A DNA stretch of 59,732 nucleotides, filler included, from Platydemus manokwari (Eukaryota): NCBI GenBank assembly GCA_037951405.1. It is 5 parts of 5 records of this genome, joined end to end, with 100 filler letters (N's around TTAATTAATTAA, not from the genome) between each part and the next. Parts side by side here need not be neighbours in the genome. Positions count along the whole stretch, not along the records: positions 1 to 9,712 come from JBBMOY011214433.1; 4 more parts are not named here. One strand, written 5' to 3'. This document shows, piece by piece, positions 1 to 59,732 of the stretch; positions within the stretch are counted from its first letter, which is position 1, and each line of letters begins with the position of its first letter. The notes beneath the pieces are model-generated. The model did no database searches, was not told where the DNA came from, and saw only the letters and a list, made by a program, of their open reading frames with translations. Made by a program: the position numbers and the translations under genes.

Positions 1-74
1 ACAAATGTGAAAATGACACTATTAGAATACCAAATGAATCTTTTAATTTAGGTAAATATTTTGAAAAAAATAAT

Positions 75-310
75 TTAATGTATAATGTTGCCAATATTTT
101 TTTATGGATGGGCAATTAGCCAACCATTACCATATGGAAAATTTAAATGGATTAAAAAATTTAAATATCTCCAAATAAGGAAGTTAAATTTCAAAGTGTT
201 TAATGATTAGCAAATAGAACAAATTATGAGAGAAAAAATTCAATTTTATAATTATTAATTTGTGATCAAACAAATAACAAAATTATGTTGTTCATTATAA
301 AAACATATAA
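75..310 (+). mobile_element. Polinton/Maverick (adintovirus-like) protein-primed DNA polymerase B remnant
   Basis: Manual translation gives LMYNVANIF/(frameshift in a T run)YGWAISQPLPYGKFKWI, then LICDQTN/NYVVHYKN. These resemble the pPolB motifs YLDANNLYGWAMSQPLPxGxFKW and LxDKxNYVVHYRN. Short and broken. Confidence 0.6.
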
Positions 311-1151
311 ATTCCAATGATGATTAAAAAAGAAAGTTGTTAATGGATTGGAAAGCTTTTAGATAAAAATGCTATTGTTATGAAGATGAAAATAAAGATA
401 TGATGAAAGCTTAATGAAGTCGAATACCAACAATTAATAAAAAAGGAGTTACTAATTTTTTAAAGATTGTTTATTAGACAATAAAGTTTATCATTTAGAT
501 GCGAACAATATTAGTTCTGAAAATCATTAAATACTAGTATGGAACACAAATTAATTATTAATTACATTATTTTTATCAAAAGAGATTTATTTGGGTGGAT
601 GTTATAAATGCAAAACTGTTGATAAGGTTGGTAGAGGACAGATCTTGACCTGTTAATTTTATATTTCTATCCAATGTTCACCTTTGGTTTCTTATGGAAT
701 CTTAATGCCATTCTGGATCAATATCTTTCGGAATATAATTTCAATTAAAGGCAGCCTTTTTATATGTTCTACCAAAGAATTCTTTAATATTATTAATGCT
801 GAAGCGGTTTTAAATTTTATGAAGTCAAGATGTCATATGATAGGCCCGATATTATTTTACAAAAAATATGCTTTTTAATCGTGACTTAGTTTTTCTTCAT
901 TGTTTGCCTTGAAACAATTTCGAGTTAAAATGTTTGTACATGCTAATCATTGTATAATATATACTTGATTCCATTATAACGTATATTAATCAATATACAA
1001 CCCCAAAGTCTCTACTAAAATCTGGCCTTCAACTGGCAGTTATCCATTTTTACATTGATTTTTATACTAGCTATCTGTGTGTATTTTTTGTGTCATGTTG
1101 TATTATATTTTGATTTGATATTTTTTTTCGGTGTTCTTATTGGGTTTATAA

Positions 1152-1321
1152 GTTTTTACATGAGTTTGTGTGTTTTAATTGGTTATGTACATTTTTTCCA
1201 ACTGTAATTCACCATCTAACTTCACTGTGATTGCTTTATTGATATGTCGGTATGGTTCCAAAACAAAGGTTCCCAGGCGTAATTTCATTTTTCTTTTTGC
1301 TGAATTTTATCTTACTCAACA
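1152..1321 (-). repeat. LTR-like copy homologous to the 5' LTR at 7951-8207
   Basis: Colinear shared blocks: gtttttacatga, cttcactgt, gtatggt, ccaaaaca, tttttctttttgc, actcaaca. Two indels; roughly three-quarters identity by eye. Left boundary unclear. Confidence 0.7.
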
Positions 1322-1879
1322 ATATCAAACATCAAATATTATTGTTAATAAATTTCTATTATTTGCTTGTCACACATGATCTCTAACCTTAATTACTAGG
1401 TCCATTTGTTGGTCATAGATATGGCATTACAAATCACTCGCTTTCGTCCACTCATATTTGAAGATTATACCGCCAAAACAAATAAAAATCTAAGAAAAAG
1501 CAAGAAAATAAAAAAGCAAAAACGCAAAATTTATTGAATTTGTAAATGCGTGTAACACAATTTTAAACAATGAACAAAGTTCTTCTACCAAAGAGTCAAC
1601 TAATAACAATGAAATAACTTTAGCTGATAATACAAGTGATATTATTAAACTTGTTAAATTTATTTAACATTCTCCAGAAAATAAAAATATAATTTCATAT
1701 ATTTCAGAATCAAGTGCTAATATTTTAAAATATATTAATGAGGAGGAAGGTGTGAACTTTCGAATAGTAATTGAAATTATATTGGAAAATCTTAATGATT
1801 TTCGAAAAGAATATATTATTACAAAATAAATATATTCAAATAAAATATTAAGTTGACAGGAATGAAATTATTGCAAACG

Positions 1880-2095
1880 AGTTATTAAATATTGTATTCG
1901 TCTTGACAGTTCCTTGTATGTTTCTCTCGAATTCTATGGTATTTTTATTCAAAATGATTACCCGCTGGTTCGGTGTTATTTTAGCGTCCAATAAGACCTC
2001 CTCGTCATAATTGATCGCTGCAACAATTAATGGGGATCTGAAGCCGTTTGACTTCCTAACTGTGAATATCATATCGAGGAATATTAATATTTTTA
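1880..2095 (-). pseudogene. DEDDh (REX4/ISG20-like) 3'-5' exonuclease remnant, N-terminal half
   Basis: ILIFLDMIFTVRKSNGFRSPLIVAAINYDEEVLLDAKITPNQRV, then after a frameshift YHRIREKHTRNCQDE. Resembles the REX4-type pattern ALDCEMVG..G..S.LARVSIVNY.G.VL.D..VKP...V.DY.T..SGI...HL. Confidence 0.5.
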
Positions 2096-2399
2096 TTTCG
2101 TTTTGACTTAGCTTCGTTTCAAAAATTATTTTCAGTGTTTCATGTTTTCTATTGTTGGATTGTACTTCATATTCGGTATGCTTTGAAGTGGTTCCCTTTC
2201 CATTGGATTGAATCCTTTAGCTAGTTTTTCACTAGATTCCATGGCTATCTATGATAGTAAGCTGATTGCTCATATTCGGATGTTCCAATCTTCTGATTGA
2301 ATTTCTCACGAAGTTCTTCGTTCCATTTCGAATACACTTCCATTATGGTCGATGAATTCTGCGCTTTTTGAAAATATTTGGATTTTCTTTTTTTCCTTT

Positions 2400-2907
2400 T
2401 TGAAATTCCTACGAAACTCTGTAAGTTCTTACATTTATCTTCCTCCTGTATTGTAAATTTCCAATATCTTTTGTTTAAGTCAATAGTTGAAAATATTTGC
2501 GAATTCCCTATTTTATCATAAATAGTCTGTGGGAGGGGTAATGGATATGTGTCTTTTCTAGTGACAGCTTTTAATTTTCGATAATCCACACACCATCTGA
2601 TACTACTATATTTTTTCTTAACCAATACAACTGGAAATCCCCATGCAGAAAAACTGGGTCTTATAATGTTATGTTCAAGCATTTGTTGTTTTTGTCTTCT
2701 ACTTTCTTCCAAGTGTGCGTACGTTACACGGTACGGTCTCATTCTTATGGGTATCTCCTTACCTGGTAATAATGATATTTCATGTTCAACCACGTGAGTG
2801 CTATCTACGTTAAATTCATGTTTGGCTATGTTATCACCATATCGTTTAATTAATAATTTTAATTTTAACTTTTGATTTTCATTTATAACTTCACTATCAA
2901 TTTTCAT
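2400..2907 (-). pseudogene. pol: Ty3/gypsy reverse transcriptase, internally deleted
   Basis: PIRMRPYRV, IIRPSFSAWGFPVVLVKKK, RWCVDYRKL, DTYPLP, FSTIDL. The sequence jumps from EEDKCK directly to NLQSFVG, so the YxDD palm is missing. No RNase H or integrase seen. Confidence 0.9.
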
Positions 2908-3720
2908 ATCATCATAATTTTTTGTTGGTACTTTTTTAATAGTTGTGTCAATATCAGATGTGTATTAGGATTAAGCGTCACCATTCTATTTGCAAAGTTG
3001 GCTAACCTAATTGGAATCTTTTGATTCTCCATCAGTACTAATTCATAACAAACTGGCGTTTCGTATTTTTGTATAAATTGTTGGTTTGGTTCGAATAATA
3101 AACATTCTTTTTCTGTTTCCGTGGATCTAGCATAGTATACGACCTCTGAACGTGGTGGTATAATTAACGCACTGTCTAAATATAGTTCATTAGATTTATG
3201 CTTTAATTTGCCAGATGAGGCTTCGACAAGATTTCCTGTTCGGAAATCTAATGCTATGTTTCCTAGTCGTTCTAGCATATCCATTTCTAACACACATTTA
3301 AATGGGAAATTGTCCATTACTACCACAATGTGTTTTATTATTTTCCCCATCATTCCAATATTTGTAATAGTTCTCCCTACCATTTGTGGTGCTGACCCTG
3401 GTATTGTTTTTAAACTCTCTTCTCCCCAAACTATATTTTCTTCTTCCTTTTGAGTTAGAAAGTCTCTTGATACAATAGTGATTTTTGATCCTGCGTCAAC
3501 TTCCCTGTTATTTAACTTAATCCGTGTGGAGGGTGTTTGGCCTTTGCGTCCGAGTGTAATATATACATGTGAGCTAGGTATCCCTAGTTGATTTCTTCTC
3601 TCTACGTCCCAATTTATTCTTTTTATTTCTGGGGTTTCCTTTAAGATTGGTTTCATCTCTTTTAATTCAGTTAAAGGGTAAAATGGTAGTGGTGGTTTGA
3701 ATGTTGATGGTATGAACAAT
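2904..3720 (-). pseudogene. Retropepsin aspartic protease plus post-protease beta domain
   Basis: REVDAGSKITIVS (D[T/S]G-like site), CVLEMDML (ILGMD-like), and IIPPRSE...IPIRLANF..VTLNPNT, typical of the metazoan gypsy PR-RT linker. Confidence 0.8.
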
Positions 3721-3949
3721 TCATTAAAACGTGATTCATTTTCTTTTTCTAAACGCTCTAATTTTAATAAGGTTCCCGAATCTTCCTAATTTGGTACCGA
3801 TATGTCTGAGTGTGTGATAATATTGTTATCGTCCCTTGAGTTAGAATAATTATTTTCATCGTTTGGAGAGTGTCTTCTGAAATCGAAGATGTACTAAATC
3901 TTACTTTCCTTTTATTTTTCATTTCAGATTTTATATTATTCATTTCTTC

Positions 3950-5469
3950 ATATTGATGATTGATAATGAAAAATTTAGCCAAAAATGGAATACATCCTAG
4001 GATTAATTTCCATGAACAATGTCATATAGACGATGTTATATAGACGATAAGTAGATAATATTTGTGCTAATAAAACTTGTACAAATGTAAAATAAACATA
4101 CGCTCCTATCAATCCGGCACAGGCTTGCCCAAAGAATATGAATTTTCCCCAAATTTTTCCCATTGTGTTTAGAGTTGCTTTTTTGTAGTGATCTGAGCCT
4201 AGCAAGTATTCGTAATTAGCTTGACGACTTCCTTTTGGTAAAATAGTATCAACGAATTCTGTTATTACGCGTTCTCTCTTTGAAGGAAATAGTAAGTTGC
4301 GTCTGTTTTCCTCTAAGCCCTCTGGTGAATACATTCCCGTAGCTGCTAAATTATTTAAAGATGTAAAATTTATTAGGAAGTTTAATTTAATTAGTTGAAA
4401 TGAAAAGTATAATCTAATTTATTACTAAAATATTGTGCCAACTTAATATCGGCATTATGGACTTTTTCCTTGGCACTTTCTAATTTTGTTTTTGATACAT
4501 ATAATCCTTTATAATTGGTCTGATACAGTAATTTTCCACATTTTGTCACTGTGTCTTTTCTGATAAAGCGCATTCCATCTTCATTCAAGGTTGACATTAA
4601 AACAGTTGCGGTTTGCTTCGTTCTTACTGGGATGGCCTTTATCTTGCCCTTGGGTATTCGATCGGAAGGTAAGTTGTTAATAACTTCATTTACTCGTTCA
4701 CCCTTAACTTCTATTAAATTAGTTTTTTTTTAAAATGCCAAATTGCAGTCTTGTGACCTTACATTATATACTAGTACTGACTCGTCGGTTTGGCAACTTT
4801 TGTGTCTTGAGTTACAGAATGGATGAGTTTGCATTTACCCATTCAGTTCATCAAATACACCTTCCCATTGTCGTATTTCGACGGAATATTCCTCCATCAT
4901 TACAGATTTATCAACAATTTGTCCAGAAAATTCAAATGGTTCTCCTTTACATTCTCCATCTGTTTCTACGGATCCTCTAACTACAATGGATTACCTCATG
5001 ATATAACCTCTTTTTGCTGAAAATTTAATTTCAGTGTCTATTTTTAATTTTCTAGTTTTAAAAGCTGTCTCGCAGTTGTTGGCGTCTATCTGTAATGGTC
5101 TGGGGATCGCTTTCATCATCATCAACGATGTATGACTTCATTTACCACAGTGAAAACAAAAGTTGTCTTCTTAACGACGCATTCTTTTACTTGCATTCTA
5201 ATAAAATTTGATTCCTTATATAGAAAATAATGCTTATTTTCGTCATTAGAGATTTTCATCGGATATGCTTTCGGGCATTCCGTAATATCCATTAACGAAT
5301 AAATTTTTCCCATTTCCGTTTTAGAACAATCGTATGCTATTAAGGTTTTAACTTCATTACCGATGCTAAATAGCATTATCATCATCATAAAAATTATGTC
5401 TTTGCTCCAAAAGTTTAAAGATAACATTCCACTTCTTAATATCTTACTTTTCTTATTTTTTGATTTCAT
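3950..5469 (-). pseudogene. env: Chuvirus-like (Jingchuvirales-type) envelope glycoprotein, decayed
   Basis: Hydrophobic signal, then LIAYDC..YSLMDITEC, HCGK*SHTS, GSVETDGECKG, KCGKLLYQT, YFSNKLDY, LAATGMYS..LLFP, IWGKFIFFGQACAGLIG plus TM, SWKLILG. Order and spacing match chuviral-type G as recalled. Confidence 0.8.
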
Positions 5470-6799
5470 TAAATATATTCGATTTTTATTATTGATTGAT
5501 TAAATTTCACTAAATTCCGTATTTTCCTTTTTAATGACAATATCTGTATGATTATTATTATGATTATTAGTATTAAAATCTTGATGAAATGTTAAGTTAA
5601 ATGCTGCCTCTTAAATGTCGTACGTAACGTCATTTTTATGCAAATTGACTCGTTCATATTCTACGTTCTCATTAATAATACCTTGCTAGCAATGAACTTC
5701 GACGTTAATTTCATTTGCTTTTCCATCAACACATCCATAATTCAATAAATATTCATCGTCATCTAAATTTTGACCGCAATATGTTAAGATAATAACCGCT
5801 TCGTATCTCAACTTCTCTGAAATTCTTCTTCTGATTCTCTTTACCTTTGTACACCAATGCTCTTTGAAATTCTCCATTTCAACTCCTGATTTTAGCAAAC
5901 TGATTTCAAACGGAGGTAAATTTAAGCCTTCCTTTTTCCATATTTTTCCACATAACGTAAAAATACTTCTGAAAGTAGAATTAATAGGTAAACATTGTTC
6001 TATATACGGATAAACAAATATATTAATTCACTCAAATTACGAAACATTGATATATTTTCCTTAATAATTTCCAAAATTTTCATTATTTCGCCAAAATTCA
6101 ATGGCTCCTCCTTTAAAAGCGTACTCACCTGTTTTAGCATTCCTGTAGAGTTATTCCATTTTTCTATACATCTTTTTTCGATTTTCACAACAATATCATT
6201 TTCTGGCACGATGCTATAAATCATCACATAATCATCATCATGTAGAATTTGATTGAAAAACGTAAGCGGAGCATCTCCTCCAACAATCTGGCTTCTAATA
6301 TCTTGAACTCTCGAAAAGAATTTAGTTTTACTTTAATCAAATCACTTACCAAATTTTCAACAAAAAACTCAAAATCTTTTCCTTTATAAGTAACTGCTAT
6401 TAAATCTAACATTTCCGCCATTACCTTCATAAATCCTGAATTAATTGCCCTACTCCTCAAAAGCTGCGACGACATAACCGAACATAATTCATTTTCGTTT
6501 CTGCCTAAATTAGAAAGTTTACGTCTGTCCGTCACCGTATTCCAAACTATTCTCGAAATTTCCTCAAAATGCATCATACAAGTCTCTAATTTTATTTTCC
6601 AACTCCTCAATGTTTTAATACTCTCATCATCATCAATGTTCTCACCACTACTATCATAATCTTCATTTCTCCATCTCAACAACGTATTTGGTTTAATCAT
6701 TAAATTAAGCCCTTCTTCACCTCCTAGCATCTCGATCCATCGCTCCAGTTTATTTTTCATCATCGATATTTCTGATTCCCATGGATTTTGTGATTCCGA

Positions 6800-7916
6800 T
6801 TGTGTTAAATTAACTTTGGATTGATCGTCTTGAAAACTTACTTTCTTTATGGGAGACGACTTCTGAAATCTACTTGTGTTTCGTGGACATGATCTGGCAA
6901 AATGCCCGAAGTTACCGCAGGAGAAGCATTTAATATGACCCTGGGTGTTAACAATGTCTCTTTGCGGTGATTTTGTGAAGATTCCCGTTTTACAGTCGTT
7001 CGAAATATGACCGATTTTACCGCATGTGAAGCATGACCTATTGTCTCGAATCGGTGAATCTTTCCGTTTAAGAATTGGAGAAGTGAAACTACTTCGAGAT
7101 TTTGTTAGATTCTCACTGACAAATTTAAATTTGCATTGATTGGCATAATGCCCAATTCGGTTGCATTTAAAGCATATCACCCTTAGCTGCTTCTTTGGAG
7201 AATCGCTGACCGACAATTGACGTGATTTTGTGAATAATCGCGTGGATTTTGAATGGATATTGTAGATGGATTTTTTGGGTGATGACCTTTCAATTTTACC
7301 CATCAAGGAGAGATCTGTTTCTGTGGCATATGTGACAGGCTGGCGAATTATCGATGTAGATTTCATTTCTACCCTCATAGCTTTTTTTATGAGTTCATCG
7401 TAGGTGTTATAATCCACGAGACTGAGCGCTGTGCTGATGTGTTGGTGCACCCCTTTCAAAAATTGATCCTCAACCACTTTTCGCGTTTCTGCCGGCCACT
7501 CCGCTTTCGGCCCGAATGCTTTTTCCGCAAGTGTTGATAAATGGTACGCAAAATGGCCTACGATTTCGCCGGTTTTCTGCGACCTGGAGTAAAATTTTTG
7601 ACGAATGATGCGGCCCAATATCTCCGCTGATTAACTTCTCTGATAAGGCGTCTTTCATTGCTGTCCATTGGGCAATGTTTCGTCTGTCGATTTGATTGTA
7701 GGTTTCTCTTGCTGCGCCTTTCAAATAAAGAGGAAGTCTTTGGATCATCGTCCTTTCAGTCCAACCATATGTCGATGCATACATAAAATAGTCCGTCATA
7801 AAATCCACAAAGTCAACAGAAAGCTTTTGACAACTAGCACAATCAGTTTGTGGAACTAGTCGTACCTGGTGTTGAATTGACTGTTGGCCTGAAGAATATT
7901 GGTTCTCTGAATACAT
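6800..7916 (-). pseudogene. gag: Gag: capsid plus three CCHC zinc knuckles, one frameshift near 7618
   Basis: GWTERTMIQRLPLYLKGAARETY, SRSQKTGEIVGHFAYHLSTLAEKAF, DQFLKGV; knuckles CFKCNRIGHYANQC, CFTCGKIGHISNDC, CFSCGNFGHFARSC. Confidence 0.92.
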
Positions 7917-7934
7917 TATCGTAAAAGTGTTCGA

Positions 7935-7948
7935 ATGAGGGCTCACCA
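7935..7948 (-). promoter_or_regulatory. Primer-binding site candidate (TGGTGAGCCCTCAT)
   Basis: TGG-initiated, lying directly between the LTR end and gag. Priming tRNA not identified. Confidence 0.6.
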
Positions 7949-7950
7949 AA

Positions 7951-8207
7951 TAATAGTTGGGGTATTAACAAATATTAAACTCTGACTGTATTTAGGTTTT
8001 TACATGAATTGGATTGGTCAATCCCTAGATGTGTGTTCTGTGTAGTTATGCCCTTTTTCCGATTGTACTTTGCTAGCTAGCTTCACTGTAATTGGCCGAT
8101 TGGCGTGCCTGTATGGTCGTGCAGGCATGCAAATGCTCAAAATGCCAAAACAGGGTTCCAAGGTGCAATTTCGTTTTTCTTTTTGCAGAATTTCATCTCA
8201 CTCAACA
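7951..8207 (-). repeat. 5' LTR, about 257 bp
   Basis: Begins TGTTGAG on the minus strand, abuts the PBS and is homologous to 1152-1321. Inner end lacks a perfect CA. Confidence 0.7.
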
Positions 8208-8600
8208 ATATGTATATGCCACAGACATATAAGAAGTTCCCGAATTCGAATAGGGACTTGGATCAACAATTCAGCTTTATCCTTTTCGTCATTCTGAATA
8301 AGGTATTTGTGTGTATTTACAAAATGACCTCCATAAGAAAATAAAAAATTAGCAAATAGTGACAATTTTTATTAAAATAAGACTAAGAATTTAAAACTAT
8401 TTGTACATTCCGCGTCTATGGAGAAAAAGTTTGACATATAAAATAATTGGAGGCCGAAATATCCTTGTAGAAATTAATGAGGCCTATTTTGGACATGCCA
8501 AATATAATAGCGGACGTTGAAGACATGGTATTTGAGTGTTGAATGACTAGAGAAAGAATTTCTTCTTATTTCTAGTCTACACCGAAGCATAGCGACTCTA
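8208..8600 (+). mobile_element. Merlin (IS1595/ISXO2-like) transposase remnant
   Basis: RIRIGTWINNSALS and IIGGRNILVEINEAYFGHAKYNSGR...HRSIATL resemble the Merlin motifs SIRxGTWF..S.LS and KIGG.G.IVEIDESKFGKRKYNRGR...DRS..TL. Contains stops. Confidence 0.75.
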
Positions 8601-9319
8601 AAAGCAACGCATACAAGTTAATTAGAAACTTTATATTAATAATAATACTTTTATTTAATTGTAAGTTTGTGAAACCATGATCTATTATATATACGTATTG
8701 TTAAAGTTGTTTTTTTCTTTGAAATCTAAAATTGAAATTTATATAAGAATTTCATTAAAATATGATTACCAATAAATTTTAAAATTGAATAATTCACGAA
8801 AAATCATTAAATTAAGATTGGGTAAAAGGTCCCATTTTTTACTTAAGCTGAAAACATTTATTGTATAGATTAAATTATAGCTTTTTCTATGATTTTAAAT
8901 TGAATTAGATCATAATTATATGATTAGTTATAATAATAATAATTAATAACACATAAAATAAAAAATAAATAAATTCTATAACTAACTATTTTTGTTAATA
9001 CCCGATAAAATAAATAATTTGAGTATTTATTGGAAGGGGGACTAGAAATTTGATAAGTCATACCAAAAACTAAAATACAAGATTTATCTAATTAATCACT
9101 TTTCATTTCTTAATTATCACCCAAGTTATATTATCAAATTTTTAAAATATATTTTGATATATTGTAAATTAAAAATTAGAAAAGATTTATAATAAATTAA
9201 TCAGCTTTTGACATAAAAGTTTTAATAAATCAATTTAATTTAAAATGAGAAATACATAATAGCACTTATTTGATAAATATTTTAAAATATCAAATAATTG
9301 ATTTGAAAAAAACTCTTTC

Positions 9320-9551
9320 ATGTCGTCAATCAAATCTCCTTTGATCGAAAACATACCAAAAATATCTATCATAGACAAAAACAATTCTGATCTTTTGGAA
9401 TTCAAAAACAATAAACCTTGTCGAATCGAAATGACACCTCAGATTGATAATAATCCTCCTAGTGACTTATTTTTAAATAAAATAATGAATACGAGAAAGG
9501 AAATCGAATTTAAAAATATCATATATCACGTCTTCCAAGGTAGAGGAAGAG
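9320..9551 (+). CDS. Probable first coding exon of an ABCG1/4 (white-like) half transporter; rest lies beyond the contig end
   Basis: Ends IEFKNIIYHVFQGRGR-G|gttag, like ABCG1 IEF.DLSYSV.EG...RKKG just before the ABC domain. Phase-1 donor. Confidence 0.45.
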
Positions 9552-9712
9552 GTTAGATTTATGTTACAAAATTTTTTAATCATAATTTTTTTTAATATTG
9601 TCTTTTTATCGTTGAATTGTTATTTTTTATTGTTATATACATTCTGAAATTCATAAATTTTTTTCTTACCGTTTTAATCAACATCTGGGAGATTTCCCAT
9701 GACATGAAAATT

Positions 9713-9812
9713 NNNNNNNNNNNNNNNNNNNNNNNNNNNNNNNNNNNNNNNNNNNNTTAATTAATTAANNNNNNNNNNNNNNNNNNNNNNNNNNNNNNNN
9801 NNNNNNNNNNNN
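9713..9812. other. Artificial contig spacer
   Basis: 44 N + TTAATTAATTAA (stops in all six frames) + 44 N. Confidence 0.98.
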
Positions 9813-12800
9813 AACTTATTATTATGATTTTTCAAAATTTCGTTTGTACTTTTTTTCAGATTTCTAAATAACTTGACAAAAAACATTACGTAACCAGGTA
9901 TCAAATAAAATTAACCAATAAAGTAATGTTTCAGAAGAATGAATTTTATTGTAAATGTCAAGTATAAAGGAAATCAGTTATGTATTAATACCAAATATTG
10001 ATAAAAAAATAATTATATCATTGTATTAACATGCTATTATAATATGAAAATTAATAGAGACTGAAGAAATAAAATTAATAATGATAATTAAAATCAAGTA
10101 GATAATTGAAAAATAGAAAAAATCATTATAAGAATCCTCACAGAGAAAACTAACAATCGTAAATACCATAGTAAACCTTAACTAGCACTTTACAAATCGT
10201 TTAAAGATATTTTTATGAACCGAGTTAACATTAGCCAAATCAAATTTGTTTTCGTTTTCAGAACACTACGGCACGAAGAGTAGTAATAATAAGACAATAA
10301 CAATACCATTGAAAGTCAAGACTATTTGAATATCAAAACTTAATAACCAATTTATTCCAAACTCTAAAATTAAAATTATTTAGTCTTTGTACAACCTCAC
10401 TAACACTACTAGTGAAACAAACGCATTTTTGATATTCTTCATAAATACTTTAAGATAACTTTCTTGTTCTCATTTTATCTTGATTGTATAGTTTCAAGTT
10501 TTCTAATATTGTCAATTTAGAATAACTCCACAAACGATTATGAACTATACTCGAGTTACATATCACAACAATCAGTAACCAAAAAGATCATCAATTTTAC
10601 TACACTAATCGCAGTCAGAAAATTAACATTGAGTACGCGAAGATTATTATTACAAATAATGTTCTAAGAAACGTATTTAAAATTTCTCGAAAAATGAGGG
10701 GCTACATTCCATATTTATAGTAATGGTTTTTATTTTATGTTTATCAAGTAGAATGTTATTTGAGATCAATTTTAGTTAATATATAATGAAAACAGCTGCA
10801 CTAAATTTTGAAGACAAGAAATTCATTCTAAAATGTTACTGAAAAACGAAAACGCAAAGACAATTTAAAATGGAATTTAAAAGAACCATCAATACGAGTT
10901 AACATTACTCGAATTAGAGATAAATTTGAAGTACATCAATGGAAAAGTTGCATACCAAGATTACTCCATGTCTTTAATGATGATCCAAACTGAATTGCAA
11001 ATAGTACATAGGACGATGTATCGAAAGTACACTTTCCCATAGCGATTGTGTAGAATGATAAGACCCCATTTAAATTAAATGATTCTACCTTAACCCTATT
11101 GGAGATCTGTATGTCCGCATATTATGGTGATCCACAGAGTAAAGTTACCATTAATTACAGTGGCATCAAGATGATTAACTTATGATCCTACAGCAACTAG
11201 CCCAGTTCATTTGAACTTCCTCCAACAATCTGCCATATCAAGTATTAGAAAACTTTGAAGATGAGTTTAATTTTCATTAAGATAGGATAACCCCACATTA
11301 GCATTGCGATATTAGATCCTTTCTTCATGAGAAAAAAAGTAGCTTGAAGGGAATTTTCGTTTAATAACATTTGTATTCACCAGGTCTCACCATTAGACTT
11401 TATGTGGATATATAATGGCTGGCAACTTTCACTAAATTGGGAGCAACCATGGAACGCGAATGCTATTAAATACCTAGGGAATTGTTGTGTGATTTGTGTG
11501 TGATTTCATTGCTTCAGGTTTTTAGACCAAAACAGATGCTAGTTTGAGAACAAATGCTGACTAAACAATAAAATGATGTCCATAAATTCTATTACATTTT
11601 GTAAAATAAATGAATTTTAACAGACAATAATTTAAAGTGTGTATATGGCCAAACGAAACATTTTATGTCCATCGTTTAACGCAATATTAAAGAACGTATT
11701 AAAAAATAAATGAAACTTTCTTGATATTGATTTGATAATAAAATATCTTAGTTTAAATACTACCAAATTATCATCTCAAGAAAGCTCACAGAATTCCTGT
11801 AAAAAAAATCAATTTTCAAATGAATCATTTATTTATCTTCTAACGTAATATGTCCCTATCAGATAATCTTAAAAATATGGTAGTTTATTTTTATCTTTAA
11901 TTTCATTCAATATATTAATTAATGAGTGATCGTAAGACGAATAACTATTATAATTGTTTTGATTTCGTTAATTTTCCATTTGATTATATATTGTAATAGT
12001 CTGATTCAATTAAGTATGCCGATAAACATGTACATTACATCTTTATTCATAATATCAAGTAGAAAATGTTAACATTGTATAGCATATATATATATAACAA
12101 TTACTAATTTTACAAAATAACTATAAGTTAAAGGTAAACAAATCTAATTAAAATAAATTTATCATCTATTTATGATCAGTGATAATTCAATAACCTGTGA
12201 TTCTGAACATTCGAAGAATACAAAAAGTAAAGTAAGTTGTAAAACAATAACATAATTAAGGTTATTTTTTGAAAACAAACATATGGTCATAACAAGAACT
12301 AGTTGCACCGTAACCACAAAAAGCAAAAATAATATAACATGTTATATGTAAATTTTTAAGGAAATCGATTAAAGCAAGTAACAATAATAAAATACTTAGT
12401 AAAATAACCTAAATCAAATATTGAACAAACAATTACAATAAAATATTCCTGAGAGGAAAATTATGTAGGTAACAAAACTTTAAGAAAAATATAGAAATAC
12501 TTATTGAAAATTTTTAGTGAAAATATAATTTTGATTAAGGTTGATGAATCAATAGACAATTACATAATATCACAATAGTGATGGAATATCAGGATATTTA
12601 GTTTGACAAAATGTTCAATGTATTGGATGTGATTTATAAGATAAATTTACGATTAATTATTACTTTTAAACTTTTATTGCATGAACCATGATGAATAAAG
12701 ATAATATAAATTTTAATTTGTAATTAATAAATTAAATGATAGAATAAAAGAAATAATACTAATTTTAAAAAAATAATAAAAATTATTTCAAAAATACATA

Positions 12801-13080
12801 AATCAATAAATAAAACTATTTGGTAATTTTTAATAGTTTAATAAAACAATTAACTGATTAAATTAAGAACATATCATTGAGAAAAAATTGCTGAATCGTA
12901 AGAAACAAACACACTTGGTGAGTTAAAAATAAATGAAGACGAGAATATGATAACCAAGAGTAGCACAAACATTGAGTAACAGCTGACGTGGAATCTAAAA
13001 GGCGATATGGTTTAAAAATATGTTTACATAGATGCGTTTCGGCCGTTAAAACTCATTAATGCTTGTTGTATAAAATATCA

Positions 13081-13160
13081 TTTAAAAATACACCTACTTT
13101 AAAACACTTGAAATTATTTAGCAGTTGTTCCGGGTAAAATATTAATCATTCGTTAATCCA
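13081..13160 (+). mobile_element. Possible DDE DNA-transposase scrap
   Basis: LKHLKLFSSCSG*NINHSL resembles the LHLFSDxCxGQNKN motif of animal DNA transposases. Nothing else recognisable. Confidence 0.25.
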
Positions 13161-15409
13161 ATCAAGAGGATGGATGTAGAACCTTAAATGCAGTGTTCAA
13201 AAGCTGTCTTTATCCATTTACTACAGAAATCATTCGATGCAAATTAACAAATTCAATAATTGTTTTGTTAATTCTAGTTGCTGCAGATTTTAGAAAATGT
13301 TTTATTAACTGATTTCAATGTTCTCGTTTCTTGATTTATTCAAAACGAAAAGCCATTGGATTTATTTAAGTTCGCATTAAATAAGTATGAAAATAAAAAC
13401 GATATCTGTGATAACATTAAAATTTACAAAGTTAATTGAATGATCATTTCGAACAAATAAATCTAAAAACCAACTCAAAAAACGCTAATTATTTAGCGAT
13501 ATTATGTAAGTTTAAAGTTCATAAAGTAAGCATCTGTTGTTAATAGTTTCTAAAACTAATTTCTAAATTGAGTACAATAAATATCATTCATTAAAATGTG
13601 CGCTGTGAAAAAATCTTTATTTTTACAATCACAAAAAATTGCAATTTAAAATTTTAACTAAAGGCCCTATATAACACTTCTATGATATAATATTTAATAC
13701 TTTCAGTAATAAGTAATTAATTTATAGATCATTTTTAAATTTAACAGATTCAATGTTTCGATGAATGAAATCAAGTAATATTATTAATGTAGATCATCAT
13801 AAATAGTGATTAAGTATCCAGATAGTGAGTCATAATGTAAGTCTGCAAGTCACTAAAAATACTTGGAAAAATGAGGGAAAAAAATAAAATAAAGTATAAA
13901 GAACATAATAATATCAAAATTGAAAAACAATTAAGGAAATATGCAAAAACATAAACATTAATTACATAAAACATTTTATTAAAAATTGTAATCAATTTTA
14001 TCTTGAATTTTAATTTTCGAAAACATACCTATTGCAACTGAGTAGTTAATTGGTCATTTGAACAAAGATTCAAGATGTCCTATTTAAGAATTTAAAATTC
14101 CCTAAATTCATAACATTTAAACAAACTTATTCAAAATTCTATACTAGAGAATCAGAACTTAGTTCTTAATTTTGTCTCGTTATTTACAAAGTATAAATGC
14201 TTTATTTTTGCCTGCTTATAATAATTACCAATAAAATTTATGATTCTTTATATACATTCCTAAAAAAGCATATTTAATGTGTATTATTTTCTTCAATGCC
14301 AATTTTTAAACGTTATCTAATTAAGTTTTCTTACTTGATTTAAATTTCAATATTTAATTATAATTAATTTATAAAATAAACACAAAATGTATGATAAAAA
14401 GCATTACTTAAAATTGAATCAATTGTTACAAACCAGTGAGATATGATATGAATTTGTATCTTAAATATAATAAGAGTATTAACTTTTTGTAATAATTAGA
14501 TAAGAATAAGACAAGTTGAAAATATCTGTGATGTCAGCCAATACTAAATTTAAATGCTTTCAGATACAATAAATTAAATTATTTTGAGAAACCTCTATTT
14601 CCTATATATGGATTCATGCATCAGATTTTTTTTCATTTATTCTGATATTATGTGTATTATTTTGTAAAGTTTGAAATTTCGTATTAATCTCATTCTTAGT
14701 ATGTTGTGGATCTGAGGAAACCAGCGAAGCCATTAATATTTTTGTAAATGCATTTTAGTAATTTACATGAAAATTTGGATGAATAAAAGTATTAAAGCTT
14801 TTTATTATCCAAGTATATCTTATTTATAATTTCTAATAATATGATTTTTGGATCAATTTCTGAGAATCTAGAAACAAAAACACGAGAAAGTCAAAGGGAA
14901 TTACAATGAGCAATTTAGTAATAGGCTCGAATGTATACATAACTATACATCCGTAGCAGTCGGTCAATTAGAGATGGTGCAATTTGAAAATTCCAATTAC
15001 ATCTTCAATTGGTAAAAAAGCAATTGGACAAAATGATGTAGAAAATCGGAAAGAACTTTTGGTTCACCCTAATATTAAATTTATTATATTTCTTATTATT
15101 TTTCTATCTGTCTTGTTATTATTTATTATTGCTATTTTGTAATATTTAACTTGATATTAATTATTGTTCATTTGCTTATATTAATTATTATTTATTTAAT
15201 TTCATTATTTATTACTTATTTATTTCTCTTCGTATCTTCATCTCCACCGGATTTTAACATAAAAACAATAATAATTATAGAGCGCAAATAATAAATTAAC
15301 CAACTAGGATAACATATAAAACACAATGTTTATTAATTAGAGTGAAAGCAATTAATCAGAGTAAAAGCAGTTATTGTTATTGATCACGATTGTTAATTTC
15401 GAATAATAT

Positions 15410-15638
15410 TGTTGGCATAGTTGGCTGGCATTGTTGATTTGATTTATTGTTGATTTGATTTATTATTTGATTTATCGGTAGTAGATCAGTCCATACTCGG
15501 GGTCAATGTATATTTTTGGGGTTTAACATATGCACGGGTGTTTATTATATTTGGCTATATTCTATATACATGGGTTATTTTTCGGTGTATCATTTGTGGG
15601 GTGTTTGTAGGGTGTTTGTAGGATGTGTATATCCAACA
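15410..15638. repeat. Solo LTR, 229 bp
   Basis: Termini TGTTGG...CCAACA with flanks ATAT/ATAC (3/4 TSD match). Confidence 0.6.
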
Positions 15639-16202
15639 ATACTACTAACGATTGTCAAATATTTTAATTCAAGCAAACAGTGTTTAAAGCAGATATTTGT
15701 ACTATGCTTTTGTGTTATTTATAGAGCCTGTGATTACCCATTTTTTATTTATAAAATGAATTTCCATTTTCATAGTGGATGTTAGATCATTGACATTAAC
15801 TGTAAGTTATCATCTTTGTTGTTAAATATATGACATTATTTGTGTTATTGGAAATTTTATTGAAATTTTTAATTTACCCTAACTTCAACTTCAAAATTAA
15901 ACTGCAAGGCGTGCCGGCTAGTTGCTTAGACAAGCCTCTCTGGATTAATGAAAGCGGAGAACCAAAGATTGAATCGCTTATGAGAGTTTTGAAGACGTCA
16001 AGGCCTCTAATTGCCATGGGTATTCAGTTAGTTATTGCGACAACAATAAAAATTGCTTTTCGCATTCAATATCTTAATAATTTGGCTTAAATAATAAGTA
16101 AAATTAACACAGTAAACGGATAAGAAATAATATTAAAATTTTTCCGAATAAATGTCCAAATAATATTTTACATTGAGACATGGAATTTCAATTTTGTGCA
16201 CT

Positions 16203-16620
16203 TGTAACATCGTGCTCGAGAAATTATGAGCAGAGTGAGTAATATCACTTGTTTTTATACAATTTCAATTTATGTCGTATGTGTGTTTTATGAGTCATGT
16301 CGCTATTTTCTATTCTATGTTTCGTATCACTTGCTACTATTGTTGTTGTCTATTTTGTATGCGTTAATATTCTTACAATTATAGTTATTTATAGTAACAT
16401 TTATGGTTATTCTATTTTTGGACATGACGTGACTTCTATATTTAGATTTTGGGTGAATTTTCATGTGGCTCTAAGGTCAGAAAACAACTAATGCGATTAA
16501 ACAAATTTCAAAAATTCCAAGCACATTTTTTACTTTGGTTTTTTATTTTACTTCAAAATTATTTTATATTTATTATTTATGTTCATTTTATTGCTCATAT
16601 GACTCGAAGGGTTTCCCACA
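16203..16620 (+). repeat. Dispersed repeat, probable solo LTR; homologue at 53597-54048
   Basis: Shared blocks gttatttatagtaac, gttattctattttt, acgtgacttctat, aggtcag, cgattaaacaaa. TG...CA ends; no clean TSD. Confidence 0.6.
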
Positions 16621-17279
16621 ATGATGCTTTTATGTAATTGACTTTACCGATACAACACCATTAGCTTCAAAATAGATTATTTTATCCGTTTATTATCCAA
16701 TTAGAATGATTTTTTTTTATCTCTGATCGTCGTGGTTTTCTTCTTGGTGAGCTTTTAAGAATAATTTTTGTCTCGGACATCTTTAATTCTTTTCCTTTAT
16801 ACGAAACATTAACTTAATAATAATAACAATAATCATTATAATAATTAGCTGCTATTTTGCGTGAATTCAAAAAGAATTAAGACGTTCAACCCAAAATACT
16901 TTTTTATATCTAAACAAGTTACCTAAAAATATTATTGATGATTTATTTTATTTTAAACCATTATTTTAAAAAATCGTGTATCAAAATCTAAAAATTCTCA
17001 AATTATATTGTTTCATCTTCATCTATTTAATTATACCTAATGTATTTAAACAACTGAAACATAACTATATATGTATGGAGTCAATTAATCGGTATATGTA
17101 TGAAATATTTTAAATATCAAACTAAATACTAAAAATTTTTTAAATAAAACCTTGAAGTACTATAATATGAAACCTTTAGTATAAAAATTAAAAATTTACA
17201 TAAATTCAAAATTCGAAGCACAAATCTAAATTAAATCAAATAAATTTCAAAATACTAAAATATAAAAATAAAATAAAAA

Positions 17280-17700
17280 TATTTTTGCGTTTTAGTCTTA
17301 GTGTTCTCTCATTTGCAATACGAACGAGCTCTTCTACATCTTTCAAGTTAAATTGCTCAATATTGAACTGAGATTCCTATATAATGTTTTTTAGTAAATT
17401 AAAATGGTTGACAATCAGTTGGGAACAAATCTTGGCACTGAATTCAAACATAGATTTGATAAATCTCAATTTTTCTTCTTTTTCTATATTAGCAATTTTT
17501 CTTAAATGAATTGATTTTGTCAGCGTATGTAAGAATACTTTTTTATTTTTGGTCAATGCTGCTGTTTCAAGAACAGGAAAATATGTGCTGAATATGAGAT
17601 CTTCGAACACCAGAACTTCGGCCAAACCAGAGTAGTTGATAAAAAAATCTTTAACTCATTTAGACTTTAACAGACAAGGTTGCTGCTTCAGATAAATCAT
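17280..17700 (-). pseudogene. Orphan coding fragment with a 36-nt intron
   Basis: The 82-aa ORF continues after removing gtcaacc...atatag (36 nt) as ESQFNIEQFNLKDVEELVRIANERTLRLKRKN. One in-frame TGA upstream. No family recognised. Confidence 0.3.
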
Positions 17701-19933
17701 AAGTTGATAATTATAAATATAAATATAAATATAAATATAAAATACAAAATAATAAAATAAAATTTAGAAAACTAAAAGTTCATATATAACACTATTGTTC
17801 AAAAACAAATATTTTAAGATAAAAGTAAAGGGCATGCCGTTTAGGTGCATCTATAAATAAAACGAAGCCGTGAACCAAGTATGAGGCTCTTGATTGATTT
17901 TATAGGACTATAATATTAGTACTAACCTTGGGTCCGAAGTTAATAATTATAACAATAAAAAATGGACTCATTGTGTTGGGTGTCATAATCAAAAATTTAA
18001 ACCTGAAAATTATATTGTTCAAAATGTTACAATCTCAATACAACAACTACAGTTAAACCTCTACACAAGATGAGATCAGCATCCAAAAGTCAAAGACAAA
18101 ATGAAAAGCAACCAAAAAACTGAAAATCATGCAAAGTTAAGATTAATACACAAGTTACCTACCAAACAAGACTGGCAGATCATTGAACGGAGAGCCGTAA
18201 GGTCCTTTTAATTGATTTTATAATTGTTGGGACGCTGCGGAGTCCAGTGACTATCAAGACAAGATGAGCAGAGCTTATATTCAGTTTTACGTAATTAGTA
18301 AACGAGTGATTGGACGAAGTCCAAGCCAATTTTAATTAAATTGTTAATCAAAATTATCGAAATGAAATGCATTAAAATTTTGAACTAGTTATGAAATTAA
18401 CTTTATTTTGTTTAAGAGTTCTTGTTGAAAATAAACTCTTCTAATTTAGGTTGATAGTAGTCGGTTTTATATAGTGGTACTTGACTCTTCTATCAATAAC
18501 AGTGGGAACTGTGGGCGTTTCCTAATTTTCTATGGTTTATTTTGTATTAGTTCTCTTTCTTTCTAAACTTATTATCATTTTTTGTTGATTTTATATTTTA
18601 TCTATACAATTATTAGATCTTCAGCTTCTTTGTATTCTAATTTTAGTACTTTTAAGTTTTTCTTCTAATTTTAGTATTTAAATACATTTTATTTGTGGAT
18701 TTATTGTATAATATTTATTTTTGGAAGGTATGGTGCCAAGTTGTTTAAAAAAGGTTATATATTATTTTAATTATTATTTATTTTAGGGAATTTGGTATCC
18801 CGCAATATCTTCCGGATTAACACATTTCAAATCAATTTTATCGTTATTTGCGATCGACATTACTTGTAAACAACAAGCAATTTATCTGTGTGTGCATTTG
18901 CATTGTATATACATTGTACCATACATAAAGGAGATGACTATCAATGAATTTAATGACACTGACAAGTCAATGACTCGATCACCAAATCATTATAGGTTTT
19001 ACAATATTTATTATCGAAACATAATAGATGTAACTGAAACAACATGATAAACAACAAACTTTGGAATAAATTTTAATTAATATTTTAGCCGATTTTCTCC
19101 CATTTAAAGATGAGAAACACATAAAAAATAGTTCAAATAAAAATGTATCTTTTAACTAGTTTTAGAATAAAAATCAAATTGAAAACTATTGTCGTCACAA
19201 AGTTTATACGATAAAATCAGATTCGAAAATGATGTTTAAGCGAAATATTCTTATCATATTCCAATAATTGACAAAGTCATTTTTCTCAACTCGCAATAAC
19301 TCACAAAGATTTCAAAAAGAAAAACAAGCGAATTAAAAAATTCTACCAAAAAGGATTTTCCTAAAATCCGCGAAAAAACCACACACACACACATATATAT
19401 ATTGCAAGTGAGAAAATGAAATTTCCATAAAAATATCAATCAACAAAAATTTATTCAAAAAACAGCAAAAGGTTTCCATAGCAACTGGTTTATCGATTAT
19501 CACAACAACTTAGACGATCAATAAATTGAACTATTTGAAATATATAAGTCAAAAATTCACAGACGGGCTCGGTCAGTGAAATCTGATTTAAAATAATAAA
19601 TCAATGAAAAAAAAAGAAAAAAAACAGAACAAATACCGTGAACGAAAAAGTGACATAAAAATGTTTATCCATTCGAATATGTTGCTCTAAAATTACAAAT
19701 CACAAATGCTCATATACAGCCTATAAGTTTGAAAATAAATTAATAAGCTTCTCGCTCGATAAGTAATCGTCGAATAATCGCCCCATTCTAACTACTCCAA
19801 TTGAAAAGAAAACAACAAAATAATTTCGACCAATAACTGCTGTTTTACGATATTGAAAAAAATCAATAAAACAAAATAACAACAAACAAAAAACCAATCA
19901 CGAACGAGATCATTTTGGGATAGAAGAGAGTAA

Positions 19934-20190
19934 TCATATTTTCCAAATCAACACATTATTACGATTGATGTCATCATCAGCAGTACCTTTAGATGGACTG
20001 CTATTCAGATTGACATAACTAGATCCTAATGCTACAATCAATGGCCCAGTAGAGCTGGTTTTAGTGGTGAAAGCTGAATCGACAGATTGCAAAGGTTCTT
20101 TAGAGAGCGATCGTATTTTAATTGTAGGTGACAAACTTTTTGTTGAGTTTGGAGTTGATGCTAAAGATGAAGGATTTGCATTGACAACTG
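19934..20190 (-). CDS. Ser/Thr-rich terminal exon of an unidentified gene truncated by the contig end
   Basis: A ttcag acceptor near 20190 is followed by an open frame VNANPSSLASTPNSTKSLSPTIK...VLIWKI*. Confidence 0.4.
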
Positions 20191-20423
20191 AAATTAATAA
20201 TGAATATAAAATCTTGCTTTTGCAATACTAAAAAATTATATTAATACAGAGACCACGAGAAATTTCTTGTCAATCACAAGCTACAACCACATTTGAAAAA
20301 GAAATGATGAAATAGTAAAATGAATAATAATAACAACGTGATGAAAATAATAATAATTATTATTATATAAAGATAATAATAAAATTTAATAAAGATAAAT
20401 AAAGAGGATTAAAAATTTTAGAC

Positions 20424-20515
20424 GTGTGAGGTTTTGTTAAAATACGATAAATAATTAAAATTTACATAAGATTATAATTATAAAATTAGAGTTAAAAGAT
20501 ATTTTTAAAAAATTA
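20424..20515 (+). repeat. Dispersed repeat, homologue at 57018-57111
   Basis: Shared gtgtgagg...aaaatacgataaataattaaaattta...atatttttaaaaaatta. Confidence 0.65.
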
Positions 20516-20615
20516 NNNNNNNNNNNNNNNNNNNNNNNNNNNNNNNNNNNNNNNNNNNNTTAATTAATTAANNNNNNNNNNNNNNNNNNNNNNNNNNNNN
20601 NNNNNNNNNNNNNNN
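20516..20615. other. Artificial contig spacer
   Basis: 44 N + TTAATTAATTAA + 44 N. Confidence 0.98.
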
Positions 20616-21289
20616 AGTTCATGAAACAATTATGTATTCATAAATTCAAAGAAACGAAATAAAAACTTAATTTTACAGAAAGCTAAGGTTGATATAATTT
20701 AGAAAATGTTGAAAAATCTTTTTATTTTAAGTAATAATAAGTCTAATTCTATCGATATTAAGTTCACATTATCAAGACCTAAACCTAAACATTAATAACA
20801 TTAGTTTTCACTTTAAAACTTTTTTTTTAATTCGGGAATAAAGTTAGTTGAACTATAATGGAAATCCGGATTTATTGGTCGAATAGATTTCGCATAATTA
20901 TTATGCAATGAAATTTAAAAATCGAAAACGTCTCAGTTTTAACCTTAAGATACCATTATTTTTCCCAACTCAACTTTATTAGATTTAATTGTTGAAAATA
21001 TGGAAAAACAAATTGTTTGTCATTTAGCTGCATTTATCGATTTAACTAGCAGATCCACAAGATACATTAATCATTCTGTTGAATTTAATAGCTATATTGC
21101 TCAACAGCCGAAAAATATGAAATAATAATAATAATAATACTGACTCATTAATCTTTTAAGGTCTTTATGTTTGTATATGTGTGTGTCTTTTATGTTGAAT
21201 TGTACGACCTACACAATGTCTGATATATTTTCTCGTTACTTGGTTTGCATTTCAATAATTTTTTATTTTTGAAATCGGAAAACAACAAA

Positions 21290-22106
21290 ATGGCTGAAGA
21301 AACTGAACATAGCATGAGAAAATCATCGAAATCTTCAAAGGAAGATGATGATTCCGAAAGACATATTGCTGCGACTGAGGAACACCAGTCTCATCGGATA
21401 GACGATAATGAAGAAAATGAAATCGAGGCACACGTAGATGATAGTAAAAGAAAATCAATAGAAGCAGAAGAGTCGAGCCCAAAACACTGTGAAGCTTCAA
21501 AGCCTAAAGACCCTATTGAAGCAACTAAGCATCGAAATGAGAAACCCGTAAAACGCAAAATTTCTTTTAAACTATTATTTTCCTGTGGTACTGCAAAAAA
21601 AGTAAAAAATTTTTATTCACTTATTTTTTCATCTATTTTTTCTGAATTTTAGTCTATAAAAATTAATCTCAATGAGGCCATAAAATCATTTAACTCGCAC
21701 ATGACCAATTTCAACGGGTTTACTGATGCAATTCTTTGTAATTCCATAACAGCTGAAGCTTATGCAACATTACCTGCTGAATTCAATATTTCCAAAGCAA
21801 ATGTGCATACTATTTTAGTAACAGATAATCGTACCGTAAAAAATGCAATTACGATATTAATTTTAGACTTTGAAACGAGAAATTGATGAAATATTTGTTG
21901 TGAACGGTCAGGAATATGAGTATACGCACGAAGAATCGAAGAATACGATATTCGGACGGTTGAAATCAGATAAATGTATGATAATTGGAATCAAATATAA
22001 CAAACGTCTAATGCTGATGGCTACTTGGTCAGATGGCATTGACAAAGCGAAAGATCAATTTTTAACCTGTTATCGAGAAATAGTTAAAGGAAATGAAGAT
22101 GTGTGA
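21290..22106 (+). CDS. Profilin-like protein with a ~105-aa charged N-terminal extension (238 aa; exons 21290-21601, 21653-21817, 21867-22106)
   Basis: Two phase-0 GT-AG introns (51 and 49 nt) join three ORFs. The C-terminal part (DAILCN..AYAT.PAEFNIS..; VNGQEYEY; TIFGR; IIGIKYNKRLMLMATW) follows the profilin pattern. Confidence 0.65.
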
Positions 22107-22739
22107 TCCGGAAAAAAATTCATTTTATGTCGATTAATTGTACTCTAATTCTTCCATCGTAACACGAAAACATGTTTTGTTTATCTGCTTTTTAAAAAAT
22201 GTAAGATTAAAAAATTGAATAATTTTATTGATTTATTCGATCTAATTGAAATAAAGGAAATCATGAATTTATTATTGTTAGCTGCTGTTATTTGGTTAAA
22301 TTTTGTATTGAACACGAATTTGAGAAGCCTACCATTCAACAAAATGAATATTTTACAATTTTTGACAATTTTAATTTCCAAATTTATTTGAAAATCATTT
22401 CAAATCTTAACATTTCCGCTTTCTTTAGAACCTTTGATTTTCTTCAATTTTTTTTAGTGAACCTTTGTTTTTTCCGCATTTTCTGGTCACAACATTAGAA
22501 GATTATATAACGATAAAAAATTATAACTTACTGTTGATATTTTGAAAATTTTAAAATTATAAAAGATATATAAAACCATTTCAATGTTTTGATTAATTTG
22601 ATGACGATTTAAAATTATGGCTTAGTATTAGAGTTATTAAATTCGTTAGGAAAAAAGGTACTATTTTCAATTTTCCTATAATTCATATTTGGATTTTATT
22701 ATTCAGACAAAATCTCTATAAAATTAAAAATATTCTCTA

Positions 22740-23180
22740 TTAATAGTAAATATCTGTGTGTGAGTTATGGTACACACTATTGGCTGTTGTTGTGTATTTG
22801 AAATTTCTTTTTCAATTTTGAAACTCCGTGTCTAATAACAAATACAGGGTCACTATATTCTGTATTCTCTTTTCTAACAGTTTTCTAACATTATATATCG
22901 AAATTCAAATTAACCATTAAATGAATATGAGAGAATTATCGATAAACCTCCTAAAACGTGGTCCGTAATTTCTACAAAAGTGTATCCAATTGTTTACATT
23001 TTTACTGAATGGTTGTATTAGTTGATTTCTCAACCGATATGTACCACGAGTGGAATCGTTTTTTATTACTATGTTAAATTTTGGATAAATATTCTCATTG
23101 CTTGATTTCTGTATTTGAAGAACTGTGATATCGAAACCTTCACATTATTATCAACGGACATAATCATGCTTTGATAAGAA
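22740..23180 (-). mobile_element. Penelope-like RT remnant
   Basis: GFDITVL (cf. SFDVxSLY) and PRFRRFIDNSLIF (cf. YxRYIDDIF) in the right order. Heavily decayed. Confidence 0.35.
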
Positions 23181-24242
23181 GGAGATAATTTTAATTTTGT
23201 TTCACTTTTACTGGATTGATTGACAACCTTCTATTTCATTATTTTTATGTTTCCGAAATATTTATGATGAGGATAGTTTATATCTATGATTTCTTTTACA
23301 TTCATTTATACATCTTAATGTATTTAATTTTTTAAAAAATACTATTTATCGATTTATAAAAATTATCATGGCAGTCTCTTTAGTTGCTAATAATTGCCTT
23401 AAATCGTAAAATAATTCTATTGGATAAATCGGAATTAATTAATTACATACTTCATTTAGTTGTAATTGCTTAATAATTTTTTTCTTTGTTCATTTTTTTA
23501 ATTTTGTAATACTTTTGTATAATTTAATGAAGGTTTTCATGGGGAGAAATTCCCGTATTAGATTATAGTATAAAATAATCTTTTAATTTTTCCGGTTTAA
23601 TTATATTTTTTTTCTACTTTTCTAAGCACTGAGTCTAATAAATTAGCTGCTAATACTGCAAGGGAACCATCGGCTAAAGTTAATTGGTTTACATTACTTA
23701 TTTTATCGACTAAACAATCTTAATGGTTAATAATTAAATTTGAATAAGTTACAACATCACATATTTTTTCAGCTAATATTATAATATTATGTTGTGATTG
23801 TTAGCATTTTAAATTGAAATAAAATTTTTAAAGATTTAATTTGGTATAAAATTTGATTTTATATAAAATTTAATTCTGCATAAAAATTTTTTGTATAAAA
23901 TCAAATTATTTTGTTTAAATAACTGTATTTCAGTTTTAAATTTTTTAAAAATTATATATTTTCAGAATGAAACATGTTTTTAATTTCAAATTTATATAGC
24001 TTATGAAAAAATTTAACATGCGTTTTCGAAATTCTCCGGATGTTTTTTATTTACAATATAATCAATGAAAAAAGGAATTTTATTGGTTTCTTTATAAAAA
24101 TAATTGACGATGGAAAAAAAATTTTAAACTTGTATTTTATATATAATTTTGATTATGTACTACTTTCTAAGATTATATTTAAAATATTTTTGTTGAAGTT
24201 GGAGATTAAAAACAACTTCATGAAAGAGACAATGATCTGATA

Positions 24243-24689
24243 TTTATTGCTTTAGGATATAATGTAGACGTTGACTGCTCGCCAACTGAGGTGAAGACTT
24301 CTTTACGTCCTGACTTAATAATCTGAACTTCGGATTGTAAAAATATGAAAAAACTTACATTTCTCGTAGATCTTAAGGTTCCACCTGATAAGGAAGAAAA
24401 CTTTAGGAATAACTTGGAGAGAAACTACCGAAAGTATGAAGACCTGGCAGTTCAAATAGCGAGGCAATCCAGAACTTCATTGAGTGTGCATGTGTTAAAC
24501 GTAGGTTGTTTAGGATCATGGGATCCACAGAATGATGGGGTCCTGAGGCGAATAGGGTTAGATAATAAGAGTTCAAATGAGTTAGCTTCAATTCTTGTTT
24601 CTAATTCTATTATAGAATCATATAGGTTATATAGATCTCACATAGCGAAGGAGGCTAGGCTTCCAATAAATAGCCCACCAATAATCTAA
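24243..24689 (+). mobile_element. 5'-truncated non-LTR retrotransposon, restriction-like endonuclease domain (NeSL/Utopia-like)
   Basis: LRPDLII*...LVDLKVP...RKYEDL...VGCLGSWDPQND.VL..IG...S..LY..H is the PD-(D/E)xK RLE signature with GSWDP. Confidence 0.8.
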
Positions 24690-27600
24690 CACAGTAACAG
24701 ATAAAATGACGGCTTGAACACATCTAAAAAGGATACCAGTATAAGTATTTCTATTATTAGTGTTACTGTCTGTTCTTTTTTAAGGTGTATATGAGAGACA
24801 GTACCGTCTTCGCTTCTAGCCAAAAGTGTTTGTTTATTTATTTAAGGTTGTTATCGAGAAGTATTTTAGCTACTCCACCTTTTGTTGTTGTTATTGGTTA
24901 TTATAGGGTGTACTTGAGGGACAGTATAGTCCTCTCCACATTTTTAATTTTTCTTGGCAAGCGCGTCTGTCTTGTTTCAAAGATCAATCTCGTGGTGGAA
25001 TCAACCACCTGTTAAAATCTTATATAAGATATAGATTAAATATGCTCAATTTTTTCTTTCAGGTCAAAGGAAAATTGCCAACACAATTTAATTATTGTTT
25101 ATTATGTTGTCCAATATTTAGATTTGCTACTGTGCGAGATGACGTCTTTAAAATTGGTCAGAATGTTTATAATGGAACTGAATGAACGAAATGAACTACA
25201 AAATTTTTACTACAAAAACTTTTTTGAATTTTGGCTTGACCAAAAACCGAGATATTGTGAATGTTAATAAATCTTTGAAGCTTTACTGTCTATCAATGTA
25301 TAAAAGTATTTTGCATGAAATAATATTGCATATTTTAATGTAAAATTGCATGAAATAATATTAGATATTTGTATATAAAAATTCCAAAGCCCTGTGGTTG
25401 ATATAAATAAAATACAATATAAATTAAATCGAAAATAATATTGTAAACCAGTTTAAAATATCTATTAAAATAATTCAATTTAAAAACCCTTTCAAAATTT
25501 CAGCAATTATCGAACGCATCTAGAACAGTTTGCATAATTACTACATATGAAGACACTCTGTGGTATAGAAGCGCAATAATACACTACATCGGCATTACGA
25601 TTCAGTGGAGCAGGAGAAGAAGACACAGTTGAGGTAGTTAAGGTTAAAACTTAATATAAAATCAATAAAACAATGCCTAGGGTCACACACCCTGTCTTCA
25701 TACGTGGATTAGAGTTGATCGAGGCAAATTAACATCATAATACTAAGTTTTGTGATCACCTGTGAGCCATTAGAACTCCAGAGTACTGAAAAGACCCAGA
25801 TATTGCCCAATAGTGTAAAAAATAATAATAATAACAAAATAATCAAGGACCGCAAAATTAACATTTTCCTAGTTAACTGATTCTATTTATATTTTAAATA
25901 TATTTATAATTTTATAGTAATCGTTATTTTTAATATTTTACTTCATGTTTGCATGGAAATTTGGAAATATTTGAGTATTTTTACAGATCTGGATAATGGT
26001 GTCAAAAGCTTGGATAAATGGTTATCTACTCATCCGATTATGATAAATTATATATTAAATTGAATGTGATTTTATGGTGAAAAATTTAATACATATTTAT
26101 TATTGTCATTATCATCATTTATATTATTCATTTCATCAAGATGTTTCAGGTCTTTATGTGCCTTAAGACCTTGAATAGTTTCGAGTGCTTAAATACAATT
26201 TTTTAACTTTTTCTGTAATTTTCATCAAATTACTTTTTCGTAAAAAATTTTGAATTATTCAGATTTTTTTGTTATATTATTGTTATATAGTGGTATGTAT
26301 ATTCAGTCTATGATGGTGTACTCTCAATTAATTTAACAATCAAATCCACTTTAATATAAAATATTATTAATTAAAGTAAAAAATTAAAAAGGGAGAAGAG
26401 AAAGAGAAAGAAATGTATAAATGAAGTATGGCACAGAATATGGACTGCACATACTACTGGAACAAAAAATGAACTACCTCGAGGCTAATTTGAATTATTG
26501 GTTTATTAAAAGATGATAACAGTGATTGAAAACAAAAATAACCTAGCTTCTATCTTCTATCAACAACGAAAATATTATTTATAATTAATCCCTGTATAAC
26601 TTGATATCTCCTTGAGGAAATGGGTAGTCCTGAGCAACAATTCAATTCATTTTGAGCTTGACTATATCGCTTATCAATGCAAATTATCAATGCAAATGAT
26701 ACCATTTTATGTTCGAAAATAAAATCATAAGGCAATAAAAGCAATCTATATGCCAAGGCTTGTAGCGTCTTCTCGATCGTGTGGGTACGCACTTTATTCT
26801 AATGATACGGAAGTTTGAAGAAGATCAGCCGTTATATTTTTGTAAGTTATTATAAAGATTAATTTTAAAATGGGAGATTTTTAAATCCAGAAAATTATAT
26901 ATATATATATAGCTTTATAGAATTTTAAATTTATTATATTTAAATTATTCTAACAGTGACGGACATTATTTAAACCATTCTTGAGTTATTATTTTTAATC
27001 AATGTAATGTTCACTGATTCTCTATCGATTTCACTTATTAAAGAGGTTTATTATCGATATTAGTTCTTTGTTCTTGATTTGTTGTTTGCTTGATTTTTAG
27101 TAGCTACCATAACACCCTTAATTACTATCAGTCTTAGTGATTATTCCACTTTGCGACTTATTAAAACATAAAACGTGAGATTTAAGAATAAAATGAATAT
27201 ATTGAGTTTACCAATAAATAGTTATAGATCTCGAAGTGGCAAGCCTTGCATTGGAAGAAGCCAGTAAGAAAACCCAATAAATTTAAAAGAATTAACAATG
27301 GACAGATTAGTGAAATGACCTATTGTGAATCGAACATATTGTACATCGAATATGTACATTCAGGCTTTATTCTTAAACATCAAGGTCCTGAAATTTATTA
27401 TTTCAGATTTCCCATGCGTGCTGCTTTCTTTTCCTGAATTTCTCACTTGCCCACTTGCCTTCCAGTCCCTATTCTATTTCCAATTTACTTTTTATTATTT
27501 TTAATCTTTCATCGTTGAGTCAGTTGTTACCATTCCTATTTTCACTCCCTCTCTCTCTCACTTTTTCCATGACTCGTGTTTTCAGCTTTTTTCCGCTTAG

Positions 27601-28090
27601 GATTCGTTTTCAGTATATCGTTTTATTACGCTTACCCATCGCCCTTCTTCTTTCTCCGCTTTGGAATTTTTAACTTATAGTTTATAGGTAATCACTGTCA
27701 TGGTTATATTCCTCTAATCTACACCGCTGCCGTCAGCTTCGGTGGCATCGCTTATGTTGCTATCGTCTCTCATTCTCCTAACATTAATATTCAAACAATA
27801 CTACTCTCAAAAAATTTTGTATTCAGATAACAAAATAATTTCAATTGTAGATTCAATTATTTTTTATAGAATCTCTTTAACTTTTTGATAATTAAACTTG
27901 ATCAATTTAGCATCGTAGCTTTGAAAAATCGTCAAGCAAGAGCTACCAAATATATGAAATCATATCTAAGTAACTATTATAATTACTATCCGAATAATAA
28001 TACAGTTGAAGTACGGACACCAGCTCAGAATATTATTATTAAAGATTTAAGTCTCAGCAAATAAATGTTGTTGGAAGGTGTCTCAACAAA

Positions 28091-28200
28091 ATGCATTCTA
28101 TCTTAGATCGTTTCAAGATATTTAATGCTGTAATTAAAAAAGCTGTTAGTTATGTTGCCGGATTTACTTTCTTTACGGATCATGAAATACAAAAACTTCA
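28091..28200 (+). mobile_element. LTR-retrotransposon RNase H scrap
   Basis: AVIKKAVSYVAGFTFFTDH resembles WAVKKFRxYLxGxxFTxxTDH. Confidence 0.35.
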
Positions 28201-30847
28201 TAATTCTAGCCGAAATAACAACTGGTATATTTCTTCAATCAGTTCCTTGGGGTGGAAGAGGTTCACAGAAGTGTTAATTATAAATTACAAACAATCAAAA
28301 TTTCTCTAAAATTTATTTTAATTTGATTTGCAGATTATTAAAGATGATAATTGGTAGACGTGGTTGAGAAAATGTGCGATGTACCTAATTTTAATGTTTT
28401 TTTTAAATATTGAGGTTTGGAGATCGAAACAGGTCTTGAGGTCATCAACAGAAATAATAAACAGCGCTTATCCTTTGTGAGTAACGATCTTTGTTTATGT
28501 GTAAAACAGTGCTGGATTTTTAGTTGTAATTAGTTTTAATAACTGTAATTGTCATCCAATAATCGAAATAATAAGCATTTGATATTGAATATCTTTGTGC
28601 CTTAGTTGAACCCTATTATTATTTTATCATCACGATATTCTGTAATGTATTATTGATATTTTTAATGGTTAGGATACTCTGTTAAAGAACAACAATGGTA
28701 AGGAGCCGCAATTATTTATTTTCTAAGTAAAATATTATTTTATAAAGGAATTCATAATTCAATGATTTGGATAAATTGCTTTGCTATAAAAAAATTACAG
28801 ATTTTAAAATCAATTAACCCAGAATTAAAATCCGCCTAATCGTAAATGATAATTTTATATCCATTTCTAATAAATAATAAACGAAATAGAAATTAGTCAT
28901 CATTAAAATGCGTAGTAACTTAAAATATTGTAGTAATTCCTAAAAAAGAGTTATGAATAAATTATAACATACCATCCAATTATTCATAACTCATAGTAAA
29001 TTTGTAGTATAAATATGTACCCTAAACCAGTTACCCTACGCCGACTAAGAAATTACTAATCACTAGCACAAAATCATCTGAATAAAAGCTCTCTTACCAA
29101 CCATCACGATAGGAAGTTAGATCTTCAATATATGCCTACTGCATTCTACTGGATGACCGAAGTCTTAAATTGTCATTTTCCTGTCAAGATGAAGCAGTAA
29201 TTAAGTAAGCCTTAATTGATAAAAAAAATCAATATCACCATTTACTCTTTTTAATTTCAAAGCTCAATTTTAGTTTGATTTTAAGATCACGTTATATATC
29301 GTAAACTTCTGGATGAAGCTTTGCTGTCCTTAAAATCCAACGCAAATTATTTTAGTCAGTTGTAACAATTATTTTTGTGTAACGATAGATTTTTTTTTTA
29401 TAAAAAAACTTGGTTTTTCATTGCGTTACGATAATGTCTGATCATATTTACAATGATTATATAATATAATAATTATTATCATCACATGGTAGGCGGTGTC
29501 AGGACAAAGGAACAACAATTTAAGGCTAATACATCTGAGTTATTTAATAGAACTCACACAGACTAATATAAACTAGAGTAGTGACAATAGAAAAAATTGT
29601 ACGTGCGAATATAAAATTGATAATAATTTAATATAAGTCTGATAGTAAAACCACCTATAAACCAAATGTATCATATATACATTATTTTATTCTGATCGAT
29701 TCCAAACCGCTGAGTGTAATTTATCAGATTTTACTATTGTTATGACCTAAATAAACAAATACCGAAACGTAAAATAGTTTCACCGATAAAACCGTAATAA
29801 AAATGGCCACAGAATCTATTTTTATTTATCTAGTAGGTTCAGCACCCAAAAGAAGGGAAAGATAATGAAAAGTTTACTATCATAAAAGATTGACCAGAGC
29901 TCTTTGTATAGTTTTAATTTTGTCTATATAAATCAATTCATTGAGCCTTAATTTTTATTTCTTCAATATTTTCAGGTCCACATTGAGTCTTTTAATTTCA
30001 GGTTTATCTTCATTCTTGACTGTCATTGAGCTATCTAATAATTCGTTACTTTATGTTGTCATTCCTCTACTGAAAGCAGAAATCAAATTAGAGAGTGTTT
30101 ATTTGATTAGATAGATAGTGTGTATCGAATTTTGATGTGTATATTTTTGGCATATTTCAAGGATTCATTGTGATAATTTTGCATTATTTTTGGCGTAATC
30201 AACAGTATGACTAAATATAATTATTATTATTTTGTAATTTCTGAAACGATATATATAACTTGCTTTTTATGCGAAAAAGTTTTTCAGCTGACTTGATTTA
30301 ACTTTGAGATGTTAGTTAATGTTAATTTGTAGACCATTAATGCCATGGATTTTTGTTGATCTACATTGAAATTTTTAGTCTCTGCATTACAATTTGATTC
30401 TTATTATAATGAATCTAATTAAGACTCCATACTTAATTTTAGAACTTTAATTTATTGGTTTAAAATTTCTCTATTTAATAAGCATATTTCTATTATTTTT
30501 AGAATGATTAATGGACGATTCTGGACGGATCCAATAATAATCCTAAATGAACATTCGTTTTGAAAATCCAAGAGTAAATTGAAGGTTTTAAATTACTATA
30601 ACTTTTTAATTAAGGAAAACCTAGTTACACCATAAAATAATTTAATTTTTGATGATTTGGTTAATTTTTCTGATCTTGTTAATATAAGTTTGTATTTCAT
30701 AGGAGTTTTCATAATTTTTAAAATTGATATTATGGAAAATACATGATAAATTTTTGAATTACTTTCAAATTATTAATTAATTAAATATTATTTTATGTGA
30801 AAACTTTTAATTGAATTTATACAATTAAGTATGAATTAAAATACAAA

Positions 30848-30947
30848 NNNNNNNNNNNNNNNNNNNNNNNNNNNNNNNNNNNNNNNNNNNNTTAATTAAT
30901 TAANNNNNNNNNNNNNNNNNNNNNNNNNNNNNNNNNNNNNNNNNNNN
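30848..30947. other. Artificial contig spacer
   Basis: 44 N + TTAATTAATTAA + 44 N. Confidence 0.98.
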
Positions 30948-31727
30948 TCACATTTGAACGATTGACGAAAGAAGATTTGGGATCATACAAATGTATTGCT
31001 AAAGGTACCACTGAAAATAATATGGAAATGGAATTAGAAGCTACCACCTATCAAAGAATTTCAGGATATGAATACAATAGAATTGGTAATAATTATATTC
31101 ACGATAATTTAATTATAATTATATATATTTGTAGAAGGAAACAATGACATTAGCAACAAAGTCAATATTGAAAGAAATATCGAAAGATCATCTGTCGAAT
31201 ATTCCATTAACATTGTATCATCACCCGAACAATTCAGAATTGGAGAAAGATTTACAATGCAATGTAAAGTTACTCCACAAATGAAAGATGTTAGATACCA
31301 ATGGTTCAAGAATAGCAATTTTTATTCAAACGAAGAAACTGTCACATTTGAACAATTAACGAAAGAGGATTTAGGATCATACAAATGTATTGCTAAAGGT
31401 ACCACTGAAAATAATATGGAAATGGAATTAGAAGCCACCACTTTTCAAAGAATATCTGGTTTGTGCTCTTCCGTTAATCGAAAGATAAAGAATAGAGAAC
31501 TACATTGCTCATCTGCCAACCGTGAGTTTTCTGGATCTGATGTAAAATGGTATTATAATGATAATGAATTGGATTCACTGAATTCTTACAAGAAACTTGG
31601 TGTTGAAAGAAAAGATATTAATTATGGCAGTATTTTGCTTTTGAAAAATATTTCGTTATGCAATGAAAAATTTATTCGTTGCAAGGTTGACAATATCATT
31701 CAAAACGTTAAAGTTGTTGAGTTCTGA
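30948..31727 (+). CDS. 3' end of a tandem immunoglobulin-domain protein (intron 31086-31134)
   Basis: Ig motifs MQCKV, YQWFKN, DLGSYKC. A near-identical coding repeat recurs at a 394-bp period (30948 vs 31342). Terminal divergent Ig (LHC..VKWYYN..IRCKV); no TM. Confidence 0.85.
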
Positions 31728-31938
31728 TCATGTTTTCCAATAAATATTTAACATGATATTCTCTGTTTTAATTGATTTTGTTATAATCTTTTTATTACTT
31801 GAAACCTTCACTTGGATTGTTATCATTAATTATTTCAATTACCTAAAATTCAGTATTCAATGTTACAAATCAATAAAATTAATACAAGCAATATATTTCT
31901 AAACTATGAAATTTTATCGAAACTAATTTATTCAATCG

Positions 31939-34218
31939 CTATGTCATGTTCTTGGGCAGTCCAACTTTACCAAACGTTGCACGTAAAATTTCAATCATTG
32001 AATTTTCACCTTCGATTAATTTTTCCGCTTTTTCTACTGGTGTATTAATCGGCCCATGTCGGCGTTCCCATACCATGCGATGTTTCTGTTTAGCGTAAAC
32101 ATCTCTCACATGATTGTAGTATCCAATATCACCATCTATTCCATATCAAAAAAAAAACAATAATCAATATTATTTGTTGTTTTATCTAGTTAATATATTT
32201 TGTTGGAATATGTGATATTATCTATATTTAATTGATAATTTTTAATATTCTTGATAAACTCATGATTTGTTTCTGACATTAGTTATAAATTAAATATTTC
32301 TCAAATAATATGAACTACATCAATTGATTTCTATTTATATTGTGTACATCAGTGATTCCCAAAGTGGGCGCTACAAAGATCCAGAAGGTCGGCTGTTGAA
32401 TACAAGCTCAATGGGGGGAGGTGACAATACTGTAAGAAAATTATTATTAAAAATTTTGATTTATCTCGTTTGCTCAAAACGCTTAATTTGTCTTTAAACA
32501 ACGAACTGTGCGTTCTCACTAATTTTCATTGAAGTATGTGTAATCGCGCACTCAATGCTGCTGGTTGTGCGCTTTGTCGCTTGCAACGCCGAAGTCTGGT
32601 AGTAGAGCGGTAGTATTTCTGGGATTCCCCGTAATGATTAACTGAAATAAAACTAAAAGAAAGATTAGTTTGTTGTGATGTTAGGAGAAGTTAAAATTAA
32701 GTAATAATAGATATTAACACTAAGATTTTTTTATAAATTGCTACTAAAAGTTTTAAAAAAATTGGTGTGTTAGTTTGAGGGCGCTATGTAATATTTATTC
32801 TGAAAAGGGGGGATACACCAGAAAAGTTTGGGAATCACTGATGTACATTTATCATATATCACATATCTCAATGATGTGATTAATGCCTTCAAAAATATAA
32901 TTGAAACATGTACATGCTTAAATGGCGTAATCAACGTTTGGATGCCAAATAACAATTCCCGATCATGGGATATCACAGAAAAATGAATTATTATCAGTAA
33001 ATGCAATTATAATTATATTATTATCAATAATTATAATGATAATTATTATCAATTATAACATCATATCAATGAATATTTAAGTGATTTAGTGTTGAAAATC
33101 TTGCGTAAGGTGTTACGCAACTATGCTGTTTTCGATAATAAATCACAAAAAAGCAAATACCCCGTTTTAGAAACTTTTATAAATGGAAAAATACATCATG
33201 TTTTTTATATAATATAAGATTCTACAAGGTCTTTCGTAATCGAACCACATCATTTGTTCAGGATCCCTTATTTCAAACAATCGATAATTTGATCTCGACA
33301 CAATTAATTTGGGCTCAGTTTTATTTGTTTGATTTTTTAACAAGATTTTTATCAGACGAAACCACTAATAATATCATATTTTCGAACAATTTCCTTGTCA
33401 TTATTAAATAATATCATCACCATTCATTGATTAATAACGATAAAAAACTGTATTATAAAACCATATAAATAAAATTTTCATTCAAAAACAAACATTATTA
33501 TTCAATTATAATCTTCTCAATTAATAATTTTGATGGAGATGGAATTATTATTGAAATTAATTCGTAAACAATCATTAAAATATTTTAAAAATCAATATTT
33601 TAAAATTAATCAATTATTACACAATGTTATGTTATTAGATCATCATAAGTCCTTACACTTAATGAAATAGTTCTGTATTGCTTGATCATAATCTTCTCTT
33701 TCTTTAGTACATAGCGATTCTCTTTCGTCCGCTGATCTATCTCCACTGTACCACATAATGCATTCGGTTTTTCGTTTTCTTAGAATTCGAACAATCTGTG
33801 ATTCGACTAACCTAATTTAGTAATTTCAAGACTTGATTAATCATTCTATTTGACAATACCGATCACGTTGATATTGAGCATCAGCTTCTTTTTGGCAAAT
33901 AACATCGTCTAGATAACATTCATCAATTTGCGGAACTCGTTTGTATATTCGATGATAATAAGGATATGGTTCGCCTCGAAATTGCATTAGAAAATCTTGA
34001 AAATAATTAAAATTGCTTTGCTCTTTATTAATAAATTAATGCGAACTATGAAACATTGTGGTTGATTCGTCCACAGCGTTTGCTAGAGCAGTGAAAAGAG
34101 AATTTTCGTATCGCTCTGTCTTTTTATCTAAATATTCGCGCTTGAAATGACTTTCATGATGATGAGAACCATGATCAGATTTATGGTTTTCATCGCCGTC
34201 ACAATCTTCACTAGGCAT
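31939..34218 (-). CDS. NDUFB10: NADH dehydrogenase 1 beta subcomplex subunit 10 (4 exons)
   Basis: Spliced translation gives PYYHRIYKRVPQIDECYLDDVICQKEADAQYQRDR, VESQIVRILRKRKTEC, and last exon (31939-32135) YGDIGYY...KQKHRMVWERRHGP. Intron 3 spans 32136-33656. Confidence 0.92.
32350..32840. mobile_element. Non-autonomous hAT (Buster/Charlie-type) MITE, 491 bp, in NDUFB10 intron 3
   Basis: Perfect 14-bp TIRs CAGTGATTCCCAAA. 8-bp TSD gtgTAcat/atgTAcat with central TA. Confidence 0.9.
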
Positions 34219-35688
34219 TGATATTTTTAAATCACTTCGAATAATTTAAAAATAAATTTGAAACATTTAAATAAACTGCATTAATAATAAATGAAATTTA
34301 TCATAGTTATCAGTTGCAGAGTATTTATTTTTGTCTTACGGATATTTTATTGAAATAATTTATTTGCATTAATGATTATTTGCAAGAAAAATTGCTTTTT
34401 ATTTTAGATTCGTAATTTTAAGTGTTTATCTAATTAATATTTATTTATTCTAGTATTGTGATTTTTATTTAAGGTTTAATTAGGTAAAATATCAACCAAA
34501 CAAGTTTTCTACCTATATTTCTAAAATTATGCAAAAAATATAATTAGTTAAAAACCTTAAGTCTAACTTGAAACTCTAAGATGTTTAATTAACTTAAAAA
34601 AAATTAATTTATAATTTTTCTTACGAAATATTAATGCATTTTCCCGCCACACATAGTTAAACTTAGTCTAAGCTGGGTTTTTCATGCAGCAGTGCTTTGT
34701 ACTTTCTCTATTGGACTGTTGGACTGGTTACTTTGTATACTTGTTTGGTCTTCGTCATTCTTTTTCTTTATGTGTTTTGGTGATGTGAAATGAAGCATTG
34801 CAAACTAGAAACATATATTTTCTTTAATCTTTTTCATCCGATTTGGATTCCCAGTAATCAATTCTTGTGGTGCACTGCTCATTAAACTAAATATGTTTTG
34901 TTATTTTTTATGTTAACCTTCGTTCTCAATAAAATTTATTGCCCTTAAATTAGTTATTGTTCTTATAGTACAATTTTTAAGGTAATATATAATTTATCTA
35001 TTTTGCATAATAATAGAAATAATAGTTGAATTTTATTCAGCAGGAACCTTTGTTACTCAGACGAATAATATTTATTTAATAATTTTGAATAAAGTTTTCA
35101 AACATTTAGATAATTAGTTATTTTCCTATGGTGTAGTTGTCAATATTCACTATCGAAGCCGCTTAGAATAATTCAAACAACTAGACAAAATAATTATTTA
35201 ATAATGCTTAGACAATTATATTTCAAAGATCTTTCAAGCTTTTCGTTTGTTGCCTATTAATACTGACTATCATACAAAGGTCATTATGCAGATAGAAATC
35301 ACAAAGATATTAAAGAACTGTTTGAAGGTTGGTGGTATCACCAAAGGTAATGAATAATAGTCCACTGACCGATCAGAGTTCTTGTATGGTTTCATTATGG
35401 GTGAATCTCGTCTGTCGGTAAGTGGTTTGAAAATTGCCCAGTGAAAGTTGCTACCCAGTCTTGTTCATGTCGGCGTTGATATCCATCTCTTTTAATTTCA
35501 CGTTTACACGAACCTTTAAAAATAGGAAAACATACCCTGAATAGTGAGTGTTGGCTCCTTCTCGTTGTCTTCCAAACAGATACAATAATTTCTCAGCAAA
35601 CCACAGCAATATATCATGATTTTCCTAAGAATGTATGACCAAATAAAACTTCAACAAGTGAATTAGAATCAATATTTTAAAATAACAA

Positions 35689-35746
<58 letters not shown>
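35689..35746. repeat. (TAT)n microsatellite
   Basis: About 19 perfect units. Confidence 0.95.
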
Positions 35747-36039
35747 TCTGGTAATGAATCTATTGTTCGCTGATTAATTTCTGGTTTATTACTATAGTAT
35801 GAAGATTGATATAAAAAGGTAATATAAACTGCAATGAAGTACATCGTATAAGTCGTAATGACTCGTCACACCTTAATATACGACTACGCTAATTGTTTTC
35901 GATTCACAGAAATCATCAACTCCCGAATATGTAAGATAACTTACGGAATTTAGTTCTGCTTAACAAATGATAGTTACCATAAAAAGAGTTGGTTAGTACA
36001 TAATCAATATAAGATTTTATTTCAGTAAAAATTATAGAT

Positions 36040-39000
36040 ATGAGCATTAATGCAATGTAGTGTCTATCTATGACTTCTTTTAGTAATCCTAAAAGAAAAG
36101 GCACACGAGACTACGGAATTACCGAACGTAAGCAAACTCTTATATCAATAATATCAAAAACACCCTTAAACCATACTATTATAAATATCCTCAAATGAAA
36201 ACAAATCTTGTAATAAGCAAAAAAATATTGTTGCGAAACAAGCACATAATTATTTATCACAGTGTCTTGCAATGTTCTACCCTTGAGCAAATACTACAAA
36301 CAGATCTAACAGGAAGTTTTGAATCCAGAAAATTGGCTTATAATTTGTTGATCCAACAAAATAATTTGTGACTGCTTGGTCAGAAATTGCGTTTACTCAT
36401 GTATTTGATTGTTAAATTCTAGCTTTTTATTGGAATTTTTCATTCTTCTTTGTCTGTAGACAAAAAACATTTTTGAACAATGCTCGATTTTTCAGTCTCT
36501 TGGAATTAGTACAAAATAGCTGAGTTTGATTCGCTTTATATAGTATTGATTATATTTCATGTCTGCTGATTTATTCTGTTATCATTTTTGGTTTATTCTC
36601 CAGTCTCCTGTTACCTAATATATGATGCAATAATTAATTTTATTCACTCTATATAATTTTCTACGTGATATTTCCAACTTCATCTATTCCAGGAAGTCTT
36701 CATATAATCATGTGATATTTACTTAAATTATGTAATAATTTGTTCGGCGGGAAGTTGCTTTATATTTGGCACGCAATCCGTATTTACCAATTAATTACTA
36801 TTTTTCTTTATGGTTAATTTTTTCTAAATTAAAAGGTAACTTTGATTTAACTAATTAATAAACTGAAGAAAAATTTTAACTGCTTAATCTTATACTCATT
36901 AATTGGATTAAAACATAAATATTTTATTCTTATTGTTATCCTAACTTTTCTTTAGAAATAAAAATGTTTAATAATGATTAAAAGTGTTACCATTTACTCT
37001 TATTGTTTTCTCTGTGAGAGACTCAATAATCGGAAATAAAAAAAATAAAAATGATGTTTTTAAGTACACTGTGAAAGACTAGATTTTTAAAGATACAATA
37101 TACAAAGATATAGAAAGCACATTATACTGATACCCATTCCATCTCAGTTTAGTTTATTAGCTAATCTGTTTTTGTAGCTGCAGATTTTCACAAATATTTT
37201 TGTTTTTCTCCACTGACATCCTTAATTACTTTAAGCTGCATTGTAATCAAAGGTACTTGTTCCCATGAATAATTTTTAATTGGATCCAAAATAGCTTCCG
37301 CTGGGTTATCTTTATCATGTGACATTTCTGTATCAATGGAATTCTCAACATCCGATATCTCTTATTTTCTGGATAATATCACGAATTCTCCACCATTTAC
37401 ATTGAGAGTCTTGAATGTATTCATCAACCATTGTCTTAGTCTCTTCCTTTGGTACATGTGCGAACTTTCTACATTGGTCACATTTTACAGTAACTGATAT
37501 TCTCCTAGGCACTTGGCACTCTTTATGTATTCTAATGAATTCTTTCATTACTCTAACCAAGTCATAATATTGTGGTAGATATTCATCACTGGAATATAGT
37601 TTATGTTTTATATCTCCAATATATTTAAAAATTTTATTTACGTCTTCTAATTTCCATTCAATGATGTTCTGTTAAACTGTTTTTGTACTTATTATCTTCA
37701 TCTGCCTTTTTGGCTTCTTTTTCTTCCTTTTCTGTTTGTATTTCGATTACATTAAATATTTTTACATTTAAAGTTTCTGTAGTTTCTTTATTAATTTTGT
37801 CAATTTTTTCAGTTTCTTTATTATTGTCCAAATTTTTTACCAACTCCTACTTAATTCAAGCATATTCATTTCTTTTAATCTTCCACATTGTTTCTGCGTA
37901 TCATGTATCTTCATAGTTATTTCTTTAAACTTTGCTCTAAGGGCTTCTACTTCACTTGTTGTGTTCCTGAGCTTAAATCTCTTGGTGTTATTCTTGTCTT
38001 TCTTTTCAGGTTAAAATCACTGTTGTTCTATAGATTTCATTATTCCAATCATCTCTTCTATAATTTTAATATCTCCCATTGTTATTTCAAAAACCTTTTC
38101 TATTATTGCTTCAATTTTCACCATTATTATTCGATCTTGAAGGACTTTTTCCTTCATCGACCCAACCTTAAAATCATCAGCCGTTTAATCCTCTATAAAC
38201 CTTTTTATTCCGTGAAAGTTAATTCTTCTTCTTTTAAAATTGATAAGAAATCTTTTTCATCATTTTCCAGTCTAAATTTCCAATACCTGGATCTTTCTGA
38301 TACTTTTATTTTATTAATTTTATTTTTTCAACAAGACTTTCTTATCTTCTTCATATCTCACTTGAATAATTTCATTTGCCCTAGCTCCATATCAAGCTTC
38401 AACTTGCTTTGCTTTCTGTACCAATTTCTGGAACACCAAAACATTAACACCATTCATATAAGCTCCTGAATTCCCGACTTGAATCAACTATAAATTATTC
38501 GTTCTATCTGCGGTCCTACTACAATATTTTTTTACTGCTAATTTATTCAATGAGATCATCACACTGACTTATTCGCTTTTTGGAACCTTTCTCAAAAAAA
38601 TAATGCATAATCTGCTTGTAAATCATATTCCAGAACTATCTCTTCTTTCGTTGAATCTTTCATATCCTGATACTCATATGCTGTATTATTTATTCTCATA
38701 ATATTATAACATTCTAGTGCATATCCTTTTAAATGAAATAAGAACCTTAGTAATTATTGTGTATAATTACACCCATCTATTTGAGCTGTTCTCTCATGTT
38801 CCTCATAAAAGTGTGCAAACTCAACTAACTCTCCAGTTCACACTGCATTTGATTAACTTGCAATTCTATTCATTTGGTCATTATTTTCGAAATTAAACAT
38901 ATTATCATTATCATATTTCTTAATCTATATATAAAACTTCGCATTATATTAATTTCTCGATTTTTTATATCAATTAGCAACACACACAAATTCAAATCTT

Positions 39001-39310
39001 ATTATGAGATTAATATCATCAATCAAATGTTATCAAATCTTCATTTAATCAGACTCATTATCACATCAAATTATTTATATTTTTAAACTCAGTCCTCGCT
39101 CGGGGCATCAAATTTTATCGTTGAGTTTCTGCTGTTTATATAATGTTTGAAACACAAAATCACGAGTTCTCAAGTGTATTTTTGTGTATGAAGGTTATTT
39201 AAGTTTATGTACTAAAATTATTTAGTTGTCATATAACTACATTTATAACGATTTAATTACAATCACAAATGACACGCTAGCTAACTCTTATAAATGATTT
39301 TACAACAACA
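36040..39310 (-). mobile_element. Second, highly decayed Ty3/gypsy-like element (LTR, PBS, gag, possible glycoprotein remnant)
   Basis: PBS-like TGATGCCCCGAGCGAGG near 39094-39110 resembles the tRNA-Met PBS TGGTGCCCCGTGTGAGG. Gag from 38873 reads FAHFYEEHERTAQIDG..LLRFLFHLKGYALECY..ERFQKANKSV. Putative LTR about 39119-39310. Confidence 0.65.
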
Positions 39311-42300
39311 AATTCAGTTGTCTTGATGAGAGCTCAAGAAATTTCATGATTCCTTAATTATATCCAAAAAGAAAGGTCGTTTCGGTAATTTAAATTATTA
39401 TTTAGAAAGTTGATTATCAAAATTATTAAGAATTATTACATCTTAAATTGAATTCTGCTTTCACTGATAATAAATTCGCTATTATATTTCAATTTCAAAT
39501 ATTCTTTCGTCCTCTTGCATTTTAAAACCATAGTTATAATTCACTGTACAACATTTTAATTTAGATTGACTTATGGTCGAAACTCAATAGCATACATATC
39601 ACTGACTTTGGGTACTTGGTACCCGACGACCATATAGAATTTTTAATTATTTTTTGGAAATTTTAAATCATTTCAGTACTTAGCAATTGAAAATTAGTCT
39701 TAACATTGAAAATTAAATTTTATTAATTCTGAAACTATTAAACTTAAATTAAAAATTAAGTTCTATTAATTTTCTAGATTTAATTTTACTTATTTTTACG
39801 ATTATAATTTAAATTATTATAAAGAATAATAAAAATTTTGTTGAAAGGATTATTTACATCATAAATTTATATCAAAAACTATTCAAATCACATTTTTCAT
39901 GAATGGAATTATACATCTTCAAATAAGCTATCAAGAGTAAAATCACTAATGTCAATATTGAATTGTATAGGATTGGCATCGGTTGAATTAGAATTTGGAA
40001 ATTCGAAGATTGATTGAGATTGGGTTTTTAGGGGTCAAAATCTACACTCCAGCTTCTTTAATTTTTTTTTTAACTTTTTCCATCCTTTTAATCGGAGTGG
40101 GACATTGTTGCCAAGTGTTGTGACCTTTCTTCTCATTATCGCTTTATGTATTCGTCAACTCATATCTCTTTAATGTCGTTGCTTATCTTGCCGACTCTGT
40201 CTCGGCATTTTTATTCTTCATGATTTGTATGAATTGACTGTCATGGGTATTTTTTCATTCTCTGATCCATTATCTGTTTCCTCCAGCGTACCCATGTTAT
40301 ACTCTTCTCAACAATACCTTTAGAACAGAAATGTAAGTTATGAGTAATGTTTCATTTATGGATGATTACGTATAATTATGGTTCAAATATTAAATAATAA
40401 ATTGTTGAGATAATTCCACCAACGTGGGACAAATTAATTGAAATCAATTTTACAAGTGATTCATATGTTACGAGTGCTTATTAAAGTTGAATATCGAAAT
40501 TATAATTATCCATTACAATTTCACACATTAAATCAAATTCTCAGTAGCTTATCTTGGTGTTTGTTTGTAGAATTCTATTTATGGAATGATATTTTGGATG
40601 CATCTGATTGGTTACTGGCATGCGCACTTTTCGATTTTGTGTGTATCAAACTTTTTGGGAGATTTTTTCGAGGCCTCCATAGGTGTCTTGGTTTGTTTTT
40701 GTTGCACCCGAAACACAATTCCCATGTAATCATAATTTTACGATTATTATGCAATTATACGTTTATGTTTATAAATTACCAAAATATTTTGTTTGGAAGA
40801 CCTTAAGACTAATTACGTTCAAATTCTAAGGAATCTATCAACCCATTGAGTTGATTTATATTTCTAGTATAAAAAAATGAAATTCATCGATTCGATTTTT
40901 GGTTAATTTTAATGAACTGACTTCTGCATCAAAGAGATTTATTTCCACAGATTAGTTAATTTCGAAGATGATGATTGTGAGGAATCTCCTAAATTCTCGT
41001 TTAGACATTTATATTTTGTATTATTTTGAATTTAATCGATTTGAATTTCCAACAGTGATGGGGAATTAAACGATTTCATTTTTTCTTATCATTTCATTTA
41101 TCCAACTTTCACTGTTTGAGTTTCCGATTCATCGGATTTGCTCCATTACCTCTTTGAGTATGTAGAAATTCAAAAGATTGTGAATTATCTTTCGGATCCA
41201 TTTTCAAGTGAACTTTAACCAGCGCAGTAATTATTCTTTAAATTTTACTTAATTTATAAACCGTTTTATAAAGAAATAAAGAAATATAAAGATAAAGAAA
41301 TAAAGAAATAAAGAAATATAAAAACTATAAAAATTTCATATTATGTAATAGGGGCTAATTGAATTAATTATGCACATTAATTAATTGACTACAACTTAAA
41401 ATTATTGGTTCCTAGATATTACAAGAAGAAAAATTATAAACAAAGTTAGACTTTAGGGTATTGTGATAAAACCAATTATTTGTAGGACTTATGTTACCAA
41501 TAGTAGAAAGGTCGAATACATACTGAAGCTTAACTGAAAGAAACATCAGAAATATTTTAAAAAGATTTACTTATAGTATGGTATTGTGAGTAAAAAGAGT
41601 CTAAAATAAGTGATCACAAAGTTCGTATATGACACATGTTCTCTAATCTGTCCTATTTTTAATTTTTATCCACAACTGCGAAATTTCGATTTGATATGTT
41701 TCGAGTATTTTCCATAAAATATGAGTACATGTTTATAAGTGCTTGTTTATTTTCTACATAAGATAAAAATAAATGTAGGAAGTGTAATAACGAACTCAAA
41801 TATTGAGTTGAAAGAACTGTGTAGTAATTTTTTTTAGCACATCAAAAGCTTTTTATTTAATTGTGCTTGAATTGCTGATTAATCCATACGTCTACTAAAA
41901 TTGTTACAAAAGAAAATTTAAAAATAAAACATAGGTCACATTTTAGACGTTTCAGATATGTCGTTAACATTCTTATTTTGACACTCTACTGGGCTCATCA
42001 GTGTCTCGGTACAGAGAGACATCGAATATTGAAGAAATAATCAAGAATATGTGTTCATTTATATTATTGTTAAAACAATTTAGTCCATAATTGCGACTCA
42101 AATTATTAAGAAGACTGGTAAAAATGAAAAAATTGCTTTGTAAAAAATAATAAAATAGCCTGAAACTCAGTCTTACAACTTAGTAATTAGTAAATATTCC
42201 CATACGGATTTGAATCTGATTTTCGATATTCATTGTTAACAATAAAAATAGTATAATTAATATATTAATTATATATATAAAGTATATGTAAATAAAATTT

Positions 42301-44572
42301 TTTAATAATGTTCTCAATATTTCTACATTCATCACCATAAGTTGTTTTTGGGCTATAAAAAGTGCCAAAGTGAGTATGCTCCAAAAAATACTTTTAAATA
42401 GCTATAATTTTAATAAAAGTCAATTGTTTTGTTTTTTACAAAATACCTTCCATGTCTTATTCAGCACCATTCTTTTGACTTATACAGCAGGACTTTATAA
42501 AGCTATCTTCAGTGTGTACAAAAGTACCTAAAATCGATAGTCCCTTAAATTTGTCTTCAAACGATAGCATAGTAAAAAAATTTGAAGTTTAATGAAATCA
42601 ATAATATTGAGGAAATTAATATAAATACATTCGGAGTTTCTACCGGTTTATTTATAAAGACATTAATATTAGAATATATTTTTGTACGCCAAATGTCGTT
42701 TACTTGTCAAAACATAAATTATTAAAAATTTGACTGATTGAAGTTTTAACCGACATATATACCAGTATCCATTTCATCCAATTTGTTAGTTTTATGAATT
42801 AAAGAATTATTAATTTACTTATTCTTAATCAAATGCATAAGTAAAGAATGAATTTCATTAATTTAAAAGTTCAGTACACAATTTTAAATAAATTAATGTT
42901 TTAAATAGAAATTACTTTTTAATAAATGAACATTAGACAATTATTTTTAATCACTTTTATCTAAGCTGAAAAAAGTCATTTTCAATTAAAACTAAAATTT
43001 ATATCAACTTGATATTAGTTTTAATAAGTCACTAAACATTATTAATATTTAATGTAATTTCTTTAAAAAAGAGTAAACATTATTTTATTTTAAAACTAAT
43101 TTAATAAGCATTAAAAACGTGTTCTTTTGATTTATGAATTTAAAATAAACGGTTTTCAATTTTGATTACTGATTGATATATTTATTTTAGATTAATCCTG
43201 AAGATTTCTCATCTATAAGTTAGGTTAGTAAATTTTATACAATTGACTGAACATTCACATATTTTTCCATTTTTGGTTCGATAACATTTCATTATTAATA
43301 TAAATTGAGATTTTATGATTTGTAAATAAATAATATTAAGTAATACGATAATACAAATAGTATTTTAATAAATTGGCATTGGAACACATAATGGAGATTA
43401 TTTTTACTGGATTTGTGACATAGTTTATTCTATGAAATTATTATTTCAAAAATCGAAATTTTATAAATCAGCTCTTCAAATAGATTTTCGAATAGCAATT
43501 TGTCAAATAACAAAAATAAAATTTTCGGTGACATATAATGACAGATATATTCAAGTTATGTTATGAATTGCAATCATGAAGGTTTTGATTTCTAACCTGT
43601 TTCAATTTGTTTCTAATTTTTATTAAACATTAATGGTTTTCATTATTGGTTTTGATAAAAAAAATATTGATATAATTTATGATAATTTTGTTATATTTAA
43701 ATGGTTGGATAGAGATTGTGATTACCAATGGTCAATGTGGTTCGATCATTTCAGAAATGGTTTACTTTTGAGAGTTCACATTCCAGAAATGACATTATTA
43801 AGACTGAATTTATTAAGTCAATTAAATCAGTTATTTTATAATATTAATTACCTCTTAAGTTTTATCCATACACTATCAAGAAATTTAATTAATTAATGAA
43901 AAGCATTTTACAAAACTATATCAAGTTAATATTAAGTTAATATTTATAGAAATTCTATCATAGAAAATAAATATTGATTAATGAGGGGAATTGTGATCGT
44001 CTAATGAGAAAATATTACATTTGAACTAATCTTCGGAAAATGCCTGAGTGATTATTCTGACAGGTTGAGTTTTTGGAATCTGAACTTGTCAATGTCATTA
44101 AATCCAATGTTTATTGAATAAATATTATTATATAAACTAAATTTATCACTACAAATTTCGTACACTTAACGCCAAACTACAAATGAGCTGCTACCTGTTT
44201 TACACAAAATTAAAATTTCAAATATCAATTGATAAATATTTGTTTGCCAAACATATTGTTTATACATTGATGCTCGAATGTATATTTCTCATGAGTGTTT
44301 ACAAAGCCGTAAGTGTGTGCGGTTGTATGGGTGTTGATTGAAACCTTTTGCCGGTGTGCCGATTGAATAATTGGCTAAGATACTCAATTGATCTATAAAA
44401 TTCACCGATTTGATTCGAATTTTCATATTTTTCGATAAATAATTGATTTTATTTATTTCGAAATTATTAATTTTGGTTTTCGAGTGTCTATGAGATATTA
44501 ATTTTAACATTATTTTTTTTTCGTTTTTATCTTCATTAGAATAATTGATAACGAAAAACTAAACCCGTAGCT

Positions 44573-44717
44573 ATGACTGGAGAAACTTATGATATGAATA
44601 CCAAAGAGTTGACGGATTTAATGATGCTTCGACAACACGAAGCGATCTTGGAGATCAAAGAAAAATACGGTGACGTTTATGAAATTTGTAGGAGACTTAA
44701 AACCTCAGCTCAATCAG
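44573..44717 (+). CDS. ATP2B: Plasma-membrane Ca2+ ATPase, first coding exon; rest lies beyond the contig end
   Basis: ELTDLMMLRQHEAILEIKEKYGDVYEICRRLKTSAQSG|gtaac matches the PMCA N-terminus (ELR.LMELR..A...I...YGDV..IC.RLKTSP..G). Confidence 0.85.
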
Positions 44718-44784
44718 GTAACGGATTTTGGATTGAAGTAGATTTCAATGATATATCAATATTTTTTACTTAAATATCCATATC

Positions 44785-44995
44785 GATATTATTATTATTA
44801 TTATTATTATGAATATTAATATTATTATTTATATTATTATTATTACTAATATTATTATTAATATTATGAATATTATTACTAATATTTGTACTATTATTAT
44901 TATGATTATTATAATTATTATTATCATTATTAATAGTAATATTGTTATTATCATTCTTATTATTAATATTCATTTTATTATTATTCTATTTTTAA
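44785..44995. repeat. Degenerate (ATT)n low-complexity tract in the PMCA intron
   Basis: Imperfect trinucleotide repeats; they generate spurious poly-Asn and poly-Ile ORFs. Confidence 0.9.
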
Positions 44996-45765
44996 TTTTA
45001 ACATAAATATTTATTTACAATATAATTATAAACATAGAAAGAGAAAAATTCGATACATTTTTTCACCAATTATATTATTATTGATTTATATTTCTGTTTT
45101 TGAAGAAATATCCAATAGATAATTAACTCACGGAATAAAAATTTAAAAAAAATTACGAAAATACAAGTTTCATGGCTGTCTCAGTAATTGTACGGGAAAC
45201 GAGTTGGATCAATTTCAAAAAAAAATATATCGCGAAACCCAAAAAAAAAATAAATCAGCAGTTGATATTTTTTAACATTTCTCTAATGACATCACACTGT
45301 GAATTCATTACGAAATATTCAAATTGAATTTGACAAAAATTGTCAAAAAATCACAAGAAAATTATTTAAATCATTTTTTTAATTATCTTATTTTTTTTCA
45401 ATTCTTATAATGATTATCATTCACAGCAAATTTATTTATATTTATTTTAATTTTAAATTAATCTGGTATGATTTGGATGATTTCTTGGTAATTATTGTTA
45501 TTTTATTTATTATTATTCTTTCTTAATTTTATTATTATAAAAATAATAATTTTTATTTTATTATTTTTTTGTTAATTTATAAAATGATAATAATTATTAT
45601 TGTTAATATTTTCGTGATATAAATGAGAGAAAAAATTTACTTTTATATTGTGAATAATAATAATGATTATAATAATAATTATTATTATTCAAAATAATAT
45701 ACAAATTTAACAAATATATTTTGTAAATCTCAAAGATAACTCAATCAAAATGTCAATATTTCTCA

Positions 45766-45865
45766 NNNNNNNNNNNNNNNNNNNNNNNNNNNNNNNNNNN
45801 NNNNNNNNNTTAATTAATTAANNNNNNNNNNNNNNNNNNNNNNNNNNNNNNNNNNNNNNNNNNNN
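45766..45865. other. Artificial contig spacer
   Basis: 44 N + TTAATTAATTAA + 44 N. Confidence 0.98.
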
Positions 45866-47598
45866 TATTTTGACTTTGTCAGGTGAATTTGGATTGAAAT
45901 ATTTGACAATTGAATGACCTGCTTCATGGTATGCTGTTAAAACATTGTCTTTTTCTTGCATTGGACGATTTCTGGCCGAGCCCAATGAAAGTTTGGTCTG
46001 AGATTCCCACAAATGACTCATGGAAACGGCTGGATGATCATTCAATACACAAATAATAGCGGCTTGATTGACCATATTTTTGATATCAGCACCAGTATAA
46101 CCAATTGTTGATTTAGCCAAATTCTGAACATCGATATTTCCATTGGTTAATATTTTTGACAAATAAAGATTGAACAGAGCGATTCTGCCTCGAAAATCTG
46201 GTGGATAAACTTGAATTTTCAGATCGAATCTACCAGGTCGAAGAACAGCTTTGTCAAGCGCTTCTACTCGATTAGTGGCACCGATAACAATAATTCCATC
46301 ATTCTCAACAAATCCATCCATTTCAGACAACAATTGGTTTATCGATTGATTTGCATATGGATGACCCGGTGATGATGTTCGGTGACTACAAACCGCATCC
46401 AATTCATCAATAAACACAACACACGGACTATGTTCCTTGGCTTCATTGAAAAGCGCTCGAATTCGAGATGCACCAACACCGACAAACAATTCTTCAAACT
46501 GACTACCTGAAATATACAGAAATGGCACTCCGGCTTCACCAGCGACAGCTCGAGCCAGTAACGTTTTACCAATGCCAGGTTCACCACACAATAAAACCCC
46601 TTTGGGTAATTTTGCCCCAATGTCAGTAAATGCAGTGGGATTCTTCAAAAATCGTACAACGTCTTGAAGATCTTTCTTTACTTCATCGCACTAGAAAAGA
46701 AATAACCTAACAATAATTATGAAATAATAATCAATACTCCTTGGACATCATCAAATTTAACATCGACTTTGTTAACCAATGTTGCTCCACTTTCATTAGA
46801 TGATCTCGGTAAATATTTAGATATATAGGCTAAATAATGTAAACAATCCATTTTCAAAAGACTTAAAAGTGATTGTAAAAATAATGGAAATTTTAAAAAA
46901 TGTTTAATAAATGATAAAAATTCACTATTCAATTAAATTATTAAAAAAAATAATAATTTCTTTACCATTATTTACCGACGATTTCTTCAAATCCAAAAAA
47001 ATTGAAAATAAAAAGTATGCACCAAACAAGGCAAATATAACGGTGAATATTGTTTTGGATTTCTTTTTCGGATTCGATAAGACATTAATATATCTTTCAC
47101 AACCTAGCTGGTAAGCTTCACGAAGATAGTTTTGAAAATCAGGTCTTGTGCTAAATTTCTTCAATAAAGCTTCCCATTGATCTGCCGTTTTAGATTCTGT
47201 AATCCTATTTTGAGGATATTTTGCTTCGTCACTAATAGGACTATTTGAATGTCTTGTATGAAAATTTCTCTTGATCATAATATTAATGCTTCTTTGAAAA
47301 TTTTTAGAATTGAAATTTGTATGCCATTTGTTTGACATTAATTGCTCTTCCAAAATTGCTACAGATTTCGTTGATAAATTTAATTGTTTAATAAATGAAC
47401 TAAAATGGCATATTTCCTAACAGAAACGAAATTAATCGTTTAAAAACATAAATAAAACCTCATTCTGTTTTTCTGAAGGAAAATATTTATAAATTGTTTT
47501 AACATGAGATAGAATATAATTAAAAGATAAAGAATGTGGTGACTAAATACAAATTAAAAAAATTATAAATGAAATAATATTACCAAACTACAAAGCAT
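45866..47598 (-). CDS. YME1L1: Mitochondrial i-AAA protease YME1L1 (FtsH family), 3'-truncated by the contig end
   Basis: Walker A GEPGIGKT, Walker B VFIDE, SRH LRPGRFD, HEAGH zinc motif, a single TM and [11 protein letters not shown]. The start at 47598 is inferred through two short introns. Confidence 0.9.
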
Positions 47599-47670
47599 TT
47601 TTTATTTAATTATTCAATATTTATTATTGACATAAGTGCAGTTAAACAAGATAAATCAAAATTTATTTCA

Positions 47671-49835
47671 CTACATAGTTTCTATTATATTTAAACATGC
47701 AATATCTTCTCGAATTAGAGTCATCATTTCTTTGATTGATTTTTGTCTTTCACCGAAATACTCAAGAAACAATTATTAATTATCACATTTAATTATTATT
47801 ACTTCTTTCAACTCCTCCATGGCTTCGTTACTTAAATTATTATATGACAATCTCGAGTTCACTTTTGAATTATTTGGAATAACCTTAGGGGTATTTAAAA
47901 TTTCTTGTAAGCGACTCTTAATGCCGAATGGGCCAACAATTTGATTATACAACTTATCCAATGAACACTTCAATGTTTCTTCTTCTGCAGACAGAGTAAA
48001 TCCTTGTTTACTCAAAATTTCTTGAGAACAAAGAATCTACATTTAATTTAACAAAATATTTCCATTTTCTAAATTACTTTTAAAATTCGATTACTAAGGT
48101 CGATTTCTTTTCTTTTGAGTTGGTCGATTTTACCAGACATAGATATAACTTTCGTTTTCATTTCAGATACCATTTCAGCTTCATTCTAGAAAAAATTCAA
48201 AATTAAAAACCATTTAAATTATTAGCATATTAAATATTCTCTTGTTTCAATATTACCAAGTGCATATTCGAAAATCACGTTAAAATGAATATCAAATTTA
48301 TAATATGATCTGATTTTATTTAAATGCAAATTAAAATTACTTAGATGAGTTCCATTTAATTGCGAATTCTGAATTTACATACGAAAAACACTTTGTTTAT
48401 TAAAACTTTTACCACAACAAGATTAAAGAATTTTTTTAATTTAACGAAACAATATAAATTAAACTTTACTCTAATCGTAGCCAATTGAGCCTGTGCAAAT
48501 TCGATTTGTCCCTTAATTCTAGCTTTCAGTTCCACCATTCCTATGGTTGGAACTGGAACCAGGCCTGTAGAACCACTACACTGCTGCTTGGCCTTTTCCC
48601 ACATTTCAATGTCAAGCCCACGAGGAGCTGGTCCATTTAAATAATCATTTATTTCTTTAGCATTTGGTGATATTTGTGCGATTACATCGACAACAGATAA
48701 TTCAGACTCTAATTTAGATTTGAATGGCTCGTTTTTAAATTGGGTGGCAATGGTCGATGCTGGCACCAATCGAGTAATACCTACACATATAATAAATATG
48801 CTATCAATGTACGCTCTATATTTAATATCTTCTTTCATTTTACATTTTAACGAATATTTGTCAAATCAATTACCATTTACTGTTTCATTAACTTTAATAA
48901 AAACATCCGTATATTCCAAATTGGCTACAACTGTTGTTGGTTGAACAACAGGAGCAGTTTGTTGTGAAAATCCAAATGATGCTTTAGGTTGTACGGGTGG
49001 TAAATGATCATTAAATGATTTGATAGCTGGTCGAATATCCTCAATGACAATTGTATGTATTTGACTATTCAATAATTGATGAAGTTTTTCGTGGATTTGA
49101 ATTTTATGTGAAAGAACTTCTTTGAATGGACTTTTAATTAATAATGAAACAAAACCATCTGAATCTTCACAATTTGGAATTTGATTAAATGATATGGCTT
49201 TAAAGCGACACAAGAAATTTTCAGGAGTGTAGACTGATTTCCCATTTAATAATAATCCAATTCCAGAACCCCACATGGCTTGTAACTGATTCCATCTTGA
49301 TATTATGACATCTCTGTCATCTCCACATATTGATGGTTGCGAGATTGATGTTATAAATAAATCATATTCACTTTGACCAGCTAATAAAGATAGAAATAAT
49401 TATTGTGTATACTAAGATTAAACCTGGAATTTGAGTAGTTTGAACATTTGAATTAAAAATTCCAGGTGTTGCGATGGAGCCAAATGGCGTTGTTGATGTA
49501 TTGGTATTAAACCCCAGTGTACTGGGTTGACTTGATGCAACACCAAACCCTGTCTTATTCGCTGTTCCGAAAGAAAATCCGGTTGATGTTGCAGTTGATG
49601 AAGAACCAAATACTAAAACTAATTAAAAAGCTTCACCTATTCGAAAATAAAAACTTGTGGAATTTGAAGTCCCAAATCCGAATGCACTTTGAATAGGTGC
49701 AGCAGTCGAACCGAATGCGGTATTGGTTTGGGGGAACAACGTAGAAGGCTGTGTTGTAGAAGTATTTCCAAATGATCCGAAGGTAGGTGTAGATGTTTTA
49801 GATCCAAATAAATTTGAATTAGTTGTATTATTCAT
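47671..49835 (-). CDS. NUP54: Nucleoporin Nup54 (multi-exon)
   Basis: FG-rich N-terminal exons; GDDRDVIISRWNQLQAMWGSG, ENFLCRFKA, PRGLDIEMWEKAK, LVPVPTIGMVELKAR; C-terminal coiled coil ending IREDIACLNIIETM*. Confidence 0.92.
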
Positions 49836-50159
49836 TATAATTAATATAAAATTAAATTTAACAATTAAAAAAATGATTTTTGTTTAATTAAAACAAACCT
49901 AAAAGTAAAGGTACAATAAAGAATAATTTTCTAAAATTCACAAGCTTTATAAAATAAAGTGAATGTTTATTGTATTGATCTACATTCCCTTAGTTTTAAT
50001 AAGATTTTTAATGAATATGGCAAAAATGACTAAGTTACTATTTAAACGGGTTTTTCTATCGTTATAAGGCATACTGGTATGGATGTTATGTTGAAAACTT
50101 ATGTTCAATAGTAAGAAGGTTTGAGGATAATAATTTTTAACACATGTTAATATCGTTGT

Positions 50160-51830
50160 TTTTAGATATGTAATTTTAGTGTATTGTAATGTACAAAAAC
50201 GCGTAATAATAAATTTCCACAAAAACTATAGGAAGTAGCAGGATTCAAAGTGTTAGGTTCCAGTGATTTTATTACTATAACTTCATTTATGCTCAAGGGT
50301 GTTAATTTGTTAACTATTATAACAATTTTTAACTTCATCAATATCACAGACCCTTTTGATTATATCTCGTATTTATCTTCGAATCCCAAATCTGGACGGT
50401 AATTGGTCGGAAATGGTTTGTGCTGAAAAGAAAGATACAACGTGTTGCCATCAATGGTTACGAAGATTAAATGGAAGCCGAGAATGAATGAAAATGCAAA
50501 GATCATAAATCTTTTGAGACAAAATTGTTTTCGATATCACAAAGGATATTTTTAAAGGTTGCATCACTTTGGACAACCAAAAGGTACTTCATGATATTTA
50601 TATTACTGTTGAGCACCAACGATAGGGATGAGAATGCCACCAATAAATATGGCTACTTACCAAATACCTACATTTTGACATATTGAATTTAAGATGAATA
50701 CTTTTAGCCCTATACAAATTCTACCCAGCTGATAAAACAAGTGAAACAGGGCTGTCCTCACTCGTTGACTTTGTTTTGCCTTGTTATTAACTATATTATC
50801 TGTGAAATCAATAGCTAGTTGACTGGTCTTAATTTAATGACGTCAGACTCAATATTCTTGTCTTTACAGGCGACCTTGTAGTTGTAACCCATTCTCACAA
50901 AAATATCACCCCTGTCGTGGATAGAATTATGTAGATAAGCAATAATAAGTTGTAATACAATTATTATATAAATTAGATAATAGAGGAATAGTATTTACAT
51001 TACAGTCCATTTATTACAGAGTATACCAGATGAAACTATGTTTAACACTGAGAAAGGCTTTCATCAGAACAAGTTAGCGAATATGAGAGATTGAGTGGAT
51101 GTATGCATTGTGTTCCAAGCAAACATCCTCCGAGAGAAGTGCTTTCTGGAAAGATGAAAGTAAATTTTATTATTCAATCCTTCCTAGTAACTGATTGTTT
51201 ATCACAGAAGCAAATATTCGATATACTGTGTCCATAAGAGCTGTCGATGCCAAGAGGAAACACTTTGAGATTGAACATTCTTAGAAGATTTTAAAATCAA
51301 ATAAATTTTGAAAGATTTCCACTGTGATGGAATATCAAAAGAGGAATATAATATAATTAAAGATTGTAACCCAGAAAGAACGTTCTGAGTAAATTACATT
51401 CCAATACAGGAGACCATTCTCACTCTTTGTCGAGTTGGAAATCGAGGAAAAGTCATCTTCAATTTCTTCAACAGAAATTGGCAAATTTGTAAACTTGTCA
51501 GTGTGGGATGAGAACGAAACACAGAAAGATTCATCCAATGATGGAAGAGAACCATAGATTAAATGGTACTCAATTTCTTTTGAGTGGTAGATGGAAGATA
51601 CAATGAGAGTAGAATCTTCCGCAGTGACTTTCGGAGAAAACCTATACTCATTTCTCAGTTGATATACCGACTTCGAGGCTGGCAAGACAGTGCCAGATGG
51701 AAAGGCAGTTTTTCGTAAATTATGGGTAGAAAAAGATCTCGAGAGCAGTAGTTAACAGATTCAAGAGTTCGGATGAGGAAAGAGAATTTTTGTAGTCAGT
51801 TAGCCTCTCAGCAAGAACAGGTTGAGGAGC
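50160..51830 (-). pseudogene. Decayed multi-exon coding sequence, unidentified
   Basis: Higher GC than flanks, a 116-aa ORF, Cys-containing and hydrophobic (IGGILIPIVGA) segments broken by stops and frameshifts. Confidence 0.3.
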
Positions 51831-53596
51831 AGGTAATATTTTATTTTGCATGTAATTATTAGTTAAAGGCTTTGTAACCGAGAGGTTAACAATTAGATAC
51901 TTAATAGAGGTTTTATTTTTATGCGCTTGTAGATGGTGCGAATTTCATTCATGATTTCAATGTTAGATTTTCCAAGATTCTTCACTCCCACATTATTAAA
52001 CTAAACAGCCATGTTTCCACCATAAAATATATCTAAATTAGGCTATTGGTACTTACTCTATGTACATATATTTCCTAAGAGAATAAGTAATTATTTTTGT
52101 AATTTTTATTTAGAAATAATATAACGTTATGATTATATCCGATATACAAAAAGCAAAAAATGTAATAGATAATTATGAATAAGATTTTAATTTATTTATT
52201 GATTTATCGATGCTATAAAATTGCAAAAAAAACTATCTGAAGCTCTAGATGATGAAAATAATGAAACCCCAAAATCAATTTTAATAATGAAAAATTTTAA
52301 ATGGTTAAAGTATCAGGAATTAATAATTATACATAATATATGTTGTGATAAATATTGGAAGATAATTGAAAAATTCTTGGTTTGGACTACATGAAAGCCA
52401 ATTTGGATAAACAAAACTCTTAACAATCAACCGTGATTTGAAAGTAAGTTATATTCTAGAATTATATCAGCAAATTAGTGAAAAAAATAATAAAAATGGT
52501 CCATTAAGTAATGAGAATTTCAAAAATACAAATTCTTAAAGTCATAATATTTTAAACATAAAGATTTATATTTCCATTAAACTATCTATAATAAGCATAT
52601 TCATGATAAAAATGGTTACTATATTTGGTTAAGTTGAAAACTATTCAAATTCAACTTAAACTTCATTTTTATATCTGACTACTTACAACTACATATGTTC
52701 GCACTTAATTAATCAATAAATATGTCTGGTTAGAAACCTGTATTTAATTTTGATTGATCATGCAGTGTATAACTTCTTATTTGATAGTCTACAGCTTAAA
52801 ACATATACTCAGCTGCTAACGCCTTTTGAAAATACTATCTCAAGAACTCTTTCTGCCTGATATCACGAACCGATTAGCAGATACCGATTACTATTACAAT
52901 TACAATACATTAAGTTTAATTATTTTTAACCACATTGGTTACGAAGTAAAATTCATTAAAAATAATATAATTTCTAACTTGATTATTCTTACTGTTAAAA
53001 TGGAAAAACTCTGAGTTTCTTTTCTCTTGAAATTCAATTTATTTTAAATACCATAAATTTGAATATCACGCATTCACTTCTTAGTTGTGGAAATCAATAT
53101 ACTGTCGGTTAAAGATTTGATAAATTTATATAAAATTGAGATAGAAGGTTTTTACGGATCTTTAACATAATTATCTGGACTGGTACATATAAAGGTTATT
53201 GCTGCTAAATAGTCTTTGGATAATATAATAAAATAATATTTAAAATATAAATAATAATTATATTACAATCAACAACAATTGAGACAAGTTGATAAGACAT
53301 ATTTGATTTAATAGACCACTAGCAGATAAAAATAGCTCTTGCAGGCGTAAAGCAACCTTATGAGAACAGTAAAAGATGTGCCGACGATGTGCTCATAGAA
53401 GCCTCTATAAAAAAAGGTGGAAAACAAAGGGTGAGCTTCTTATTGGATTTAAAAAGACCACAATGCTAGAAATAGTCATGGACCTGTTTTTGAATTATAA
53501 TGGCAATAAAAACTTTACTCGGAATAAATAAAATAACGAATATCGAAACGGGTACTGGAATTGATCGATAATAATAATGAAATTTGTTTGGTTAAG

Positions 53597-54048
53597 TGTA
53601 CAATTGTTCTCGTGTAATTGAGAATTTGTGCAATTTAGTTCACAACAGTTTTGTTGCTAATCTCTTGTGCATAGACTTACTAGTTTGACTCGCTTATATA
53701 CTGTTTTAATTTATTCCGTGTGTGTGTGCTTCATGGGTCATATTGGTATTTTTAGTAACATTTTATGCAACGTGTTGTGTTACTATTTTTTATTAGTATG
53801 GTTATTTATAGTAACTTCGTTGTTATTCTATTTTTAGAATAACGTGACTTCTATTTTTAAATTTTAGTTGAATTTTTTCTTATGATCCTGAGGTCAGTTA
53901 AACAATTTTTCATTTTGATACGATTAAACAAAGTTCAAAAATTTAATATTTTTTAAGATTGTTTTTGATTTATTGTAATTCCAACAAAATTTTATACTTA
54001 TTATTTGTGATTATCTGATTACTGGGATGGGTCGGATGGTTCTCTACA
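53597..54048 (+). repeat. Dispersed repeat, probable solo LTR; homologue at 16203-16620
   Basis: Same shared blocks as 16203-16620; TG...CA ends. Confidence 0.6.
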
Positions 54049-54569
54049 TATAACATCTTTTCACATTAACCTTATTAGAAAAATTAATGCTAATTTTATA
54101 TTGGTATTTTTACTGTTAAATATTATTATAAATTATTATTCTTTTTTACTATTAACTGGTAAATCTTATTTTAATTTATATTTTCAGAATTTTTGAATTA
54201 ATATTTCTATTTTTTCGGATTATTTTAAATTATTTTTATTTTTATGATTATTGATTATTTTTTTATGACTTATATTTACATCATATTTAATTACTTTTTA
54301 TATCCAGATTTTATTTTATATAATGGGATATCATATTTATTTCTCAAATTTTTTGTGATATTAATTTATTGAGTATAGTTCATTATAATTAAAAGAGAAT
54401 AATGAAAGAATAATATGATATAAATAAATAATAAAATATAGAATAACAAAATATAAACAATTAATCCTAAATTTTAACTAATTTCATTTTGTATTTTTAC
54501 CAATCAAAATTCATTTATTTAACGAATATATTAATCATTGTTTTCAATTAATTCACATTTTAAAATTGA

Positions 54570-55538
54570 ATGTCTAGAGTGAATCCATCTGTTGTGAATT
54601 GCTCTGTTAATTGCACAAATCATTATGTTGTTGACATTGTTTATTTGTGTGTCTTAATTGTTTCAGGTATAATTTCCAATGCAATTGTTCCACTAGCAAT
54701 ATTGATTGATAAAAGATTGAGAACCGCAAGTAATTTTCTCATTCTTAATATCATCATGGTAGATCTGATCATGTGCTTCTATATCATACCTGTTATACTT
54801 GCTAACAGAATTTTATCAGAAAACATTATGAATCCAATGGGATGTGAAATAAATTCATTCATTACATTCCTTGGTATGGGAACAAACAATTTTTTATTTA
54901 CCATAATTTCAACTGATCGATATCTTTTTATATTGAAGCGATCAATCCATACTAAATATTTTACCAAACGAAGAACAGTTGCTTTACTGATTCTTTTCTG
55001 GGGTTTTTGGATTTTATATGGTATTGCATTGCGATTCATTCGAGGTTTCAATTATAATCCTATGGCATACATTTGCTTCCTAACAGATGATTACAGCAAC
55101 ACTGTTGCACTATCAGTTCTCATTATCTTCAATTTCATCGTACCCATTCTAGTAAGCTCCTGCTTCTATCTGATGCTATTAATCAAATTATTCAAAATAA
55201 AAAATCAAATGTCAAAAAATACTCAAAATGATTTTCAGAAGTCATCGAAATGGAATCTTAACAATCAAGAAATTAAGATGCTTTTTCTTCTAATTGGAAA
55301 TGTTGTAGCTTTGTTTGTTTGTTTGGCTCCATATACGTTCCACTGTTTTTTTGAGGCCTATCAAATATACAATGCTCCATTTATCCAGAAAATTATCCAC
55401 TGGGCAACTTTAACCAATTTTACTTTGAATGGATGGTTGTTTGGTTTGTTCAATTCTCGATTTCGCAATGCAGTTAAGTCTATGGTTAGACCAACAAATC
55501 GAATAAACATTTCTTCAAACAAACCGATTCGATTTTAA
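54570..55538 (+). CDS. Intronless class A (rhodopsin-like) GPCR, orphan or melatonin-receptor-like
   Basis: 322 aa with seven hydrophobic segments, TM1 SN, TM2 D, TM3 C and DRY, TM6 CLAPY, TM7 NGWLF, helix 8 NSRFR. Confidence 0.9.
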   Translation: MSRVNPSVVNCSVNCTNHYVVDIVYLCVLIVSGIISNAIVPLAILIDKRLRTASNFLILNIIMVDLIMCFYIIPVILANRILSENIMNPMGCEINSFITFLGMGTNNFLFTIISTDRYLFILKRSIHTKYFTKRRTVALLILFWGFWILYGIALRFIRGFNYNPMAYICFLTDDYSNTVALSVLIIFNFIVPILVSSCFYLMLLIKLFKIKNQMSKNTQNDFQKSSKWNLNNQEIKMLFLLIGNVVALFVCLAPYTFHCFFEAYQIYNAPFIQKIIHWATLTNFTLNGWLFGLFNSRFRNAVKSMVRPTNRINISSNKPIRF

Positions 55539-57017
55539 TGTATACTTTAAAGATTTTGATTTTCAATTTCATTTTAAAAGGCATACAAGTGTTTAGAGAA
55601 TTTTCAGAGTTATTTTTATCTATCTGCAATTTATTAAATCGATTTTTAGTAAATTTTATAATTATAAAATATATGGTTTTCAGATCTTCGAGTTAATATA
55701 TTTGATATTATAATCTATTTTGCATATGTAAGAAAATATATTGTTTATTATTAATAATAATAATATTGAAACTTATTTACTTATTATTTACATTCTTAAT
55801 TCTGCCATTTTTATGTTTCATACTACTCATCACCGTGAAAGACTTTTAAATTTGGACAAAATTTTTTAGAATAGGACTTATACCAAGAGACAAAATTTGA
55901 TGATATTAATTAATATAAAGTTAAAGGAAATATAAGGAGTACCAGAACAATTACTTGAACTCAACTTAAGCAAATGACGGATGCGGCTTGAAAAGAAAAA
56001 CTATTGAATACCATGTACAGTCCACAATACGTGGTCATAGTGTGTTCTCAAATAAACACGGAACGATTAAAAACAGTAAAAAAGACCAAATCTTGGATAA
56101 TCTCTAGAAGGACTCAATCGGTGATTTAAAATAAAAAATGAAAGATAAAAATGAGTGGGACAAAATCAGAGAACAAATTTATTGTTAGAAAGCCTAATAT
56201 CATTGAGAAAAAAGCATACTGGAAAAGTATACTTAGAATCATAAAGCAAATACAAACAAATATTTGTTACAAAAAGTTAAAGGAAATTCCTAAATTGCTG
56301 TGTCAATGCTTTATACAAAATTATCAAATAACATGAATAAATCAGATTTTGAGTGGACTTCACACTGGTTACACGACATCTTTCATGACTGCGTGAAATA
56401 AAATAGTGATTGAGGAAAAGTGACAAAATTAAATACAAATCATCTTAAACCAAATTAATTAAAATTCAACGATTCTATTTAAATAATTTCTTGAATAAAA
56501 GAAAACATCAGTCTCAGTTCTTGACGGAAAATAAACAGTAACATTTGATAGAATAGAACATATGTCGCGATATAATTTTTCAAAATTTGCTAATTAGCAA
56601 AATAATTAGCAGTTTATCAATTTTCAAATGGAAATTCAACGAAAACAATGTAGTAAGACTCTTATTTTATGATTCTAGAACAATTATCTGTTTTCAAATC
56701 TTCATATAATTAAATATTTTAATTTTAATAATGACAGTAGTAAGCTGTGATAAAATAAAAATATTATTTTTAAAAACACATGCCAGTTCTATATAAAAGT
56801 AACTTCTTTTTCTTTAAAAAATTTTTCATGCAAAAATTATTGAAAAAAAAATTTGTTGTTTGTTAGAATTTCCTAGGATAAAACAAAAATAAATTGTAAA
56901 AAATAATTTAAACAATAATAATATAAAACTAACCTTTTGTATAATTTGATCAATTCCTGTCGAACATTGATGGGAATTAATTTTACGTGTATTGTGAAAT
57001 ATGATCAATTTATTGGT

Positions 57018-57111
57018 GTGTGAGGTCTATTTAAAAATACGATAAATAATTAAAATTTATATTGGATTCAAATGATTCAAAATTGAACCAAAATATATTT
57101 TTAAAAAATTA
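57018..57111 (+). repeat. Dispersed repeat, homologue at 20424-20515
   Basis: Same shared sequence blocks as 20424-20515. Confidence 0.65.
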
Positions 57112-58517
57112 TATTAAAAATTAATAACACATTAATATTTATAAAAGGATCTTGCTTAAAAAAAATACTAGTAAACTCCCAGTTTTAATATTATTTAAAT
57201 TAATAAAAGTAAAACTTAAATCTTTTAAAAAAATGTAATACAAAAATGTGGGCGTTTTTATATTTAAATTAACAATGAAGACAAAACAGATGGAAATAAA
57301 TTTAAAATTTGTTTAAAAATTGATGCAGGGACGAATAGATTCTTGTTCTGTTGCAAACACGATTTTTGATTTGAATATTAAAAATAAGGAAACGTAATTC
57401 TTTTGAAGATTGTCAGAGCAAGCTAGACAATTATCAAGGAAATTTACAAAATCAATGTGGTTGGTTTTATAAAATCAAATTCTTAATTCAAACCGGACAC
57501 AAAGCAGAATTCAATTAAAATATTTCCGAAATTAATTACGCAGTGGCACAAAGCACGTTCAAACAATGCTATTCACTAATATCAAATTCATTTAATTTTA
57601 ACATATTTGAAGCAATCGATTATTCAGAATAATTTCATCGCACTCACAATCAACAATACCGCAAATGTCAGATTAATTTTCAACTTATCATGACTAGCTG
57701 GATACTATGCGGAGTGCGTTGGAAATTACTTAAAAATCACGATAAGAAATCTTAAAAGAAGGCTCGCATTCCGTAAAATTCAATAATAAATTACATGCCT
57801 TCAAATTAACTATCTTCAGTTGGGTTTAGCAATTAAAAAGTAAAATTTAGAACATCAAATAAACACATAATATAAAAGATGGGAACTTTCAAAATTAACT
57901 ACCAGTCTTTCATGGTCTGTAAAATTATCAAATCTTTTTCATCTTTCGGGTTCTTTCTTGGACCACATTTTATTTAATTATCAAGTTTATTTTACGATTT
58001 AGTAATGTGACGATATTTATTTATCATTTTTTTTAAGTTATGATTTAGGAGAATTGCAGTTTTGCTATTTTGTTTGTTTTCAATTGTAACACTATATTCT
58101 TGATATAATTCTAAAACTTAATTGAAGTCCACTTAGACACGTAGGTGGTCAGATTCTTATAGAATACTACAAATACAATTTATTTTAAAATGCGTGCTTC
58201 ACTCATTTAGAATTTTTAATTGTTATTTCCATTTGTATTCAACCAACAGTAAAGCTGTTTTGGAAATAAAATTTCATATACTCTCGCATTATAATCTTTA
58301 CTAACAGCCAGTCATACATTTTAAATTGTGTATTCAATAAAATCATCAGCAACAGCTAAATACAACTTGTAATTTTTAAAATACTTTTCCACATTCAACA
58401 AAGTTTGCATTTTCAAAATATATAATACTACAGTGAAAAATTCAAAAATGACGAACTATTTAATTTTCATGTCAGAATTATTTATGAATAATTTATTGAA
58501 ATTGCCTCGAATCGTTG

Positions 58518-58616
58518 TTAACAAAATTTGATAAGTTTATAACTCAAAAAAATAAATATATTTCCTAAAAATATTTTTATATTTTTTTGAGTTATAAACT
58601 TATCACATTCTGTTAA
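58518..58616. repeat. Inverted repeat / hairpin
   Basis: Perfect 26-bp arms 58529-58554 and 58580-58605, extending 11 bp with 2 mismatches; 25-nt loop. Confidence 0.9.
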
Positions 58617-59732
58617 TACATTTCCTCAAAGGGTCTAGAGGTATTTATTACAAACATATTGTTCTGTGACACGACCTCATGTAAAATTGTTAGAAAAATA
58701 ATGCCAATTTGTCTGCAAGTGCAGTTTACAGGGACCATATAATGTGTGCAAGAAATATCTAAATTGAAAAAATAACTCGAATAATGCATTGCTGTGGTGT
58801 TTTTATTAATACATTTAACTTAAGAAGTCTTTATTTCTATTTTGGAAATAATTAATTTTCTTCTTCTTTTATTAATTTTAAATTTTAAATTTTTATTTAA
58901 GAATTTTCATTGTTATTATTTTTTAATGGACTTGTTTTCTATTAACATCGTATTTGACTTAAGATATTTACTTCCCATGTTTATTATATTTTATTTTAAT
59001 ATTGTGAAACGTATGAACTTTTCTGTAATGATAAAATACTATTTAATCTCATTAATAATTTTCAAGGTATAATTCATTAAACAAAACATGATTTAAGAAT
59101 AAAGAAATAGATTAATCGCTATGACATACTTCAGAAGTAAAATTTCATAGCATTTAAAACAATCACTTAAAGTTATGAAAAATAAACACAAAAAATCAAG
59201 CTATTATTTAACACAGAAATTAAATCAGGATATTGAAGATAGGAATAATCTAAAAATTGACCAAAATCTCAACACCACCTGCCAAATAAATCACCAGAAT
59301 TTCAAAACCTTCTTAAAATTAATCACCCAGTCATTGATGTTACAATTCCAATGAACTTTAATTCTGAACGCCATATGCCCGATAATGAGGATCTATGCAA
59401 TTCAAACAAGAAGAAAAAAGTAGATCTAATCTCTAATCTCTAACTAACTCGGTTTGTCCCTTCGACTTAACAACTGACCAAAATGTACTACCGTCATCTG
59501 ACTTACTATGCAAGTCTTCAATCATTGAGGGAAACATCAAAATAAAATGCGATCTCAGATAGAGCACACTAACTCCTTCACATTTGTGACCTACTTCTGT
59601 GCTCATGGAGCACTTACTACAGAACTGTCCAGGCCCAGATCTAAGACATTAGCTCAGTTAGATAAAAAATGAGATTTGTTTAAATATTAGAAAAACTAAC
59701 GGTGTAATTTTGAAATATAATAAAACATTGAT

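Follow-up and report, generated by a model that had tools for sequence, protein, structure and literature searches.

The analysed window, a stretch of 59,732 nucleotides (filler included), very probably carries a Ty3/gypsy LTR retroelement copy that is broken and internally deleted and whose gB-type fusion gene is placed between Gag and protease; on this reading it likely comes from a planarian-like flatworm and likely belongs to the compact, Burro-related GAG-ENV-POL kind, intact members of which would make one membrane-threading polyprotein. The locus itself is a dead copy. A single open reading frame (ORF) cannot be read here, and the polyprotein cannot come from it.

Architecture and decay of the copy

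The minus strand encodes, in order, Gag with three CCHC zinc knuckles, a region that we call X, a hydrophobic signal, the envelope protein (Env), a transmembrane (TM) segment, the protease and a partial reverse transcriptase (RT). A diverged LTR pair flanks these parts, and the whole is about 7.3 kb long, including LTRs of about 350 bp. The features are as follows.

7955..8311, minus: 5' LTR, ends approximate, outer start possibly 8364; direct repeat with 1096-1431
7937..7948, minus: TGG motif resembling a primer-binding site, just inside the LTR; putative role, from its position
7361..7916, minus: Gag capsid region, frame change near 7620; tblastn to Gag of P0006, P0013 and P0079-P0082
6887..7174, minus: three CCHC zinc knuckles; Pfam zf-CCHC in three stretches, E 3e-16
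6170..6280, minus: likely end of a first ubiquitin-like domain, weak; hhalign to the relatives' module, probability 52%, E 1e-4; iE 0.075
5695..5988, minus: ubiquitin-like domain and the end of the preceding helical part (X); eight-relative profile, iE 6e-14
5341..5397, minus: internal hydrophobic signal, followed by the conserved AYDC with which Env begins; Kyte-Doolittle (KD) 1.59
4113..5337, minus: Env ectodomain, gB/chuvirus type, broken; PF24664
4056..4112, minus: Env transmembrane anchor; KD 1.86, and 1.8-2.4 at the same place in relatives
3962..4018, minus: second, weaker hydrophobic segment; KD 1.74, and 0.8-1.7 in 14 relatives
3264..3527, minus: aspartic protease with a degenerate catalytic motif; eight-relative profile, iE 7e-14, and tblastn
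2955..3203, minus: conserved spacer between protease and RT, where Burro has its dUTPase-like domain; six-relative profile, iE 2e-16
2428..2886, minus: N-terminal part of RT; RVT_1, E 6e-4; 37-47% to relatives
1432..2427, minus: stretch replacing the rest of pol, with a high-copy repeat near 1500-1900 (contig depth peak)
1096..1431, minus: 3' LTR, ends approximate; direct repeat, preceded by a purine-rich tract read from the sequence

An earlier note had described a minus-strand gypsy element with Env between Gag and protease, and the domain matches bear this out; the three knuckles, the signal, the glycoprotein and the TM segments that it listed were all recovered by zf-CCHC, PF24664 and the KD values above. 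The Env matches PF24664 (Monjiviricetes_fusion) in three successive pieces, with E values of 1e-9, 1e-9 and 2e-18. The capsid region matches Pfam Retrotrans_gag weakly (E 0.07), the protease has no Pfam match, and the spacer gave no dUTPase match in Pfam or PDB sequence searches. The best PDB match of the RT part is the Ty3 RT (E 1e-22; the next match has E 1e-6), and by sequence the RT is thus of the Ty3/gypsy type, as judged from its surviving N-terminal part. It ends at about 2425, short of the catalytic motif.

In all 14 relatives compared, the signal-to-anchor stretch contains exactly 14 Cys, spans 527 to 553 residues and has no stretch above KD 1.5. A hydrophobic stretch lies at the pre-Env place in 14/14 (KD 1.0-2.2), although it is weak (1.0-1.3) in four of them.

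Decay of the copy is extensive. There are eight frame changes (near 7620, 6310, 6015, 5155, 4400, 4020, 3880 and 2950), eight in-frame stops and at least two deletions. About 135 to 140 Env codons are missing at 4400, where every relative matching both sides skips that many residues; at 4398, eight to nine contigs of other copies continue into different sequence. By comparison with relatives, the window lacks the rest of RT, RNase H and integrase. The replacing stretch (1432-2427) did not match the relatives' RT end, integrase or tails, and one identical contig covers 1905-2497. The frame from about 6000 had been reported as broken by isolated stops only, and 6027-5125 does contain only three stops. 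For the linker before the protease, the reported single frameshift and single stop hold when counted from the second hydrophobic segment; a count starting at the main TM gives two frame changes and one stop.

The two LTRs are 85% identical over 65 nt, blastn aligns pieces at 87% and 70%, and a global alignment gives 69% over 314 columns, scoring 204, whereas 100 shuffles reached 121 at most. Other copies have contigs that jump from one LTR end to the other. Trials of 72 end pairs gave no clean target-site duplication and a single 6-base A-rich pair.

The region between Gag and Env

The earlier note had treated X as an unknown domain. From its sequence and a structure model of a relative, however, X carries a ubiquitin-like domain, as Burro also does in the available text of PMC6431247. 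The family profile of this domain matches ubiquilin-2 (1.7e-5), and the model of a relative's module (pLDDT 91) led Foldseek to ubiquitin/SUMO (E 1e-5). The module is present twice in two relatives, and the weak match at 6170..6280 suggests that the domain probably occurs in two copies here as well.

In relatives, a four-helix bundle precedes the ubiquitin-like domain. A profile of this helical part built from relatives has no match in the window's X, and hhalign gave it 3% at 6227-6760 and 2% at 6003-6194. No family matched the four-helix part, the Atlas had no usable match, and Foldseek returned ubiquitin/SUMO-type folds only. It may resemble TFIIS N-terminal domains. A search with the X alignment found just two of its own members. 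Four relatives (P0013, P0032, P0040 and P0059) lack the helix-ubiquitin module despite having sequence before Env; therefore, the module is not universal.

Two other candidates were considered for X. A Bcl-2 fold was rejected, because a BCL2 profile from five relatives finds a sixth (P0012), so that six relatives match, but has no match in the element. A ubiquitin cleavage signal like that of pestiviruses was set aside, as a Gly-Gly end is present in only one of nine aligned ubiquitin-like domains.

The tandem four-helix and ubiquitin-like module, which lies between the zinc knuckles and the Env signal, might be a dedicated, family-wide control part. It would remain at the cytosolic side of the ER and enlist host machinery to time or sort how the membrane-threading polyprotein is processed. 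We consider this unlikely. If it were true, these elements would parallel flavivirus-style polyprotein processing in a retro-transcribing setting, with a regulator of their own.

Open frame in relatives and rival explanations

We scanned 25 relatives, comprising all 20 Env-piece matches of at least 639 aa (of 73) and five further long relatives; these are gene calls found through Env, so relatives without Env could not appear among them. The protease is present in 16 of the 25 and follows Env in all 16. A Gag marker, Env and protease occur in a single protein in 9/25 (five by Pfam, four by CCHC pattern), and in 5/25 one protein runs from CCHC to integrase. Env lies after integrase, the arrangement that the earlier note had named as contrary to its reading, in 0/25. 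The order PR-RT-RH-IN is kept in the eight relatives having integrase, and the copy itself shows PR-RT. One of the 20 long matches, P0033, has no Env Pfam match and is uninformative on order. Env identity to the best long library matches is 31 to 37%. From Gag to protease, the single polyprotein proposed earlier is open in nine relatives but unreadable in the window copy.

We also examined contigs of other copies. They are short, and none shows an open-frame copy from this host. They come from one sequencing run, possibly the very run from which the assembly was made, and are thus not independent evidence. At about 85% identity, diverged contigs span both the X-Env junction (5297-5900) and the linker between the Env tail and the protease (3661-3934, 3683-3947 and 3492-3787).

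These contigs bear on a rival reading, in which an ordinary gypsy element acquired Env separately, by insertion of a viral glycoprotein gene or of a second element, or in which the arrangement is an artefact of assembly. The diverged LTRs, the lack of a clean target-site duplication and the deletions would fit such an event, and for the same reasons the copy may be a recombinant of two copies. However, the order is the same in all protease-bearing relatives, both junctions are crossed by diverged contigs, in keeping with the earlier note's view that no nested-insertion boundary is visible, and Env is not bounded by any of the repeats listed. The Env-before-protease layout has also been published (PMC6431247 and, in the parts available, PMC13524379). 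We regard an insertion or assembly error as extremely improbable. It is also very unlikely that programmed frameshifting or read-through accounts for some of the frame changes or stops, so that no plain single ORF exists. Four frame changes (near 6015, 4020, 3880 and 2950) do coincide with domain borders or lie close to them, but others interrupt the capsid, the ubiquitin-like domain and Env, and collinear relatives are open at every frame-change site. Among 12 length differences listed between copies, some fall near five of the eight frame changes. With LTRs just 69% alike, decay is expected.

A somewhat unlikely alternative, which can coexist with our best explanation, is that the ORF is unbroken in the genome while spliced or internally started messages yield most of the Env, or most of the Gag, leaving the full polyprotein as a minor product. 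LTR elements usually control their output by frameshifting or splicing, next to which a strict 1:1:1 ratio of Gag, Env and Pol would be wasteful. However, both junctions stay open in relatives at about 35 to 45% Env identity, which suggests that the fusion is translated.

Related elements and a possible membrane topology

The earlier note had implied that the layout is novel. However, an in-frame gag-env-pol was published in 2019 for the planarian Burro/GYPSM1 (PMC6431247, Arkhipova and Yushenova), and the GAG-ENV-POL layout has been surveyed in three phyla (PMC13524379, Chary and Hayashi). According to the available parts of the survey, these elements are not monophyletic, and their Env ectodomains lie either between a signal and a TM or between two TMs. 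The Platyhelminthes HSV/gB-type errantiviruses described there share with our element the GAG-ENV-POL order, a gB-type Env and a flatworm host. By hand count without gaps, our Env is identical to that of Smed_errantivirus_1 at 104/215 residues (about 48%) and to that of Smed_errantivirus_2 at 101/215 (about 47%), compared with the 31 to 37% given above for the best long library matches, and all six Cys of this stretch are common to the three. The two Smed elements are intact, with 45 and 215 copies (PMC13524379), whereas the window copy is broken and lacks most of pol. Because it is decayed and the survey's rule calls for intact ORFs, we class it as a defective relative rather than an intact errantivirus member. 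The words "polyprotein" and "ubiquitin" are absent from the survey's main text, as far as it was available.

The available text of PMC6431247 describes Burro as up to 30 kb long, with an internal region of up to 25 kb and an ORF of 4,873 to 5,140 aa. Its cargo includes BCL2, MATH, BIR and ankyrin, it has a dUTPase-like domain between PR and RT, and decayed fragments occur in a planarian. Our element resembles Burro in a Gag with two to three CCHC knuckles, a ubiquitin/SUMO-like domain before Env and a PR-RT spacer. The Burro Env, related to mononegavirus fusion proteins, lies in frame between gag and pol; ours has the same position in a broken frame. Pfam found no ankyrin, MATH or BIR in the element's ORFs. 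At about 7.3 kb, after at least two deletions, it is not giant, and it lacks BCL2 and ankyrin cargo; therefore, we do not class it as Burro proper.

In the nematode endogenous retroviruses of Sacco et al. 2022 (J Gen Virol, as described in PMC13524379), ENV precedes POL in a metavirus with an RNA-virus-type glycoprotein. Their host is a nematode, whereas the window's host gene, YME1L, clusters with three parasitic flatworms (SH-aLRT 97, in a rapidly built tree that has a long branch and includes no named planarian). The best named match of YME1L is a cestode, and the host is likely a flatworm. The Sacco elements reportedly have a continuous gag-env-pro-pol ORF.

Flaviviruses and pestiviruses encode a capsid, an internal signal, a luminal fusion protein, an anchor and cytosolic enzymes in one chain. 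The likeness to our element is an analogy of working only, with no homology; the element is reverse-transcribing and has a class III-type fusion protein and an aspartic protease. An ER-threading topology of intact members is likely and fits the sequence pattern. In this scenario, Gag and X would be synthesised in the cytosol, and the internal hydrophobic segment would direct the chain into the ER, with signal peptidase cleaving near the conserved A-Y/F-D-C. The Env ectodomain would fold in the lumen with seven disulfides, and the anchor would bring the chain back to the cytosol. The second, weaker hydrophobic segment likely lies on the membrane without crossing it. The element protease would then release Pol from the tail of Env and would likewise split Gag and X apart. 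All of Gag, Env and Pol would begin on the same membrane, and this shared start would favour budding of an enveloped particle. We found no study of the cutting, budding or ER topology of such a chain in a search mostly outside the subscription literature.

Because the layout is already published and the copy is dead, the locus adds little to it. What is new is a further compact family that lacks BCL2, in a genome that is likely planarian, together with a better understanding of X. The layout itself is of biological interest, in that a reverse-transcribing element with it would derive its capsid, fusion protein and enzymes from a single chain spanning the membrane.

Layout and decay of the element

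The element occupies the minus strand from 8311 to 1096, with its parts in the order listed below. The earlier note had described Gag, X, a hydrophobic signal, a glycoprotein, hydrophobic segments, protease and RT, and this order was recovered. The two LTRs are 69% identical across 314 columns, far more than shuffled sequences.

Features of the element (minus strand, 5′ to 3′) and of the rest of the window
8311..1096, minus: outer bounds, LTR at each end
Between first LTR and Gag: TGG primer-site-like motif, from sequence
7916: Gag start ATG
Within Gag: three CCHC knuckles (Pfam E 3e-16)
Between knuckles and 5397: region X
5397: hydrophobic segment ahead of the glycoprotein
After 5397: Env glycoprotein (PF24664 Monjiviricetes_fusion, three successive pieces)
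4112 and 4018: hydrophobic segments downstream of the glycoprotein
Between the 4018 segment and protease: acidic linker
Downstream of linker: protease (profile iE 7e-14)
Between protease and RT: conserved spacer
Ending at ~2425: RT, first part only (Ty3 RT E 1e-22)
Between RT remnant and second LTR: ~1-kb stretch with no assigned identity
31119-31727, plus: Ig-domain exon, host gene
45866-46690, minus: YME1L/FtsH protease, host gene
54570-55538, plus: single-exon rhodopsin-family GPCR, host gene

The isolated breaks noted earlier understate the damage. As placed by tblastn to related proteins, the reading frame shifts eight times and is interrupted by eight in-frame stops. Every relative matching both sides of 4400 skips ~135 to 140 residues there, and therefore part of the Env ectodomain is deleted in this copy. 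At 4398, 8 to 9 contigs from other copies continue into different sequence. The RT remnant stops at ~2425, upstream of the catalytic motif, and profiles for the RT end, RNase H and integrase match nothing anywhere in the window. An identical contig (1905-2497) crosses the RT cut, from a run that may be the assembly's own source. This copy cannot produce the polyprotein.

The window has a GC content of ~26%. The best named match of YME1L is a cestode; a quick tree that included no named planarian places it beside three parasitic flatworms, on a branch that is long (SH-aLRT 97). Taken with the GC content and the Env comparison given further on, the host is likely to be planarian-like. A frame of 120 aa (24327-24689, plus) has a motif suggestive of a non-LTR retrotransposon endonuclease tail; a Pfam search of it gave no match. 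N runs flank a short palindromic linker near 9710-9812, 20504-20615, 30836-30947 and 45754-45865, as assembly marks outside the element.

Relatives and other copies

The middle Env piece, with stops written as X, matched 73 proteins. We scanned 25: all 20 matches of at least 639 aa and five further long proteins. Because they were selected via Env, Env-less relatives could not turn up. Protease was found in 16, always downstream of Env, and none of the 25 carries Env 3′ of integrase, the arrangement named earlier as contrary to the proposal. Nine combine Env with both a Gag marker and a protease in a single protein (five via Pfam, four via the CCHC pattern), and five run from CCHC through integrase. 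The proposed single Gag-to-Pol reading frame is open in relatives but unreadable here. One relative, P0009 (HBK71150.1), is a 2,627-aa CCHC-Env-PR-RT-RH-IN polyprotein entered at NCBI as a Flavobacteriaceae MAG protein, likely animal DNA placed in a bacterial bin. Tandem aspartic-protease domains, some after integrase, occur in single polyproteins of P0004, P0007, P0077, P0081 and P0082. P0077 has up to seven such Pfam stretches, whereas the window element has one protease; P0077 and P0079 carry ankyrin repeats.

The earlier note saw no boundary of a nested insertion. We aligned 6,946 contigs to the window, all from one run containing the element. Most are <95% identical to it, which indicates an old, multi-copy family. 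Diverged contigs run through the X-Env junction and also tile the linker between Env tail and protease, and contigs differ in length close to five of the eight frame changes. Both observations argue against a nested insertion and favor copy-specific decay. A very high-depth repeat lies just inside the 3′ LTR (1500-1900; summed contig depth ~36,500 at 1683-1943) and is probably a separate high-copy element.

Region X

Region X, previously called an unknown domain, matches a ubiquitin-like module. The profile of this module, common to eight relatives, matches window 5988-5695 (iE 6e-14), as well as ubiquilin and ubiquitin in PDB. One relative's module was modeled (pLDDT 91) as four helices followed by a beta-grasp, and Foldseek returned ubiquitin and SUMO folds. 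The relatives' helical part gave no family match in the searches made, and it matches the window's own helical stretch weakly. Two relatives have the module twice, and the window likely does too, judging by an hhalign comparison (52%). A BCL2-like profile matches P0006, P0010, P0012, P0020, P0079 and P0080 directly before the Env signal, as in Burro (weak Pfam Bcl-2 in two), but not the window element.

Proposed Env topology and known elements

All 14 relatives compared have a hydrophobic stretch ahead of a conserved A/G-Y/F-D-C, exactly 14 cysteines upstream of one strong anchor 527 to 553 residues downstream, and a weaker hydrophobic stretch after it. This sequence pattern is what would be expected if the internal segment acted as a signal directing chain entry, the cysteines paired into seven disulfides in a luminal ectodomain, and the chain came back once to the cytosolic side, the place where protease and RT have to work. 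Signal peptidase would cleave at the Env start, the element's own protease would release Pol, and particles would bud. Splicing or internal starts may set product ratios. We are confident in the overall reading of a broken copy whose intact members would encode a single membrane-threading Gag-Env-Pol polyprotein, with cleavage, Pol release and budding as its presumed steps.

The earlier interpretation was largely right; its novelty is not supported. In PMC13524379, GAG-ENV-POL elements with a gB-type Env are reported in Nematoda (credited to Sacco 2022), Bryozoa and Platyhelminthes, and the entry mechanism is called unknown. By hand count in gapless alignment with sequences from that paper, the window Env is identical to Smed_errantivirus_1 at 104/215 residues and to Smed_errantivirus_2 at 101/215, nearer than to the long library matches. 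Burro proper is giant and has a BCL2 domain; the window element has neither giant size nor a BCL2 match, so we class it with the flatworm GAG-ENV-POL group, as a relative that is compact and defective. It is a decayed copy with an already known layout.

Follow-up and report, generated by a model that had tools for sequence, protein, structure and literature searches.

The locus raises the question of how an envelope (env) gene resembling the fusogens of chuviruses came to lie in what looked like a non-insect genome, what carries it and whether it can still work. We analysed the window, by which we mean the whole stretch of 59,732 nucleotides including its filler, and found that it very probably holds a dead copy of a Ty3/gypsy element of compact, Burro-like GAG-ENV-POL layout with a gB-type env, probably in a flatworm. 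This reading rests on the order of the domains, on the family and fold to which env and a ubiquitin-like domain belong, on a gypsy-type reverse transcriptase (RT), and on LTR cores and disabling lesions; the copy is a real, ordinary fossil of a known kind.

Identity and fold of the envelope

The original prediction named seven colinear motifs and a transmembrane (TM) segment. We recovered all seven motifs (7/7), in order on the minus strand and spread over three frames:

5337, minus strand: AYDC
5152, minus strand: HCGxxSHTS (one x is a stop)
4957, minus strand: GxCxG
4540, minus strand: CGxxLYQT
4432, minus strand: YxxNKxxY
4349, minus strand: LAxxGxYS
4151, minus strand: WxxFxxFGxxxAG

A shuffle control returned no motif in 963 of 1000 shuffles and a maximum of two in any shuffle; since the motifs were derived from the same sequence, this control is circular and proves little. 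The independent test of env identity is the Pfam profile search, in which three env pieces match PF24664 (Monjiviricetes fusion glycoprotein) in order, scoring 37.2, 46.4 and 66.5 bits and thus all exceeding the curated cut-off of 27 bits:

5122..5499, minus strand: env N-terminal piece, PF24664 positions 4-83, E 1.1e-9
4394..5158, minus strand: env middle piece, ending at the deletion junction, PF24664 positions 84-318, E 2e-12
3940..4418, minus strand: env C-terminal piece with membrane-proximal region, TM anchor and cytosolic tail, PF24664 positions 465-583, E 1.6e-18

The N-terminal piece contains a hydrophobic, internal signal-like stretch at ~5400-5345 (hydropathy 1.59 at 5397), followed by AYDC. 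The predicted TM segment is present as a hydrophobic anchor at ~4124-4053, and the cytosolic tail lies beyond a frame break near 4020. The assignment to the family of chuvirus-type fusogens therefore holds, whereas the exclusivity of that label does not: glycoproteins of xinmo-, qin- and further negative-strand viruses reach almost the same scores, so that "chuvirus-type" is a fair description of env, not an exclusive one, and too narrow.

We assessed the fold on P0129, an intact relative that is 31-45% identical to the window env by piece, and not on the broken copy. P0129 was folded from an 8-sequence alignment, giving a mediocre model (mean pLDDT 62.6, pTM 0.38). In a Foldseek comparison with the PDB, all matches listed were herpesvirus gB, with HSV-1 gB best (E 3.8e-14); TM-scores were low, at 0.25-0.30 for postfusion chains, and comparison with gB in VIA gave Z 10.0 over 374 residues at an rmsd of 9.7 Å. 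Against predicted viral structures the best match was Tacheng tick virus 4 G (E 6.8e-40, 22% identity), with chu-like, qin-related and xinmovirus glycoproteins closely behind. Identity in these structural alignments was 10-22% to viral G and 9-14% to gB. The sequence profile of the relatives had herpes gB as its sole PDB match, and a weak one (best E 0.004). The structural match to chuvirus G and to herpes gB/class III fusogens on which the original prediction depended was thus obtained, on P0129, and the modelling indicates that the env family has the gB-like class III fusogen fold. The glycoproteins of Jingchuvirales and their relatives (PF24664) and herpesvirus gB resemble the window env in profile match and, as modelled through P0129, in the class III fold; they differ from it in that the window env gene is part of a retroelement.

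Lesions of the envelope gene

A central block of env had been described as deleted near 4385. The deletion is real: in comparison with eight intact relatives whose alignments flank the junction, 134-139 residues are missing, slightly upstream of that point (for three more intact relatives the alignment begins at 4373, so they were left out of the size estimate):

4388..4406, minus strand: junction of the internal env deletion, from alignment to eight intact relatives

On the model of P0129, the lost part corresponds to residues 458-596, which form the latter half of the long central helix and then a beta region; 4 of the 14 ectodomain cysteines fall within it. By analogy, the gB counterparts of this stretch are the trimer core and the crown. 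Env further contains four internal stops (5140, 4993, 4837 and 4732), and its frame is broken near 5160, 4400 and 4020. Owing to the four stops and three frame breaks the window env cannot work, and together with the deletion they leave it short of a complete ectodomain with central helix and crown. This copy of the element is unable to fuse or transpose by itself.

The distribution of the lesions also bears on whether the host has co-opted env, in truncated and secreted form, as a decoy to block infection, a role that the available text of PMC7642597 proposes for solo glycoproteins in mosquitoes. We regard this as extremely improbable here, because the first frame break falls ~60 residues past the signal stretch and is followed by four stops and the large deletion, and because decay has gone as far in env as elsewhere in the element.

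Structure of the host element

Env sits within a decayed Ty3/gypsy element that extends on the minus strand from ~8211 to 1167 in the order LTR, gag (three CCHC knuckles), ubiquitin-like domain (Ubl), env, protease (PR), RT and LTR. Several frame changes separate the parts:

8030..8211, minus strand: 5' LTR, recognisable core, direct repeat of 1167-1325, ending in ...CACACA at 8030
7473..7964, minus strand: gag, capsid part, tblastn matches to the N-termini of P0124 and P0130 and a weak Retrotrans_gag match (E 0.072)
6887..7630, minus strand: gag, nucleocapsid part, Pfam zf-CCHC (E 3.4e-16, 3 stretches)
6003..6800, minus strand: interval from gag to the ubiquitin-like domain, split between two frames, no convincing Pfam family
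5689..5916, minus strand: ubiquitin-like (beta-grasp) domain within ORF 5689-6027, in the same frame as the env N-terminus
2955..3566, minus strand: degenerate aspartic protease and conserved spacer preceding RT, 28% over 195 aa to P0137 (pairwise E 4e-16)
2425..2919, minus strand: Ty3/gypsy RT, N-terminal half, Ty3 RT E 3.4e-23, 37-47% to relatives
1167..1325, minus strand: 3' LTR, recognisable core, direct repeat of 8030-8211

The LTR cores stand in direct orientation, both end in CA and are 78% identical (122/156 aligned bases), which makes the insertion an old one. Extension of the LTRs beyond these cores found no support, as 147/200 and 12/200 shuffles scored as well. No canonical TGG primer site was found after the 5' LTR, and the single 4-bp candidate for a target-site duplication, AGTT after 8615, is possibly due to chance. 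The window holds no second copy of the element.

The three zinc knuckles of gag lie at 7174, 7033 and 6928. Between gag and the Ubl, neither a Bcl-2-like profile nor the N-terminal portion of the pre-Ubl profile of the relatives matched the region 6003..6800. Directly after the nucleocapsid region we noticed an RVxF-like motif (6847-6833, minus strand), which also occurs in the first 500 residues of 5/7 gag-bearing relatives (P0121 at 302, P0127 at 22, P0130 at 402, P0136 at 300 and P0145 at 340). RVxF is the PP1-docking pattern, which is short and common by chance.

The protease segment has no Pfam or PDB match by itself, and also matches the PR regions of P0123 and P0127. A dUTPase-like nature of the PR-RT spacer was considered and dropped, the likeness not being demonstrable by Pfam and PDB comparison. 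PR followed by RT is retained in the window, and four relatives show the full order PR-RT-RH-IN. No match to RNase H (RH) or integrase (IN) was obtained between 2425 and 1150; these two domains and the remainder of RT are deleted. A 122-codon open frame (1848-2216, minus strand) lies between the RT break and the 3' LTR and has no counterpart in Pfam or in the relatives' tails.

That env is carried by a gypsy element, as originally proposed, is supported by the RT, which matches Ty3 RT best among solved structures (E 3.4e-23, against 1.7e-6 for the second-best family). The same result weighs on a reading of the locus as an Anakin-type BEL/Pao element. Anakin elements of mosquitoes, which captured chuvirus G, are the best-known carriers of this env family according to the available text of PMC7642597 and likewise hold a chuvirus-like glycoprotein inside an LTR element; they differ from the window element in their BEL/Pao backbone and insect host. 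With Ty3 RT as the best solved relative (no BEL/Pao RT was scored alongside) and a host that is not an insect, we find this reading scarcely credible.

Relatives and origin of the envelope

A search with the env middle piece in a library of 1.84 billion representatives yielded 82 matches at E<=0.001. Among 25 matches that were scanned, 23 carry PF24664 and 10 have PR and/or RT after env in the same chain; wherever all domains are present, their order is env-PR-RT-RH-IN. From gag through Ubl, env and PR to RT, these relatives align to the window in one and the same order, and P0127 has the layout of the window (zinc knuckle, Ubl, env, pol). A word-index search with the env middle piece gave 0 matches among 658 candidates, and a search with the alignment of 8 relatives gave only 2 matches, no named viral G among them.

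The nearest env sequences are retroelement env-pol polyproteins at 30-39% identity, several of them with a Ubl or Bcl-2-like domain. In the env tree the window lies within clades of 11 and 12 rows (supports 96/93 and 96/89) made of such retroelements. This tree kept the 31 of 84 rows with an env region of >=300 aa, its rows are unnamed, and since it is unrooted and has several long branches we did not use it for the direction of transfer. Because its nearest sequences are other retroelement envs, the window env was inherited inside a retroelement lineage.

These comparisons also address a recent endogenisation, in which the G of a chuvirus or related virus would have landed by chance inside an ordinary gypsy element. 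Chuvirus G is indeed the best structural match among viral proteins, and in arthropods such glycoprotein EVEs are commonly seen next to gypsy fragments (PMC10084718, available text). Against this, the closest sequences are the retroelement env-pol proteins at 30-39%, while the intact relative reaches only 10-22% with viral G; the gag-Ubl-env-PR-RT context is common to the relatives; and the ORFs scanned contain no remnant of an N or L gene. A recent endogenisation is largely refuted by these results and is very improbable.

Two to four tandem aspartic-protease domains follow env in P0121, P0123, P0125, P0126, P0140 and P0169; the window has one. By eye, P0123, P0127 and P0148 have long tails after integrase that start with a second signal-like hydrophobic stretch, and those of P0123 and P0127 end with a TM-like stretch, which suggests a putative second membrane protein downstream of pol. 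P0152 is a predicted protein that joins mitochondrial ribosomal protein L47 (MRP-L47) to an env fragment 44-46% identical to that of the window; its chimeric look is probably that of a gene model running into a related insertion.

Ubiquitin-like and Bcl-2-like domains

We located the Ubl of the window with a profile of four relatives from which the window was excluded (iE 1.4e-9, 1337 targets). Its model has a pLDDT of 72.9, and nearly all of the best 50 of 48,161 VIA chains are ubiquitin-like domains or proteins (Z 6.4-7.7, all <8), the leading rows having an rmsd of 2.2-2.8 Å over 72-76 residues. The Ubl sequence profile ranks ISG15 and UHRF1-Ubl first (E 0.003-0.01). Pfam alone made no call on the window Ubl, and its Atlas scores are 0.85-0.88, under 0.9. 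Since the canonical C-terminal diglycine of ubiquitin occurs in none of the five aligned Ubl copies within the aligned span, a role as a conjugated tag seems unlikely; in P0136, a GG lies a few residues past that span. Only ~95 codons separate the Ubl from the env signal stretch, and this linker contains three stops in the shared frame and four in one other frame.

Directly before env, five relatives (four seeds and P0203) carry a Bcl-2-like stretch. It is supported by a Pfam match of P0129 below the cut-off (E 2.6e-5) and by a profile match to Bcl-xL (E 1.4e-4) in which BH1/BH2 are aligned; for P0136, the stretch has no Atlas support (best 0.77, unnamed) and Pfam made no call in the whole protein. 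The profile that finds this domain in the five relatives gave no credible match in the window. Nor did Pfam detect BIR, MATH, ankyrin or Smc domains in the window element.

Ubl and/or Bcl-2-like domains occur in 8/12 rows of the env clade of the window and in 0/19 outside rows, a comparison in which the other four clade rows start too close to env and only ~4 outside rows have enough upstream sequence. A broader reading would place the window in an undescribed clade of compact "mini-Burro" elements, whose single membrane-threaded polyprotein would comprise Gag, Ubl, class III Env and Pol, with a Bcl-2-like anti-apoptotic domain as an optional part; the clade would represent the ground plan of the planarian giants and reach beyond triclads into a parasitic (neodermatan) flatworm. 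We consider this proposal, taken as a whole, unlikely.

Comparison with known elements

The original prediction treated such envelopes as mainly described from arthropods and the find as unusual. This is out of date. According to the available text of PMC13524379, gypsy elements with the GAG-ENV-POL order from Nematoda, Bryozoa and Platyhelminthes carry a gB-type env related to the G of Chuviridae; the association is argued to be ancient, and 9 flatworm elements are listed from Macrostomum, Prostheceraeus and Schmidtea. We use "errantivirus" in the operational sense of that source. The window element shares with these "ancient errantiviruses" a Ty3/gypsy pol, a gB-type env and the GAG-ENV-POL order, gag included. 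The published elements are intact and often multicopy, and the inclusion rule in the available text asks for uninterrupted ORFs with full RT and integrase; the window copy is decayed and has none of these. It is a relic of the GAG-ENV-POL gB-type errantivirus kind and not an intact member.

Nor is the arrangement unusual. According to the available text of PMC6431247, planarian Burro is already known as a Gag-Ubl-BCL2-Env-Pol polyprotein, in which a Gag with three knuckles, an Ubi2/SUMO-like and a BCL2 domain and an in-frame env between gag and pol precede pol, and its env has matches to glycoproteins of mononegaviruses (negative-strand viruses). Compared by this published description and not by sequence, the window element shares with Burro/GYPSM1 the three-knuckle Gag, the Ubl, the env between gag and pol, PR, RT and, probably, a flatworm host. 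The BCL2-like domain directly before the env of Burro recurs in close relatives of the window and is absent from the window itself. Burro/GYPSM1 exceeds 30 kb and carries BIR, MATH, ankyrin and Smc cargo, whereas the window element measures ~7 kb from LTR to LTR, or by our own estimate roughly 10 kb with the lost pol restored, and is without this cargo. By analogy, the element would have worked like a Burro-type enveloped gypsy element; by size and cargo it is not a Burro. Troyka, in turn, was rejected as a counterpart for its lack of env and its CG...CG ends (PMC12440569, available text).

As it stands, the window adds one more decayed copy to a published class and changes little. What may be new is only the compact Burro-like layout, the clade of small cargo-sharing relatives and, possibly, a new host group. 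Among the top-listed results of a literature search that did not reach most subscription papers or Repbase, no publication treated compact env elements bearing Ubl/Bcl-2 other than Burro, nor any such element in monogeneans. The layout links two literatures, as far as their available texts go: the survey of gB-type GAG-ENV-POL elements, which is without Ubl/Bcl-2 cargo ("ubiquitin", "Bcl" and "polyprotein" have 0 occurrences in the main text of PMC13524379), and the description of Burro, in which cargo is a feature of planarian giants. If small cargo-bearing elements are widespread, retrovirus-like "accessory genes" that act on apoptosis and ubiquitin pathways could be studied in a 10-kb rather than a 30-kb element.

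Proposed expression of the once-active element

The once-active element would have made one long polyprotein. We infer a single chain because the Ubl and the env N-terminus share a frame, because many relatives are predicted single chains and because Burro is so described; this reading rests partly on predicted proteins, some of which may be spliced or chimeric models, as P0152 illustrates. In such a polyprotein, (i) Gag and the ubiquitin-like module would be kept in the cytosol, (ii) the internal signal peptide would thread Env into the ER, and (iii) the TM anchor would stop transfer, which would return protease, RT, RNase H and integrase to the cytosol. By hydropathy, the hydrophobic stretches before AYDC and after the ectodomain are compatible with the roles of internal signal peptide and stop-transfer anchor, respectively. 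Signal peptidase and the protease of the element would then release the parts. Env, as a trimeric class III fusogen, may have equipped enveloped particles that pass between cells and reach germline or stem cells, and the Ubl would most likely have served as a fixed interaction or turnover module rather than as a conjugated tag.

An env placed before pol is reportedly also found in a metavirus of nematodes, among the non-canonical ERVs of Sacco et al. 2022 (J Gen Virol), where gag-env-pro-pol is said to form one continuous frame. The placement of env is that of the window element; the nematode hosts are not.

Host placement

A non-insect host had been predicted, and YME1L agrees with this by grouping with tapeworms. 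Among eukaryotes, the YME1L exon of the window scores best against tapeworms (62%), and in a tree of 26 rows the window groups with them at support 100/96 on a very long end branch (1.44), for a single gene and a set without triclad, monogenean or trematode sequences. Long-branch attraction could produce such a grouping if the element were as described and the host another fast-evolving animal: the end branch is long, apart from the cestodes no other sampled animal is long-branched, and the test used a single gene. Raw identity, however, is also highest to cestodes (62%, against a median of 57.8 and a maximum of 59.7 for 47 other named animals), and 12 columns are common to the window and both cestode genera and to at most one other of 50 named rows. 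With the support of 100/96, these observations make attraction from another animal group improbable, and from the YME1L sequence the host is probably a flatworm. The G+C content of the window (~26%) and its short introns are not decisive for the host, and an exact-sequence query with the GPCR of the window returned no match.

Within flatworms, the available text of PMC13524379 reports ENV-POL env matches in 5/5 free-living assemblies and in 3/50 neodermatan assemblies (one each), with no intact element annotated from any of the 50 neodermatan assemblies. The prior given by this screen therefore favours a free-living host; a parasitic host, if true, would extend the known range.

Other features of the window

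NUP54 and YME1L lie head to tail at 45870-49840 (minus strand), a few hundred bases apart, and contain several introns of ~30-50 bases. Four 100-base gaps (9713-9812, 20516-20615, 30848-30947 and 45766-45865), each composed of 44 N, a 12-base all-frame stop linker and 44 N, are artefacts, and one such 100-base artefact gap interrupts YME1L. An Ig-domain gene (30948-31727, plus strand) adjoins a gap and contains a 118-nt internal duplication at 92% identity. NDUFB10 exons are found at 31942-32145, 33646-33816 and 33844-34035 (minus strand), and two pieces, separated by 1.5 kb, overlap in the profile positions that they match (near 102-104). A 120-codon frame at 24327-24689 (plus strand) has no Pfam match; by eye it resembles what we take to be the C-terminal endonuclease region of R2-like non-LTR elements. 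At 54570-55538 (plus strand) the window carries an intronless rhodopsin-family GPCR of 322 aa (Pfam 7tm_1, E 1.3e-28).
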